Assembly (NCBI GenBank): GCA_907165135.1 | Contig: OU015567.1 | Location: 10,726,001 to 10,790,000, forward strand | DNA length: 64,000 bases | From: Oikopleura dioica | Taxonomy: Eukaryota > Animalia > Chordata | Direction of reading: 5' to 3' | Shown: positions 1 through 64,000 of the stretch, piece by piece | Numbering within the stretch: the first letter of the stretch is position 1 | Layout: each line of letters starts with the position of its first letter | Position numbers and translations under genes: made by a program | Notes under the pieces: generated by a model | What the model saw: the letters and a program-made list of their open reading frames with translations, nothing else | Databases searched by the model: none | Told to the model about the DNA's origin: nothing

Positions 1-107
1 AAGCCCAACTGCCATCAAAACCAATTGAATAAATAATATTTTATTGAAGGCCTTTGCAAGGCATATTTTTATCTTCTCTCCAGTATTATTTGGCCAATCC
101 AGAATCT

Positions 108-1507
108 TTAGTTTTCACTCTTTACCTGATGATTAAACTCTCTTTGAGCGATTTAAAATGAAATCAACGAAGAGATTCATTTTCTTTGACCGAAAAATAA
201 TTATTCTTACCTGGATGGAAATAATATCTTTGATGAGGCTCCCAGTTAGGCTCGATTTGCATCGTATTTGAATCGACATCGATAAGAATAATGACCTCTC
301 GCATTCCAAGATCTTGTGAGGTGACATTGAGGACACCATTGTTAATCTGTTTTATCTCGCAGGCAACATAATAATTTAGATCATTCATTTCCCAGTTGTT
401 TGATCGAATGACAAATCCATTTGATGATGTCGTTGAAATGTTAAGATGCCCGAGTTGACCGGACCATTGACCGACAATGTGTTCGTATGAGTTAGGAATT
501 GGCCATTGATTTGAAACGAAGTTAGATTTGAACATCATTAAACCATCAAAATCCGAAGAACTGCCATGAATTGTTCCAAGGGTATCACCATGGCTAAAAG
601 TAACAAGCTGCAGTCCATTTTCTGGATCGCTCCACATGACACGTTTTCTTCCTTTCGTATCGACAGCAGCAGCACCATAACGAGTGATTGATCCTCTGAT
701 TGTAAGTCGAACAGTATTGATGCCACTAGGATATTATCAAACAGAAATTTCGAATAAAATACTGTACATGAGTGAGATTTGAACTTTGTGGCCAGCAAGT
801 GTAGTGTATGATCCAGTTATTGAGCTGAAATCTGGCAGTGTGGTCGTGGTTGTAGTCGTGGTCGTGGTTGTGGTCGTGGTCGCTGTCGTTGTCGTTGTGG
901 TCGTTGTTGTTGTGGTCGTTGTCTTTGTTGTCGTTGTTCTCGTTGTGGTGGTAGTCGTAGTGGTGGTAGTTGTTGTAGTCGTAGTCCTTGTTGTTGTTGA
1001 GGTATCATGTGTGATTATTGTTGTAGTTGTAGTTATTGTAGGAGTTGTAGTTTTTCTTGTTGTTGATGTATCATGTGTGATTCTCACTGTAGTTGTAGTA
1101 AATGAAGTTGTTGTCAAATCGTCAGTAGTTGTAGTCTCTATTCTTTTCGCTATATTTACTGATAAGCCATTTTCTGTGAAGCTTGCAGATGTTCCCAAAC
1201 TGTTTCCAACGAAGCTCCAGCTTTTATTCGTTAATGAGTTCGTGCCAATAATAGTTATGCTGGTGGCGCCAAACGTAACAGATGCATCCTGGATAAGCCC
1301 AGTGAGTGACCCAGCAGTGAATACAAAAATATTCACACCGTCCCTTGCATCATTCTCGTTTATAGAAAGATGGCCGTTTCCGTTGTCAAAATCCCATATC
1401 CCATTAATGATGGCAAATTCAGAGATTGGGAAAAGTGTGGTAGTCTCTGGCTCGACGGTCGTTGTCTCTTGGGCTAAACATAACGAAATTAAAAGGATTA
1501 ATATCAT
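108..1507 (-). CDS. Secreted Thr-rich mucin-like protein (paralog A): signal peptide, beta-rich domain, poly-Thr stalk, further globular domains; multi-exon, 3' end approximate
   Basis: ORF 737-1507 starts MILILLISLCLAQE. A GT-AG intron near 727-767 joins it in frame to ORF 164-637. Confidence 0.7.
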
Positions 1508-1679
1508 TTTATATATAGTGACAATTGGACTAGTTCAATCATTCAAAGAACGCTTGACCTTTTCGTAGTGAATTAAAGAATTTCGGAACCCGAAAGTTGT
1601 CCAGGCCAGTTCAACCCGGATCATTAGTATGATTTGATTAATTTGCGAAATTTAAGATACATATGATATGTTCTCCCTT

Positions 1680-2411
1680 TCAGATTTTACCGAAAGTTGT
1701 TGTTCTTGCACTAGTAGTCGTTTTAGTTATAGTCGTTTTAGTCGTTGTCGTCGTTGTCGAAGTTGTAGTTGTTGTCGTAGTTGATGTTGTTGTCAAAGTT
1801 GTTGACGTAGTTCTAGTCGTTGTCGTAGTTGTAGTCGTAGTCGTAGTCGTAGTTGTTGTAGTAGTTGTAGTCGTTGTTGTAGTTGTAGTTGTTGTCGTTG
1901 TGGTAGTTGTTTTCGTTGTCGTCGTAGTCGTAGTTGTTGTAGTCGTTGTTGTAGTTGAAGTCGTAGGCGTAGTCGTAGTTGTTGTCGTAGTTGAAGTTGT
2001 TGTCGTAGTTGTTGTCGTAGTTGTAGTTGTTGTCGTAGTTGTTGTCGTAGTTGTTGTCGTAGTTGTAGTCGTTGTTGTTGTCGTAGTCGTAGTTGTTGTC
2101 GTAGTTGAAGTTGTTGTCGTAGTCGTCCTCGTAGTTGTAGTCGGTGTCGTAGTTGTTGTCGTAGTCGTAGTTGTTGTCATAGTTGAAGTTGTTGTCGTAG
2201 TCGTCGTAGTCGTGGTAGTTGTGCTCGTAGGAGTAGGTTTCTTAGTCGTTGTTTGAGTCCACATTGTATTCATAGTTGTTGTCGTGGTAAACGATGTCGT
2301 AGCAAATTCAGAGTCAGATAACGGAAATATTGTGGTTGTCTCTGGTTCTGTTGTTTCTCTCGGGTTTATCTCTCGAGTAAGACATACGGATAGAAGATAG
2401 AAAAGGATCAT
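1680..2411 (-). CDS. Secreted poly-Thr mucin-like protein (paralog B)
   Basis: Signal peptide and EPETTT(I/L)FP..SEFA motif shared with paralog A; long ACN-codon tract. Confidence 0.65.
   Translation of the reverse strand: MILFYLLSVCLTREINPRETTEPETTTIFPLSDSEFATTSFTTTTTMNTMWTQTTTKKPTPTSTTTTTTTTTTTTSTMTTTTTTTTTTTPTTTTRTTTTTTSTTTTTTTTTTTTTTTTTTTTTTTTTTTTTTTTTTTTTSTTTTTTTTPTTSTTTTTTTTTTTTTTKTTTTTTTTTTTTTTTTTTTTTTTTTTTTTTTTRTTSTTLTTTSTTTTTTTSTTTTTTKTTITKTTTSARTTTFGKI
1690..2290 (-). repeat. Coding ACN (Thr) triplet repeat
   Basis: (GTT/GTC/GTA/GTG)n on + strand, with variation at the Thr third codon position. Confidence 0.9.
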
Positions 2412-2591
2412 TTTTAGAAGTGAGTTTTACTCATTGATTGAATCATTGGTAGAATGCTTGACCTTTTCCTGCTGAATTATGATAAAATTCCTTGATTCGT
2501 GTTGATGCAAAATATATAATCTAAATTTTCTTGAATTTATTTTAAAGAAAATTACAGTAAGAACACAAAGCTAACTATTCTGTATTTCTTC

Positions 2592-2930
2592 TCAGCTACT
2601 CCAGTCGATGTTGGCCCACATATTCCCAAGCGCGGTCCATTCTGCTCCAATCATCGTCCATTCGTTGCCCCATTTTTCCCAACTAAATCCAGTGTAGTTG
2701 GCGTCAGCATCATTTTGAAGAAACTAAAACAATTAACGGCCTCGATATAAAACGAAACTAACCTCTTCTTGTCTTTGATTGAGATCATTTTGTTTTTGTA
2801 GGACATCTTGCATTCTTGATTCAATTTCTTTGACAGCTTCAGTTGCGTTCGGCTGCGCTGCAAGCTCCGCAACTTCGGTATAAGCGGGAAGAGCACTTGT
2901 GAATCCGGCTAAAAATGCGAAAATTTTCAT
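2592..2930 (-). CDS. Small secreted protein (99 aa) with coiled-coil segment and Trp-periodic C-terminus; exons 2930-2763 and 2723-2592
   Basis: Signal peptide MKIFAFLAGFTSA; 39-nt GT-AG phase-0 intron 2724-2762; TATA-like TATATAA about 50 nt upstream. Confidence 0.75.
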
Positions 2931-3180
2931 TATCTGCTTGAAATTTTTATTCCTGTAAATAGCGTTGCGAATTCAGCTTCTTATATAGTCCTCGCCTCGT
3001 GTTAAACGCGTGGTTTGAGTGGCACTTTCTGGTAAATTGCATAGCCGCGGCGTAAGCTGCACACTTATCCCTCGCCTCTCTTCGACATAATGACTACTAT
3101 TTTTATGTACGTTTCTTTTTTTTATTGACAGAAAGGTAAAATTAAATTGACAAAAAATTTTTAAACATAAATTCAGTGAA

Positions 3181-6100
3181 CTACTCGTTGTCGTCTTCGT
3201 TTTCCATAGGAGAGTAACCAATTTTCGAATCAAATGCCTGGTAAAAATTTTTTGAAAATGATAATTTTTCTAATTCATTACCGTGTAAGTTGATTTATTT
3301 ACATCTTTGTCTTTTTTCTTTGGATCTGGAAGACTGATAATCGGGCTAGCATATGTTCCGTCGTCACCATCATTGTCATCAGCAATGAGTGCTTCGTTAT
3401 CTTCCTCAGCACTGATGCAGGAGACATTGGGAAGACGAGCACTGTCGATTAATCCTTTTGAATACGCAAAGTATACGGCGCTTGAAATCAAAACCAATGC
3501 GATGAAAATTGTTACTGCGGATATTCCGGCTACTGGAGGCGAGTATACTCCGGCCAGGCGATAGCTTTCGATCTTTTGGTCGTAGAAGATTTTTGCCGAT
3601 TTTTGATCTAAAAAATATTTCTTTAGAATATGCTGTAACAGCTAAAGTACCTGTTGCATCGCAATCGAAACATTTATAAATCAGTGTCAAGTCAGTTCCG
3701 GGAACAGTCGAGCATAAGCCGTGGATATTAGTGCTGCTGCATTGCTCAAAACGCCACTTTCCATTGTCATTGTATCCCGAGCTATTTGAAGGTGTAGTTA
3801 TAAAGGTTGCACAACGTTTGGCATTTCTTGACGATGTTGATAAAGTTTGTCCGGGAAGGAAGTTAGTAAAAGCTCTTTGTCCCTCCACACGAGTTTGATC
3901 ATCCCAACGCCATTCTCGAGAAAACTCATCGTACGTCATACCCAGCCAGTAATCGTATCCCTGATGTCCTCTTGCCATCAGAACAGTTTTCAGAATCATG
4001 TTTTCTGCAGCAGTTTTTGGCTAAAACCAATGAGTCATTGGCAATGACTTTTGTGAACATAAAAGATTTACTTACCATTGCCAATGTCATATTCAACGTT
4101 TTGCAGCTCGATTGCGAGCTTGCTTTAGTTGCTGTATTGCTGAGAACATACAGCGCTCGTTGATCTGGACCAGCTGGAGTCTCGATTAGACTTTTTGTTG
4201 CAATTGTCTTTCTGTCGACCTTTCCGCATGTGATTTCGTAGTAGTTGGAGCATTTATTGATGACTTTAAAATTTTCATTCTTTGCAAAGTGATAGCAGTC
4301 GAAGATTCCTCCTTCTGGACAATTACTGATGAGAACACCACCTGTGTTGTTTTCTATTGATCAGTTGTAATTAATGAAAATATGCATAATCTTACTTGGC
4401 GCATCGATGAGTCGAACATTTCCAGTAAAGAATGTTTCAGTGTGACAAGCACCTCTAACTAATTCAAGAGCGTAATCGATTCCACAAATCGGTAGACTTG
4501 TTGTGGTGTTCCATTGAAGAAAAGCAGTCTTAGTTTTATTTTATAATTGATAAGTGAAAACATTAATACCTTGTTCTTGTAATCATTTCTGATTTGTTTT
4601 TCCCCGAGTAAGACATCTCCGGGCACAGGAATCCGGTTTCCACATTTGACGACTAAATTTTCTGTTCTACCGCAGTTGTGTGATCCCCATGGCAAATGCG
4701 TGCAGTCTTCGATTCTAGTTCTATTGTCGCAGTCCATATCATCTAGCCAGATGCCTTTGTGAGGTGTGTCCAGGTTCGGCTGCTCTTGAGAAGACGATCC
4801 CATGTCCGGAGCCATGCAGTCCTGCCAGCCGAGCTTATTGCACACGAGTTCGCAGACTCGGGTTTTGTTCACTGAATCGTTGCAAATAGTTCCCCATTGT
4901 CCGTTGTGCATCACTTGAACGAGGCCATGTTCAGCGCGATTCTTGCCATTCCAAGTGAGCTTCACATCCCATTCGTTGACACAATCCACATGATGGCAGG
5001 CTGCCGTCTTTCGATCTGCTTGATAACCACAAGAGCCGGAATATGCCCAGCGATTGAGACAATTTCGATATTGATATCTCTTCCCCATTTCGTTCTCGCA
5101 CTCCGGTTTACATTCAGACCAACTAGACCATTGTGACCATTTTGGATCAACAGTGTTTTCTTTTGCGAATGCTTCAATTTCGTAAAGGCAGAGCTCATGA
5201 GATGAGGTTATGTTTACACTGTAAACTTCTTCACTTATTCCGTCGCAAGCAACATCATAGTAGCTAGAGTTCTGTCCTTCTAAATCGGCGAGTTTGATAT
5301 TCTTACAAAGTTTCGATTCGCTCAAGAAATTTTCACTAGATTCGTCTTTCACAAAAACGTTCACGCTGACATCATCTCGAGGAGGAGCCGAAAACCATAG
5401 ACGGAAACCCTTTTTTGGATCGAGCGTGTAAGAGCTGTTGAAATTTAGGTTTGCCCAAACACACTGGTCCTCACATGAGCGAGCATCTGAGCTGCCACTA
5501 GTGTCATTCGAAACGATGTGGACAACATCTTCACCTGAGCAAGTGCCGCTGCTAGTCCAATTGAAGTGGTTGCCGCGATTACCGTCATACAGTCTGTATT
5601 CGCTATGAGTTTTTCTTACTCTTGAAGCCTTTGCAATGGTCCAACCGTTTTTCGTGATCGATTGGATAGGACTCCAATCAGCAGCTTGTTTCTCTCCGCA
5701 CTCTATGTAAAGGTCCTCTTCGTGATCGCAGTTGTTTCCTCTTCCACCGACTCTTTGGCCTTTATAACATTCGTCCAGTCTTGATTCATCTCCGTTGCAA
5801 ATAACATCATCCATCCAGATCTTCCCTCTCAGTTTTCCTGATCCTGGTTCGGGATTAACATTCGATTTCCAACCAGAGAAACCGAGCTGTCGACAAATGA
5901 CGCGTCCGACGTTTGGCGTAAATTTGTCATCGCAGACTGTTCCCCATTCGCCGCCAGTGGTTGTATTTTCATGCTTATAGAAAACTCGGACAATGCCTTT
6001 GTTGAGATTCGGGTCTGTTTCTACTTTTCCATCCGGTTTGATAGTCACAAGTTGAATTGCACCGATTTCCGGACACGGTTTTGTATTACATTGCTCTTTT

Positions 6101-9100
6101 TGAATCGTCGAATTAGTTTTTTGGTAATTTGCGAGCAGAGCTTGACAACCTCGAGAACAAGAGGAATCGGTGCACTCGTAGCATTTAAACTCTCGTTTTC
6201 TAGTGCCGCCGTTACAGTCGCTATCACATTCAGACCATCGTTGCCATCCATCAACTCTTGGCTCGCATTCAATAACGACATCTTCTTGGTGTCCACAATT
6301 ATGCTGCTCAATCCAGTTACAGTTCTCCCAAACAGTTGCGTTCTCGGGGCAATTTATGTTGTCAACTAGGATCTCCATGTCGTGGAGAGCATGATCGCTC
6401 CCGTTGTAATGAAATGAGCCGACATCCCTGAGAGATGACTTTGAAAAGGTGTACCAGTTTTTCAGCGGTCCTAGTCCCAGTTTGTCGCATGCGAGCTTCG
6501 CTGGCCTTTCATTAAACTCGTCGTCACACACTGTCCCGAAAGTTCCATTTTTGTAGATAACGAGTACTCCCAAATTTGGATTAGCAGGGTTTTTGGTAGG
6601 AGTCGCGAGGGCGAGCGTTCCTTCTTTTGGGCAATTATTTCGATTGCATTCCATACAAGGTTTATCGCATTTTTCCTCATTGGCGGCACATGAGCTTGAG
6701 CAGGAGGTTGTAAGAGTTCTACTGTTGTCTACTATCTTATGCCGTTTTCGGAATGAATCGGTTCCGTTGCAAATGACTTGATTTTCAAGAGAGTCGAGGC
6801 AAGGTCCCCACTCAGTCCAGTGCCCAGCTGTTTTGACCCAGTTCACGTATAATCCCAAGAGCATGTTGCTTGAAGCAGCTGCTGAGAAAAATCCAAGTTG
6901 CCATTGTTCTGGATCTGGGCTTTGAGTATATAGAATTCGTACTTTTGGTTCAGCGCGTCCAATGCGAGTAAGTTGTGTTATAAAATGAGGGGTGCTTGTA
7001 TTTTCGTCATCTACCGTCGGTTCCACTCGTGTTTTACCCGAAAGACTCGAAATTTCGAAGTTTATAGATTCAGCAATGGAGAAGCGATCTTGGATTAGCA
7101 AGCTCTTCGTTCTTAGGCCAGTAATATAATCATGCGGACCGAGCGTCACGTTCTTACTCGAGAAAATATCTTCATCGTTGCCATTGAAAAATGGGTTTTC
7201 CCGACGAGAATATGAAGCTCTGTGCAGAAAGACGTTTTTGCAAACGAGGCGAGCTCTTGGCTGGGTTATTATTTTGAAAAAACTTATAAAATCCATTAAA
7301 TTTTCGAATATCTGAATTGTTGACCCGGTCCTTGTTGAATCTGAAGGTATCGATATCGGTGAATTTGCCCCCGATCGTGTGATGGTCACTTGCATGACAA
7401 AGTCGGTACCTAATACAAAACGTAATAAACGACGGTAATTAAACTATATTTACCGCAGTAGTGGATGGTGATTTTGGTTATTTTCCCCAAGCCTTCTTGT
7501 TCAGAATCAGAGAATGTCCTTTTGCTAAATGAGTAAAGTCAGAAAGGAGGGCAAATATTCCAGTGAGCCCATAAAAACGTCGTGATGTAGACAAAAACCA
7601 TCGCCAACATCAAGTAAAGAATTGCTGACTCTACGTAAGCGACGAATGAATTACTTTCTTTCTTTGATTTATAAAATTATTCAAGTAAAAAATTGCTTAG
7701 ACACTAATTTTTCTCTTAATAAACGTTTCCTGAAAGCCCGGCTGGAAACATGAAATTGTTTTAAAGCCTTTGGATCTCTTCTACGCAAATCATACCTGGA
7801 GAAAATAGTGTTATCCTTGAGAGCGCTGATTACCCCAATTTCCGACTTATCTTCGAGATTTGCCCCAGTTTCTTCGGCTTTGCAACTGCGAAAATCCAAT
7901 TCGCAGTCTGGTCGATCTTTGCCCACGCTGAATATTCAGTAATCATTTGCAAAACATCATTTTCTACTTACAGCTTCGAAAAAGGTTCCGAACTATTACA
8001 TTTTCGGCAATTTTTAGAGTCAATAGAAGGACTTCCATAGACACAGGATCGTTTGCGAATTTTTACTCCAGCTGCCGAGTTAGCTACCGAACAGTCACCC
8101 CAAGATTCCCATTCTGCCCACATCCGCTCTTTGCACTCATCTCCATATCTGTCATTCGGCTTGAACAATAATCGTTGATTTTATTCGAATTATAAGATTC
8201 TCAGTTAATATATGAGTTAAACCGTTCCTATAATAATCCCTTTCGTCGCATTTCCAAACGCCAGACTCATCGCAAATCATATTTGAATGGTTTCCAGTAG
8301 TGTTACATGGAAATTCAGTATCGCTGGTATTTTTGAGGCACTCTTTTCCACTTTCGTACTGAATCTTGAAGCCATACATCGATCTTGACCTATCGGAATG
8401 CAGCGCAATTTCGACCTTGGTGGTATTCAAGTACACCGGCTCCATCCACCCGAAGTCACGTGGATCGTTTTCGCCGTAATCCTACCGAAAACGTAAGGGA
8501 TATAAATTATTTGCGTAAAACCGGGTAATAAAGTTTACGCACGCCATGCGCGCATGCTATTTGGGGGCGACGCCCGGGCCATTTGTTTTCGACCGTGGTC
8601 CGTGTGACCTTTTACTAGGGTTAAGAATTTTCAATGAAGAAATACCTTAAAATCTGACATTCGCGAAGCGGTTGTTCCCTGGCCCCAGACATAATCTTCT
8701 AGCTGACTGACGACGCCACAGAAGACAGGAGAACAGGTTGAGTTTTGACCGTCTTTCTCCTTCCAGCTAAGTCTAATCGAATCCCATTCGCAGTGATGTC
8801 TCGAGTCTCCAGAGATGTAGTTGTCCTTTGGATCTTCGTCTTCGATATCGAATTTGACAATTGTTAACTTCATTGGCGCGCAATGAACTTCTATTGTATG
8901 AGTGCAGTTAAGATTGTGTCTAAAATTTAACCCTCTCAATTTTATCAAAGCGTAGCTAGGCCTACCCGTAAGGATGTGCGGACTGGGCGATTCCTGCTCG
9001 TTTGACATCACCATTCGTTTTTAGAGGAGTGTTCGTAGCGATCCCATCAGAACACTTATCGTTTGGTAGAAAGAAACTCTGGTCGCACTCGCCACACTCT

Positions 9101-9183
9101 GGACATCTCGACAAATCTTCCTCCTCTCCAAAACTCTCTTTTATGAAAACTATCAAAAATAATGGAATATATTTCAATCTCAT
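3181..9183 (-). CDS. Large type-I membrane mosaic receptor: signal, CUB, TSP1, jacalin-like (tentative), TSP1/SRCR x3 with a discoidin-like domain, C-type lectin, TM, cytoplasmic tail
   Basis: SRCR motifs (GTVCDD..F...A..C..LG; IWMDDVIC.G.E..L..C); TSP1 WSxWS motifs; CTLD (YWLG..W.W.D..NF.PG..C..GKW..C); CUB halves in ORFs 8631-9014 and 8152-8445; TM VAGISAVTIFIALVLISSAVYFAY. Confidence 0.8.
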
Positions 9184-9439
9184 TTTCTTTTTAATTTCTA
9201 AAGTGAGAATAAAATCGGAGATGCGAAGCAAAGAGGTTTGAGAAATGTTTTTGAAAGGAAGTAGAATCTGTGCTTCGTTTTGAATCGGAAATCGGCGACC
9301 CTTCGAGAAGTTGACTGAAGCTTGATTTGCGATTTAGGCAACCTCTGCGGGGCATGACCTGCACTTATCATAATAGACGTCAAAGGAAGCTTTTTAATAA
9401 ATAAATAAATTTTTTCTGTACAGGAAGATTCTTTTTTGA

Positions 9440-10330
9440 TTATTTTGTTGAGATGGGACAATCTTCTTTTGTAGCGTAGCAGAAGGCTTTCGGTCCTTTC
9501 ACGGGTTTATGTCTTGGGCAGCCGCATCGAGTATTTTGCGGTCGACAAGCCTGAAGTTTACAGTAATAAGGCACATCCTTACCGCAAGTCTCCATGCATT
9601 CTCGGCTTTTCAGGCAAACACCGCGTTCCATTTCCCCTCTACAACTTGCTAATGAAGCTACACGCTTTTCATGAGTTGCCAATTAGTAAAATCTTTATGA
9701 AAAGCGAAAATAGGTGTAACTCAAGTCTGAGATCTTTGAGAGGCTTCTTTTTGACCTTTAACAGATTCTTGGAAACCATAGTCGGGAAAATAAGACTCCT
9801 TTGTTGGACATTCCGCAGTGCAATCCGTTCCATTCCATACCAGGCCGCTATCACAGGTACATCCGATCTTGTCAGGGCACGTAGCGAGGCAAAGTCTATT
9901 TGCAGAAGATTTCATAATCGGGCGGAAACAGATCAAGGTCGACTGTTGGAACAGTTTGACCTCAGGCCGAGGTCCTGAGCGAGTTCATGTAATTCTGAGA
10001 AAGCATTTTTGAGTTCTCTGAAATCACTCTACGAATTTCTCAATAAAAAAATAAAATGAAACCCTCTCTTGATCCCAACAGGTCGGCCCACAGTTGAAAT
10101 CACATGCAGAATTCACTTCAAGAGTTCAAAAATAACCGTATCTTATTTGTAATTATTGTCAAATATTGACCCTCTTTCTTTTTGCCTTTAGATTTTGTCT
10201 TAGATTTTTGAACTTTGGTCCTATTCGTCGTCCTCCAGTACATATTTCTTCTTCTTCGAAAAGGTCTAACAGTTGTCTTTGGCATGCTCTTACTGATACC
10301 CCAAGAATTATCTTCAATATCTTCATCTAA
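9440..10330 (-). CDS. Cys-rich protein with TIL-like (trypsin-inhibitor-like) modules; exon structure and start unresolved
   Basis: CLATCPDKIGCTCDSGLVWNGTDC, CMETC..C..C..RCGCP..FC and SACDFNCGPTC segments in successive exons. Confidence 0.45.
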
Positions 10331-11552
10331 TAAACGAAAAACGTGAATATATCAACGCAAAGTTATGAAATGAAGTTTTTGAAGACTCCATTCCAGCTTT
10401 TATAAGTGTGCGCTTGAGTGTTATTCCACTTGGGTTCAACCTTACGCCAATAAATCAAGCTGATTTCTTGTGAGTTGAGTAATTTTCAAGAAAACTAATG
10501 CAGTCACAAGCACTCACACTAGAATTCCTTGTAATTCCATGAAGAAATCTATCCGTAGTCGGTATTCGAAGATGCTCCCCTTAGGGCAAATGTAAATTCT
10601 GATTGGTCAGGTAATAGTTCTTCAGATTCTGCAGTTCAGAATCAATAGAGAAAAACACGTCAACCTTCTCCCAAGAACTTATATTTCTGAGAATCCGATA
10701 GGAGTTCTCCTCGTTGACTCCCACCACCTCCTGACTTGGATAAGAGATTCCCCGTGACTTCTTGTCTTGTGAGCATTGATAAGACTCCTCTTTTCCTCCG
10801 TTATTCTCATAAACCTTCATTCATGATAATCACGTGATACAATTTTACCCGATCACGTGCGCATAACAGCAAGGGGCTTGCTGCAATTTGCATCCCGCAA
10901 GGCTGTAGAAGTCAGCATGGAAGTGCTGACACCGTAATGATTTTCAAATTTCATTTGTATCAACTTGATCGGAAGATTGGGAGGGCAAATATTAGCCACA
11001 CCCAAGACAACACACATTCTGGTTACAAATGGAGACAACTCGAAAATAAAACGGTGTCTAAGAAGTATTTAATAGGCTTGGTGTCATTATATCCATCTTA
11101 GTTTGACCATCATCTTTCTAATGTAATGATTCCTTATTCAGAATAAGTTATTCTCAAACTGCAAGCATCCTCCTAAACATACGAAGAACGAAGGAGAACG
11201 AAGAACGAGAAGATAAAGAACACGATGTTGAAGAAGCATGCTAACATATTTAACAAGACTTTCCTTAAACTTCTTTCTAATGTTTAACTCTAATAAGCTT
11301 TGTTTATAGATTCAGTTCGACTACTTATTTTCATCTTGGAGAATGATGCTGATAGTGAGAGCGCCCTTGTCGTTGCGTAAGCTAACTTGCTTGGCACGCG
11401 TGAACAGTCCCCTCTACTGCCGATCACATGCCTCTTCCTTCGGAGGTAGGTATATATTCCAGCGATTTTGCCTTCTATCCTCAGAATACAAAACACAAAG
11501 AAAACCTTGAAATTGAAAAAATTAAGGTACACGAGAGAAAACACGACGAAAC

Positions 11553-12989
<1,437 letters not shown>

Positions 12990-13184
12990 TTATGTTTTCT
13001 GCGTCAAAATTACGTCTACTGTTGCCCATAAAAACGACTCTTCTGCTGGCCAAAGCCTGATGAACACGGCCTAAACATGCGTTCAATTCATGAGGTTCAT
13101 TTACTTCTTTTTACTACCATAATAAAAACGATGAAAAGACAATTATTTGTGGAAAATATGTCTGAATTTATCAATTAGAATTTA

Positions 13185-13765
13185 GATGAAATTAAAAAAG
13201 TCGACTTGAGGCAAATTTTTTCAAAAAAATTTTATTGGCTAATATGAAAGAGGAGGAAATTCTGAGTCGAATGGTCTACTTCCGGCTCTATAATTCTATC
13301 AAGTGACGTCATTATGACTCATTTCCCCAAAACTTTTGGGGAGCTTTTGAAGGGTTTCCGATGGAGTTTTTTGGCGTTCTTGGGCTTAAAAGAATCGCCG
13401 TCGAAAATTGAGGGGGGGTTGTCTTGGATTTTTAGAAATTCCAAGCGAAACACCTTGAAACCGACCGGTCGAATTATGGTCAAAATTTTTCTTGAGTTTT
13501 TCAAAACCCTTAAAAACCCCCTCAGTTTTCGACGGCGATTCTTTTGAGCTATAGAAAGTCAAATAAATCCAACAGAAACCCCTTAAAAGATCCCCAAAAG
13601 TTTACCAAAATTGCCCTAATCTGGACTTTATTACGCAATTTTTGACGTCGTAAAGTCAAAATTTACGGGTCAAATCTAGCCTATTCGACTCAGAATTTTC
13701 TGCTCTTTCTTCTGAGAACGAAAAATTTTTTGAAAATTTGCCTCAAGTCGACTTTTAATTTCATC
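13185..13765. mobile_element. 581-bp palindromic MITE with TTA target-site duplication (PIF/Harbinger/Tourist-like)
   Basis: Terminal inverted repeats GATGAAATTAAAA..GTCGACTTGAGGCAAATTTT; further internal inverted pairs (13384-13417 vs 13516-13549); TTA on both flanks. Confidence 0.7.
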
Positions 13766-13974
13766 TTAGTGATGTATTCACTGTTTCGTAAAAACGGACA
13801 TTGCAATATAAGAATATAGAAACGCTGGAATAAGGACGGCAGGAGTTTATTGCATTCATACCTACTCAGTTGGAGGGAAAAGTAAATTGGCAAAAAACTA
13901 GAATCCTTGCGACTCAACTTATTCTGGTAATTCGTCTAGGGTTGGATGTTACAAGCGGCACAATGGAAGAGTAT

Positions 13975-15078
13975 TTAGATTTTGTTGAAGGCGACAACAT
14001 CGACAGACTGGACGTAGTCCTCGAAGTTGGTGATGTTTTCTTCCAAAAGATCAGTGGAGACCTTGTCGTCTTCGATAACACACGTGATCTGAATGAAAAA
14101 TTAAAAATGAAACTAAAAAGAGTCTCTTTACCTGGAGTTTCTTAATACCGTAGCCGATGGCAACGAGTTTACCAGTTCCCCAAAGGAGTCCGTCCATTTC
14201 GATAGTTCGTACGTTGGCTTCGAGTTCGGCCATGTCGGTCTCGTCATCCCAGGGCTTGACATCGAAGATGATGTTAGACTTGGCGATGACCTTGCCCTTC
14301 TTCTCCTCCTTGGCGGCTTTTCGGGCGTTGTAGGCAGCGACTCGTTCGGCCTGAGAATGATAGTCACGCAATTTTCTCATTAGGACCTACCTTGATCTTC
14401 TCAGCCTCAGCATCGTCTTCATCGTCGGATCCGAAGAGATCGACGTCATCATCATCTTCCTCGGCGTCGCCAGCGGCGGCAGGGGCGGCCTGCACCTTGG
14501 TGTTACCTTCAAGAGCAGCTAATCTGAAGATGACGGATTAGCCACGCGGAAAATAGCGAAATAAGACTTACCGCTTGAGGACTTCCGCGAGGGTAGCTTT
14601 GAGCTCAACATTCTCCTTTTCTAATTTCTCAACACGATCCATATCTAATTTGGGGCCGGCCTGAAAAAAATCATGTTAGTTGTGTAAAATTATATTCAAA
14701 AAAGAAGAAAGAAAAACCGGCAAAAATGATTGTCTTACAAATTTCCACGAATAAACTTCTCTCAAGGTGAAAGAGTGTCTAGAAGAATATCAAATTCTTT
14801 ACATAAATTATCGAGAAAAAATGGTAATATCGCGCGGTAGCATCCGGCACGGGTTGAATCTCGGAAAACTTCGACTTTGTCTTCGGCTCCAAAATTATTC
14901 AATTTTTTTTTATGGAAAAAATTCCCCGCGTGCCGGATGCAACCGCGCTCTCTTGAGTTGTTCCGGATTCAACCCTTACCGATGCTACTTTTCCGGTGGC
15001 CTTGAACTCGAAAAAAGCGTCAAGGGCAGATTCGTACTGCTGCTGGTACTGCCACACGGTTTCAGCGATAGCGGCCAT
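13975..15078 (-). CDS. EEF1D: Elongation factor 1-delta
   Basis: Leucine zipper [13 protein letters not shown], acidic [11 protein letters not shown], and GEF domain [18 protein letters not shown]...[12 protein letters not shown]. Confidence 0.9.
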
Positions 15079-15639
15079 CTTAAGATAATTAAAATACAGT
15101 TGATCAAGAATAGTAAGGAACAGAATCTGTAGAGAAGAATCGTTACATAACAATTGCCACGTGAAAGCAAGAAAAATTAAAGGAAACAGGTCGGTTTCAT
15201 CAGTTCTCCAAGAAGCTCTTTAATGGTGTGATCTCTTCGATAAAAATAAGTTCAAGGGGAAGTTGGGGAAAGATTCATTAAAATGAATGAGCTTTAGGGA
15301 AATTCTTGAAGGGCACTTCAGATTCGTGGCGGTGTCTCATTACCACCCACAGGTCAGGTCGCTCCAGATCCTGGAGGACTTTTCCCACTGGAAGTTTTAC
15401 TTTTCTGAATTATTTTCGTTTCTCTCGGCATTTTCGATTTGTATTCGATCTTCTCAGAGCCATAAATTTATGTTTTTTCGATCATTATTACGATTCTTGA
15501 GACTATCGACACAATTGAGGATTTTCATTAATATTTTATAATTAAAAATGCTCTAATAATTAATTTAATATGTGATGGTTCTATTCTAGTAAATTCTAGA
15601 GCCCTGAATGGAATTTTCACCGGATTCTCTCACTCATGG

Positions 15640-15700
15640 CGCCTAGCCAATGAGCGCCGACGTAATGTGCAGTCTCGCGCGCCGATTGGTCACTTGGCAC
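15640..15700. promoter_or_regulatory. CCAAT-box GC-rich promoter between divergent genes
   Basis: CCAAT at 15647 and ATTGG at 15685 in a GC-rich island upstream of the 15773 ATG. Confidence 0.5.
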
Positions 15701-15772
15701 TAACTCTTCCACGTCCCGGGACCAGCTCGACTCAAACCAAAGAGAAGAAAATCGTGTAAATTCATCGAAAAA

Positions 15773-16840
15773 ATGAGCATGTTACGTCGAACCTCCGGTT
15801 CACTCACCAAAACCGTCAGACAGATTACTCAACAGGTAAGATTTTCTTCATTCAAACGTATTTCCGGCCCATTTTTTGGAAAACATAAATTATAATGTTA
15901 TTTTCAGCAACCTGTCAAGGACAATGTTTTACGAACAACTGCTCTTGGATCTGCCAAGTGCGTCGCTCAGAACCTTGGATCGTCTATGCCAAAGGTAACT
16001 TTCTTTCTGACTAACGGAGTAATAGACGGGTAAACGCAGTAATGAGGCGGTACCCGTAACCGTACAGATCCTTGGGGATATTAGTGTGCATCTTTGCTTT
16101 CCTAAGCAGAATAATAAAACGCGCCCCTGTGGAATTACTCAAGTTATTCCTTTGACGTGTTCTCATCGATTTCTGGATAAAGGTGTCGAAGGATCAGCCG
16201 CCCTCCCAAAACTGTGAGGAATAAGGTAGCACCGCCTCATCCAAAAATAGAGACAGAGAAAAAAACTTTGGATTTACCCGGTTTCTTGCGGCAGTGAGTC
16301 GATAGCGCCCTTTCGGCCCCCTTGTTGAAAATTTTCGAAAGGGCCATCGCCTATATCTGCCCAAAGGAACTGGGACTACTCGACGAAAGAAGCGGAAGCG
16401 GCCGATCTTGTCATCACTTGGGGAGAAGCAAGAAAAAAATGTGATAAAAATTGTTTTTAGACCTCCAAGGCCGACAAAGGACAGATGATGGTCAATCAAA
16501 TCACTTCTATCCGCCGACAAAATCCAATGCAGTTCCTCCAGAAAACCACTCAGTTTAGGAACGTATCGAAATTTGATAGTTTGAAATTCTTCTATTCCGT
16601 CTTTTGAAGCTTTTTCGATACCTCTTTGAAAGTATAAATGTCCAAAACGCTAAAGTGGTCTTATCATCGAACACTGCCAAGCTATCGAAAATGTTTGCCT
16701 CCTTCGACCTGACGAGTTGCCAGATCTCCTTCGCTGGAATGTTGGGCGACTTTGCCGTCTGGGCGATCACCGACATGTCCACCGGCGAACTCATCTACCT
16801 GATCGATGATAATGGGGGCTCTGAAATATTAGAAACGTGA
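15773..16840 (+). CDS. Hypothetical protein of about 102 aa (exons 15773-15835, 15908-15994, tentatively 16682-16840)
   Basis: Clean GT-AG intron 1; phase-0 join to a third exon with C-ending codon bias; basic Ser/Thr-rich N-terminus. Confidence 0.4.
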
Positions 16841-18305
16841 TTGACAGCAGGATCAAGGAGCCATGAGCTGTTGTCAACCACTTTTAGTCGGACTAGAAAG
16901 GGCACAATTCCGGTCATTTTTTAAAGATCAACTTAGAAACTAAGAATCTTTTGAAGACATTTTCGTAGAAGAAAATTTTCTGAGCCAAGCTATAGCACCT
17001 GAAATTGGTCGCTATAGAAACTAACTGTAGAACAGAAACGCTCCCAGTAATGATTTACAAATTATTCAATTCATAGTCATCCCTTGAAAGTCGTTAACAA
17101 CTGAATTCGCGATCGCCGGTTTTATAGAGCCCTGCGGCAGCGCATAAAAATCCTCTGTCAATTATTTTTTCATACAGTTCGAAAATGACGTTTGTTCTAT
17201 TGGGCTGTTTTTCGACTGCTAGAATTTCGATACAAATTTGAGATCCCTCCTCAGTGGCTAATTCGCGATTCGCAATTTTTGTCAAATCAACCTTTCATAG
17301 CCCGTTTCAGCTTTTGATCCCCCTTTTAGAGTATAAGACAGCCGCGTTCAGACCCCTTCGAAGTCATTAATTTTCTTCGGCGTTCCCTTTATTTCGCAGC
17401 CCTATTCAGCAGTTGATAGTCAGCCTAATACAAAATCCAATTATTCAGCAGCCCTTAGATAGTTTATGAACCTGACGATTTTTATATCAAAAATTCACTT
17501 TCTCTGGAACCAATTTGTAATTATATTTATAGAGTCCCCGCGCAGCACATAAGCTCCATTTCATAGCCCTAGAATATTTCATAGCCGCTCTGCAGTTGCT
17601 AACAGTGGCTTATCAAGGCCTCCAAATCCAAATTTACTTTTCTGAGCCTGAAAAGTGCTTGAGAAAATCAATTATTTCAAATAGCCCAGACTCAGCCAAT
17701 AGTATTCACTCTCCTTTTGGAACCCCTTCTAAGTCTATAATTTTTGAGTCCCGAGACTAGCATCTGATTTCTGAGCGCCGTTTAGCTATTGAAAAAAAAA
17801 CACACACTAAGTAAATTATTAAAGTTTCGGGCTTCTCTCTAACTGTTCTACTGTTCAACATCTCTGCGCTTGCAACTGTAACTTGCGCGATTTTTTTCTC
17901 AAAAAAGCGTCAACAACGCATCACTTGAAATTCGACTGATGCCTTGTCGTCGCAATCATTCACCTTATTATTGTCAAACTGTTTGAAAATAATAAATTTC
18001 AAACTCAAAGTTCAAACTATCAGCTAACAGCTAGCCTCGATTTTGGACGAGCAATTTACCGCTTGGTCAATTTGCCCAAAGGTCTCAAAGGAGCGCTAGC
18101 TACTCTTCTTGCTTGCTCTTTTTAGGTTTTGTGTATTTGTGAACTGTAAAGTATATATAATATAAATAATTTTGTGAACTCGTATACAAAGGGGTAGCAC
18201 TGATCCGGGATTGTTCGAGAGACATAAGTACAAATTGAAAGGGATCTTTCGCAGGCGTTCATTTTGGCAGTCGATGCAGGGAAGTATTTGCAATTAACTA
18301 ATTGG

Positions 18306-20651
18306 TCAGCCTTCTAAGGGCTTATCGGCTGAGGGGTCCATCAAATCGGCCGTCCACGAGAAGGGCACGCCATCGAACACTTCCAGGTTATCGGGCTCGA
18401 TCGCTCTGAAGAAACGCCGGAGAACAGTTTCGACAGGGGCGTCCATGTGGGTCTTCGCTGAGCGACCCTTGTTTCCTCCTGGGATCAAGCAATCCGAATC
18501 TGGACGCGCTTGAATGCAGAAGAACCCTGTGTCTGGCATTTGATGAAAGTTCTTGTCGGTCAAGTACTGCTCCGCGCCCAGGAACTCTTGGATTCTTTGC
18601 ATCGCATGAGCAGGTCGGACTAGAAATCATTTGTAACGCTGTGACATCATATTGTATGTTAGAAAAGGTCATTCGCGGTTAAATTCAAAAGGCTGTCTAG
18701 CTTGACAAGATCTGAGTGGCGCTCGCGGATCAAGTCGAGGCTCCGCGATAAACCGGAACTTCTGCGAGTGTTGCCCTTTACTCAGCCAGACATAATTACG
18801 TCAGAGTACTATTTCTAATCGCACCTTTGAGGTCGTTTCCATCGACTACCAGCACTTGCTCGCGGGGAAAGTATCTGTACCAGTGCGCGAGTAAATAGCC
18901 GTACGAGCTGCGCGCTAGAATCGAGGCAGGCATCAAGTACCGCCGTCCAGTGCGCATTCCATTGTCCAAATAACGATGAAATTTTAAACGTATCTCTTCG
19001 TATGGCACTTGATCCTCCGGCAGCTGGATAAGCGCCTTGGCCATTGTAGCGTTGATTGTTTCCGCCAAAGCTTGGAAAACAACTTCTTCGAACGTTCTGA
19101 ACGCGATAGTTTATTATCAGAAGGAGATTATTCCACCGGGGGTTATTTCATTAGAGCGCGAGCTCTGGAGAATTCCTCAGCTGTTGAAAAATTTATAAAA
19201 TTCAATTAGCCGGCTGTTGCTGAAGACAAACGAGGAAGTTAACTTGGAATATCGAATTTATTGGCCTTACTTGTGTTTTAATTCTTGAGCTCCAGGCATT
19301 TGCCAACCTTGTGGCCTCGTAATATTCAACGCGTGAAGATAATGTGAGAAGGCTCGATGAACAGGGTCACATACGACCGCAATGAGCTTGAGATCCGGCT
19401 TGAAGTGGAACATGCGACTGGGCACTTTTGGATCATGCATGTAATCCGGCGTCTTTTCGAAAATTAGCAGTTCTGGATCGCCGTACGGCATTTGGTCGAA
19501 ATAAGCTTTGTAGCCCTGAAAGATAAACGCTTAACCAAAGTTTCGAGGCTGATCTTATCAATCACTGCACACTTTCACGGTACTGAATGCTTTAGAACCT
19601 CCCCAAGGGCAGAGCAAAGTTCAATCCGTCAAAGTCACTTAACGCTAAAAATTCAAACCTTTCGATAGTTTCCTTCTCGCTCGAAGAAGTGAAGCTCACC
19701 CTCAACTGGGGATCGCATTCCTGGGTGGAAGTTCATGAAGTACTGGAGAGCCGTAGTGCCGCATTTCTGCATTCCCATGACGATAAAGTCAGGAAATCGC
19801 TTCCGAATACCTTTTAATTGAATATGATAACAGTTTGCGTACAAAACGCTTTCAAGGATTACAGTAAGAGGGTTTTAGATAAGTGAGGAACAAACCTTGT
19901 TCTTTTGCTTCCGCCTCGATAGCAACAATATCTCCGTTGATAAGACCAGCATGTTCATCAGGAATCTTAGGAGGATGAATTCCTAATATTTTCGTCCTAG
20001 CTGCGGGCGCAACTGGTTGCTGGGCTATCAGCTGATCCGCAATTTGTGCCTTCTCCTTTTCGAAAAACTTCCGCAGGTGTTCATCCTAAAAATAAGAATT
20101 TTTTAACTAGACATTTGAAAAAGAGGCTAAGCTAATTTTATTCAAATTAGGCGCCCTGGGCGACGGATAATTTATGTTTAACAATTTTTTCTGTCAAAAT
20201 AATGAGTTTTCTTAGCTTCAGACTGCAAAGCGATACGTTTATGAATCGTAAAAATGTAAATTATTTGACTGTAATTAAGCTTGGTGTAAAAGGTCGTTTT
20301 ATTTTATGCCATAACCAGACTTATGATATTATCTAAGAACACGTTCAAGCCTTCGTGATAAATTGGCTTAGAGGTTTGTGTGTCTTCCTAAATTATTCAA
20401 ATCTAATAAACCAGATCAAAAATGTTCAAGGAAACACGTCTAACACTGAATCTAGGGGAGATTATTATAGCACTCGAATCTGACATGTCATCTTATAGGC
20501 GCTTCTTCGTTTCGCTGCATTTTCCCACGTAACGTGATAATTACTTATTCCAGCTTACCTTTCGCGTGTTATGATAAATGTGAAGATATAGCTGAAGGAG
20601 AATCAGAGCAACAGAGATAGTCAAAAAGGAACATTGGAAGTTCTTGCGCAT
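18306..20651 (-). CDS. Heparan sulfate 3-O-sulfotransferase-like Golgi sulfotransferase
   Basis: 5'-PSB motif GMQKCGTTAL, ELHFF, EKTPDY, DPVHRAFSHY, HWYRYFPREQVLVVDG; N-terminal TM anchor. Confidence 0.85.
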
Positions 20652-21274
20652 CTTTTCCTTTCGGCAGATTCTTTTTAGCTTCATTTACGGACAACCTTTC
20701 TCTCCATAATATGCATCTATTTCCGTGTTTATTTTAAATTTACAGCTCGATCTTTGTCAAAATGTGAGAAAAAGTGTACAAATAAGGGGTTAGAGCTGAG
20801 CAGCGGCAACGAACGCCCGCTGAAAAAATGAAGGATGAAAGGGCCGCGGGCAGTTTTGAGCAGCCGGTCCTCCGAATAAGCCCCTCAGACTGGCTCGCGA
20901 TTAGCCAAATCAATTTGTGATACATTAATTTGATAACTCGCCCGATAATTTTCCTCCCGGGTCGGATTCTCGGATCTCCGCTACTGCCGACTGGTTAAAT
21001 TTATTGACTTTTAGAACCTTAACATACTCTCGAATACGTGTAATTCTTTATCTCTTTGTAAAAATATCCAGATATGATTTCGTAGTTGAAAGAAATTGTG
21101 ACCTGAAAATGAAGGAAAAAATTTAAAACTACCCAAAATAATTAGCTTTTTCGAGCCATTAACTTTCCATTCAATCATAATAAAGCTAGATTTTATCTAT
21201 TTATAGCAATGCTCCTCTAATCAACGGTAAACTTGGGCATCATTTTTTATGAATTTATTGAAGTATCTGTTGCA

Positions 21275-21658
21275 TTACAGAGACTCATGATTGCATTCTC
21301 CAGAGTGCATAACTCGTGCCATTTCGCTTTTGATTCCCTTTCCGCAGATTTCACTTCTAAACTCGCACAAATTTCCGAAGGTACGCATCTGGTTATCCCC
21401 AGCGTTGGCACAGACGGGGTCGAGAATTCTTGGGCAAGCTCGTTCGCAGTTGGAGTAGTCAACACATGTTCCATCGTATGCTTTCACAAGATTGATTCCA
21501 GTCTTCGCATTTCTAAGCTCACAGGCAGCGGTTTCGAGAGAGCAGTTGTTTGTGTAGGTATTTCCATCAGAGCCGCAAACTTCCTCAATATTCATCGGGC
21601 ACATCTGCGCACATTTCTCTGCGAATGCAAAGCCTGCGAAAAATCCAAAAATTTTCAT
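21275..21658 (-). CDS. Secreted two-domain Kazal-type protease inhibitor
   Basis: Signal peptide; CPMNIEEVCGSDGNTYTNNC and CPRILDPVCA..TFGNLC..C..GEC. Confidence 0.9.
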   Translation of the reverse strand: MKIFGFFAGFAFAEKCAQMCPMNIEEVCGSDGNTYTNNCSLETAACELRNAKTGINLVKAYDGTCVDYSNCERACPRILDPVCANAGDNQMRTFGNLCEFRSEICGKGIKSEMARVMHSGECNHESL

Positions 21659-22405
21659 GCTTTCTGATATTTATCACGTCAAATTTTTAAATGTGCGTTA
21701 TAAGGGCCCCTGCATCTGTCTTATTCACACAACGATGACATTTTTGAATCATTTTCAAGTCAAATAAAACGTAAAAGCGATCATCAAGATAATTCGCTAA
21801 TTCTTACGCTGAATGAGACATTGAAAATGACAAATGATTTCCATTAGTTAATGTTTTATTAAGAACTATTAGAAAAAAAATAAATAAACAAACAAATAAC
21901 AGGAAGTCCACACAAAATTGGTACAATTTTGAATTTTCGAAAGTTTGCGAGAGAGAAGGTTTGTTATAGTAACATAAAACAAAACATCAAACACAAAAAT
22001 GTAAAGGATAGGAAGGAGTGTGGAAAGAAAAAAAATCAAAATAAAAAACGACTAACACTAAAAAAGTTATGTTTTGCAAACAGCACAATTACTGTAATAG
22101 AGGACGATATATTGTTTTGAAAAGGAACATATACGAGCTAGGAATTTACAGCGCGGACTAAAAGGAGGTAAAATCGAAACATTGAAGACATATCGAGGCT
22201 GACGGAGTTAATTCAACTCGTCGTTACAATTTAGATGGACTTGAAGCGTACATTTTCATCTTGAACATGAAAGTTGGAGAGAGTAGAGTTTTCGTAAGTC
22301 AAGAAAAGGGACATTGATATTAAACACAGACTGAATGCTTTTACGAAACATAAAAAGTATAGAGCATTTAACAAAAATGCAGACAATAAGACATCTCCAG
22401 TCAGC

Positions 22406-24073
22406 TTATTCTAACAAGCTTGTGAAAAATGGAGGCTCGACATTATGAGGACCCCAAATGGGCGGAGTCGCGGACTTGGTCCCGACGTCTGGGATAAAGG
22501 GAGGAGAGAAGTTACTCGGGAAAGGAGGAGTAGGCGTCGGTTTGAAGGTCGTTTTTTGGCGGGGCTTTTTCATCTCGACTTTTAGGCGTTTGTCATCAAC
22601 CTAAATCCAGATTCATACAACTCGTTTTCATTAACGAAGTTACCTGGTAAGTATTGAACCGTTTGATGGCAGCTGAGGCGTCAATGATATGCTTGTAAGA
22701 AACAAATCCAAAGCACTTGGACTCTTGAGTATGCCGATCTACATAGACTTTCGCAGAAATAAGCTCTCCAATAGTTGAAAATAATGCATACAAGTCACTG
22801 AAAAATGTCAGAACTAAACAGACTGGCTCATAACTTACGAGTCATTGAATCGCTTTGGCAAGTGATAGACAAATAGATTCGCGCCTTCAGGACCAGATTG
22901 AGTTCCTCCAATTGTTGGATTTTCATTCGACGACTTCGTAGAATCATCAGAGGCGTTTCCTGTTGATCCGCCATTGTCATTATTATTGTTCCACCCATTT
23001 CTCATAGCGTTCTTGTTTTGGGCATAGCCAGTAGCTTGATTTATCGGTACAACAGGGAAAGATTGCTGCGCCGGGGACGAAGAGGGCAGCTTGGTTGAAG
23101 AAAGAGCAAGATTACAGAGAGAAGGAAGCAATAGCTTCCCAACGAGGTCGTCTTCGTCAGCGCACAGACGCTGCAATTGCATGGCACACGACTTGAGCTT
23201 GAAAGGAGATTGAACCGAGATAAAATTGGCAATTTTTACCTGGCGCTCAAGTTTTCTCTTTTCCTTCTGCTTGGGAGTATCAGCGAGCTTGACAACCATG
23301 GCTTGGGAACAATTCGAACTTACCATGGTGTTATTCAAGGCTTGAACTGCTGATTGAGCTTCTAATCGACTACAAAATAGTCAAAATTTCCATCGTTGAG
23401 AAAGATGATTACCTAGAAAAAGTCAGAAAGGCACAGCGACGACTAGTTCCATTGAAATTTCGGAGGACTTGGAGTTCTTGGATCTTTCCATACGGCTCAA
23501 ACATCTTTTGAGCATCTCTTCGTCACAAGTGATTGGAAGCATTCCAATGAAAAGTCGTCGATCACTTCGTTTTTCGGAATCTGCTGCGCGCATTTGGACA
23601 GGGTTCAGCATTCCTGAAATTTTGATCTATCGACAATTGTTTGGATTCATAAGTATGCAGCTGGCTGTAGTTTGAAAAAGTTATAGAAACCTGGTAAAAC
23701 ACGAAGGCCGTTGAGGGCTCGTTGAGCATCATCGGCTGATTTCTTCTCAAAAAAGGTTACGAAGCAGCAACCACGAGAGTGACCAGTGATACGATCACGC
23801 AGAATTTGAAGATCGAACACTTCGCCGAATTCTTTAAACATCACCTTTTTGAAAGGTTAAAATATAAGGTTGTAAAACTCAACAAAGTATCTCATTGAAC
23901 TACTGGTAAAAATCTTTGCTGATTTTAACCCTTAGCAAAAGCTCACGCTCTCCCCATGCTCTCGGGATTTGGCCGACAAACATTTTCTGTCCTCGAGGTT
24001 CCAACTGCATCGCGTTTGGATTGACGCCAACCCACCCGAGCGATCCAATCTTTCCATTCGCGTCCTCACTCAT
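22406..24073 (-). CDS. CELF/Bruno-family RNA-binding protein (3 RRMs)
   Basis: KMFVGQIPRAWGE (RRM1), RRLFIGML (RRM2), GPEGANLFVYHLP..SKCFGFVSY (RRM3). One apparent 1-bp deletion at 23506-23509. Confidence 0.85.
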
Positions 24074-24166
24074 TTCCCTTTGCAGGGCGTTCTGAAATTG
24101 ACAATCGTCAGATTAAAAATATGTCCATAGTGATAATTGGGCAGATAAAGTGATAGTCAGGATTGT

Positions 24167-24997
24167 TCATTCAATCTTATCTTCAATGTACTTGAGCATT
24201 TCACGTTGAAGCTTTGCGCCGATAGTTTTTCCTGGTTTAGTTCGAATGTAGTAAGGTAATAGGCGAAAGAGCTTGTCGTGCATGTGTTCGACAACATTGC
24301 GCTCGTGCTCTTCCTCTGTTCCAGTTGGATTGCGATGACGCGTGTACATTCGGCATCGCTCAATCCCATCGTATCCTATTGAGAATAAATTAACTTTTAA
24401 TGGGCAACTCAAACCTATAGCGTCGAGCTTGTCAGCGTCAGAAACGATGTTTCTCAAAAGCATCACGTGCTTTGGCAAATCTTTATTCAGTTTTCCTTTC
24501 TTTTCTTTCGAAAAAGAAACATTCTCGCATATTTCTATAACCCAATCGATTTCCTTTTCTGTCAGTTCAACTGACTTCTTCATTTGGACTCATTCACGTA
24601 ATAGTTAAGTCGCCTGAAAAAGATGAAAGACATAAATGCTTCCGTTTTCGTCTGATAAACGCCGAAGTTAAATGTCTATGTCGCCGATAAGACTCAGCGT
24701 GTTTTTAATTTGTTTATAAGCCCATTCCAGAAATTCTTTCATTTTATCGAGGCCACTTGCGTTATCGCTTACGTACTTGTGATCGAAGACGTCGTGGACG
24801 AGGGCAGCCGTCTCTGCCACGAGGAATCCATCGACTTCGCCAATATCGGCTACGTCATTCTCAAGTCCAGCAAGAATTTGTTGAGTGTACTCCCGGACTC
24901 TGCGAAAATGCTCTATAGCGTGGGATGCGTCTCTTCCTTCCGTCATCTGTTCAGCCCAGATCTCAACTTTTTCGAGTTTTTGTTTGTGGCTGCTCAT
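24167..24997 (-). CDS. HD-domain metal-dependent phosphohydrolase (YedJ/YpgQ-like)
   Basis: SHAIEHFRRV, ALVHDVFDHKY and IVSDADKLDAIG..GIERC..Y motifs; contains a GT-AG intron. Confidence 0.8.
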
Positions 24998-25081
24998 TCT
25001 GCAACAAAAATTTGATAAATGAAGGTTTTAAATAACAGTATCTGTATTGAAGAATGTCTATAAACTATGTAAGTAAGAATT

Positions 25082-25675
25082 TTATGATGAAGGAGGAGGT
25101 GAAGAACACTTTGAAGGTGGAGGTGGAATATTCAGTTCAGAAGGATTCGGAAGATTCATTGATGCTGGAGCACGTGCTTTTGAAGAAAGATCCAAGAAAT
25201 CAATCAGTTCGTACGCTTTTTCTATATCGGTCCATCCTGGGTTAAGAATCCTTTTTCTTTGCTTGGCATTCATTTTGCCGGACACAATGTGCATGTGTAA
25301 ATGGTACTAAACACACTGAGATGCATAAATATGAAAAGTGCAATACCTGGGAATTGAAAGGAGGCTGATGAAAGCCAACATGCTTCTCCATTTTTTCAAA
25401 GTCCGCTAGATGCGCTTTTGCTGTTAATAACAAACTGTCGAGTGTTTTCGCATCATCGACAGTCGTGATGTCTCGAATATGCTCTCTTGGCAAAACTAGG
25501 AGATGAAGATCAGCTGCTGGCCGGATGTCTTCAATTATCACATTTGTATCATCTTCGTATACTTTCTGTCTAAAATCTCAAGATATCAACAAATTCTTTT
25601 GGAAAATATTATTTTTAAGATGCCTTACATTTCCGGTTCGTTGATTATACTGCAAAATGTACAGCCTTTTTTCAT
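25082..25675 (-). CDS. HINT3: HIT-family protein, HINT3-like
   Basis: CTFCSI, DIRPAADLHLLVLPREHI, GFHQPPFNS and YHLHMHIV (HIT motif). Confidence 0.8.
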
Positions 25676-25884
25676 TCTAAACGTATAAGAATTAAAGCTA
25701 ATGGAGGATTCGATAAGTGTGTGGCAGGAATAAGTCTTAGCTTTCAGTGAACTTGTAAATATTATACAAAACTTGAGGAACCATCATTCAAAACTCCATC
25801 AGTGATTCAAGCTGACTAGCAGCATTCGACGATTCGGCCAAATCTCGTTGAATGTTCCTCTGTGATTTCACTAAAGAAACATTT

Positions 25885-28841
25885 TTATAGGTTTTGATAA
25901 GGTGGTTTACCGGCCGGTGTTTTCTTTTTATCAATCTTTTTCTTCGGATTCCAATCTCTATCGTCTCCCGTTGACGCTTTCTTTCTCTTTGAAGCAGTGT
26001 TTGCTGCTCGCATCAAGTCTTGGAACTCTTTGTAGAACTGTCTGTTTTCGTCAACAGTCGGTAGTCGACCTCCAAGACCCTCGGCCTTCTTTTTCAAAAA
26101 GGTTTTGTAATGGACGATCATTGGTGATGACTCCGTAGACGCGGACGACTTTCGTTTTTGTTGCGCTTTTAGTGCAAGTTCTGAGTGGCTGAACATTCTG
26201 CCAGCCAAATTAGCCTCTCTCTTCGCTTTTTCAGTCATGAGTCTGCTCAAGAACTCCCACATCTCGTCGATCACGAGTTTGTCCACCATCGCCTGAGTTA
26301 GCCCGTGGCGTTTTTGCTTTTCTGTCGGAACGCGTAGTAATGCGTCTCCCTCCTTTGATATTTTATGAAAATAAATATTGAAATCAACAAAGACTCACAT
26401 CGACAATGACCATCATTGTGTTAGCTTGAATCTCAAGTAAAAAGTCCTCCAAATCTTTTACTTCACAATTTGCAGCTTCTGATCCACATGCAACGAAAAA
26501 TGGGCAGGTTAAACCAGTTATTGGATCATCGATATCACCACGCTTTTCCAATTGATGTCCCGGGTAAATATCTTGATCTTCTTCACGAAACCAACGATAG
26601 AATTTCGACCCTTTGCTATCCTCAAGTAATGGATCCGTAAAGTCCGCCGCTTTCTTGACAACGTTAATAAAAATTATGACAGGAAGATTTTTTTCCAAAA
26701 ATATCGATACTGTTTTCGAACTTGTTTTCCTTTAGGGGAAGTCCAAGACAACAGACGGCAGCAACCTCGATGTCCTTGCAAAGGGCGACGTACATACTCA
26801 GCAGCGCTGCGTTTTCCCAGCCGACGAGAATAACTGGCTGGTTCGGGTGCCGTTTCTGAACACAATCGAATAATGCTTTTTATCAGAAAAGTGCAGATTT
26901 ATTACAGGCGTAACCTGGAAGAGTACCGCTGGCTTCTCATAGGTAAAATCAGATAGTATAAGTTTATATTTATGTCTTGATAAGGAAACCTTGCTGCGTT
27001 CCTGCTACTTCTCTTATCAATTGCGTTTCCTGCATGGATTGTCCGACAAAACTCAGATTCAACAGTCGAATACTACGGTGTCATCTGGAGTCTTTACCGA
27101 TCCAACACCTCTTTCAACGTCTACAAGATCCACACATTCTGCGATGGAAAGATGGAAGATGTAGGACAGTCAAAAACTAAGATTATCGTTTTAAGCTCTC
27201 TATCTGTTATGGGAACGACGGAAGGTATCGAGTCTACACGATGGCTGATAGGGGCAAATTACTCTTGCTCACTTTAGTGACGGCGATACACGTAGGTCTG
27301 CTTCTCATTCCCTTCCAGGTATAAAACACCTTCCCTCTTTTGACTAAAATGCTTCGAGTTTCGACTGCGCATTCACGGAAGCCCGTGGACCTTTGGAACG
27401 CGAGCCTGCATCATTCTCTACCACACGGCCATATCAACCGCGATGTTCTACATCTATTTGAGCTTCGACGACCAATTCAAGAACTGGGAGCTGTCGATCG
27501 ATCGGTTTTTCGAACTTGGCTTTAGTTTCTACATTTTTGTCTGCTACCTTATATGCATGATCTGCAACTTACTGATACTTTTCTGTCAAAAGGAAAATAC
27601 CGAGCCCACTGGAGCAAGCGCTTCCAGAATGTATCGCTACAGTTTACCGTCAAACATCATCATGCAATAAATCTCAGGCTTTTTCATTACTTACGTTGTG
27701 TTTTCTGACCATGTTTCGAACTGTTTGAACCATGTGATAGACGTAATCACCGTTAGTTTGACCGGATGCCTGGCTTGGCGCGTTTTGTACAGTGCCAAAA
27801 GCGTTCAATTGGGAATTCCAGGTTCGGAAACGACGCATTTGTGGGGCAGTTTGACTTGTCTGGCTATGAAATTTGAATATTCAAATTTAAAAAATGTAGA
27901 ATTTGAATGCCTTCCTATTCTGGATCGTCGGGCGAGAAGGTATTCTTATTATGAGAGGTGCATTAGCGCTATTTGGAACAAGCTTCTGTTTGAGGAGATT
28001 CATCGGCGAGGCAGTCAATGGATCCCAAGGCTTCCTGGTCGTGAGACCAAGAGCTATTGCCGCTTTTGTTGTACCTTGCTGAATGATAGGCTCCAAGCTG
28101 AACTTTAATAGCTCGGGTATCTTAGAGCGAAGCGCCGATAACGTGTCAATGTACAAAGCAAGAAGATGAGGCGGCAGTAAATCGACAATTTTGATGTGAA
28201 TCCAGTGAAGAGTGGGGCTTTCAAATCCGATCGCGCTGAACTTTAGACGAAGAACTTGTGAGGCCTTCTCAATGAACGATTTTCGATGAAGCGCTTCGAA
28301 TTCATCTCCTTTGACCGTGAGACAGCTTAGATGAAGTTCTATCATGCACTAAAATACCTCAAAACCGATCAATTATTATTTTCAAACCTCAACAACTTCA
28401 CCCAAAACGACAACTTTTCTTGCCGCTGTTCCAGCTTGAATACGCGCTTTTACTGGTTTGTACTCTTCATTGAACTTGGAATCCAACGCCGCTGGGTAAT
28501 CACAGTCGAAAAGACCAAAAACTTTATTCAGAATGAGTTTTTCTGTCTCTTTGAATTGGGCCTCAAGTTTAGCACGGTGGTATGTTATTTTCGGAGGAGG
28601 TCGAGTTTTCACAACATCTAGATCCACATCGCTGTCAGAGTCGCTTTCAATTTCACTGGCATAGAATAACATCTCGAGAAAAAGAATAAAAATACCTCAA
28701 GAGTATATCTTTCCTCTCCCGCAGAAACTCATCGGGTTTCTTTTGCTCAATCGCTTCAAGACTTGGATGTTTCGCGTAGTCGTGCTCAAGTTCGAATTCC
28801 GTCCACTCGAGTTCTGCCTTTCTTTTTATAATACAAGCCAT
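25885..28841 (-). CDS. KANSL3: KAT8 regulatory NSL complex subunit 3
   Basis: ELEHDYAK, LHWIHIKIVDLLP..LALYIDTLSALRSKIP, RKPWDP, PVILVGW, RGDIDDP and GLTQAMVD match the KANSL3 alpha/beta-hydrolase-like fold. Confidence 0.85.
26873..27670 (+). CDS. Claudin/PMP22-like four-TM protein nested antisense in KANSL3 intron 26856-27694 (4 exons)
   Basis: Exons join in frame via three short GT-AG introns: MLFIRK..GNLAAFLLLLLSIAFPAW..YYGVIWSLY..FC..IC..LGFSFYIFVCYLICMICNLLILFC; AATAAA overlaps the stop. Confidence 0.8.
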
Positions 28842-29092
28842 TCTACTGTAGAATTTTTCGGTTAAAATATGAGATAACATAAAAATAATCATTTCAGTAG
28901 ATGTCTCAGATAAAAGCTGCCGCGGTTCATAAACTACGGTGAAGCTGGTTTAGCCAAAGAACTTTAAGTCATGTGTGACTTTTTTGCGCGCGCATGTGGA
29001 ACTCGCCAAATGTCAAAAGGTGTTTTCCCTTAATATAATAGTAAAAGGGAATAGAAAGTCTTCTTTACCATATTTTCTATGAAAATTACGAA

Positions 29093-32000
29093 TCAGCCCT
29101 TGGCCGTGTTGCGTGAAAGAATCTTCGACACCTTGAAGTGAATAAACTCGCTGCTTTCCTTCGGCGGAAGATAAGTCTTCTGTTCGTCACGGTAGACGAA
29201 TGGAAAGCGAAGCACCCAGATGCTGTTAGAGGAGAGAGTGAATTCCTCAGGCGTGGTTCGGAAAGTAGGCGCGTTGCGACCAGGAGTAACAAGCGGGCGA
29301 ACAGTGATCTCCTGATGGCAATGAGCCGGGATCGCAAACCAGATTCGAGCCAATTGACCGACGGTAGCTGAGGACCGATTTCCTCGAGACGCCGGCCCTG
29401 GAACATAAAGTGGCATGAACTTAATGGGTTCCCAAGACTTGTATCAACCAAGGATCAGACGTGAACGCCTTTCACCCCGGAAAGTTCTGAGGCCCATCTA
29501 TGAATCTAGAATCTGTCCCTGCAATAAAATCTCTTAATACCGTGAATCTCTAAAACTTGTTTATTAGCTCTGACTGAGCGATAGACATGAAAAATCGTAA
29601 ATACAGTGTAAGCCCTAAACTGGTAAAATGCAGAGTGAAGAATCTCTCCGGCTACTTTGCCGTCGAGCGAAGATTCGCCTACGCGGGCCCGAGGCGGAAA
29701 CGCGCAAGTCTGGAGAACCAACACGCCCCGAGACGCAGCATCGTTGTCCGCGTCGTAGTCCTAGCATTAAAGTGAAGAAAATAGGAGTCTTGGCAGGTAC
29801 TAATAACGACCTCGTGGGTAGGCACGTTTATAGGGACCGAAACGTCCACCACGATTTCCCCGCTTGTATTTGTGTTGGCCGTGCCGGCCGAGTCGACCAG
29901 CGAGGGAACGCGGTTGTTCCGGAGAAGGTCCAGCAGGGGCGCTAGAGGGCTGAGCGCCAGTATCGCTGTTTGAGGAGCTGGCATTGCGGGCTGAACCTAA
30001 GTTAAAGAAATTGTGAGTCGAGGCAGTACCGGACGTACCAGCGCTGTCCCGAGACTCAGTTTTGGAGGAAGAAGCTTCGCCAGATGAATTTTTCTGAGCT
30101 CGTCCTTTGGCGATAAAGCTGCGCAAGGAGCTCTGACCGCCTAGTAGGCTGGCGTTTGCGCAGTACGCATATTTCGAGCTAGGGTTGAACAATTTGTAGA
30201 CCAGCTTGCTGATCTTCTTGTAATCCTCTGATCGAGGAAAAGTTCGTTGATCGAAGACTGGCGCGGCTTTCTGGAGTGCACAAAGCAACTCGTGCTGGAG
30301 CGCCTTGACTTTAAAGTTGGCTTCCCGGGTTGGGAGTAATTGCCCGTGCTGTTTGACCGTCAGCTTGCGTTCCTTGGCGTCCTTGAGGGCGCTTTGATAT
30401 TCATGCATCGATAGGTCGACGCTGCCGAGGTCGATTACACTTCCTGGCTCATCGTCCGAGTCCTCGTGGACAGTCGGACTTTGAGGGACGTGAAAAATTT
30501 CGGTCAGTCGTTGGTCCAGGCGGCTGACAAATGGACTCGAGTCAGCGGGTGGAATAAATTCCGGACTCTGAGAGGGTGCTTTGGATACGTAACGCTGAAT
30601 TGAGTCTCCACGGGCTCTTTCGAGGGTTGAGGAGATGGCTCTACGGGGAGCACGGCTGAAGATGGCAGCTCGGGCGGGACCGAACCGGCCGGTTCTTGCT
30701 CTTGAGCCAGATCCGACGGCTCGGGAGTCGATTCTCTTGGTAGTGTCACTGATTCGCCGGTGACGTGTTCAGGCGACGCCTCAACATCGCTGAACTCGTT
30801 GACATACGGCTCGAGGAGACTGTCGAAGGCGGATTCGACCGACGCCTCTGGATCCATTTCTTTTATCTAGAAATATGAAATACGTTAGTAACGGTATCAT
30901 ATCAGTTTTCAAGGCTGAAATGGTTAAAAAGAAAATTCTAATGGCACAGAGAAAAATATCAATATGAACACTAGAATTTCAGAAATTTCTATGTAAAACA
31001 CAACTAAACCTAAATTCTAGCGACAACGCTGTTTGTGAAGAAGTTCAGGGACGCGCCCCGAAACAGCTTTGTCTCTAGAAATTTATGTTAATGAATTGCT
31101 ACGGGCAGAACGCCTACGTTCCTCTGACTGCATTTTTCGAGCCATGTTTTCGTCAGAGTCGATCTGACGGGTCTGTGCTCGTGTTTTTGCTCTTTGAGTA
31201 TTTGGGTACGGTAAACGAGGATTAACCCTTAATCTATTTCGTTTCGGACCGATCGATGATTTGGGCTTTATCACCGGGATGGTATTTGTGCTAGAAACGG
31301 GATTTTTGTCCGCGTTTTCAGCAGTGTCGAGGTAACGTTCCTCAGTCTGATCTGGTGGGGGAAGAGCAGGGAGATCAGCTGAAGAGTCCTCCGACTGATT
31401 TTTGCCGGTCTGAGGAACTAGAGGGGTAGGAGCTACAGGAATGTGCATATCGTTGGATTCTGGGGTTGAAGCTTGAGTATTTTCGAGTGGAGTGGGAATT
31501 GTTTTGGGAATGGGAATGGATAAATTGGGGAAATAGGGAATCACGCCGAGTTCCGGTTTTCGAGCGACCTGTTTGATGACGCACGATCTGTGCATCCAGT
31601 CGCGATTTCCGTCATCGTCACAGATCAAAACGACGTGGCCATTTGATCTAAGCACTGTGTACGGACCAAGCCAACGTAATTTTGTGCGCTTAGCGATGGA
31701 GGAAACCTCTTTTCGAACTAGCACCTGGTCACCGTGCAACAATGGCTCAGGTTCTATGTGAGGCTTTTTGGAACTTACCAAATTATCGGCGTGAGATTGA
31801 CAAATTTGGATCTTTTTGAAGAGCATATCTGTGATTTTCGCTCTATTTTGTAAGTACTCAGAGACGTCTTTTCCCTTAGCCGTCTCAGGCACTTTATCAT
31901 ATTCTGTGATACGGGGAATTACGCCAAAAACGACTTCGAATGGAATCGCTTTTGTTGAACGATTCGGCGAGCAATTCATGACGTAACAGACCCTTTTTAT

Positions 32001-35000
32001 GACACAGGTCCAGTCGATGCCGAAGTGGTGGCACAGTATGTAAGTGGCGTTCTTCATTTCCCTATGTCGACTCTCCAACAAACTACAGCTTTGTGGTCTG
32101 AAGGAAATATGATAACGCCAGCGAAGTGAGTTGAGTGCGGCGAATTCGGCGTTTAGTTGAGAACAGAAATGTTTGCCACGATCGGTCGAAATAATCTCTG
32201 GAGTAGGATAATTGTCCAGTAAATTTTCGGACAGACCTTTTACTGCATCAATTGCGCGGCATCTTTTTGTTGGAACACATATGATAAATTTGGAGAAAGT
32301 ACAAAGTATGGTCAAACCGTACTTGTATCCTCCTTTCCCAAGTGGGAATTCGACGAAGTCCACGTGGATGCGCTGGAACGGGTATTCACCCTTAACGGTG
32401 GGTTGAAATCCGGGATCCTGGTGTCGGCCGCGCAGACCTTTACTGTGTTGACAGTAGCAACTTCTGACGTAATTTTCAATGTCAGCCGACATTGATGGCC
32501 AAGTTACGTGAGACATATACTCTGTCATGCGTTTTCCTCCAGCGTGTAGTCGTTGGTCGTGGAATGAATTGAGAATCTCCGGACGAAGAAGACGAGGAAT
32601 ATAGATCTTTTTGTCTAGGAGTAGCGCGCCTGTTTCTTCGCAAAGGGATAGTTTTTTTGAAATGTTGAGCTAAGTAAGTAGCTTCTTCACATTTCTTGTC
32701 GTATCTGTGCTCTTGATTATGTTTGAGAGCCGTGACTGCGTCACAGATAGCTTCATCAGCTGACTGCTCCGAGGTAATAGATAATTTCTGAGGAAGACCC
32801 ACTTCAAGTGGAACTTTCTCCGAAACTGCAGCGACTAACCCGTGGTCGTTGCAGAGTGCGTCTGAGTTGAAGGATATTTTAGGACGATTTTCCTTGTTTA
32901 CCCAGCTGGGCACATAGATTTTGAATCCCATGAACTCGTGAAAACTCCCAGCGGGCTCGCTAGCGCCTTGGCGACTAGGCCGCCGGGTGTCGAGATCAGC
33001 AGGGCGACTGAAGTAGTCAGCAACGCAGTTGTCCTCTCCTTCGATATAAATTATCACAAAATCGTACTGTGATAAATAAGTCCACCAACGATTGAGCTTA
33101 TCATTCTTCGCCAATTTACTGTCAATGTAAGTTAAACTTCTGTGATCGGTTTTGACCGTGAATGATGCACCGGCCAAATAGTACCGACAGTCGCTGACCG
33201 CGGTTATGAGTGCAAGAGCCTCTCTTTCTGTTGTAGAGTACTTTTGCTGGCAGTCAGAAAAGGTCTTTGAACCAACTCTGATAATGCGAGACTTACCTTC
33301 TACTACTTGCAACAGACACCAGCCGCTCGCGATGGCACTTGCATCTGTACAGAGACAAAATGGAACTGAGAAATCTGGAAACCAGATCGTCGAAGGAGAT
33401 GCCAGCCTGGCTTTGATTTTGTTGAAAGCCTTTTCTGCTTCTGAATCCCAATGAAATGGGCCCTTGGGCCGATTCTTGCGAACCAGAGCTGTGATTGGCT
33501 TGATGAGGTGGCTGAAACAGGTGGAAGAAACCGGGTCACCTGGTTTTGTCGCGCAGAAGGATCGGACCCACTGGCAAAGGCCAATGAGTGACTGTAATCC
33601 CTTGAAATCCTGAGGAGCTTTCATGTTGGTGATAGCTTTTACGTTGTCAGGATCGGGATACTGACCATTCGAATCGATTACACGTCCCAACCACTTTACC
33701 GATGGATGGAGAACGAACACTTTCTTCCCTCCAACGGCAAAGCCGTATTCAGTGAGAACTCCGAGGAGCTCATCGAGAGTGGCCAAAAAATCTTCGAAAT
33801 TGTTGTGGAATACTAAGACATCGTCTACAAATGCCTTGCAATTCGAGCGATGTTTCATGTTTCGCATTGCGTGATTTACCGCCCGGCAAAACAAGTGACC
33901 GCTGGTACGCAACCCAAAGGGTAAACGACTAAACATGAGTGTTTCGTTGTTCCATGTGATCGCGAGTTTGTGCTGGTCCTCGGGTCGAACACCAATATTC
34001 CAGAACCCGGCCGCGAGGTCCAGGACACCGAAATATTTGTTTCCGGGGGGAATTTCGATTTCTTGTTCCATGTATGGTAAGCTGAAGGTGTCAGCGTTGC
34101 GCAGAAGAGGGTTAACCGACAAGTTAAGATGGAGTATCATTCTCGTGTCGCCGTTTGATTTTAAAACACCACCAATCGGTGTATTAAAACCTCGAGAATT
34201 CGGACAAGGTTTGAGAATACCGAGTTTCTTCAGTTTCTCGACCTGTTCCGTAAGCGGTTCTACGAATCTTTCAGGAGTTCGAAACTGTGGAATGTGGCGA
34301 GACTTGCCGGGGATGGTGTCGATTTCTGCGAGATATCCCTTGAATTTACCGACAGGGCGATTCTCCGTGGAAAATGCCTGCCGGCGAGATACTAAAAAGA
34401 GTAAGGCAATTCTGCGAGCTTCACTCGGATCATCGCCAATGTGAATGTTCGCACCAATTTCTGATTTGACGATGTCGACTAACTCGTTTGTACTCATCGA
34501 ATCGTACGCGGCGTGAACACCGTTTTCATCCGCGCGTTTAAAGAAGGATTGACGCTTGGGGTCATTCACGTAAGGAATACGAATTCGTTGATTCCTTATC
34601 GATTTGAAAAATAATGTTTGATCATCCAAGTCTTGTTTGATTTCAGAGCATCTTTCGTACATAGGGGTTCTTCCGAGAATAGCCGGAATCATCATTGTGT
34701 TTGCTGGTAGAACAAACCAGGTGGTGCGCGGCCAGTGCGAATCTGGACCGATTTTTATATCAGAAACAACCTTTCCGATGCATGAATTATTACTTCCTAT
34801 GCCTCGAACAGTTTGATCTGTAGGTTCTATTTTTAAATCCAAATCTTGGACGACTTTTTCAGAAATAAGACTACCGAAAGAGCCGGGATCGTATAGGGTA
34901 GGTACCCACATGTCGGTTGTCCCGAACATGACAGGTAAATAAGTCGCTCCCGAAATGCCAAATGGATTCGGTTGAAACAGGATGGGCTTGTGTGTAGTTG

Positions 35001-38000
35001 CTATCTGTCCGGCGAATTCGCCGGACATGTCTAGTTTTTTGACTTCTCTTGTGTAGCTTCTGTATGTGAGACGAGATTCGTGTCGTAACAAGCAAAGCTG
35101 GGATCATACTGGGAATATGTTGATTGATCTGTGTAGTATGCGCTATCGTCGGCTTCGGGCTGCTCAGGAGCCTGGAAGCTTTCGAACTGCGGTTGGTAGT
35201 AGTCGCCTTGATGGACGACGTCAGGTTGAGCTGGTGGCTCAAATTGAGGGATTATCTGTTCTGGCTCATCCGCCGGAAGTGGCAATGGAACGTAAGACTC
35301 GTCAAATACCGCGTTTACGCCGTACATGCGAGAGTCGTTCTCGGTTTGGCTACGGTTGTAACCGTTGCCTTGGTTGTTGTAGCCGCTGTTGTATCCGTGG
35401 TTGTAGCCGTTGTTGTTACCTTGGACGCCATTGTTGTAGCCGCCGCGGTAGTTGTGAGACGGGTAACCGCCCCGGGGTGCGCCCCGAGATTGTCCCCGTG
35501 GGTAGAAATTCGCGCGTCGAGGTTGACCGCGATAGAAATTACCGGATGGATGACCGCGCGAAGTGCCCCTGAAAGGAGCACCTCGGTGGCCGTAGCCACC
35601 TCGGTATCCGGCTGGCTGACCTCGATGCTGTCGATAGTAACCTTGTGTAGTACTGGATTTATCGCTTTGCTTCTGCTTTTTGGAAGCATCCGCCCCGTCG
35701 GCAGCATTGACAGACTTGAAGCCGGTTTGAGAAGATAGAATTTCAGCGCGAGCTGAGAGCTGCTCTGAATTGTCGAAGTTATTCAGCTCGACGATTATCG
35801 AATTGTACAATTCGGAAGATTCCGATCGCACACACTGGAGCATTTTCGTGATGAGCATAATGCCAAAGGCGTCGCGGAATGATGGCTCCCTCTGCTTATT
35901 GTCTTGTTTGATCAGGATCGCCTTGATGTTTTTCTCATAGGAGGTGATGATAGGTTCGATGCTGTTCTGCAATTCGCAGTGAAATTCGGTGAAGCCCATT
36001 CCGCTCTTTTTCGGCTTGCTCCACCAATTTTCCATGAGTTGGAAGACGTTTTGGACTAAGCCGTAGTTGCTTGTCAAACATCGTGCCAACTCATCCATTG
36101 ATTTTACGTCGCAGTTGTCTATGGTCTTGTTGACAGATACGCTCATCTTTGGTCTAATGGCCGCCAAAAACTTCGTAAAGCTAATGGTCGGACATGATTC
36201 CCGAATGGCCCTGATTCGGCTGATGTACTGAGCCGTTTGATCTTGGGCACCGCCGCTGAACTTGCCGAGATTGCTTAGCCCAGATACCAGGAGGTTAGTC
36301 TCCAAGTAGTCGGACGAAGCGGCTCCGTTCGCTGGAGAATTCTCGGAAGTGTCTCTTTTTGACATGTAAAGATCGCAAAGTTTCGCTTTTAACTCGGCTA
36401 ATTCTTTTACATGTTTGTCCTTTGCAGCGATTTCTTCGGTTGATGTGGGTGGTCTCTCAGTGTACGTGTCGACGATGGCTTTCTTTCGAATAATCTCTCG
36501 CTGAATTTCTTCCATCGCTAGAAAAAAAAATTGATTGATTTTTGTCGAATTGAATTGACTCTGCGAAGGGCTTTTTATATTTGAAAAAAAAAAAAATAAA
36601 ATCTTTATTTTTAATATTTATCATTGTTTTTAATATTTATCATTGTTTTTAATATTTGTCATTGTTTGTTGTTATTTTGATCGAAAGAATGAACCTTGAC
36701 CACCCGGGCGTTAGCATTTTTGAAGAATCGACGTGAGCCGATTCTGGCGCTTTATTATCATTTTTATTTGTTTCTGTGTATCTTGGCCATAACATCATGG
36801 TCGCCTTATATCCGGAGTAGGCGCCAAGTGCTAAGAGATTGCCGCGTCTAGAATAGTCGACATTTAGATCGCGCCTTTCTCGAGCGCCGTTGACATTGTA
36901 TTTGATTTTTATCATTTTTCTGTTTTTATCGTCGTTTTGATTTATTTGGACTCCTCGCGAGCGAATACCGGTGATTTGATCGTTTTTCGTTACTCGGAGC
37001 CGCTTCGCGGCTTTTTCGAAGAGACGAAAGGCCCTCTACCGGTATTCTAGTGGCCTTATGGGCCACTACCGTGTTTTTATTCTCTAAGTAGCTTGTCTTG
37101 TGTCGACTTTGTGTCATTTTTCTCGTATTTCGAAGTCGCCCCGGATGAGGTTCCATTCTCCGAATTTTTATTCATTCTTTTTATAAATCTTATAAAAATT
37201 TTAATAAAAATTGGGGACTCTAGATCCAGATCTTCTGCACCACTAATGGGTTCCCAAGACTTGTATCAACCAAGGATCAGACGTGAACGCCTTTCACCCC
37301 GGAAAGTTCTGAGGCCCATCTATGAATCTAGAATCTGTCCCTGCAATAAAATCTCTTAATACCGTGAATCTCTAAAACTTGTTTATTAGCTCTGACTGAG
37401 CGATAGACATGAAAAATCGTAAATACAGTGTAAGCCCTAAACTGGTAAAATGCAGAGTGAAGAATCTCTCCGGCTACTTTGCCGTCGAGCGAAGATTCGC
37501 CTACGCGGGCCCGAGGCGGAAACGCGCAAGTCTGGAGAACCAACAAACTCGTGATCGAGAAGGACATTCGCGGGAGCGGCAACGCCACTAGATCCACCTT
37601 GGACCATCTTCTGTGGCGACTGCATAAAGAAACGATGTCCACGAATCGTTTCATACTCGTAGCCGATAAAGCCTCGGCAAGACTGGGAAATATCCCAACG
37701 AAGAAGGAAATTCGAACGATTTATGAAACCTTGCTGCTCGATCCCTTTGAGTTCGGAATACCAGCTTAATAATTTAGTTAAGAAAGAGGACGATGAAAGG
37801 AGACTTTTTACCTAAAATCGCCGATTTTCAGACAAGACCACGACGGAAATCTAGGAAGAAGCCCCTTCGGAGAATCGGTTGTTTCCATTCCAGTGAGAAA
37901 TCGATTCTTATTGGCGATAACAGATGTGATATCGTCAAGTGGAACCGTTTCATCAGAACCATCGTTTTCACGATCGCTTTTTTGAGAAGCGGATAGCTGG

Positions 38001-40031
38001 GATTTCGGTCCGTCCAACTGAAAAAGGTTCGACTTAAAAGACGAAAACGGCAGACCTTTAGTTGAGAAAGAACTTCTTGAAGCTGTGCTGACTCTGCATT
38101 GTATGTATCAAAAAAGATCTTGTCTTCTTTCACATGAAGTTTTGACTCCAAATCATCATAAAAAGTATAATTCGCTTCCTCGAGAGTAAAAGGATCATCG
38201 CGCTGGACTTGGATCTCTCCGCATGTAGAAGCGGTAAGAGACTTTGATCTGGAATTGTGAGTCATCACCAATCCGTCACCTGCTTCTCCTGGTAGCCGAT
38301 GCCATTTATGAACGCAGTGTCGATCGGTGAGTGATCTAACTTCGCATAATTGACGGCCATTGTGCCATTCGGCCTTGCACTGCTCTTTCAATTGTTTTTC
38401 GTATGTCTTAATCATTCATTAGAATACATAAATACAAATTTAAAAAAACCTTCGCAGCTGGGCCTCTTGCATATCCATGATAGACCATCAACGCCTGGTC
38501 CACCTGATTGTTATGAATTCGAGTCGTATAATGCGATGGAAGATTGGTCAAATAAGTCTTGTATGCCTCTGGCACAAGTTTACCACATCGCTGGTCAGAG
38601 AAAGTCCATTCTGGATTCAGAGCTTTTTGAAGCTTTGCAAGGACAGCCTCTCGCATTTCATATGCTTTTGTAGAATCCTCTTCCCCGATGCTTTCCGGAA
38701 CTCTGCCTTGGACAATGTATTGGAACAAGATATCAGCTACTGGAAGCAGCTGGTTGAGTTCAACGGGCTCTTGAGATCTTGAACGAGATCTTGAGGACTT
38801 TCCACAAATGTTGTCAATGTGGACAGAGAGAAAATTCCAAACTTCTTCTCCCTGATCGAGCTTCGACTTCCATGAGTCAAACTCAAGCCACATATCTTCA
38901 GCCCTCCTTCGTTTTGGTAACCATGAGCGATCAGAGGCGGCAATCTCGATATCCCGTTGCACCTTTATCGACTCTTGGAGCAAGTCCAAACAAGCAGGAA
39001 TAGGCAAACACTCTTCATTAATCTTCGACTCCTCTGGCTGCAAAACAAAAATGAAGGCCGTCTTTTCAGAAATCTTGAATAAATTCGAGGGGGTTTTCTC
39101 AGGAATAAGGCGCCCATTCTTGAAAATATTGATTATCTGGCGCTCCATGCAATCAATGAGTTTCTTCTGAGGGACACGCTTCCTCTTTCCTCTTGAATAA
39201 TCGCCATCTGCGAAGTCTCGTAAATCTTCTTGGGACAAACCACATTTTTCAAAAAGAATTAAAAGCTTGGGTTGAGCGATACGAGCATTTTTAATCCAAT
39301 GCGACTCTAAAACCAAAAATTAGTCAATAAAAATGGAAGGAATAACTTACTAGCTCCAATTGAACCGATCAGCATTGAAAGCTGACTTAAGATCAGCTTT
39401 CTGCATTCACTTATGGCCAGAAACTGCGTCGATAGTTCCACATCCAACGATGTACTTGGTTGAACAAGAAGAACAAAGTGACAGATAGACATAAGAAAAA
39501 GCGACTGGATGCACATTTGAACATCGAAATCCTTCAAAATCTTCTGCGCATCAAACTCATTGTCGGTGTTTTCAATCAGCTTCGCGATTTCGATGAGTTT
39601 TGAAAAGTCGTTAGTTCCATTAGGGATGAGAAAGATCACTTTCTCTGTGGCACACCAGTAAATGTCGATTCCGCTGTCAGCGAAGGTAGCGGCTTTTCTG
39701 AATTCGCGTTTGGGACGAAGAAGCGGAAACAGAACCTGTCCAAAGAGAATTATAACAATGTATTCATGTCGTAACGAACCTGATCTAATTTCTTTCCAAA
39801 GCGACTTTTTCCAATTAGAGATATAATGCAAAATTTCTGACCACATGAACTAAGCCACTCAAAAGCATCGTCATACAATTTCAAAGCTTCCAAGTTGTAT
39901 TCAATGAGCTTCGAATCGTCTAGAAGGTCATCAGTGGGGATCGTCTCCTCCTCGCTCTCTAGCGGAGGGATTGAAGGAGATTCAATATCTGAGCGAGATT
40001 TGACCTCAGAATCCGCATCTTCCTCAACCAT
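29093..40031 (-). CDS. SMG8: Nonsense-mediated decay factor SMG8; last exon interrupted by the LTR element at 29422-37545
   Basis: GRQLCEVRSLTDRHCVHKWH, RDDPFTLEEANYTFY, PKGLLPRFPSWS and FIGYEYE upstream; MPLY..QLARIW..WVLRFPFVY downstream. Removing the element and one TSD gives in-frame DHEFMPLY. Confidence 0.9.
29422..29723 (-). repeat. 3' LTR (302 bp; TGTTGG...CCCATTA on element strand)
   Basis: Identical by eye to 37244-37545; AATAAA present on element strand. Confidence 0.95.
29800..30857 (-). CDS. Retrotransposon ORF3, non-envelope accessory protein in two overlapping frames (30857-30504 and about 30770-29800)
   Basis: Acidic Pro/Ser-rich N-part, helical middle, RGG-like basic end; no signal peptide or TM segment; preceded by a branch point and AG. 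Confidence 0.6.
30867..30890 (-). promoter_or_regulatory. Branch point and 3' splice acceptor for ORF3
   Basis: TACTAAC-GTATTTCATATTTCTAG|ATAAAAGAAATG. Confidence 0.7.
31083..35040 (-). CDS. pol: Retrotransposon pol (protease, RT, RNase H, integrase); one extra A in an A7 run at 32652-32658 splits it into two ORFs
   Basis: TLYDPGS (PR); LDLAAGFWNI, LPFGL, FVDD (RT); TDAS, EREALA, TDH (RH); H..H..C..C, VDF, TDRG, LLESRH (INT). Confidence 0.95.
35006..35040 (-). other. -1 programmed ribosomal frameshift signal at the gag-pol junction
   Basis: A AAA AAC in the gag frame, 6-nt spacer, then the perfect palindrome TGTCCGGCGAATTCGCCGGACA. Confidence 0.85.
35031..36515 (-). CDS. gag: Retrotransposon gag (494 aa)
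   Basis: Long ORF upstream of pol; coiled-coil and capsid-like region (KFSGG..QYISRI); RGG/Tyr-Asn-rich tail. Confidence 0.9.
   Translation of the reverse strand: MEEIQREIIRKKAIVDTYTERPPTSTEEIAAKDKHVKELAELKAKLCDLYMSKRDTSENSPANGAASSDYLETNLLVSGLSNLGKFSGGAQDQTAQYISRIRAIRESCPTISFTKFLAAIRPKMSVSVNKTIDNCDVKSMDELARCLTSNYGLVQNVFQLMENWWSKPKKSGMGFTEFHCELQNSIEPIITSYEKNIKAILIKQDNKQREPSFRDAFGIMLITKMLQCVRSESSELYNSIIVELNNFDNSEQLSARAEILSSQTGFKSVNAADGADASKKQKQSDKSSTTQGYYRQHRGQPAGYRGGYGHRGAPFRGTSRGHPSGNFYRGQPRRANFYPRGQSRGAPRGGYPSHNYRGGYNNGVQGNNNGYNHGYNSGYNNQGNGYNRSQTENDSRMYGVNAVFDESYVPLPLPADEPEQIIPQFEPPAQPDVVHQGDYYQPQFESFQAPEQPEADDSAYYTDQSTYSQYDPSFACYDTNLVSHTEATQEKSKN
36612..36668. repeat. Three tandem 19-bp repeats in the element leader
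   Basis: TAATATTT(A/G)TCATTGTTT(T/G) x3. Confidence 0.8.
37231..37242 (-). other. Putative tRNA primer-binding site
   Basis: TGGTGCAGAAGA 1 nt after the 5' LTR; primer tRNA identity not determined. Confidence 0.7.
37244..37545 (-). repeat. 5' LTR (302 bp)
   Basis: Direct repeat of 29422-29723, followed by the PBS. Confidence 0.95.
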
Positions 40032-40793
40032 CTTATTACAACCAATTGTTAGTTTTGACTGCGATAATTCAAGAAGACAAAGACCAATTTTTGAAGATTT
40101 AAATGAATTTTTATTAACGTTTTCATGTTTCAACAAAACGACAAAGGAACAAGTTACAGTTTTGATTGAAAAAATAATGGCAAAAGAGTAGAATGTAAAT
40201 AGGTTTACCTACAAGGCGTATTAAAATTGAGCTTGATAAGGGCTATCTTTTGAATTTTTAGTGGCTGTGAAAAAAGAAACAGCTTGAATTACAAGTAGTT
40301 AGAATAATGAAATAAATGAAGACTTGGAGGTACAGGGGCCGGAGATTGTAATTAAGAAAACGAGCAGGTGAAATCCCTTGATCGACTTTTTTGAATACTT
40401 TTTTAGTTGAAATTTGAATGAACTTAAAATTTTTGGGTTGTGTAAGTTTCTATTTATTAGTTAAAAAAAAGTTATAAAAAAGTGGTAATGGATAAGTACA
40501 GTACATGCTGAAGCAACGAAACCTAATGTTAGAACTTTGAGAACTGTGCGAATGTGGCTATTTACATCGGAAAGACGAACGTGCGAGGTGATGCAAAGGT
40601 AAATAGACATGTTGTTTCATTTTGATTTTTTGAAAAAGTAGTTTTTCTTCCGCTTTGAAATCACCTTTGAATAAATTTAGCCATGAAAGAGGGTGGGTTC
40701 TTGAATCAAGAACTTGTTGATGAATGAATGGACAGTTATCAGTTATCAGCCGGGGAATACTCTTCCCAATTGCATTTTTAGTTAGTAAAGAAG

Positions 40794-43643
40794 TTAAAGG
40801 TCGTATTTTCGTGTCAGGTTGCTTTTAGCAGCGGGTTGTTCTTCCAGACGGGCATAGATCTCCGTCAGGGTCTGGTTTAATCTTGAAGATTCGTCGACTG
40901 CAGGTTGAGCGAGCGACTCGCCGAGTTCAAAGAGCGATACGCGTCCGTTTTGGCTTCCAGTAGCGAGCATCGTGCCGGACTGGTGCCACGCCAGCGAGTT
41001 AAGGCCTTCAGAGCCGTTGTTGACCATGCTTGAAGCAATCGGTACCTTTCAAAGATAATTAACGCAGGTTTATTTCTACTAGATCTACCTCAGTATCGAC
41101 ATTCATATTCCAGAAAGATAGTCTTCCAGTCAAATCAGTAGCCGCAAAGAGTCCCGGATGAATTGGCGACCATCCAACGTCCAAAACATACGCACCAAAG
41201 TTCTCAAAGCTAGAATCAAAGTTTCAGAAAAATAAAATGAAAATAAGAGACCTGTGAAGAGGAGTATCATTTTTAGTAGACCACAATTTAACGGTCCAGT
41301 CGAACGATGAAGAAAGAAATAAATGCGAAAAGTCCATTTTAGATTGCGCGCGATGGCAATCTAAACCGGTGACCATGGCTCCGTGTTTCTCATACGCGTC
41401 AGAAATTCCCGGCTGAACCTCATTTGAAAACAACTAAGATACGCAGGAGACCGACCTTTTTATTGGCATGTCTCTGGCCAGAGTAAATGACTCCATCTTC
41501 GGAGCCGACAACAAAGTTATTTACAGAATCTCCAGGAAATGCCAGTGCTGATACAGAGACACTTTTTTGATTCGCTTTAGCTTGCAACTCGAGGCATTCC
41601 TAACATAGAACTTAAAGAATTATCATAAATATCATCTTTACCTGTGGCTTCGAGAACATGTCCAAACTCCAAGAACATAATTTGCCATCAGTAGATACGG
41701 AAATAACATTATGAGCATTTTGACTGCCCACGACGTCTATACAGTAAACTGGATGCGTATGCGCGGATGCTCCTAGCTTTGTTCTCTGGACTGGAGTCCT
41801 CTTGAATGTTCTAAAAAATCATGCGAAGGGATTCGCGTAAAGATTATACCTGTTGTCCCAGATAACGATTTGACCACTATAAGTTCCTCCAATCAATAAA
41901 TTTGGATGATATCTGAATACTCCATCAATAATTCGCTCAGAGAGAAGCGACTTACTTTGCAAATTTAACTTTAGTAACAGGCGACTGGCAGTGGAAGACA
42001 TATTCAGGTGCCGTCTTGCTCAGCTTCGAATTCCAGATGAGTGCAATGCCGTGTGGATCAACCTCTGACGCGGGATTTTTGAGATATGAGGAAGCTAACA
42101 ATTCCGAGAATTGTGGCGACCAGTCAAGAGATGAACACAGTCTGTTTCTCGACCAGTGTTCGTCGAAGAAAACGCGACTTTCCCGAACTGCGTCGGTTTG
42201 CTGCTGAATTGTTTGCTCTGCAGCTTCGCCGGTGTAATCGGCAAAAATATACTAAAAATAAGAAACAGAAAAGAAGGAATAGCCCTACTTTGCTATCTGC
42301 ATTTGGGTCATGAAGAAGTCTTTCAACAATTCTCGTCGTTCGGTCGAAAAATGCCAAGAATTCAGGTTGATTTGACGCTCTTAAACGTTTGAGAACAGCA
42401 GTTAATCGACAACCTACCTTTCAGCTTCGGAATCGGTGTAAATACGCTTCGGTAGCTTTTCTTTTTCTTCCCTCTTTTCAGGTTGGGCGGTAGTGGTTGA
42501 TTCCGCTGGAGCTTCGTTTTCTTTGTTTTCTGCGACGACAACTTCGTCTTCGTCAGCTTCTTCTTCCTCTTCGACAACTATCAAAAGGTATTATCTTACT
42601 CAATCTTAGGCTGTCATACCTAAAGTTTGAGTTTCTTTAGCATAAGTGATGAGCTCTTTTGGTTGAATCGTATGTAGCGCAACTTGAGTTGTTGTCAATT
42701 TTGGTGGTTGTCTTGGCTTTTTTCTACAAATTTCAGTTAGCGAAATAACAACGACTAATAAAGACAATTATCATTTACAACGTTGCGCGCACGTAGATAT
42801 AAAAAGCTATTTTTGATGTAAATATAGTCAATATTATATACCGAGTATTTCAGACTCAAAACCCGAGAGGCGCCGTCACTAAAGCATCCCCATAGTCTGA
42901 TTGGCTTTAGGTAATACAGCTAATTTAGATTTTCAAAAGTTTCCATATATGGAAACCTTTGAATTTCTCGGGGCAAACGCTTGAAATACTCGGTAGATTC
43001 AAAAGCGATGAAACTAACAAAAAGGGTTTACGAAGTACATGGTGGATTACCGCGTGGTGGGTATTTGAAATGAAGGGAGCTGGAGGTGGATCAATAGCGG
43101 ATCCCCGTCCCAGTCAAGTGTGCAGCTAAATAATTGTTTCAAACTAGCAATGCAGAAGCAACATAAAAGCGGATTTCAACTCATAAAAATCACGTACCCA
43201 GGTTTATCGGCTGATTCCGACGTGGTCGTATCCGTTGATGACTTCGGCGAGGGAGGTTGAGCAACCTCGGCAGGAGGTGCAGCTTCCGGAAGACCAAGAT
43301 TTTGGAGTAGCATTTGCGTTTCATCTCTTTTCTGGTCGAGGTCGGATTTTTTCACTTCGACCACAGTTCTCTCAGACTTTTTCGCTTCCTTGAAAAGATC
43401 ATGATCATTAAACCTTTTGGAAAACAAGGTTTGTTAGCAAAGCTTGCGTTAAATTTCCTATACCCTAGAGAAGCTGCGTAAAAATTTGCGTATTGAAGAT
43501 CCTTTGGATCCTTTCTTAATATCAGACAAATAATTTGAAAGCTTGTGATTAATTACCTCCTTTCTTTGTTTTTCTTTCCGCATTTCGGCCAATTTGGCCT
43601 TCTTGCGCTCTAACTCCGCCTTCCGGAGGTCTCGATCCGCCAT
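40794..43643 (-). CDS. DYNC1I2: Cytoplasmic dynein 1 intermediate chain
   Basis: [26 protein letters not shown]-terminus, [11 protein letters not shown]40 repeats ([16 protein letters not shown]). The 1/2 paralog label is nominal. Confidence 0.9.
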
Positions 43644-43819
43644 TCTTCAAGAATAGATTTGGAAAAGCGTTCAATGACAATAATTTAGTGATTAGGCAGC
43701 AAACATTAATAAGATCTAATTGATTAATTACTGAACAACTAAAATTGCTGCTGGGCGGCATAATTCGGCGGCAGAGATTAAAAATTTTACTAAAATGAGA
43801 GTGAAAGCAGGAGCATGGA

Positions 43820-46479
43820 TCAACGGCGTCGAGAAGAGACTAATAAAAAATTCGTTAGTATTAGGAATTACTCAACGTTGATTTCAACGGACAAAGAGAT
43901 CGATAAATGTCTCTCCACTCACCTTTCTCACCGCGGTAGTCTCTATCCCGATTTCTATCCGCATCCCGTCGGTTGTTGCCTCGATCGTAATCCCGAGCTC
44001 GTTCTTTACGATCTGGAGTTCGTTCCCGACTATAATCGCGTTTCTTGTCCCGGGACCGTTTTCGATCACTACGCCGGCTCGTCCTAAAATCGATAACAGT
44101 AAATATAAACGAGGATAATCTTGTCTTACTTCTCCGGTTCCCGTCGCGCTTTTTTCTTATCCGGCTTGCGGCTCTTCCGAGCAGAGACAGATCCATCAGA
44201 TGCAGAAGAAGATGATGAGGAAGAGGAGCTTGATGAACTTGAGGATGACGAGGAACTACGAATATGAATCTGACCATGGAAATATTTATCTACCTTGATT
44301 TCCTCCTTCTTCGATCTTTCTTAGCCTTCTTAGACTTGCTGGTCTTTCGATCATCTCTTCCCCGTCGATCTGGCGATCTGGAACGCGATCGTCCCCCGGA
44401 GCGATCTAAAAATCGTCAGATTCTGAAAAATTTTCTCTTCTTACCTGCAGCCCTCTCAAAGTTTCTGACAGGTGAAGGTGATCGGGAAACTCTCCTCTTC
44501 TTCAGAATCTCTTCTTTTTTGCCGTAATACGGATCATAAGGCGAGGGACTTCGCCGCCTCTCGTTCTTTGGGGATTTCTCCCGTTTACGACGAGGAGGAG
44601 GTGTGACACCACGACGAACAACCGGAGCTTCTGGAGTTCTTGAACGACGTCCCATCGGACGCTGGATTGTGACCGTATGTTTGATTTGTTTATCCTAAAG
44701 AAAAATTAATCTTCGCATCATCGACAATAATCAACCTTGAATCGTTTCTGGGTATCATATTCTTCATCAGAGTAGTCATTTAGCTCAACTTTGACTTCTT
44801 CTTGCTGTTTTTCTTGAAGTCTCTCTTTTTTCTTCCGCAAAAGCTTCTCCTTCAAACTTTCTTCTCTAAAAAATAGATTATTTGAGATGAAATTCTGATT
44901 TGAGCTTACTGTTTTCCGAGATTTTTCATTTTCTCCTTCTGTGCTTCTTCTAAGGCAGCTTGCTTCTTGGCTTCTTCAGCATCTTTCTTGGCTTGCTCAG
45001 CTTTTCTTCTTGATTCAATTTCTCTCTCGAGTTCTTGAATTTCATTGTATTCAGTTTCTGTCTTCATTTTATCGAACAGGAAAGTGAGCAGTCGGACAGC
45101 TTCCAGTCGTCGCTGGGTAAGAAGCAGTTTTCGCTCTTCAAGCTGAACTCTAGGGAGAACTTGAATAAAAATACGTTTTTGTTAATTCACCGTTGTTCAA
45201 CTCGCTTTTGCTCCTTTTCTCGCTGTCTTTCCAATCGTTTTTGTCTTCTAGCTTCTTCCCTTCGTCTTCTTCTCTCTTCTTTATTCTTCTGTCGCTCAGC
45301 TTCTTTGAGTTTTTCCTCTTCAAGCCGCCGCTCTTCTTTTTCAATTCTCCGTTTCTTTTCATCGGCCATAGCATCTTCTTCTTTGAGAATTCTTCTTCGC
45401 AAAAGGTATCGCTTTTTCAACTCTCGCTCTGACAAATGCTTCGTGGTATCGAACTTGACTTCAATCGGAGCAGAGTATGACTTTTCGCCTTTGTGGGCAA
45501 ACTTCATGTCTCGCAGAGCATCCATGCAGATCATGAATCCATCATAAGACTTGTATTGAATAAAAACATCGAAGAGGACGGGATTCGCATGAGCCCGTGC
45601 ATCGACTCGAGGATCAATCTTTGGAAATTTATTGAAGAAGAAAATCGAGTTTTAATATGCTACCTTTGGACGATAAGGATCGAGAACTGGAATGTCATGT
45701 TGGCGGATTTCTCCAAACTTTTGGAAAACGCGGAGAACGACATTTTCTGACGGGCGAGTATTGTCTCCTACTTTGAAAAAGCTGCATGGAAGCTTGGAAA
45801 TGTGGACTGTATCGGGTCGTTCACCTGGCTTTGTTTCGTCGTACTCAGGTGCGTCACGAAAAAAATTATTCCACTCGGCCTGAAAAAAGATAAATGTTAA
45901 AGAGCTCACCTAGAATTCCCTTACCTTAGTTGGATAATTCGATTTTGCAGCGCCACAACGAATCTTGAAAGGCTCATTAAACCCTGAAAGCTTCATGTGT
46001 TTGCCATCAAGGCGAGAGGTTACATCATCCATGACGGGTTTATTTGCAACTTCTCCTTCAAAACGGATGAAGTCAAGGGTCGACTTTGTGACCTTAATAT
46101 GCGTAAACTCTCGCGGCGAGACCATCGCCTTCAATCGTTCCATGACTTCCCAGTTAGAAATAGCTTTTTGGTTGCGTTTGTTCACAATGGCTGGAATCGC
46201 CACGGAGATGTTCAAAATTGCGATCGGCTTCAAGTACAAGTTGTCCTGCGCGGAGAGCTCTTTCAAATCGGAAAGATCCTTCAGCTCCAAAAAATTGGTC
46301 ATTCGTGAAATGCCACCCGGCGTGATGACTTTCTTCGAAAGACTGCTGCTCATGAATTGATTTCGGTAGGATGCGGAGGTATCTCGCGATTTTTGGCGAG
46401 ACTTTTCTCCTTCTGCCGGCCCTCCGGTGACCTCCTTTTGCTCACCATAGGTGAAATCACAGCCTCCTCCCGCGGGCAT
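43820..46479 (-). CDS. AKAP17A: A-kinase anchor protein 17A / SFRS17A; start codon uncertain (46479 or a later ATG)
   Basis: LYLKPI..ISNWEVMERLK..STLDFIRFEGE, PGERPDT..IPVLDPYR; RS/RD-rich tail. Confidence 0.88.
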
Positions 46480-46677
46480 GGTGGAAAAGATTCAGACTGT
46501 CTGAACAAGGCTGCTGTTACTCTTCCTTGATTTCATTTAAGTTTCACGTCAAAAAAGAAAGTTTTTGTTGTTATTTTGTCAGCGACTTGATGGGTGTTTA
46601 TTAATATTGGAATGTGAATAAAGTGAGAAGTGAACTGTGTAAGAAAAAAAAATATGGGCAGTGGGACGCTCCTTATT

Positions 46678-49600
46678 CAGTCGATGTCTTGATCTTGAAG
46701 TCCTTGAAGTTGCCGCTTTCTTGGACAAGCTCTAAGTCTTGTTCGTTTGCTGAATAATAAGATAATTAAAGTTATGAAACCAAAATCTTACCGAGATAAA
46801 GAAGACAAACGAGCGACATGCTTGTTGTCAGGTTTTTCTTGTCATCTCCATCAAGACATTCGTCCAACTCGTTTCTCAACTTCGAAAACTGATAGACTTG
46901 CTCTTCTTCATTTTCGAAGGCGCTCTCGTCGAGTCTCGATTGCGTAGCGTTTGCGTCGCTCTCAATCAAACTCTTCATCTGCCCCTTGACGCGTCGGACA
47001 TTCACTCGCCGAGGACGACGGTCGAAGTTGATAAATAGCTTCTCAACTGTTTTTCGCTGGAGAAGATTGTCATCGCCAAACGTTGGCTAAATAGTGAGTT
47101 AAATTTATACTGAAAGACATTAGTTACCTTTGGAAGGATATCTTCGGGAACCACTGTTGGAGGTCCCTCTTCTTCATCCTGAGAGTCGAAAATAGCACCG
47201 AAATCTTCAATGGGTCCATCTTCTATGTTATCGTATTCGATGGGCTCCGGAACGAACTCGTCGCTTATTTGCTCCTCTTCATCTGCTTGGTCTAAGTCGA
47301 GCGGTTCGATTTCATCTTCTCCATCACCAACTTTCTCTAGCTTTTTGAACGGAATAGAAGTCCTGAAACAAGATGAAGAAAGGGACCTTGACAAAGACAT
47401 ACCGAAGTTTGAAGTGCAAGAATCGCGTCTTGCGACTTATTGGCAACTCGACTCCTGGATTTTTCATAAATGTAGCTTCAGCTGCATCTTCTTTGATCTT
47501 CGTCTTCTGAGTCAACTTGTAGATGGACAAGTTGATCATTCCTTGCGCTTGTTGCTCGAACTCTGTGAAAATTGTTTTTTTCTCGGGAGTTTTCTTCGCA
47601 AGTTTCTTTGAAACCCGAAGTTTCTTTGCTTTAGGCTCTTTTCCTTGCGCAAGGGCTTCGTTCTTTTTCACAATCGCTAAATTAGAGATGAATAAACGGC
47701 TGGGTCCGCATTGCCAAGGATCCAATATGGTCCATACTCACGGCAGGTGAAGGCGCCAAGCCGAGGCAAGGAGATGCAACGCGACCACCGTCATGTGCTA
47801 ACTCCCGCAGAGGCAGCACCTCGGCCTAACTCGACGGTGGTGAGGCCACTCAGCATGTGATGGCTGAGCTGATGTGCTAACATAATGAGCGAGTTGAGCT
47901 CATTAATCAGATTAAGCTCAACCCCCGGATGAGCTGCAAATTTGGAGATATGGAGGATAAAAAATTGAATTTTCTGAAAGTTACCCCAGTAGGGTTTTTT
48001 GATGCGAGGAATCCGAATCTGAAAACAAAAAAGAGTTTAAATGTCTAATTTACACAGGGCAGTAATGTTCGCGAAATTTCCTGTCCAAAGTAAAAAAGCC
48101 CTCCACGATCCAGAAATTTCGCTAAGATTACTGATGAAGTAGTTTACACTGTACTTTAAAAATTCAATACAACAATCATGATATGCATTAATTGTCATCT
48201 ATTAAAGGGCAGTTATCTTAGCGAAATTTCCTACCCAGAAGAGAAAAGCCACTCAGGATCTAGGAAATATCTTTATAAGGGCAGGAAATTTCGCTAGAAT
48301 TACTGCCCGTGAAGGTATTAATTGGATTTTGATGGGCATTCTTCTAATTTCGCGAACATTACTGCCCTGTGTAAATTAGACATTTAAAGTCTTTTTTGAC
48401 TTTAGATTCGGATTTCACGCATCAAAAAACCCTACTGGGGAACCTTTTAGAAAATTCAATTTTTTTTCCTCCATATTTCCAAATTTGCAGCTCATCCGGG
48501 GGTTGAGCTTAATCTGATTAATGAGCTCAACTCGCTCATTATGTTAGCACATCAGCTCAGCCATCACATGCTGAGTGGCCTCACCACCGTCGAGTTGGGC
48601 CGAGGTGCTGCCTCTGCGGGGAGTTAGCACATGGCGGTGGTCAGGTTGCATCTCCTTGCCTCGGCTTGGCGCCTTCACCCACCGAGAGTATGGACCATAT
48701 TGGATCCTTGGCAATGCGGACTACCCCGAATAAACATCTAATACCGTTAATTTACCTTGAATTTTTGGAGGAATTCGTGGTACGCGAAATCTGTGGGTCT
48801 CGCGCCTGGACTCAAAAATTTTATCCAAAACAGAATCGTCAAGATTATCCGTTTGCACGGCAGTCTGTTCATAATCAATTTGCGGTAGCGGCGTCATTGG
48901 AATGGTGGGAGTCGGAGGTGGCAAGACTTCACTGGCAACTTCTTCGCCAAGATCTTCAAATAGCTTTTCAGGGTCGATACTCGGCGGGCAGACAAGGTCA
49001 GGTGCGGCTTCAAAATTTTCAGACTCGGGCAAGTCCAAGTCGTCACCGAAGTCGTTGAGGTCAGGGGCGGCGAAAATAATAGATTCTTCGTCTTCTGGAT
49101 CAAATGCAGGTTGCTGCCTAGTATATGACTTGAAAGAGATTCGATAATATGCAATAATTTACGATTGGGAGGGAGCAGGTGCGGCGGGTGTTTTCAGCCG
49201 ATCTTCGATTATGTTTTTGTCAAAGCTTCCCGCGAAGTTTGGATGCTGATGAATGTCGACAAAGAGATCTTCGCCTGCATTAATCACGTCTTCGAACAAT
49301 TCAAAGCTGAAGACAGGCAAATTGTCTATAAACAAATCAATCGAAAGAATTAAAAAACGTTGATTTACTGCTCGGTTCGTCGTCTTTCTTTTTGATTCTG
49401 GAGCTTGACTCGTTTGGAACGAGTTTCAGATCATTGAATGATTCTAACTGTTGGTTCTGGATGCGAAGCTTGGAAATGTCAGTTGCACTGTCGAGTTTCG
49501 AAGCTACTTCCAAAGCGTAAGGGTCTTTCAGCTGATCAACTTTTTTGTTCGAGATCGGAGTCGGATCCTGAAATAAGTAAGTAGACTTTTAAAACCTGAA

Positions 49601-50474
49601 ATTGCATTTTACTGGGTAAAGAAGCTTCAGTCGCTTTTTCTTTGTTTGCTTCTTTTTTGACGCCACATCTTGAGAATCTCCAGGCTGACTATCGTCTGGA
49701 TCAGCTTCTGCTTCTTTTGCATCAACCAGGTCTGAAATCAACTGAATGCCTTATTGCTTTTGTCTTTTTGGTACCTTTCGTAATCTGACAAGCTTCATTA
49801 TAAATAGCATCGACTTTGTAGCACCAGATTTTTGTTGCTCCGTCCAAAGCAGTCGCAGCTTCCGCAAAATCAACTTTGGCCCTAAAAATTCGTTTAGCCG
49901 TATTGAAAAATTTGCCTGTGGTTTACTCGTTGGATTTTTTGAAAAGAGTCGACGCAAGGTTCAAGTTGAGCTTGTATACGTTTTTCTCGTTGATCTTATT
50001 TTTCATGAAGAGTTCCATCGTGTGTTTGTACTGAGCTGAGACTTCTTCTTCCGTCTGCATTTCAGTATGAAGATCTGCTCGCATTTCCGCAGCGTTTCTA
50101 ATAGTCCGATCTAAAGCCGAAGTTAAAGACTTTTAGAAAAATATCTAGCTTGCCTTTTTGGTTTTCTGGAGTCTTTCCATGATCACCGACCGTCTTTTGA
50201 GATTTCTACTGACATTGGAGTCCATCGTCGACGTTTCATCTTCGATGTCGGAGTCGAACGCATCACTGAATTTTATTTTCTCGGGTTGGAAACGAAGAAC
50301 ATCCATTTTTGGAAAAATCGAATACATAATGTTAGAATTTCAATCGAGCTCTGGGAAATTACTGATAAGGAAAGCTTACTTTTGGGGAGGAGGAGCCAGC
50401 GACTGTCTCTTCTTGGTCTTTTTCGACTTGGGACGTCTGATTTCGAACGAGTCATCGTTTTCTTCTTCCATCAT
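46678..50474 (-). CDS. NCAPH: Condensin I kleisin subunit (Barren/CAP-H)
   Basis: NKINEKNVYKLNL, DFAEAATALDGATKIWCYKVDAIY, and C-terminal NLTTSMSLVCLLYLANEQELEL. Confidence 0.85.
47698..48727. mobile_element. 1030-bp foldback-type non-autonomous DNA element in an NCAPH intron; 8-bp TSD GAATAAAC
   Basis: About 375-bp inverted arms (47704-48079 vs 48346-48721). Removing it restores a 41-nt GT-AG intron. Confidence 0.85.
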
Positions 50475-50895
50475 TTTCTCAAACGAGCTCTGAAAACATG
50501 GTATTTGGCAAAAGAGAACCATAAAATGTCATTTAGGCAAGGAATGTAAATGATAGATTTGATTTTTTCACTCTCAAGATAATTCAAAACAGATTTGCTT
50601 CACAAACTCATTGATGTTAATAAAAATATAATTTAAAAAGTTTTCATTGATAAAATCAACTCCCGAAAATTGCGCGCGCGACGGTTTTTTTTTCTTCGCT
50701 CGCCCACGCAATTCTCCGGAGAAGGCCCCCGTTCTCGGACGAAAAGGAAGAAATGCAAGTTCCGGTTGCTGATTGAGAATCTTCACATATTGAATGTGAC
50801 TCCTTCTAGAAAATTGCAGCTTCGACAAATTGGACAAATCAGAATACGATGTCAATTTATTCTTAGTATATTTTCTAAATATGATGGTTTTATTG

Positions 50896-52201
50896 TCAGA
50901 GACATTTTCTTTGTACAGCTCTAAAACCTTCTTCTTCATACTCCGCCTTGGATACCATCATCGCTCTTGCCCCAGGAGCCTCTCCCAAAATAGAAGCTCC
51001 TAGCCACGTCGATATCTCAGCTTTGCTCGAGGACTCAATATTTATCGGCGCTCTCTCGGGCGAACTCTTTGCCATTTCGATGCTCAGTCGTTCCTCGAAA
51101 CCATCAAACTCTGCGACTCCTCCGCTTATCAAAATGTTGCTGTACATTTGTCTTCGCATCGACATGTCCACACTTTTTTATGCAGGCCGAGAGCACATCA
51201 TGAATTCCTTCATCGTTTTTGCCCAGTACTGCTGGGTTGAACATGGCTTCTGGACATCTGAATCTCTCGTCGCCTAAAGTTATTCGTTGCCCATCTGGGA
51301 GATCGAACGATTTCTCGTAGAACTCGCACAGAAGTCGCTTATTTTGACTCTTTGACAGATCACTTCGAATTGGTTCAAAAATGATCATAAATTATGAAAG
51401 AAGAAAATTTCAAGTTGTGAACCAAACATTTTGAAAACATCGAGAAACATAGCAAAGACCTTCTTTAATTCTTTTCGCGAACTCAAAATCCCGTGATGAG
51501 CTCATCAGATTGAATCCTCTCTCAGTCATTATGCGAGTAAGATAGTCAGTCAACTGGCGACCTGAGACCTCGAAGAGTCTCGTCTGTGAAGGCAAAATAA
51601 TTCCATCGAAGACGGAGCAGATGGTTGTTGTCAGATCTCCCCCGTGAACTGAAAATATTTTGATGAGAATATTCGCAGCTTCCTAGGGGCCTTACCTGAG
51701 ACCCCTGTAACTTTGCCAGCAGCATAAAGACTCAGAGGCGGTGTTACAGAAGTAAGAAATCTTGAAAAATGAAAGCTCTCAAAAGCCAACTCTGCAAAAA
51801 AGGACCTCGAGCTTAGTGGTGTGAGGTAGTCTTCTGTGAGAATGAGTTCTCGGCCGTTTGGAAGCTCACCAAGTCCCTCCAAAAATGCCCTTTCCCAGAT
51901 AATTTCTATTTCTTCTGGATTCAATCGTTGCCGATCAAGTTTCGCATAAGAAAATATAAGATCTTCCCAGTTTGAAGCAATTTCGTTGTTTAGGTAGTGA
52001 GTTTGGCTCATTTTCGGACCCCAAGGTTTCGGTCTTCCAACGATTGAAGGCATAGTCTTTTGTTGGGCTCAATAAAATGAAAAAAACTAATTGTTTTCTG
52101 TCATTTAAAACCCATTCCCATGGAGCTTCATCGCCAGTTTCACCAATTTTTGTAACGCTTGCACCGTTGTCCAAAACTACAACTGGACGTTCCATTCTCA
52201 T
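50896..52201 (-). CDS. Divergent actin-like/actin-related protein; apparent 1-bp insertion near 51169
   Basis: VVLDNGASVTKIG, PSIVGRP, LPDGQRITLGDERFRCPEAMFNP, ISGG and STWLGASIL. Confidence 0.85.
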
Positions 52202-52655
52202 TTATTTCTAGTGTTTTCAACTGTCTCTCTCTCTATGAAATAAAAATCTGCAGAGAACGAGGGATCACAATTGTCTGCAGAGTCGTAAAGCAAAAACTGT
52301 GAGAAATGTCTTTTCGTCGGACGAGAAGAATCCGAGTAATGAGCGGCGGTCGGTCGCACTTGGGTGGCATTTTCTGAGACTTTTCTATCTTGGCCTTGTT
52401 TTTGTTCAGATTTAGATTGATCCCTTTGGTTATGCTTGTTCAACTAAAATTACTTTTCATGCTGGCGTGAAGATGCCGAGAAGTCGTAAATGCGCTCACG
52501 AGTTGACGTAAATGCATCCACTTGAATACCAACTGGCGGAGCAGATCTTCTGAGACTCTCCAGATCTTTCAGCCAATCTGCCATACTTGAGCTAAGAATA
52601 AAACCCAAAGGTTTCCTGCTCGATTTCATCAATTCAACTTACAAAGAATAAAAAA

Positions 52656-53153
52656 ATGAAACTTTTCGCTACCTTCGCCCTCTTCGCTTCTTCGAACGCC
52701 ACCTTCGCTCGAAACAATGTCGAGGCCATGTGCACCAGCTGCCTCTCTGACCCCTCTGATGCTTGCTGGGGAGCGTGCTACTCCATGTCTTCTCGATCGG
52801 GTACCACTGTCCATGATGCCATCGTTGTCCCACAGGTGAGACTGATTCAAAACGATGTATTTTCTACTTATTAATTTAAGTGCACTAGCTGTCTCTCTGA
52901 GCCATCAGATGCCTGCTGGGGAGCGTGCTACTCTCTTGGAACCACTTTCTCCAACGAGGAGATCGATTCCATGTGCACTAGCTGCCTCTCCGAGCCATCC
53001 GATGCATGCTGGGGAGCTTGCGCTCGATCAACCTCCGCCCAGTTTGCGATCAACAAGGACTTCGTCAAGATGTTCGAAGGCATGAAGGGACAAAGCCGAT
53101 GCACCAGCTGCCTCTCCGACCCATCTGATGCTTGCTGGGGAGCGTGCGCCTAA
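52656..53153 (+). CDS. Secreted 150-aa precursor with four CTSCLS(D/E)PSDACWGAC cores (exons 52656-52835, 52881-53153)
   Basis: Signal peptide MKLFATFALFASSNA; phase-0 GT-AG intron; four near-identical 48-nt repeats with synonymous variation. Confidence 0.85.
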
Positions 53154-53309
53154 AGAATGCGTGTTCTGACCGGCTGAAATGGACCGTTTTCAATGTCCCT
53201 ACAATTTCTCCTGTTCTTACTGTTGTTCTGAATGGTGTAATAAATGTCTTTCCATATTTCTAGAAGCAAATCAACTGATGTTTTTAAGTATTTTCTTTTT
53301 CAAATCGCA

Positions 53310-55333
53310 ATGAGACTACTTTATCTTTTTATATTTTCTTACTCGACTGCAATCACTTTGGAGGCATGCAACGAGCTTCTGAAGAAACAATCAAAAACTA
53401 TTTCTTCTTCAAGTGCACCGGAGGCTAATTGGAAACGGTGCGACGACTTGCGAGTGAGGGATGAGAAAATTCGAGTTAGAAATGCTCTAAATTTCTTCAA
53501 AAGAATTAGTCGAACGCTCAAGCTGCTTCAGGAAAAGATCAAGGTAGGCATTTAGCTCATTTATATGGGGTTTATTCAAAATTTCGCAGGTCAGCGAAAG
53601 AATTGAATGCAGTCATTATCGTATTCTGTTGGAGGCGTCTGAAGCGTTGATTTCAGTGCCAGTAAACATCATCAGCTCAAGGAAAAGATCCATATAATTG
53701 TCTGTATATTACTGCTGAAAATTTTTGATCTCAAAAAGCACAAAGACGTCTTTATACAAAGAAAAAGTCAGCAGCCTCCTGCTACATTCAATTGAGACAG
53801 TCTATCTTCTGAATAAAAGTCTCAGCAAAAACGATGACTGCATTCGAACAGGCAAAATCACTAATAACATTGATAAACTTCGACAACTCCACCTTGCTAT
53901 CAAAAAATTGGAAAATCCTTTAGGTAGGGATACTGCGTCTTGTTTGTTTATTCAATTTTCTAGATAATCCTGAGCCAATTTATGCTGATTATTACGACGG
54001 AACAGAAGGTCACTTTGAAAATACTGAAATCGCTTCAAGTTCGACACTATCGAAAATTCTCTTCGCTGTCTTTATTTTGCTGTTTATTTTCGCATTTCTT
54101 TTCTGGGCCATCAATCTGCAGCACACAACTCCTGATGTTCCTGGATACTGAGAATCTTTAGCAGAAACATTTTATTTTTAGAGGAAAAATGAAATTGAAT
54201 CAGTTGATATTACTTCTTGGAGTGGACGCAGTCAGACATAGGAACAAAAAATACTCAGATGATGAAACTTTCACTTACAAAACAGGTACTGTCTTTGTTA
54301 ATTGGAGTTTTTAAAAATTTTTAGAAACGCAAGTTCAAAATGTTGCAGAGCTCAGCGGAATTGAAGAGTACATTACAATGATTGAAGATGAAATTAAAGC
54401 AGCAAGAAAGGCTGACAAGATCCTCAAAGACAAACCCAAGAAAAAAGGAAGAAAGAAACATAACGTCTCCTTTAAATACATCATCTCAGGGAATGGTCAG
54501 CATAAGCTTGATTGATGAATGAATGTTTGATATGTTATTAATTTCATCGATGACCAACGCTAAGCCTTTGTTACATCGTTTGGAGTTTTCACAATTCTGG
54601 CACTTGTTCTTCCTAAACCAAAACCAGAGTCAGCTATCGGAGTATCTGCTGGCCCAAAGGATGAAAGTCGCAGGAGAGAAAGGCGAAGAAAAAAGAACTT
54701 ATTCCCGTCGGGAACGAATAAAGTTGAGCAGCTCATAGAATCAGCAAGAGACTCATATCAACATTTCAGAGATCTCTCTGGTAAGAATAACAATCAAAAC
54801 TTCTACTAACAGTTTAGGTCGGTATAAAGAAAATATGAAGAGATTATGGGACAGGAACCGGACAAAAGATGACTATGAGCAAGTTTGGTCCGAAAATGAG
54901 AACCCCGCGTATCTAAGTGACGACAGGAATGGTTTAATTCAACGATGATTAATCCATATACAATGGACCATTTTTACCATTAAAAAGCTCGGAAACAACA
55001 TACGATGCCGAATATCAAGATGTCTTCCAAAACGACTACGATTTCACTGACGATTCAAGTAGCGACGATTCCGATAGTGAGGGATCTTTTCAAGGTGTTC
55101 CACTGAGAGAAGCGGACGCGCAGAACGATCTCCGAATTAAAACTTCTCCCAATGCTGAGATTGATCCAGAGTCGTTGCTATCCGAGCGCGCCTTCGAGAA
55201 GAAAACAACGAAGAAAGTCTGCAAAAGCTGCAAGTCTAAGAACCCTCCTGTACCAAGACTTAAATTAGACACTGAAACTCCGAGACAACCAACAGTTGAT
55301 GTCATATTTGACGCACAGGAAAATTTGCCTTAG
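53310..55333 (+). CDS. Hypothetical single-pass membrane protein, multi-exon
   Basis: Signal-like MRLLYLFIFSYSTA; TM ILFAVFILLFIFAFLFWAI near 54060; acidic terminal exon. Confidence 0.45.
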
Positions 55334-55390
55334 AATTCTTTTCTGCCACTATATTATCCTAATAAAGAATTTTTGATAAAATGAGATATC

Positions 55391-58300
55391 TCACTCGAGA
55401 AGTCGCAGTTTGTCTTAATTTCTGTTTGATTTGGCTTCATGCTTTATGCACTTTTGAGGAAAGACAGGCTAGATAGAGCTTGGCACGATAACAGTGGAAC
55501 ATTTAGCGTTATCAAACATGAAGTTTTTTTCTCGAATAACTTTGAGGATCGTGTGAATGATGTGATAGTGAATGAGTTTTCGCTCAGAATTGTCCAGGTT
55601 GTAAAACTGTCCCTGGTACTATGTCAGGAATAGAGTCAGCATTGAGACCAAGTTCGTTGCCGTTGTCATCCATTTTATCAACAAGAATGCTAGTGATCGG
55701 GTTGAGCAATGTTCGGTTTGCTTCATAACATTTGAGCATCTTGTCGAGCGATTCCAATCCATTCGTGTCAACATATTCCTGGAAAGGTAGAGCTAATGTT
55801 TTCGTTCTAAATGATCCGAATTAACTATTACTTTACCGATTAAAACTTACCGATTTTGAACAAGTGTATCAATCTCGATCGAGCATTGATCTGCAGAAGT
55901 GAGCTGGGCAACAACTTCGATGAGCAAGTCACGCATTTTTGATCTGTAGTCGACAAGTGTTGAGTCCATCTTTTGATAAGTGCCCGCGAGATGTTCAAGA
56001 TCTTGCATAAGGTCTACCTGACTTGCAGGGTCTGATTTGATCAGTTTCAGTGCTACAAAAAAGAGCTAGCAATTAATATTTTTATCAAGGCGTACCGTTT
56101 GGCGAGTTAAGTGACGATAAGCAACTTATTTTGACTTTGCTATGCTGATGAGACTTCATAGAAGACGAAAGTGCTTTGATAAGCAAATGGGACCACTCTT
56201 GATTGATAGAAGATATCGAATCATTGCCGAAGAAGTACTCGGCAGCCTTAGACCCATTCCAAACAACTTTGGCATTGCGCTGCTTGATGGCAGATTCAAG
56301 AACTTTTACTAAGCGAAGAACTGTGCATTTTGGTGTTTTCGGAGGTGCGAGTTGTAGAAATCCGCCAACTGCTCGTAAGGCCTTACATCAAATTTAAACC
56401 ATTGACAAATTGAAAAATCCAACCTGTGGTTTAACGCGGTCTTGCGCTGATATGTGGTCGTAAAAGTCCTTTGAGAGGTTCATCAAGTCGAAAAAGGACG
56501 AGATTTCAGCCTGAGAAAAAATCTCATAAACAAAGGGCAAGTCTTCTGCTTCATCAACCCTTCTCTCTTCCATTGTCAACCTCATTGCATCTGCAAGACA
56601 GGCAATCGCGTAGATCAAATCATTGCGCACTTTTGAACTCAAATCGTGAGGATTAGAAGTAAAGATCAAATCTTTATGCTCGATCGTTTTCTTTAATAAG
56701 ACGTTGGTGACATTGTTGAGGAAGTTTTCATCGGAGCGGATGGATTGTATGAGCACGAGATCGCCAAGAGCCTTGATGGCGCGAGTTTGCACATCAATAT
56801 CAGAGTGGTTGCACATGTCAGGCATCACGGACATGACCCAAGCTTGTTGCCGATTGTCTAGGCGCGAGAATACTTGGCCTTCGATGTGAGACACAGCTGG
56901 GTAACAATTAGATTTATGAGCTAACAATGACAAAGATACCTCCAAGAGCGGCCTCGGATATTGAAGCATTGACGGGAGTAGCTGTTTGAAGAAATTTGGG
57001 CAGGATGGATTCGATGAGATAAGACCAAAGACCGAGCATTGCCTCGGTAGGCACGGGTGTGTCTTCATCTGGAGTAGTGTTGTTAGCCATTCGCAGACTT
57101 CTCGACTGGGCATTGATGGTTTGAAGAAGGCGGAAGGCAGCTGCGATAACGTTTCTTAATCAAATAAGAATATGCAGATATTAGAAGACTTACGGTTGCA
57201 TTTCGGAATTTAAAAGTATTTTCATTATATCTAAGATATGTACGTGGTTCTCTTGCAAAGTAGAAAAGTGATGGGTCGTGAAATTCTGGAGTATTTCGAT
57301 CGCTTCTTCTTCGATAGTCGTCCTCATTTTTGGATCACATGGGACAGAAGATGGCGATTCTTCGCGCCCGTAAGAGTTCCAAAGAAGAGAATATGCAGTA
57401 GCTATTGGCCAGGGAGCATCACGGACAGATTTGCAGATCACTAGAGAAGTCTTGTAGGAAATCAAAAGAAGTATTGATCACTTACTGTAGGAGATATTTT
57501 CTCCAGCCGTGATTTCGTCCCATGGAACGCAATACAATCCTTTGCAGCTTTCAGACAGAGTTCGTTCTCCAGCGATTGATTTCAAGAACATAAATTGAGC
57601 AGCTATTCGGTTAAGAGGTAGAACTTTTGTAATGACTGTTTTGAGCAGATTTGTACGGAAGACTGAATAGTTCGTTGCTTCGGATGCTGTCTTCAAAGTG
57701 TTGTAAAGCTGGTTCATCAATAATATTTCTTGATTGCAGAGGAAATTCATTCGTTGTTCTTTTTGAAGTGCAAAGATCAGAAGATGATGCAGACGCTCGA
57801 TTGATACAGTAAGAGCCTCTCCAAGAGAGGTGTAATTTGGTCCAGATCTTCGGGCAACACAACATCTTTGGATGAATTGCTTGCATTGTTGAATAAAATG
57901 TCTGAGGACTTCGACTGCCAGATTTCGCGCCTTTGGAGCCGGGTCCCAAAGAATAGAGAGAATCAAACCACAGTTTCCCTGATTCAAATCACCTTCAACG
58001 ATGCTTTCTGGATTTTGAATACTCGAAGGGAGAAAAAGCTTCCAATAGTGACACAAGTCTCGCTTTCCCGTATTTTTGACAATAATTTTAAGTGTTATCA
58101 GTGCAGCTTGTCTAATACAGCTTCGTTTCTGTCTCAATTTTCGGGATTCAGAGTCCGAATCTTTTTCTGCATTTGTATCCGACTCGCTATCTGAGCTTGA
58201 AGAAACTCCGAGCCACGGAAGTCTGTCTTTTATTTCTTGCATGTCTGTATTTGGCATCTCATTCTCAGCTGGTCTAAATTTTCTTCTCGTTACTGCTTTC

Positions 58301-59256
58301 TTCCTCCTAACCCGTTGATGATCTGAGCTGCGTTCCTCCGGAATAACGTCTTCAGGAAGCTCTTCACGTTTGATCGTCTTATCCATTGGTTGTGCCCCTT
58401 GAAGCCCATAAAGAGACCAGTTGAGGCCTTGAGTCAACAAGGTATTCAAATCATTCGCATGAATATACTCGTTTCGTGAACTAATTCTTTCAAGGATCCG
58501 TGATATTCCTTTGAGCGCCACCATGATCATATGTGCAGTAGTAAGGCACTTATTTCCCATAGAAGCGCCTTCCATGTCCAAAAGCTTGAGTAAAATATCC
58601 ATTGCTCGTGATACCGCTTCTTTTTCTGGATCGTGGCCGGTTATTGATGGAAGCGAAATATTGACGCACGATTGAGCAAGAGCGCATCTTATGTTTGGGT
58701 TCAGTCCTGGATTCAAGCAGTGGACAAATAGATCACTAAGATGCTTGCCAAGTGGAAGCAACATTGGAATATGAATTCCATTTTGATAAAGAACAGCAGC
58801 TAGGCCATTCAACATAGAAATAGCGAGGGGTGTTTCTCCTTCCAAATCAAAGTCTTGCGTCGGAGGTAGGAAATCCACAAACAGTTGAGTAAGGGACAGT
58901 GCACTTTGTTCGTCGAAAATAAGAAGTCTTCTGCCAAAAAGCTCCACAAGGTCTCCAAGATCTTTTATCGCATTGGAAGTCTCTCTTTTATAAGAAGTGT
59001 CAATGCTTCGAAAACGAGAAGTCAAGTCATGAAGCTCTGCGCAAATACGAGCCTAAAAACAAATTACGGTCGTGTTATCTTTGTTCGTATTTACCTCATA
59101 TCCAGTAAGAGGTCCATGAGCAAGGTGTTCGATATCAGCAAATAATTTTCTCCTTTCTTCAAAATTAAATTCGTGAAATTTGGAAAGCTCGGTTAGAGCA
59201 CGATTCCAACGATCGGAAACAGTCGTCATTTTACGATCATAAGTGTCTGAAATCAT
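55391..59256 (-). CDS. HEATR6: HEAT repeat-containing protein 6
   Basis: SSSDSE..IRQAAL..YWKLFLP..DPAPKARNLAVEVL..RLHHLLIFAL, characteristic of HEATR6. Confidence 0.8.
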
Positions 59257-59302
59257 TTCAGTAAGAATCTTTCTGTGAATCTTCAGGTGAATAAATTGAC
59301 AA

Positions 59303-60263
59303 CTACAATTTGCAGAAAATTTCCGAATCGGCATCGACGATGGAAACAGCTTCCTTTTCAACAAGTAAATCAAGAGTCATCGCGACGTTTATTGAGGCGG
59401 CCGGATGAAGCACTTCAGGAACATCAGCGTAGAGAACTTTCACGATATCACGAATTCTTTTTTCTCCGTTTTCAAGCTGCTCAATAATTTGATTCTCTCT
59501 CATTCTTCTGTGGTTGATGTAAAATTCCACTCGCTCGAGGCCATTTTCAATTACTCCGCCGTGACCGGGAAGAATCAAACAATCTCCAAGCGCACGTATT
59601 TTCTCAAGCGAATTCATGTACGAGTTGTAATTATCAATGACAGTGGTGGAATTGCCGAGTATATTGTCCCCGCTAAACAAAAGAATGAAAATGAGCGTGA
59701 GAATGAATTTTTCATCCCCTTGGAAACAGAGCTCGGGATAATTACCTGAATAAGACTCGCTCGTCTTTCATCCACAAACAAATATGATCATCCGCGTGGC
59801 CCGGTGTAAACAGAACTTGAATTTTCCTACCGCACGATGTTTCCAAGACATCCCCATCCGTCAAAAAATTCCAAAACTGTTCCTCGAATTTCGGTATTTT
59901 TACGCCAGAAGGCATCTTCTCTCCTGCGCCTTTATAAACCTTCGGGTAAGGCACTCGTTTATGCTTGAACAGAGGAATGTCGCCACAAATTTCTCGCTGG
60001 ATTGCCTCAACTCCGCCGATATGGTCGAAGTGCCAGTGGGAGATGATGATTTTATCGATCTCACACTTTTCGGCCTCAAGGACTTGAGTCAGCGACTTAA
60101 CAACGGACTCCTCATTCGGCGATCCTGTATCAAGTAAAACTCTGCGCTGCCCACTGCCGATAAGATAACAGTTAGTCCCCTCTCCAGTCATTGGGGATGG
60201 GTTTCTAGCGAGGATTCTTATTATGCTTGGGGATATTCTGTTGATGTAGCGTAAGCCCGACAT
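59303..60263 (-). CDS. LACTB2: Metallo-beta-lactamase endoribonuclease LACTB2
   Basis: NPSPMTGEGTNCYLIG, SHWHFDHIGG, TPGHADDH, SGDNILG, PGHG. Confidence 0.9.
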
Positions 60264-60451
60264 TCTACAATACACAAATATTCAGTTGCGATTCTCCTGC
60301 TGATAAATGACAAAATAAGACACAATAAAACAAAGAGAGAGCCAGTCGAGACTGTCTGGTAGACAGGACGACGGATTCAAGAGCGTTGGCGTTTTTAATG
60401 GAATCGCCTTTATTTGAGGTTGGCTTCCAGAGTGGCAGTACAGGCAAATGT

Positions 60452-61086
60452 TTATTGCTTGCCTCGTCCAGCTCCACGGAAGGAGAAGTTGCCCTATAGT
60501 TGGGTATACAACTGATTTTTACTTGAATGCTAAATTTTGAAATTAAAGTCGAACATTTCGGAGTCTTGAATATGTGCTAGTAAGAGTAAATTAGAGTTGT
60601 AACCCGTGGCCTCTCCGGGTCCAACGTTAGCGTCCTTCTCCCGTCGGTAGGCATCTCGGTTGTCCTGAGAGTAGGCCTGGGTGGGGAGGCCGACTCGTCC
60701 ACCACCTCGTGGTCGGTCGTTGACGATCTTTGGCGCCTTCTTCATGGTCTGGGGGACGATCTCAGCAGGCAAGTTGAGGTACTCTCGGAGGTATTCAACA
60801 CCCTCGTTGGTGAGGACCCAGTAGAAGTGTCGCCACGCGAACTGCTGCTTGAGGTAGCCTCGGGAAGTCAAAGACTGGCAGGCTAGAAGAGATCTTTGAG
60901 AATTTCGGAATCAAGGAAGAAAGAGAGAAAAGACGACTTACCCTTGATGACGCAAAGGTTTGGGACATCCTTGACGTCATTGTGAGTTCGGCCAGCGTTT
61001 CGCTTGCAGATCTTTTCAGCGACCATAACACCATCCTGGAAGAGGGTGGTGTAGATCTTGTCTCGGACTTTCTTTTCCATAAACAT
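60452..61086 (-). CDS. RPS10: 40S ribosomal protein S10 (eS10)
   Basis: [49 protein letters not shown]. Confidence 0.95.
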
Positions 61087-61339
61087 GGCGGCCGATTTTT
61101 TTGTAATCCGTTTCTGAAAAGACGCGAGTCACTTTCCAGTCGATGAATAGTCATCAAGAAGTGTTTTTCGTTCATTACGAAGGGCATACGGAAAGATAGT
61201 TAAACTTTTAAATGAGTAGTAAAAAAGGAAGATGTAGCGCGATATTCTTTTGAGCGACGAATTCTCAGCTGGCTTTTTCGAGATTCTTTATGTACAATTA
61301 ATGCTGATAGTTGATTTGATAGGGAGATTCGTTCGAGCG

Positions 61340-61895
61340 TCATTCTTTTAGATTGAACTTTTCGATGATCTCTTTCACTTCCGTCAGGTTGAGAAATGCG
61401 TCGTACTAAAGGGCGATTTTAGTCATTCTTTTCTTTTTGTGTCTTCTTTTGAGGGTGAAGGATCGCTTTCTTACCCGGTCGATATCTTCTTGCAAGACCG
61501 CGATTTTCTTCGAAATTTCATCCAGATCTTCGAGTAGATCAATAACGGGTTGCTCTTGCTGAAGTCTGTAATTGGCGATCAAAATGAGTTCGTTGCATTT
61601 GCTCTCGACTTCTGGGTAGTGAGATACGTCTCTTGTGGCAAGGCGGGTGCCGATCTCGTGGAATAACTGCTTGATGTAGACGATATTTGAAGCGGTGTTC
61701 GTCAGCGCTAGGATTTGAGGGTAAGAAAGTTGTTTCAGTTAGTGGCTGGAAAGTTGTTGTTAGAGTATTTACCTTACCTAGAGCACCGTTCGCATCCCAG
61801 TCCAACGTTGCGATGTCTTCCAGCTTGTGCCTGATTCTTTCTCCAATCGGATTCGAAACATCAATAGTTTCCAGAATTTCATAAAAACTCGCCAT
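61340..61895 (-). CDS. Hypothetical helical/coiled-coil protein of about 140 aa
   Basis: Three exons joined in frame by GT-AG introns; lies within the co-oriented run. Confidence 0.5.
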
Positions 61896-61984
61896 CTAAA
61901 CACAAACGGGTGTTATGAAAGGCGTTATCAGAGCTTTACAACTTTTGTTATTTTCAGAACAGAAAGTTATAAAACATCGATGAT

Positions 61985-62562
61985 TTATTTAGCAGCGTTC
62001 TGGCCGGGCTTTTGCTGCTGCTGTGGGCGACCGTATCGTGGTGGAGGGGTTCGGATCTTTCGGGCCTCTCGCGATCGGTTTCGCACGTGTCGGTGATGGA
62101 TGGCGGCAGAAACGCAGTAGTACTGCTTCAAGTACAGCTAGAAATAAAAAATTTAAAAGTTGAAAAGCTTTCTAATTCAAGATAATTAATCTTGGATTAA
62201 TAGAGAATTTATAAAAAAGTGAAGGATTTCCGATTAAATCTGAATGAAATTTCAATTTTCTCCTTCTTTGTTGTCGACAGTTTTCAGAAAAATTGTCGAT
62301 TTATTTGTCGAAAGAATTTACCTTGGGGAGAGCGTACTGCTCGTAGACCGAAGCTTCAGCCAAATCTCTCATGGAAGCGGCATCGACCATGTTTCGGACG
62401 ACGTACTTCTTGATGGCCTACGGAAAATCTACATTTCTGAATCAATTTGTGGAAAAATACCTTGTCCTTAGGGACACGAGCGGCAGAGTTTTCACATCGG
62501 ACGAATCGGACGTGTCCTCGGCCTTTCTTGTTTCGTCCGTTATTTCTGCGCTTCTTGGTCAT
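61985..62562 (-). CDS. RPS26: 40S ribosomal protein S26 (eS26)
   Basis: [43 protein letters not shown]. Confidence 0.97.
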
Positions 62563-62934
62563 TTTGGTGTCCGAAACGTCTGAAACGCGTTTCATTTAAA
62601 TTTATTTTTAAGAAAAATGAAAGTGTCACAATATTTTTTAGGAAAAAGAAGAAAGTTCTGAGCAAATGTGGACTAATTTTTAAATCGAAGCAATAAAATA
62701 GCATTAAAAATTTGAACGGTTCTGAAGAAAAACTAGAATAGTCGACTAGAAAGGGATTTTCCAAAAGAAGAAAATTTCAACGAAGCCTAAAATGGCCTAA
62801 AATCCGTCAATTTTCGAGTTTCAAAAGCCGATTATCTTCTTGAAGGTATGATTAACTCTCTGACACGCCCTAGTGGCCTTCTGGAAGCACGGAAGGGCCA
62901 GAAAAAGCGTTCAAGATTTCTCTCGTATTTGTAA

Positions 62935-63040
62935 TGCCTCCAATCAGCTCGGCGGCCCAACCAAACTACACGTGAACGCCTACGTCTGATTGGTGCGCTC
63001 AAGTCCGCGCCGCCAATGGAGATTGCGCGTTCTCGCATCT
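62935..63040. promoter_or_regulatory. Bidirectional CCAAT-box promoter (RPS26 run / LSM1)
   Basis: Three CCAAT/ATTGG boxes in a GC-rich island between divergent genes. Confidence 0.55.
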
Positions 63041-63432
63041 AACGCGCTAAATGAAGAAACAACGCGCTAAACTCATTCATTTCATTCCTCACTCTTTCTA
63101 TGACTCATGCTCTCGAGAAGTCCTCGCCAAATTCCATTTTCTATTCGTCCAAAATAATTTTTTATGAAAAATAATATTTTGTTTCTCATCTTTTTGATCA
63201 CCGTAACGGAAACAGTTTATCAAGAATTTTTTTATTTTCTAATAAAATTATTTTTAAAAATTTTAGTTTTCTAAAATTATTTAATAACTCTTATTCATTC
63301 ATAAACAACATTTCGTTGATGTCTCCTCGAATTTTCCGCTCCGAAAAATCTACGGCTTGATTTCTGATCTCAGATCAGTGATCTGAAACTGCATGCTATT
63401 GTCTGTAAAGGCCAGCTTCAGACTGTAATGAT

Positions 63433-64000
63433 ATGACCGACTATTTACCGGGCACCGCTGGACTCATCGAGGACATTGACAAGAAGCATTTAGTCGTCTT
63501 GCGCGACGGTCGAACTCTGATCGGCATCCTCCGCGCGATCGACCAATTCGCTAATCTCGTTCTTCACCAGACAGTCGAACGCATCCACGTCGACGGGTTC
63601 TTTGGCGACATTCCCAGAGGAATTTTTGTTGTCAGAGGTACATCAAATTCTTCATTCATGCTACTATACCTAATCACTTAAAAAGGGATCTCTTATTGTA
63701 GAAGTAAAGATTTTTTTATACTACTTACTCTTGATTTGATAAAACATGATTTCCAGTTGTGATTTTCCGGGCATGTTGTGCCTTCTAATTTCCGGCATTT
63801 ATAAAATGAGACTCGGGTCCAGTATCTCACATATAAAATGAAATTCTGAAACTTTTTGTTTCAGGTGAAAACGTAGCCCTATTCGGCGAGGTAGATTTGG
63901 AAAATGAAAACCGTGGTAATCTGCAGGAAGTTTCCGTGGAAGAAATCCTCGAGTTGCACCAACAAGTGACTGCGAGAAAAGACGAACTCGAGCGTCGAAA
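63433..64000 (+). CDS. LSM1: U6 snRNA-associated Sm-like protein LSm1 (3' end runs off the window)
   Basis: YLPGTAGLIEDIDKKHLVVLRDGRTLIG.LR.IDQFANLVL..RG|ENV. Confidence 0.93.

Follow-up and report, generated by a model that had tools for sequence, protein, structure and literature searches.

Acceptor-like splice signals upstream of gag and a third open reading frame in a Tor-type retrovirus-like element of Oikopleura dioica

The gag gene and the third open reading frame (ORF3) of an LTR retrotransposon in Oikopleura dioica are each preceded by an acceptor-like signal, and both signals are real and non-random. They belong to an 8,124-bp minus-strand element of Tor-type Ty3/gypsy affinity that carries gag, pol, and a non-envelope ORF3 and lies within the window, the 64,000-nucleotide stretch of O. 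dioica DNA analyzed here (Table 1). An earlier note on this DNA had described the element as built like a host operon that may use spliced-leader trans-splicing at both sites. Studies of related elements suggest ordinary splicing or an internal promoter rather than a spliced leader. The reading we favor, with confidence a little short of even, is an element with a −1 gag-pol slip whose ORF3 subgenomic mRNA is made chiefly by cis-splicing.

The identification of an LTR retrotransposon was borne out by the identical LTRs, the target-site duplication, and the Pfam domains of pol, and that of Oikopleura as host by P0003 (see below) and by the LACTB2 exon of the window, which shares 82% identity with NCBI O. 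dioica LACTB2. Direct LTRs, a short target-site duplication, and the order protease, reverse transcriptase, RNase H, integrase are those of Ty3/gypsy elements. When the pieces of pol were searched separately, a weak match to Asp_protease_2 came first, followed by RVT_1, RT_RNaseH, rve, and Integrase_H2C2 in this sequence. As in the Tor group, the host is Oikopleura and relatives are present in Oikopleura genomes, among them P0003, a gene model from O. dioica related to ORF3 and Gag; as in Tor4b, a gap, here of 225 nt, separates pol from the third ORF. Gag is arginine-glycine rich, had no Pfam match, and contains no CCHC knuckle; it is 68% identical to P0001 over the full gag length and has the same first six residues. 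The window contains no tRNA gene with which the primer-binding-site-like stretch could be compared. The element sits in sense orientation within the last coding exon of host SMG8, the reading phase of which agrees on either side of the target site. Taken as a whole, these features mark the insertion as a Tor-type, retrovirus-like member of the Ty3/gypsy elements of Oikopleura, copied here very recently. Given its two frame changes (one in pol, one in ORF3) and its location in a host exon, this copy is not itself evidence of function.

Table 1. Positions of element and host features in the window, listed in the 5′ to 3′ direction of the minus strand.
Feature	Positions	Strand	Basis or remarks
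Host SMG8, part upstream of insertion	37550..40031	-	Pfam Smg8_Smg9 profile positions 41-155, 154-428, 426-536, 740-776
Target-site duplication AGTT, 5′ copy	37546..37549	-	same 4 bp at both LTR outer flanks
5′ LTR, 302 bp	37244..37545	-	302/302 bases identical to 3′ LTR; one AATAAA (37387), one TCTAGA (37332-37327)
Primer-binding-site-like stretch	37225..37242	-	begins TGG one base past LTR; from position and sequence only, extent inferred
Leader, 728 nt, 37% GC	36516..37243	-	sequence between 5′ LTR and gag ATG
19-nt tandem repeat, 3.2 copies	36608..36667	-	one ATG per copy; Tandem Repeats Finder and upstream-ATG list
Acceptor-like T9-C-TAG, 2 nt before gag ATG	36518..36530	-	T9 36530-36522, C, TAG 36520-36518, CG, ATG 36515
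gag, 494 aa, intact	35031..36515	-	ORF; ATG at 36515
First canonical donor-like site, GTAAAA	36405..36410	-	exactly 35 codons into gag; phase 0 with ORF3
Second donor-like site, GTAAAA	36107-36102	-	phase 0
pol (protease, reverse transcriptase, RNase H, integrase)	31083..35091	-	reading frame interrupted by one frame change and nothing else
Slippery heptamer A-AAA-AAC	35034..35040	-	directly ahead of gag stop; pol in −1 frame
pol-ORF3 spacer, 225 nt, 33% GC	30858..31082	-	216 nt from pol stop to acceptor AG
TCTAGA in T-rich context	31074..31079	-	4 nt past pol stop codon; 40-50 nt rule predicts start near 31030, in spacer
TACTAAC branch-point match	30884..30890	-	branch A 18 nt from AG
Acceptor TTTCTAG, next base A	30867..30873	-	9 nt to ORF3 ATG at 30857; overlaps TCTAGA 30871-30866
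ORF3, not an envelope gene	29800..30857	-	two open pieces, one frame change
3′ LTR	29422..29723	-	302/302 bases identical to 5′ LTR
Target-site duplication AGTT, 3′ copy	29418..29421	-	same 4 bp at both LTR outer flanks
Host SMG8, part downstream of insertion	29093..29417	-	Pfam Smg8_Smg9 785-877 of 882

Both signals were found on the minus strand as the earlier note had quoted them: T9-CTAG/CG-ATG before gag, and a perfect TACTAAC followed by TTTCTAG/9 nt-ATG before ORF3. Of 1,968 ATGs across the window, 46 (2.3%) are preceded by a run of at least five pyrimidines plus an AG that ends 0–10 nt before them, and the gag and ORF3 ATGs are both in this group. TACTAAC occurs five times in 128 kb (both strands), and the copy before ORF3 is the only one with a pyrimidine run and AG downstream. 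It is very unlikely that the two motifs are unused and arose merely from the richness of the non-coding DNA in T and CTAG. Motifs of this kind are indeed common on the element's sense strand (3.1 per kb), and a copy with two frame changes inside a host exon would suit such an origin, but even with the motif density of the element itself the two placements together have a probability of about 0.1%, and the unique TACTAAC comes in addition to this figure.

Upstream of ORF3, the TACTAAC, the pyrimidine tract, and the AG show the arrangement expected for a spliced subgenomic mRNA of the retrovirus or Tor3a type, and they probably constitute a genuine 3′ splice site. Splicing here would yield a subgenomic ORF3 mRNA and would remove the only ATG of the spacer (30900), the ORF of which runs into the start of ORF3 in another frame. 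The likeliest partner would be a cis donor on an LTR-started transcript, as in Tor3a and Cer1. The earlier note had regarded both acceptors as unpaired. This description may hold for gag, as the leader contains none of the pentamers GTAAG, GTGAG, GTAAA, and GTATG; however, that scan had ended at the leader, and the description is not supported for ORF3, upstream of which gag-pol holds 14 canonical donor pentamers, quite apart from the GA donors of the host and Tor3a. The first canonical candidate, GTAAAA at gag codon 35, would preserve the reading frame. The 9 nt between the acceptor and the ORF3 ATG contain no stop, and by phase arithmetic only the frame would be kept with both of the first two donors. 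About 10% of O. dioica introns have non-canonical donors, chiefly in GA-AG introns (PMC7072748), and the env donors mapped in Tor3a are GA sites near the gag start (PMC4402516).

Two characterized elements provide precedents for this cis-splicing. Tor3a (Henriet et al., 2015) shares with the present element its host group, Ty3/gypsy type, third ORF, and an acceptor upstream of that ORF, and its env mRNA is cis-spliced from an LTR-started transcript (PMC4402516). Tor3a nevertheless has a mapped donor and an envelope third ORF, whereas here the donors are candidates only, ORF3 is non-envelope, and a 225-nt spacer follows pol. Cer1 of C. elegans (Dennis et al., 2012) is likewise a Ty3/gypsy element in a spliced-leader host, with an SL1 acceptor ahead of gag. 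Its spliced subgenomic mRNA joins N-terminal Gag peptides in frame with downstream sequence and occurs with or without SL1 (PMC3315495). Cer1 differs in its nematode host and in having no separate ORF3 behind a spacer, and its 8-kb gag-pol RNA lacks trans-splicing (PMC3315495).

The product of ORF3 does not resemble an envelope protein. We found no transmembrane stretch (top 19-residue hydropathy 0.68), two cysteines, and no F-x-G. The Env proteins of Tor3b and Tor4b combine a C-terminal transmembrane domain, F-x-G, an aromatic-flanked N-[LV]-G, and seven cysteines; a single N[LV]G is present in ORF3, and the rest of this set is absent. ORF3 contains a helical core of about 100 aa that is common to P0003, P0004, and P0005. 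In P0003, a gene model from AUGUSTUS with RNA-seq hints, a C-terminal stretch of Gag is fused in frame to an ORF3 relative, and exactly three residues precede the Met of the latter, matching the 9 nt between AG and ATG here. The N-terminus of the ORF3 relative matches that of ORF3 weakly, no GT occurs at the position of gag equivalent to the fusion junction, and P0003 could alternatively reflect a copy with a deletion or an error of gene prediction.

Overall, the acceptor statistics, the unique branch point, the overlapping ATG at 30900, and the 14 gag-pol donor pentamers support cis-splicing of ORF3, as do the Tor3a and Cer1 precedents, the GA-AG introns of O. dioica, and the P0003 fusion. 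Against it stand the leader, which lacks a canonical donor, and the missing GT at the P0003 junction equivalent. The systematic spacer and internal promoter of Tor4b also favor an unspliced or leader-spliced ORF3 mRNA over a cis-spliced one, and the AG/A, the 9-nt 5′ UTR, and the host's AG/ATG habit would fit a spliced-leader site equally well.

The leader is outron-like: it is free of strong donors and contains 14 upstream ATGs and 10 poly(A) hexamers (AATAAA/ATTAAA). The upstream ATGs are in good context, and the last upstream ORF overlaps the gag ATG. The expected number of donor pentamers was 3.7, and 24 of 1,000 composition shuffles also contained none. With no donor pentamers and this load of ATGs and poly(A) hexamers, the full-length RNA resembles a poor gag mRNA. 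The case for the motif preceding gag is weaker than that for ORF3; it may serve as an acceptor for the spliced leader or for an intron in the element's own leader, bypassing the ATG-laden leader, or it may be a product of chance. Oikopleura trans-splice acceptors usually have A after the AG (PMC6389100), whereas the gag acceptor is followed by C. Translation of gag-pol itself is probably retrovirus-like, with a −1 slip at A-AAA-AAC giving pol after gag.

According to the spliced-leader proposal, both acceptors are unpaired and the host leader is joined at 36517 and 30866, giving capped gag-pol and ORF3 mRNAs that lack the primer-binding site and leader and are thereby kept apart from packageable genomic RNA. 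The strong acceptors 2 and 9 nt before gag and ORF3, the outron-like leader, and the Cer1 mRNA carrying SL1 are all consistent with this proposal. So are four host genes of the window, at which the pattern of an acceptor followed by ATG was recovered: AG abuts the start as AG/ATG or AG/AATG at LACTB2 (60263), an HD-family gene (24997), SMG8 (40031), and an EF-1 beta/delta gene (15078), against a background of 9.7% of ATGs. The start of a dynein-type gene (43643) has support downstream from WD40 only. Like these host sites, the element has an AG within a few bases of each ATG, with AG/A also at ORF3, but the spacing is 0–1 nt in the host genes and 2 nt (gag) and 9 nt (ORF3) in the element.

Several observations argue against the spliced-leader proposal, and we regard it as unlikely. 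In all Tor elements studied by cap-selective 5′ RACE, gag or pol primers led to start sites in the LTR. The env transcripts were either cis-spliced, with non-canonical donors close to the start of gag, or began internally, "lacking evidence of splicing"; a spliced leader is not mentioned in that paper (PMC4402516). The Cer1 gag-pol RNA is not trans-spliced, C follows the gag acceptor, and the 14 donor pentamers lie ahead of ORF3. The sense strand of gag-pol retains 17 acceptor-like motifs against 10 expected; since they have not been purged, the motif alone is insufficient for spliced-leader use. The comparison with a host operon did not hold up. The AT-rich spacer is close to the length of about 215 nt first reported, but its 216 nt to the AG exceed the intercistronic distance of at most 60 bp by which Oikopleura operons are defined (PMC7986045), and gag and pol are linked by the slippery heptamer and frameshifting, not trans-splicing. 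No poly(A) hexamer is present in the spacer.

The spacer contains TTTCTAGA twice, and the hexamer TCTAGA is strongly enriched in the non-coding DNA of the element. Five copies occur in these 1,255 nt, two of them in the leader, against 0.36 in dinucleotide shuffles (about 14-fold; none of 2,000 shuffles reached five). The 6.5 kb of coding DNA contains none, and the density in the remainder of the window is 0.125 per kb. In O. dioica, TCTAGA surrounded by T-rich sequence directs male-specific transcription to start 40–50 nt downstream, and in 89 host TCTAGA promoters the AGA doubles as a trans-splice site (PMC6389100). The element shares with these spermatogenic core promoters the hexamer, its T-rich context, and a potentially dual-use AGA, as in TTTCTAGA before ORF3, although that study gives no results on transposable elements.

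This enrichment raises a further explanation, in which the T-rich TCTAGA motifs are male-germline core promoters rather than acceptors, an unspliced ORF3 mRNA begins within the spacer, about 45 nt past the TCTAGA at 31079, and the gag-proximal TCTAGC is a degenerate copy. Besides the motif excess and the host promoter rule, it draws on the testis expression seen for some Tor elements and on the capped 5′ ends of Tor4b env mRNA inside the pol-env spacer, which indicate an internal promoter (PMC4402516). Tor4b has a systematic spacer between pol and its third ORF, as here; the main text of PMC4402516 reports no splice acceptor for Tor4b-type env, whereas ORF3 has one. We consider an internal promoter of this kind improbable as the explanation of both signals. 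For the motif at 30871, the predicted start would lie within ORF3, beyond its sole in-frame ATG, and an unspliced mRNA from about 31030 would retain the upstream ATG whose ORF overlaps the beginning of ORF3. The LTR motif predicts a start past the only AATAAA of the LTR, which would fit poorly with a repeated R region, and the perfect, correctly spaced branch point is left unexplained. Within the reading that we favor, additional spacer starts of the kind shown for Tor4b are suggested by the TCTAGA just past the pol stop, and transcripts begun inside the spacer would contain no strong donor and could receive a spliced leader.

A broader proposal joins these observations: a chordate retrovirus-like element would have taken over the spliced-leader machinery, the leader acting as an outron that separates spliced-leader gag-pol mRNA from packageable RNA, with ORF3 mRNA made likewise and TCTAGA doubling as a trans-splice acceptor in some tissues and a testis promoter, as in the 89 host genes. 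This proposal, too, seems to us unlikely.

Retroviruses and their relatives divide one transcript among translation, packaging, and subgenomic mRNAs. Tor elements have two known solutions to this division, cis-splicing and an internal promoter (PMC4402516). To these, the element described here adds a third ORF that is not an envelope gene and is preceded by a textbook 3′ splice site, a leader that resembles an outron and terminates in an acceptor at the gag ATG, and a strong excess of a host male-germline promoter motif across all non-coding parts. If expression data were to show spliced-leader use, this would be without precedent among chordate elements and would tie retroelement expression to spliced-leader translational control in Oikopleura; if not, the element would be an ordinary Tor relative with retrovirus-like splicing.

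The earlier note had described an LTR retrotransposon, and this identification stands: the two LTRs (302 bp each) are identical at 302/302 positions, AGTT is present on both ends, and Pfam recognizes reverse transcriptase, RNase H, and the integrase core and zinc-binding domains, with a weak match to protease. By its domain content the element is classed as Ty3/gypsy, and because the LTRs are identical and AGTT flanks both ends, its insertion is very young. Read 5' to 3', it consists of a primer-binding-like stretch, a leader, gag, pol, a 225-nt spacer, ORF3, and the 3' LTR. Pol lies in the -1 frame, behind a slippery heptamer adjoining the gag stop codon. Gag is free of frame changes, and pol and ORF3 each contain one but are otherwise uninterrupted. 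These two changes (29800-35091) are at odds with LTRs that are 100% identical; they may stem from minor errors of assembly, or from a defective element that was copied with proteins of other elements. Gag lacks a CCHC zinc knuckle and has instead a long arginine-, glycine-, and tyrosine-rich region, a make-up similar to that of the ORF3 tail. Pfam returned no match for gag, ORF3, or an 88-codon leader ORF. Searches of the rest of the window by tblastn and blastn found no further copies or fragments of the element, and thus offered no within-window sister comparison; a tRNA scan for a primer match and Rfam at gathering score likewise found nothing in the window.

Coordinates of the retrotransposon, its signals, and two host genes
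Feature	Position	Strand	Details
Whole element	29422-37545	minus	8,124 bp
AGTT on both ends	29418-29421, 37546-37549		
Primer-binding-like stretch		minus	begins TGG, one base past LTR
Leader	36516-37243	minus	728 nt
gag acceptor	36518-36530	minus	T9-C-TAG, 2 nt before ATG
gag	35031-36515	minus	494 aa, intact
Slippery heptamer	35034-35040	minus	A-AAA-AAC
First two gag-pol donor pentamers	36410, 36107	minus	
ORF3 acceptor	30867-30873	minus	TTTCTAG, 9 nt before ATG
ORF3	29800-30857	minus	
Six TCTAGA motifs	29505, 30866, 31074, 36847, 37219, 37327		first base, plus-strand numbering; all in LTRs, leader, spacer
SMG8	about 29093-40031	minus	
LACTB2 exon	59745-60263		

The element sits within the host gene SMG8, in the sense orientation. 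SMG8 is a nonsense-mediated-decay factor. The upstream flank matches positions 740-776 of the Smg8_Smg9 profile and the downstream flank positions 785-877 of 882, with the same reading phase on either side of the target site. Since the flanks match the profile in one phase, the element interrupts the last SMG8 coding exon. The identity of the LTRs suggests a recent insertion, perhaps heterozygous or polymorphic.

All motif positions reported earlier were confirmed on the minus strand. At least five pyrimidines plus AG, ending 0-10 nt before an ATG, precede only 46 of the window's 1,968 ATGs (2.3%), those of gag and ORF3 both included. Even at the motif density of the element's sense strand (3.1 per kb), the joint chance of both placements is ~0.1%. 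TACTAAC occurs five times on the two strands of the window, and a pyrimidine run plus AG comes after only one of them, the copy before ORF3, in which 18 nt separate the branch A from the AG. The acceptor signals before gag and ORF3 are real, beyond chance, and we consider it very unlikely that the motifs arose by accident. A parallel had been drawn with host genes starting at AG|ATG or AG|AATG. It was borne out for LACTB2, an HD-family gene, SMG8, and an EF-1 beta/delta gene, while the dynein-type gene has WD40 support only; the background for this pattern is 9.7% of all ATGs. PDB sequence searches with the dynein-type and EF-1 first exons were uninformative, and host splice-site habits were taken second-hand via PMC6389100 and PMC7072748.

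By the earlier criterion, the gag acceptor does appear unpaired: donor pentamers (GTAAG, GTGAG, GTAAA, or GTATG) number zero in the leader versus 3.7 expected. Zero was likewise obtained in 24 of 1,000 shuffles. Since about 10% of donors in this host are non-canonical, above all GA-AG (PMC7072748), the missing GT pentamers are weak evidence for an unpaired site. Fourteen upstream ATGs lie in the leader; in most of them position -3 is A, and the final upstream ORF overlaps the start codon of gag. The leader also holds 10 AATAAA/ATTAAA hexamers, compared with about 2.6 expected from a composition estimate, and a 19-nt tandem repeat that contributes three of the upstream ATGs. With these features, the full-length RNA seems ill suited to serve as gag mRNA if scanning is cap-dependent, which makes some bypass of the leader plausible. 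SL (spliced leader) trans-splicing could provide it, as could a leader intron whose donor is weak or non-GT, a start farther downstream, or internal ribosome entry. As a whole, the leader resembles intergenic or outron sequence more than a translated 5' UTR.

The description of the ORF3 acceptor as unpaired did not survive, as the gag-pol sense strand holds 14 donor pentamers (16 expected). The first two both fall between codons, and the 9 nt after the ORF3 acceptor contain no stop; by phase arithmetic only, splicing from either would therefore enter the ORF3 ATG in frame. A published precedent is the env mRNA of Tor3a, a related O. dioica Ty3/gypsy subgroup, which arises by cis-splicing of the LTR transcript from a non-canonical GA donor near the gag start to an ordinary acceptor ahead of env (Henriet et al., 2015, PMC4402516). 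We rank pairing of the ORF3 acceptor with a cis donor first, tentatively, at somewhat short of an even chance.

A relative of ORF3 bears on this pairing. Three relatives of the second ORF3 piece were found among 1.8 billion representatives (P0003, P0004, and P0005), and they share a ~100-aa core. The only sizeable one, P0003, corresponds to gene model g6294 in the Okinawa assembly of O. dioica (OKI2018_I69 chr2), from a gene set built by AUGUSTUS with RNA-seq hints (PMC8008620). Residues 39-128 of P0003 share 78% identity with the C-terminal region of a sister Gag; three residues, a Met, and then the in-frame ORF3 relative follow. The three linker residues equal the 9 nt between acceptor and ATG in the window ORF3. 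This arrangement hints that the acceptor position is common to a sister element and paired in cis there. P0003 may be an isoform made by splicing, a derivative element that lacks pol, a deletion copy, or a predictor artefact, and window gag has no GT at the place corresponding to the P0003 junction. ORF3 does not encode an envelope protein: its predicted product lacks both a hydrophobic stretch and the motif set of Tor3b/4b Env, and it contains two cysteines. Its layout is an acidic N-terminal part, the core, and an arginine-glycine tail. An AlphaFold model of the family core is helical, with pLDDT near 90, and a PDB fold search with the ORF3 model gave no match at E ≤0.001. The family is small and without known function.

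The earlier proposal was that SL trans-splicing serves both sites. The LACTB2 exon shares only 82% identity with the Oikopleura dioica protein at NCBI but 94% with a public read-assembly protein; within the O. dioica species complex, the window probably belongs to a different lineage. Because of the LACTB2 match and the O. dioica ORF3 relative, the premise of a host with SL trans-splicing holds. In C. elegans, SL1 is present on some but not all of the spliced 2.4-kb mRNA of the Ty3/gypsy element Cer1, and the 8-kb gag-pol RNA of Cer1 does not undergo trans-splicing (PMC3315495). Cap-selective mapping of Tor 5' ends with gag or pol primers placed the start in the 5' LTR for every element, and that paper never mentions SL (Henriet et al., 2015, PMC4402516); our literature text searches found no report of SL use by Tor elements. 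If every acceptor-like motif were trans-spliced, such motifs should have been purged from the gag-pol sense strand; purging was not seen (17 observed versus 10 expected). The likeness to a host operon also failed, since an Oikopleura operon is by definition limited to intercistronic distances ≤60 bp (PMC7986045), versus 216 nt from the pol stop to the acceptor here. Operon-like resolution of gag, pol, and ORF3 was rejected on account of this spacing and the gag-pol frameshift site. We place SL trans-splicing at both sites after a cis donor and consider it unlikely.

An unspliced transcript from an internal promoter would also yield an ORF3 mRNA. The env mRNAs of Tor3b and Tor4b start at an internal promoter and 'lacked evidence of splicing', that of Tor4b lying in the spacer that always follows pol (PMC4402516). 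In O. dioica, >70% of male-specific transcription has TCTAGA in a T-rich setting as its core promoter element, which sets the start site 40-50 nt downstream; at 89 host promoters its AGA doubles as a trans-splice site (PMC6389100, which mentions neither Tor nor retrotransposons). Counting one LTR, the element has five TCTAGA in 1,255 nt of non-coding sequence versus 0.36 in dinucleotide shuffles, none of which reached five (0/2,000). The motif is absent from the 6.5 kb of element coding sequence and occurs at 0.125 per kb in the window outside the element. At the ORF3 acceptor, the sequence TTTCTAG|A is itself a TCTAGA motif; it cannot be the ORF3 promoter, because the start it predicts lies beyond the sole in-frame ATG. 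The second spacer motif, TTTCTAGA, starts 4 nt past the pol stop, and the start site it predicts, around 31030, resembles the Tor4b internal promoter. RNA begun there would meet one upstream ATG and no strong donor, and then the acceptor, an outron-like arrangement. We regard unspliced expression from such a promoter as unlikely, on a par with SL trans-splicing at both sites. A bacterial promoter/terminator scan of the spacer was discarded as not meaningful for this host.

The ORF3 signal most likely functions as a 3' splice site that yields a subgenomic mRNA; its 5' partner is not readable from sequence. The element does not have the build of a host operon. Testis expression is on record for some Tor elements (PMC4402516), and the TCTAGA enrichment may explain it.

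Follow-up and report, generated by a model that had tools for sequence, protein, structure and literature searches.

Polyubiquitin-type polyproteins and multi-copy neuropeptide precursors consist of units that are identical in protein sequence, divergent at synonymous sites and variable in number between taxa, and that lie head to tail or are bounded by defined cleavage sites. Guanylin, with an active peptide of the form C-x2-C-x4-C-x2-C, carries a single copy at the C terminus of its prohormone. The alpha-hairpinins of plants, examples of which are Sm-AMP-X, Tk-AMP-X and MiAMP2, have the motif CXXXC-Xn-CXXXC and are encoded as cassettes in which a signal peptide precedes 5–12 modules; the animal CS-alpha/alpha toxins (kappa-hefutoxins, OmTx and the conotoxins flf14 and vil14) have been grouped with them (PMC7191063). 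Among tunicate proteins, vanabins hold 18 conserved cysteines and nine disulfides in one bow-shaped domain, are rich in Lys and Arg and are cytoplasmic in vanadocytes (PMC9486056). Oikosins, the house proteins of Oikopleura, are secreted and often lineage-restricted, and many have no known domain (PMC3390340).

Appendicularians rank among the major grazers of the sea and depend for their biology on secreted, fast-evolving extracellular proteins. Here we describe a gene of the appendicularian Oikopleura dioica whose product contains four near-identical four-cysteine modules behind a predicted secretory leader. The gene lies in a window of 64,000 nucleotides (contig OU015567.1, positions 10,726,001–10,790,000 of the forward strand), and all coordinates given below are positions within this window. 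It is on the plus strand, has two exons (52656–52835 and 52881–53153) and specifies a protein of about 150 amino acids. Its features, together with the region immediately upstream, are as follows.

52202–52655, no strand: intergenic region, probably a divergent promoter, between a minus-strand actin-family gene and the Cys-repeat gene
52656–52835, plus strand: exon 1, 60 codons (MKLF...VVPQ) for the signal peptide, a short pro-region, core 1 and linker 1; the same in five orthologous loci
52656–52709, plus strand: predicted signal peptide MKLFATFALFASSNATFA, which opens with MK, continues in a hydrophobic stretch of 11 residues and closes with small-x-small TFA
52731–52778, plus strand: core module 1, CTSCLSDPSDACWGAC (translation and repeat search)
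52779–52835, plus strand: linker 1, 19 amino acids; in ...HDAxVxPx-C, Asp and Pro never vary across the family (D54 and P59 of the alignment)
52836–52880, plus strand: intron of 45 nucleotides, GT–AG, phase 0; position kept in all O. dioica lineages
52881–53153, plus strand: exon 2, 90 codons and the stop, with cores 2–4 and linkers 2 and 3; begins exactly at core 2
52881–52928, plus strand: core module 2, CTSCLSEPSDACWGAC (translation and repeat search)
52929–52973, plus strand: linker 2, 15 amino acids, acidic (translation and charge calculation)
52974–53021, plus strand: core module 3, CTSCLSEPSDACWGAC (translation and repeat search)
53022–53099, plus strand: linker 3, 26 amino acids, basic and predicted to be helical; its AQF-x-x-NK motif is common to the 44%-identical relative P0009
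53100–53147, plus strand: core module 4, CTSCLSDPSDACWGAC (translation and repeat search)
53148–53153, plus strand: C-terminal Ala and TAA stop (translation)
53239–53244, plus strand: AATAAA polyadenylation signal, 85 nucleotides beyond the stop

The four 48-nucleotide cores are in-register copies of one repeat family with the unit CTSCLS[DE]PSDACWGAC, and both the repeat search and the translation bear out the four 16-residue cysteine repeats of the original prediction, which had been made from the letters of the window alone. It was also right that the spacers are mutually unrelated and 15–26 residues long (the linkers measure 19, 15 and 26 residues), that a single Ala and the stop follow the last core, and that dibasic sites are lacking (KR, RR, KK and RK are all absent). 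The plus-strand gene is real; its intron at 52836–52880 went unmentioned in that prediction. The signal peptide was judged by eye and its cleavage site placed from the sequence; the MKLF and hydrophobic start is kept in the distant relatives P0012 and P0027. The mature part, predicted to be about 130 residues long, is acidic (pI 4.3–4.8) and rich in Ser and Thr.

Public annotation of O. dioica already lists the gene, without a name (CBY22797.1). Exon 2 as a query retrieved a protein of 149 residues and 92% identity, listed as 'unnamed protein product [Oikopleura dioica]' (P0001; CBY22797.1, CBY37085.1 and UniProt E4WYN3); the window gene was searched exon by exon, and this orthologue was used for whole-length analyses. 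The splice junction VVPQ|CTSC is present in P0001 and in the transcript-derived proteins P0007, P0002 and P0008. The latter three belong to MERC, which we take to be protein-level assemblies of Tara Oceans metatranscriptome reads; because they come from such reads and carry the exon junction without the intron, they derive from spliced mRNA. The gene is therefore expressed, with spliced transcripts in marine metatranscriptome catalogues, where the lack of any transcript had been named beforehand as grounds for giving up the prediction. That environmental metatranscriptomes yielded assembled transcripts suggests that the mRNA is abundant. On other O. dioica contigs, four further records (P0003 to P0006) are gene calls in the prokaryotic style, which run through the intron. 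P0008 is a three-module variant from which exactly one 31-codon period is missing, with core 2 joined to core 3; it is a copy-number allele, or else the repeat collapsed during assembly.

Within the 64.3-Mb genome the gene is single copy, as neither three protein queries nor a degenerate pattern found a second locus or paralogues. The pattern [DE]-P-S-x2-C-W-x2-C matched four times in that genome, each time in this gene, compared with 0 and 1 matches in reversed controls; the four-core pattern is far beyond chance.

We compared the orthologous loci L003, L004/L005, L006 and L007 using Nei–Gojobori counts for each exon. Where complete, these loci have an identical two-exon layout and identical exon lengths, and an intron of 41–45 nucleotides occupies the same place in each, with a sequence that has diverged between lineages (23–36 identical columns of 41–45). 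The structure is thus shared by five O. dioica lineages despite near-saturated synonymous divergence (dS between lineages of about 0.2–2). Between these lineages, dN/dS was 0.00–0.09 for the cores, 0.03–0.12 for the linkers and 0.00–0.14 for the signal peptide, and in distant pairs the cores had about 3–5 times fewer non-synonymous changes than the linkers (Fisher p = 0.006–0.056). These ratios point to strong purifying selection on the cores. Selection on the core had been proposed from core DNA that differs mostly at synonymous sites, and the counts agree: paralogous cores in the window differ at 2–6 of about 10.3 synonymous sites and at 0–1 of 37.7 non-synonymous sites. The companion claim, that the spacers diverge freely, does not hold, as each linker is kept between orthologues. 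By the same measure the linkers too are under purifying selection and far from neutral.

In three closely related lineages, orthologous cores are 3.5–4.5 nucleotides apart per 48 nucleotides, versus 7.2–7.8 for non-orthologous cores. The modules therefore evolve independently, and purifying selection, not recent duplication, maintains their amino-acid identity. Cores 1 and 4 of the window are the one exception. They differ at 2 of 48 nucleotides and both have Asp at position 7, and core 1 of the sister lineage L007 has Glu at this position, which suggests occasional gene conversion, here probably a recent event with core 4 as donor and core 1 as recipient.

Searched exhaustively with phmmer, 1.84 billion cluster representatives yielded 13 proteins, a profile search returned 18, and one metagenome scan added a further locus (L020). 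Real relatives outside the O. dioica complex form at least four lineages with 3–5 modules each: P0009, with four modules and 44% identity; P0010, P0012, P0013 and P0027, with five modules (CMQCDTDPSPTCWGAC); P0011, P0014, P0015 and P0028 to P0032, with five modules in which Met replaces the Trp after Cys3; and P0016, P0019 and P0026, with at least three modules. These divergent relatives were found only in marine metagenome and metatranscriptome assemblies. Across the family the consensus module is C-x2-C-x2-[DE]-P-[ST]-x2-C-[WMY]-x2-C. The four cysteines, Pro8 and Ser/Thr9 are invariant in 35 of 35 distinct modules; Asp or Glu usually occupies position 7, Trp, Met or Tyr fills position 13, and A, Y, N, G, H or V follows Cys4 at position 17. 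Cys1 is preceded in most modules by Tyr, Met, Phe or Arg, with Gln also seen. Linkers keep positional features family-wide, and parts of them are recognizable at 36–44% identity.

The contigs of the relatives have a GC content of 35–41%. In the L017/L020 lineage, a phase-1 intron of about 54–72 nucleotides lies between the signal peptide and module 1 (L017:189–330 and L020:171–330), and is backed by the transcript P0012. Both the GC content and the small introns fit other compact-genome appendicularians. In these records, the gene is confined to O. dioica and to a handful of lineages of marine eukaryotes that are presumably also appendicularians. Intron positions vary by lineage, and in P0028 an intron apparently interrupts a module at its turn (CMQCAS | DPSPTC). 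We found no conserved synteny between the O. dioica locus and the contigs of distant relatives, and a neighbouring open reading frame on one such contig had no match in G000.

AlphaFold was run twice, on P0001 alone and on P0001 with an 18-row family alignment. Confidence was low (mean pLDDT of 58 alone and 61 with the alignment; pTM of 0.37–0.48), with pLDDT at 70–75 across residues 20–110 of the aligned run. Both models are all-helical, and in both each module is a helix–turn–helix in which a helix extends to C-x-x-C-L-S, E-P-S makes a three-residue turn and a second helix runs from D-A-C-W-G-A-C into the linker. Positions 1, 4, 12 and 16, which the cysteines occupy, mirror each other across the turn, and nested Cys1–Cys4 and Cys2–Cys3 bonds would therefore be geometrically natural. 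The Ser/Thr9–Pro10 pair of many modules (D-P-S-P-T-C) would fit a helix N-cap with Pro at N1. A compact solenoid is unlikely, because one linker in a relative is just 10 residues long and rich in Pro.

The models suggest that the module could be a disulfide-stapled hairpin akin to those of plant alpha-hairpinin cassettes. As in the alpha-hairpinins, there are four cysteines per module, which are predicted here, and were solved there, to lie on two short antiparallel helices with Cys1–Cys4 and Cys2–Cys3 bonds; little beyond the cysteines is conserved, and a signal peptide is followed by a tandem cassette whose module number varies by taxon. Unlike in the alpha-hairpinins, the spacing in all 35 distinct modules is C-x2-C-x7-C-x3-C rather than CXXXC-Xn-CXXXC, Pro-Ser/Thr is found in every turn, the modules carry negative instead of positive charge, linker sequences are maintained but contain no conserved cleavage sites, and the source is an animal, an appendicularian; no sequence similarity between the two was detected.

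Searches of known families support the earlier view that the repeats belong to an undescribed family: Pfam, PDB sequence, fold and literature motif searches were all without a significant match, and in these searches the module matches no described family. In Pfam, each exon and the full-length orthologues gave only sub-threshold zinc-finger and cystine-knot noise. Among all PDB chains there were zero matches at E up to 10, either by phmmer of the orthologue or with a profile hidden Markov model of 21 single modules (26 columns). An ESM Atlas feature search gave no usable match, and Foldseek against the PDB, an Atlas shape search and a wide VIA-align search returned generic helical bundles only (best E of 2.2, TM at most 0.40 and Z at most 5.6). 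Literature searches on the accessions or the Cys motif found no papers, and an O. dioica single-cell preprint had no relevant mention. We rejected several candidates. A phmmer match to a NACHT-HEAT protein (E of 2e-4) pairs LxDPSDxx-x-AAxxLG at the same period, but hhalign of the family profile against this protein gave a probability of 0.9%, and the Pfam models HEAT, HEAT_2 and HEAT_PBS did not match; we regard the match as chance. A fungal protein matched by phmmer is of low complexity and lacks the Cys pattern. The resemblance to guanylin and furin-like repeats, which the original prediction itself called loose, is a similarity of Cys pattern only; in contrast to guanylin and uroguanylin, the core has x7 and x3 spacings and occurs four times, and no Pfam match is seen at E up to 10.

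UniRef automatically names E4WYN3 a 'Snake toxin/toxin-like domain-containing protein', which would make the protein a member of the snake-toxin-like (three-finger, Ly6/uPAR) superfamily. We regard this as very improbable: the three-finger, Ly6 and activin-receptor Pfam models do not match at E up to 10, the cysteines form four 4-Cys units rather than one domain of 8–10 with neither CC doublets nor a C-terminal CN, the predicted structure is all-helical rather than β-rich, and the fold searches returned no three-finger chain.

The cysteine spacings CxxC and CxxxC, the enrichment of Met in and around the modules and the Trp-to-Met exchange at position 13 in one lineage could instead indicate a metal-binding (Zn or Cu) or thiol-redox protein, with the four cysteines of each module and the Trp or Met after Cys3 acting in a vanabin-like manner. 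The sole near-misses in Pfam are zinc-finger models, albeit far below threshold (E of 0.04–6.6), and the vanabins of tunicates are Cys-rich helical proteins with reversible disulfides (PMC9486056). Like vanabins, the protein is tunicate-restricted, small and Cys-rich, with a helical, disulfide-held state that is predicted here and solved for vanabins. Unlike them, it has four modules of four cysteines, a predicted secretory leader and an acidic pI; a vanabin identity was rejected, given 16 cysteines in four near-identical modules versus 18 in one domain and no match to any PDB chain or Pfam family. We consider a metal or redox role improbable, as the cysteines are expected to be oxidized behind a secretory leader, there is no significant match to a metal-binding family or PDB chain, and neither a His nor, past position 7, any Asp/Glu ligand pattern is conserved.

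More weight attaches to a reading in which the protein is a multi-core precursor that the secretory pathway would process into four near-identical stapled peptides (3–5 in relatives), with roles as hormone, pheromone, defence peptide or protease inhibitor. Such a precursor would be the animal counterpart of the plant alpha-hairpinin cassettes, which are likewise built of a signal peptide and 5–12 modules (PMC7191063). The modules are identical or one residue apart despite largely scrambled synonymous sites, residues specific to a lineage are common to the modules within it, lineages differ in module number (3–5), as O. dioica may within itself (P0008), the chain stops right after the last module, and in most lineages the final module or the one before it follows an Arg (GQSR|C and PQPR|C). 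In near-identity at the protein level, synonymous divergence and variable number, the modules resemble the units of polyubiquitin and neuropeptide precursors, from which they differ in being spaced by unrelated, conserved linkers without recognizable processing sites. The original prediction took a peptide precursor as its headline, and here the evidence leads elsewhere: in no lineage are the modules flanked by a dibasic or other conserved cleavage motif, purifying selection acts on the linkers, which can be aligned at 36–44% identity, the helices predicted by AlphaFold extend into the linkers, and the modules are anionic, which most antimicrobial peptides are not. On balance we find cleavage into peptides possible but rather unlikely.

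The reading that we prefer, with a probability of about 50%, is that of an intact, multivalent, modular extracellular protein, because the linkers are constrained, cleavage motifs are lacking and the predicted helices continue into the linkers. A beads-on-a-string structural protein, the second option of the original prediction, fits these data better than the precursor does. Against an intact protein stands the fact that near-identical modules with lineage-specific common residues also mark multi-copy peptide precursors. We hypothesize that each module, with a few flanking residues, would form two helices, the first of them short, joined by a D/E-P-S/T turn and stapled by the two nested disulfides Cys1–Cys4 and Cys2–Cys3, and that the conserved aromatic residues or Met before Cys1 and after Cys3 would form a mini-core. 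The secreted chain would then work intact, displaying 3–5 copies of one acidic, Trp-bearing surface. Its partner would be a repetitive extracellular one, for which the matrix of the house or mucus, or a microbial surface, would be our guess. As a predicted secreted, lineage-restricted protein without a known domain, the product resembles the oikosins, but no oikosin-named sequence is in the 90% cluster of the orthologue, and the house-proteome supplements (Hosp et al. 2012) do not contain the core string.

Two bolder versions of these ideas can be put forward tentatively, and we think it doubtful that one of them applies. The chain may be an animal stapled-hairpin polyprotein that is released by non-dibasic cleavage as 3–5 anionic peptides of about 20–25 residues, serving appendicularian signalling or defence; or the intact array may be a new carbohydrate- or cellulose-binding module that organizes the house matrix. 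If either the peptide polyprotein or the binding array is real, it would represent a new extracellular mini-domain family. The gene is a lineage-restricted orphan in a small family, and what is new is a compact, strongly constrained mini-domain without a Pfam model or solved relative, near-identical copies of which are kept by selection in one chain. Should the modules prove to be stapled helical hairpins, an animal would have a parallel to the alpha-hairpinin cassettes, and peptide engineering might gain a small, stable scaffold; with a house-related function, the protein would be a tractable new house component.

Upstream of the Cys-repeat gene, an actin-family (Arp-like) gene on the minus strand (51400–52201, with a Pfam Actin match at 51634–52068) is arranged head to head with it, and this arrangement is kept in another O. 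dioica lineage (L003/L018). The minus-strand open reading frames of 81 and 60 amino acids at 52198–52632 have no conserved counterpart in L018 and are therefore probably not coding, which leaves the 450 bp separating the two genes devoid of conserved open reading frames. Downstream, about 65 nucleotides past the AATAAA, a conserved multi-exon gene begins on the plus strand (53311–55330), and its first residues (MRLLYLFIF...) resemble a signal peptide; Pfam matches none of its exon frames, and its spacing from the Cys-repeat gene is operon-like for Oikopleura. Positions 45000–59800 of the window keep their gene order and are collinear over about 14 kb with L018:3300–17200, an 18-kb JGI metagenome contig (Ga0115008_10001604) from this other O. 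dioica lineage.
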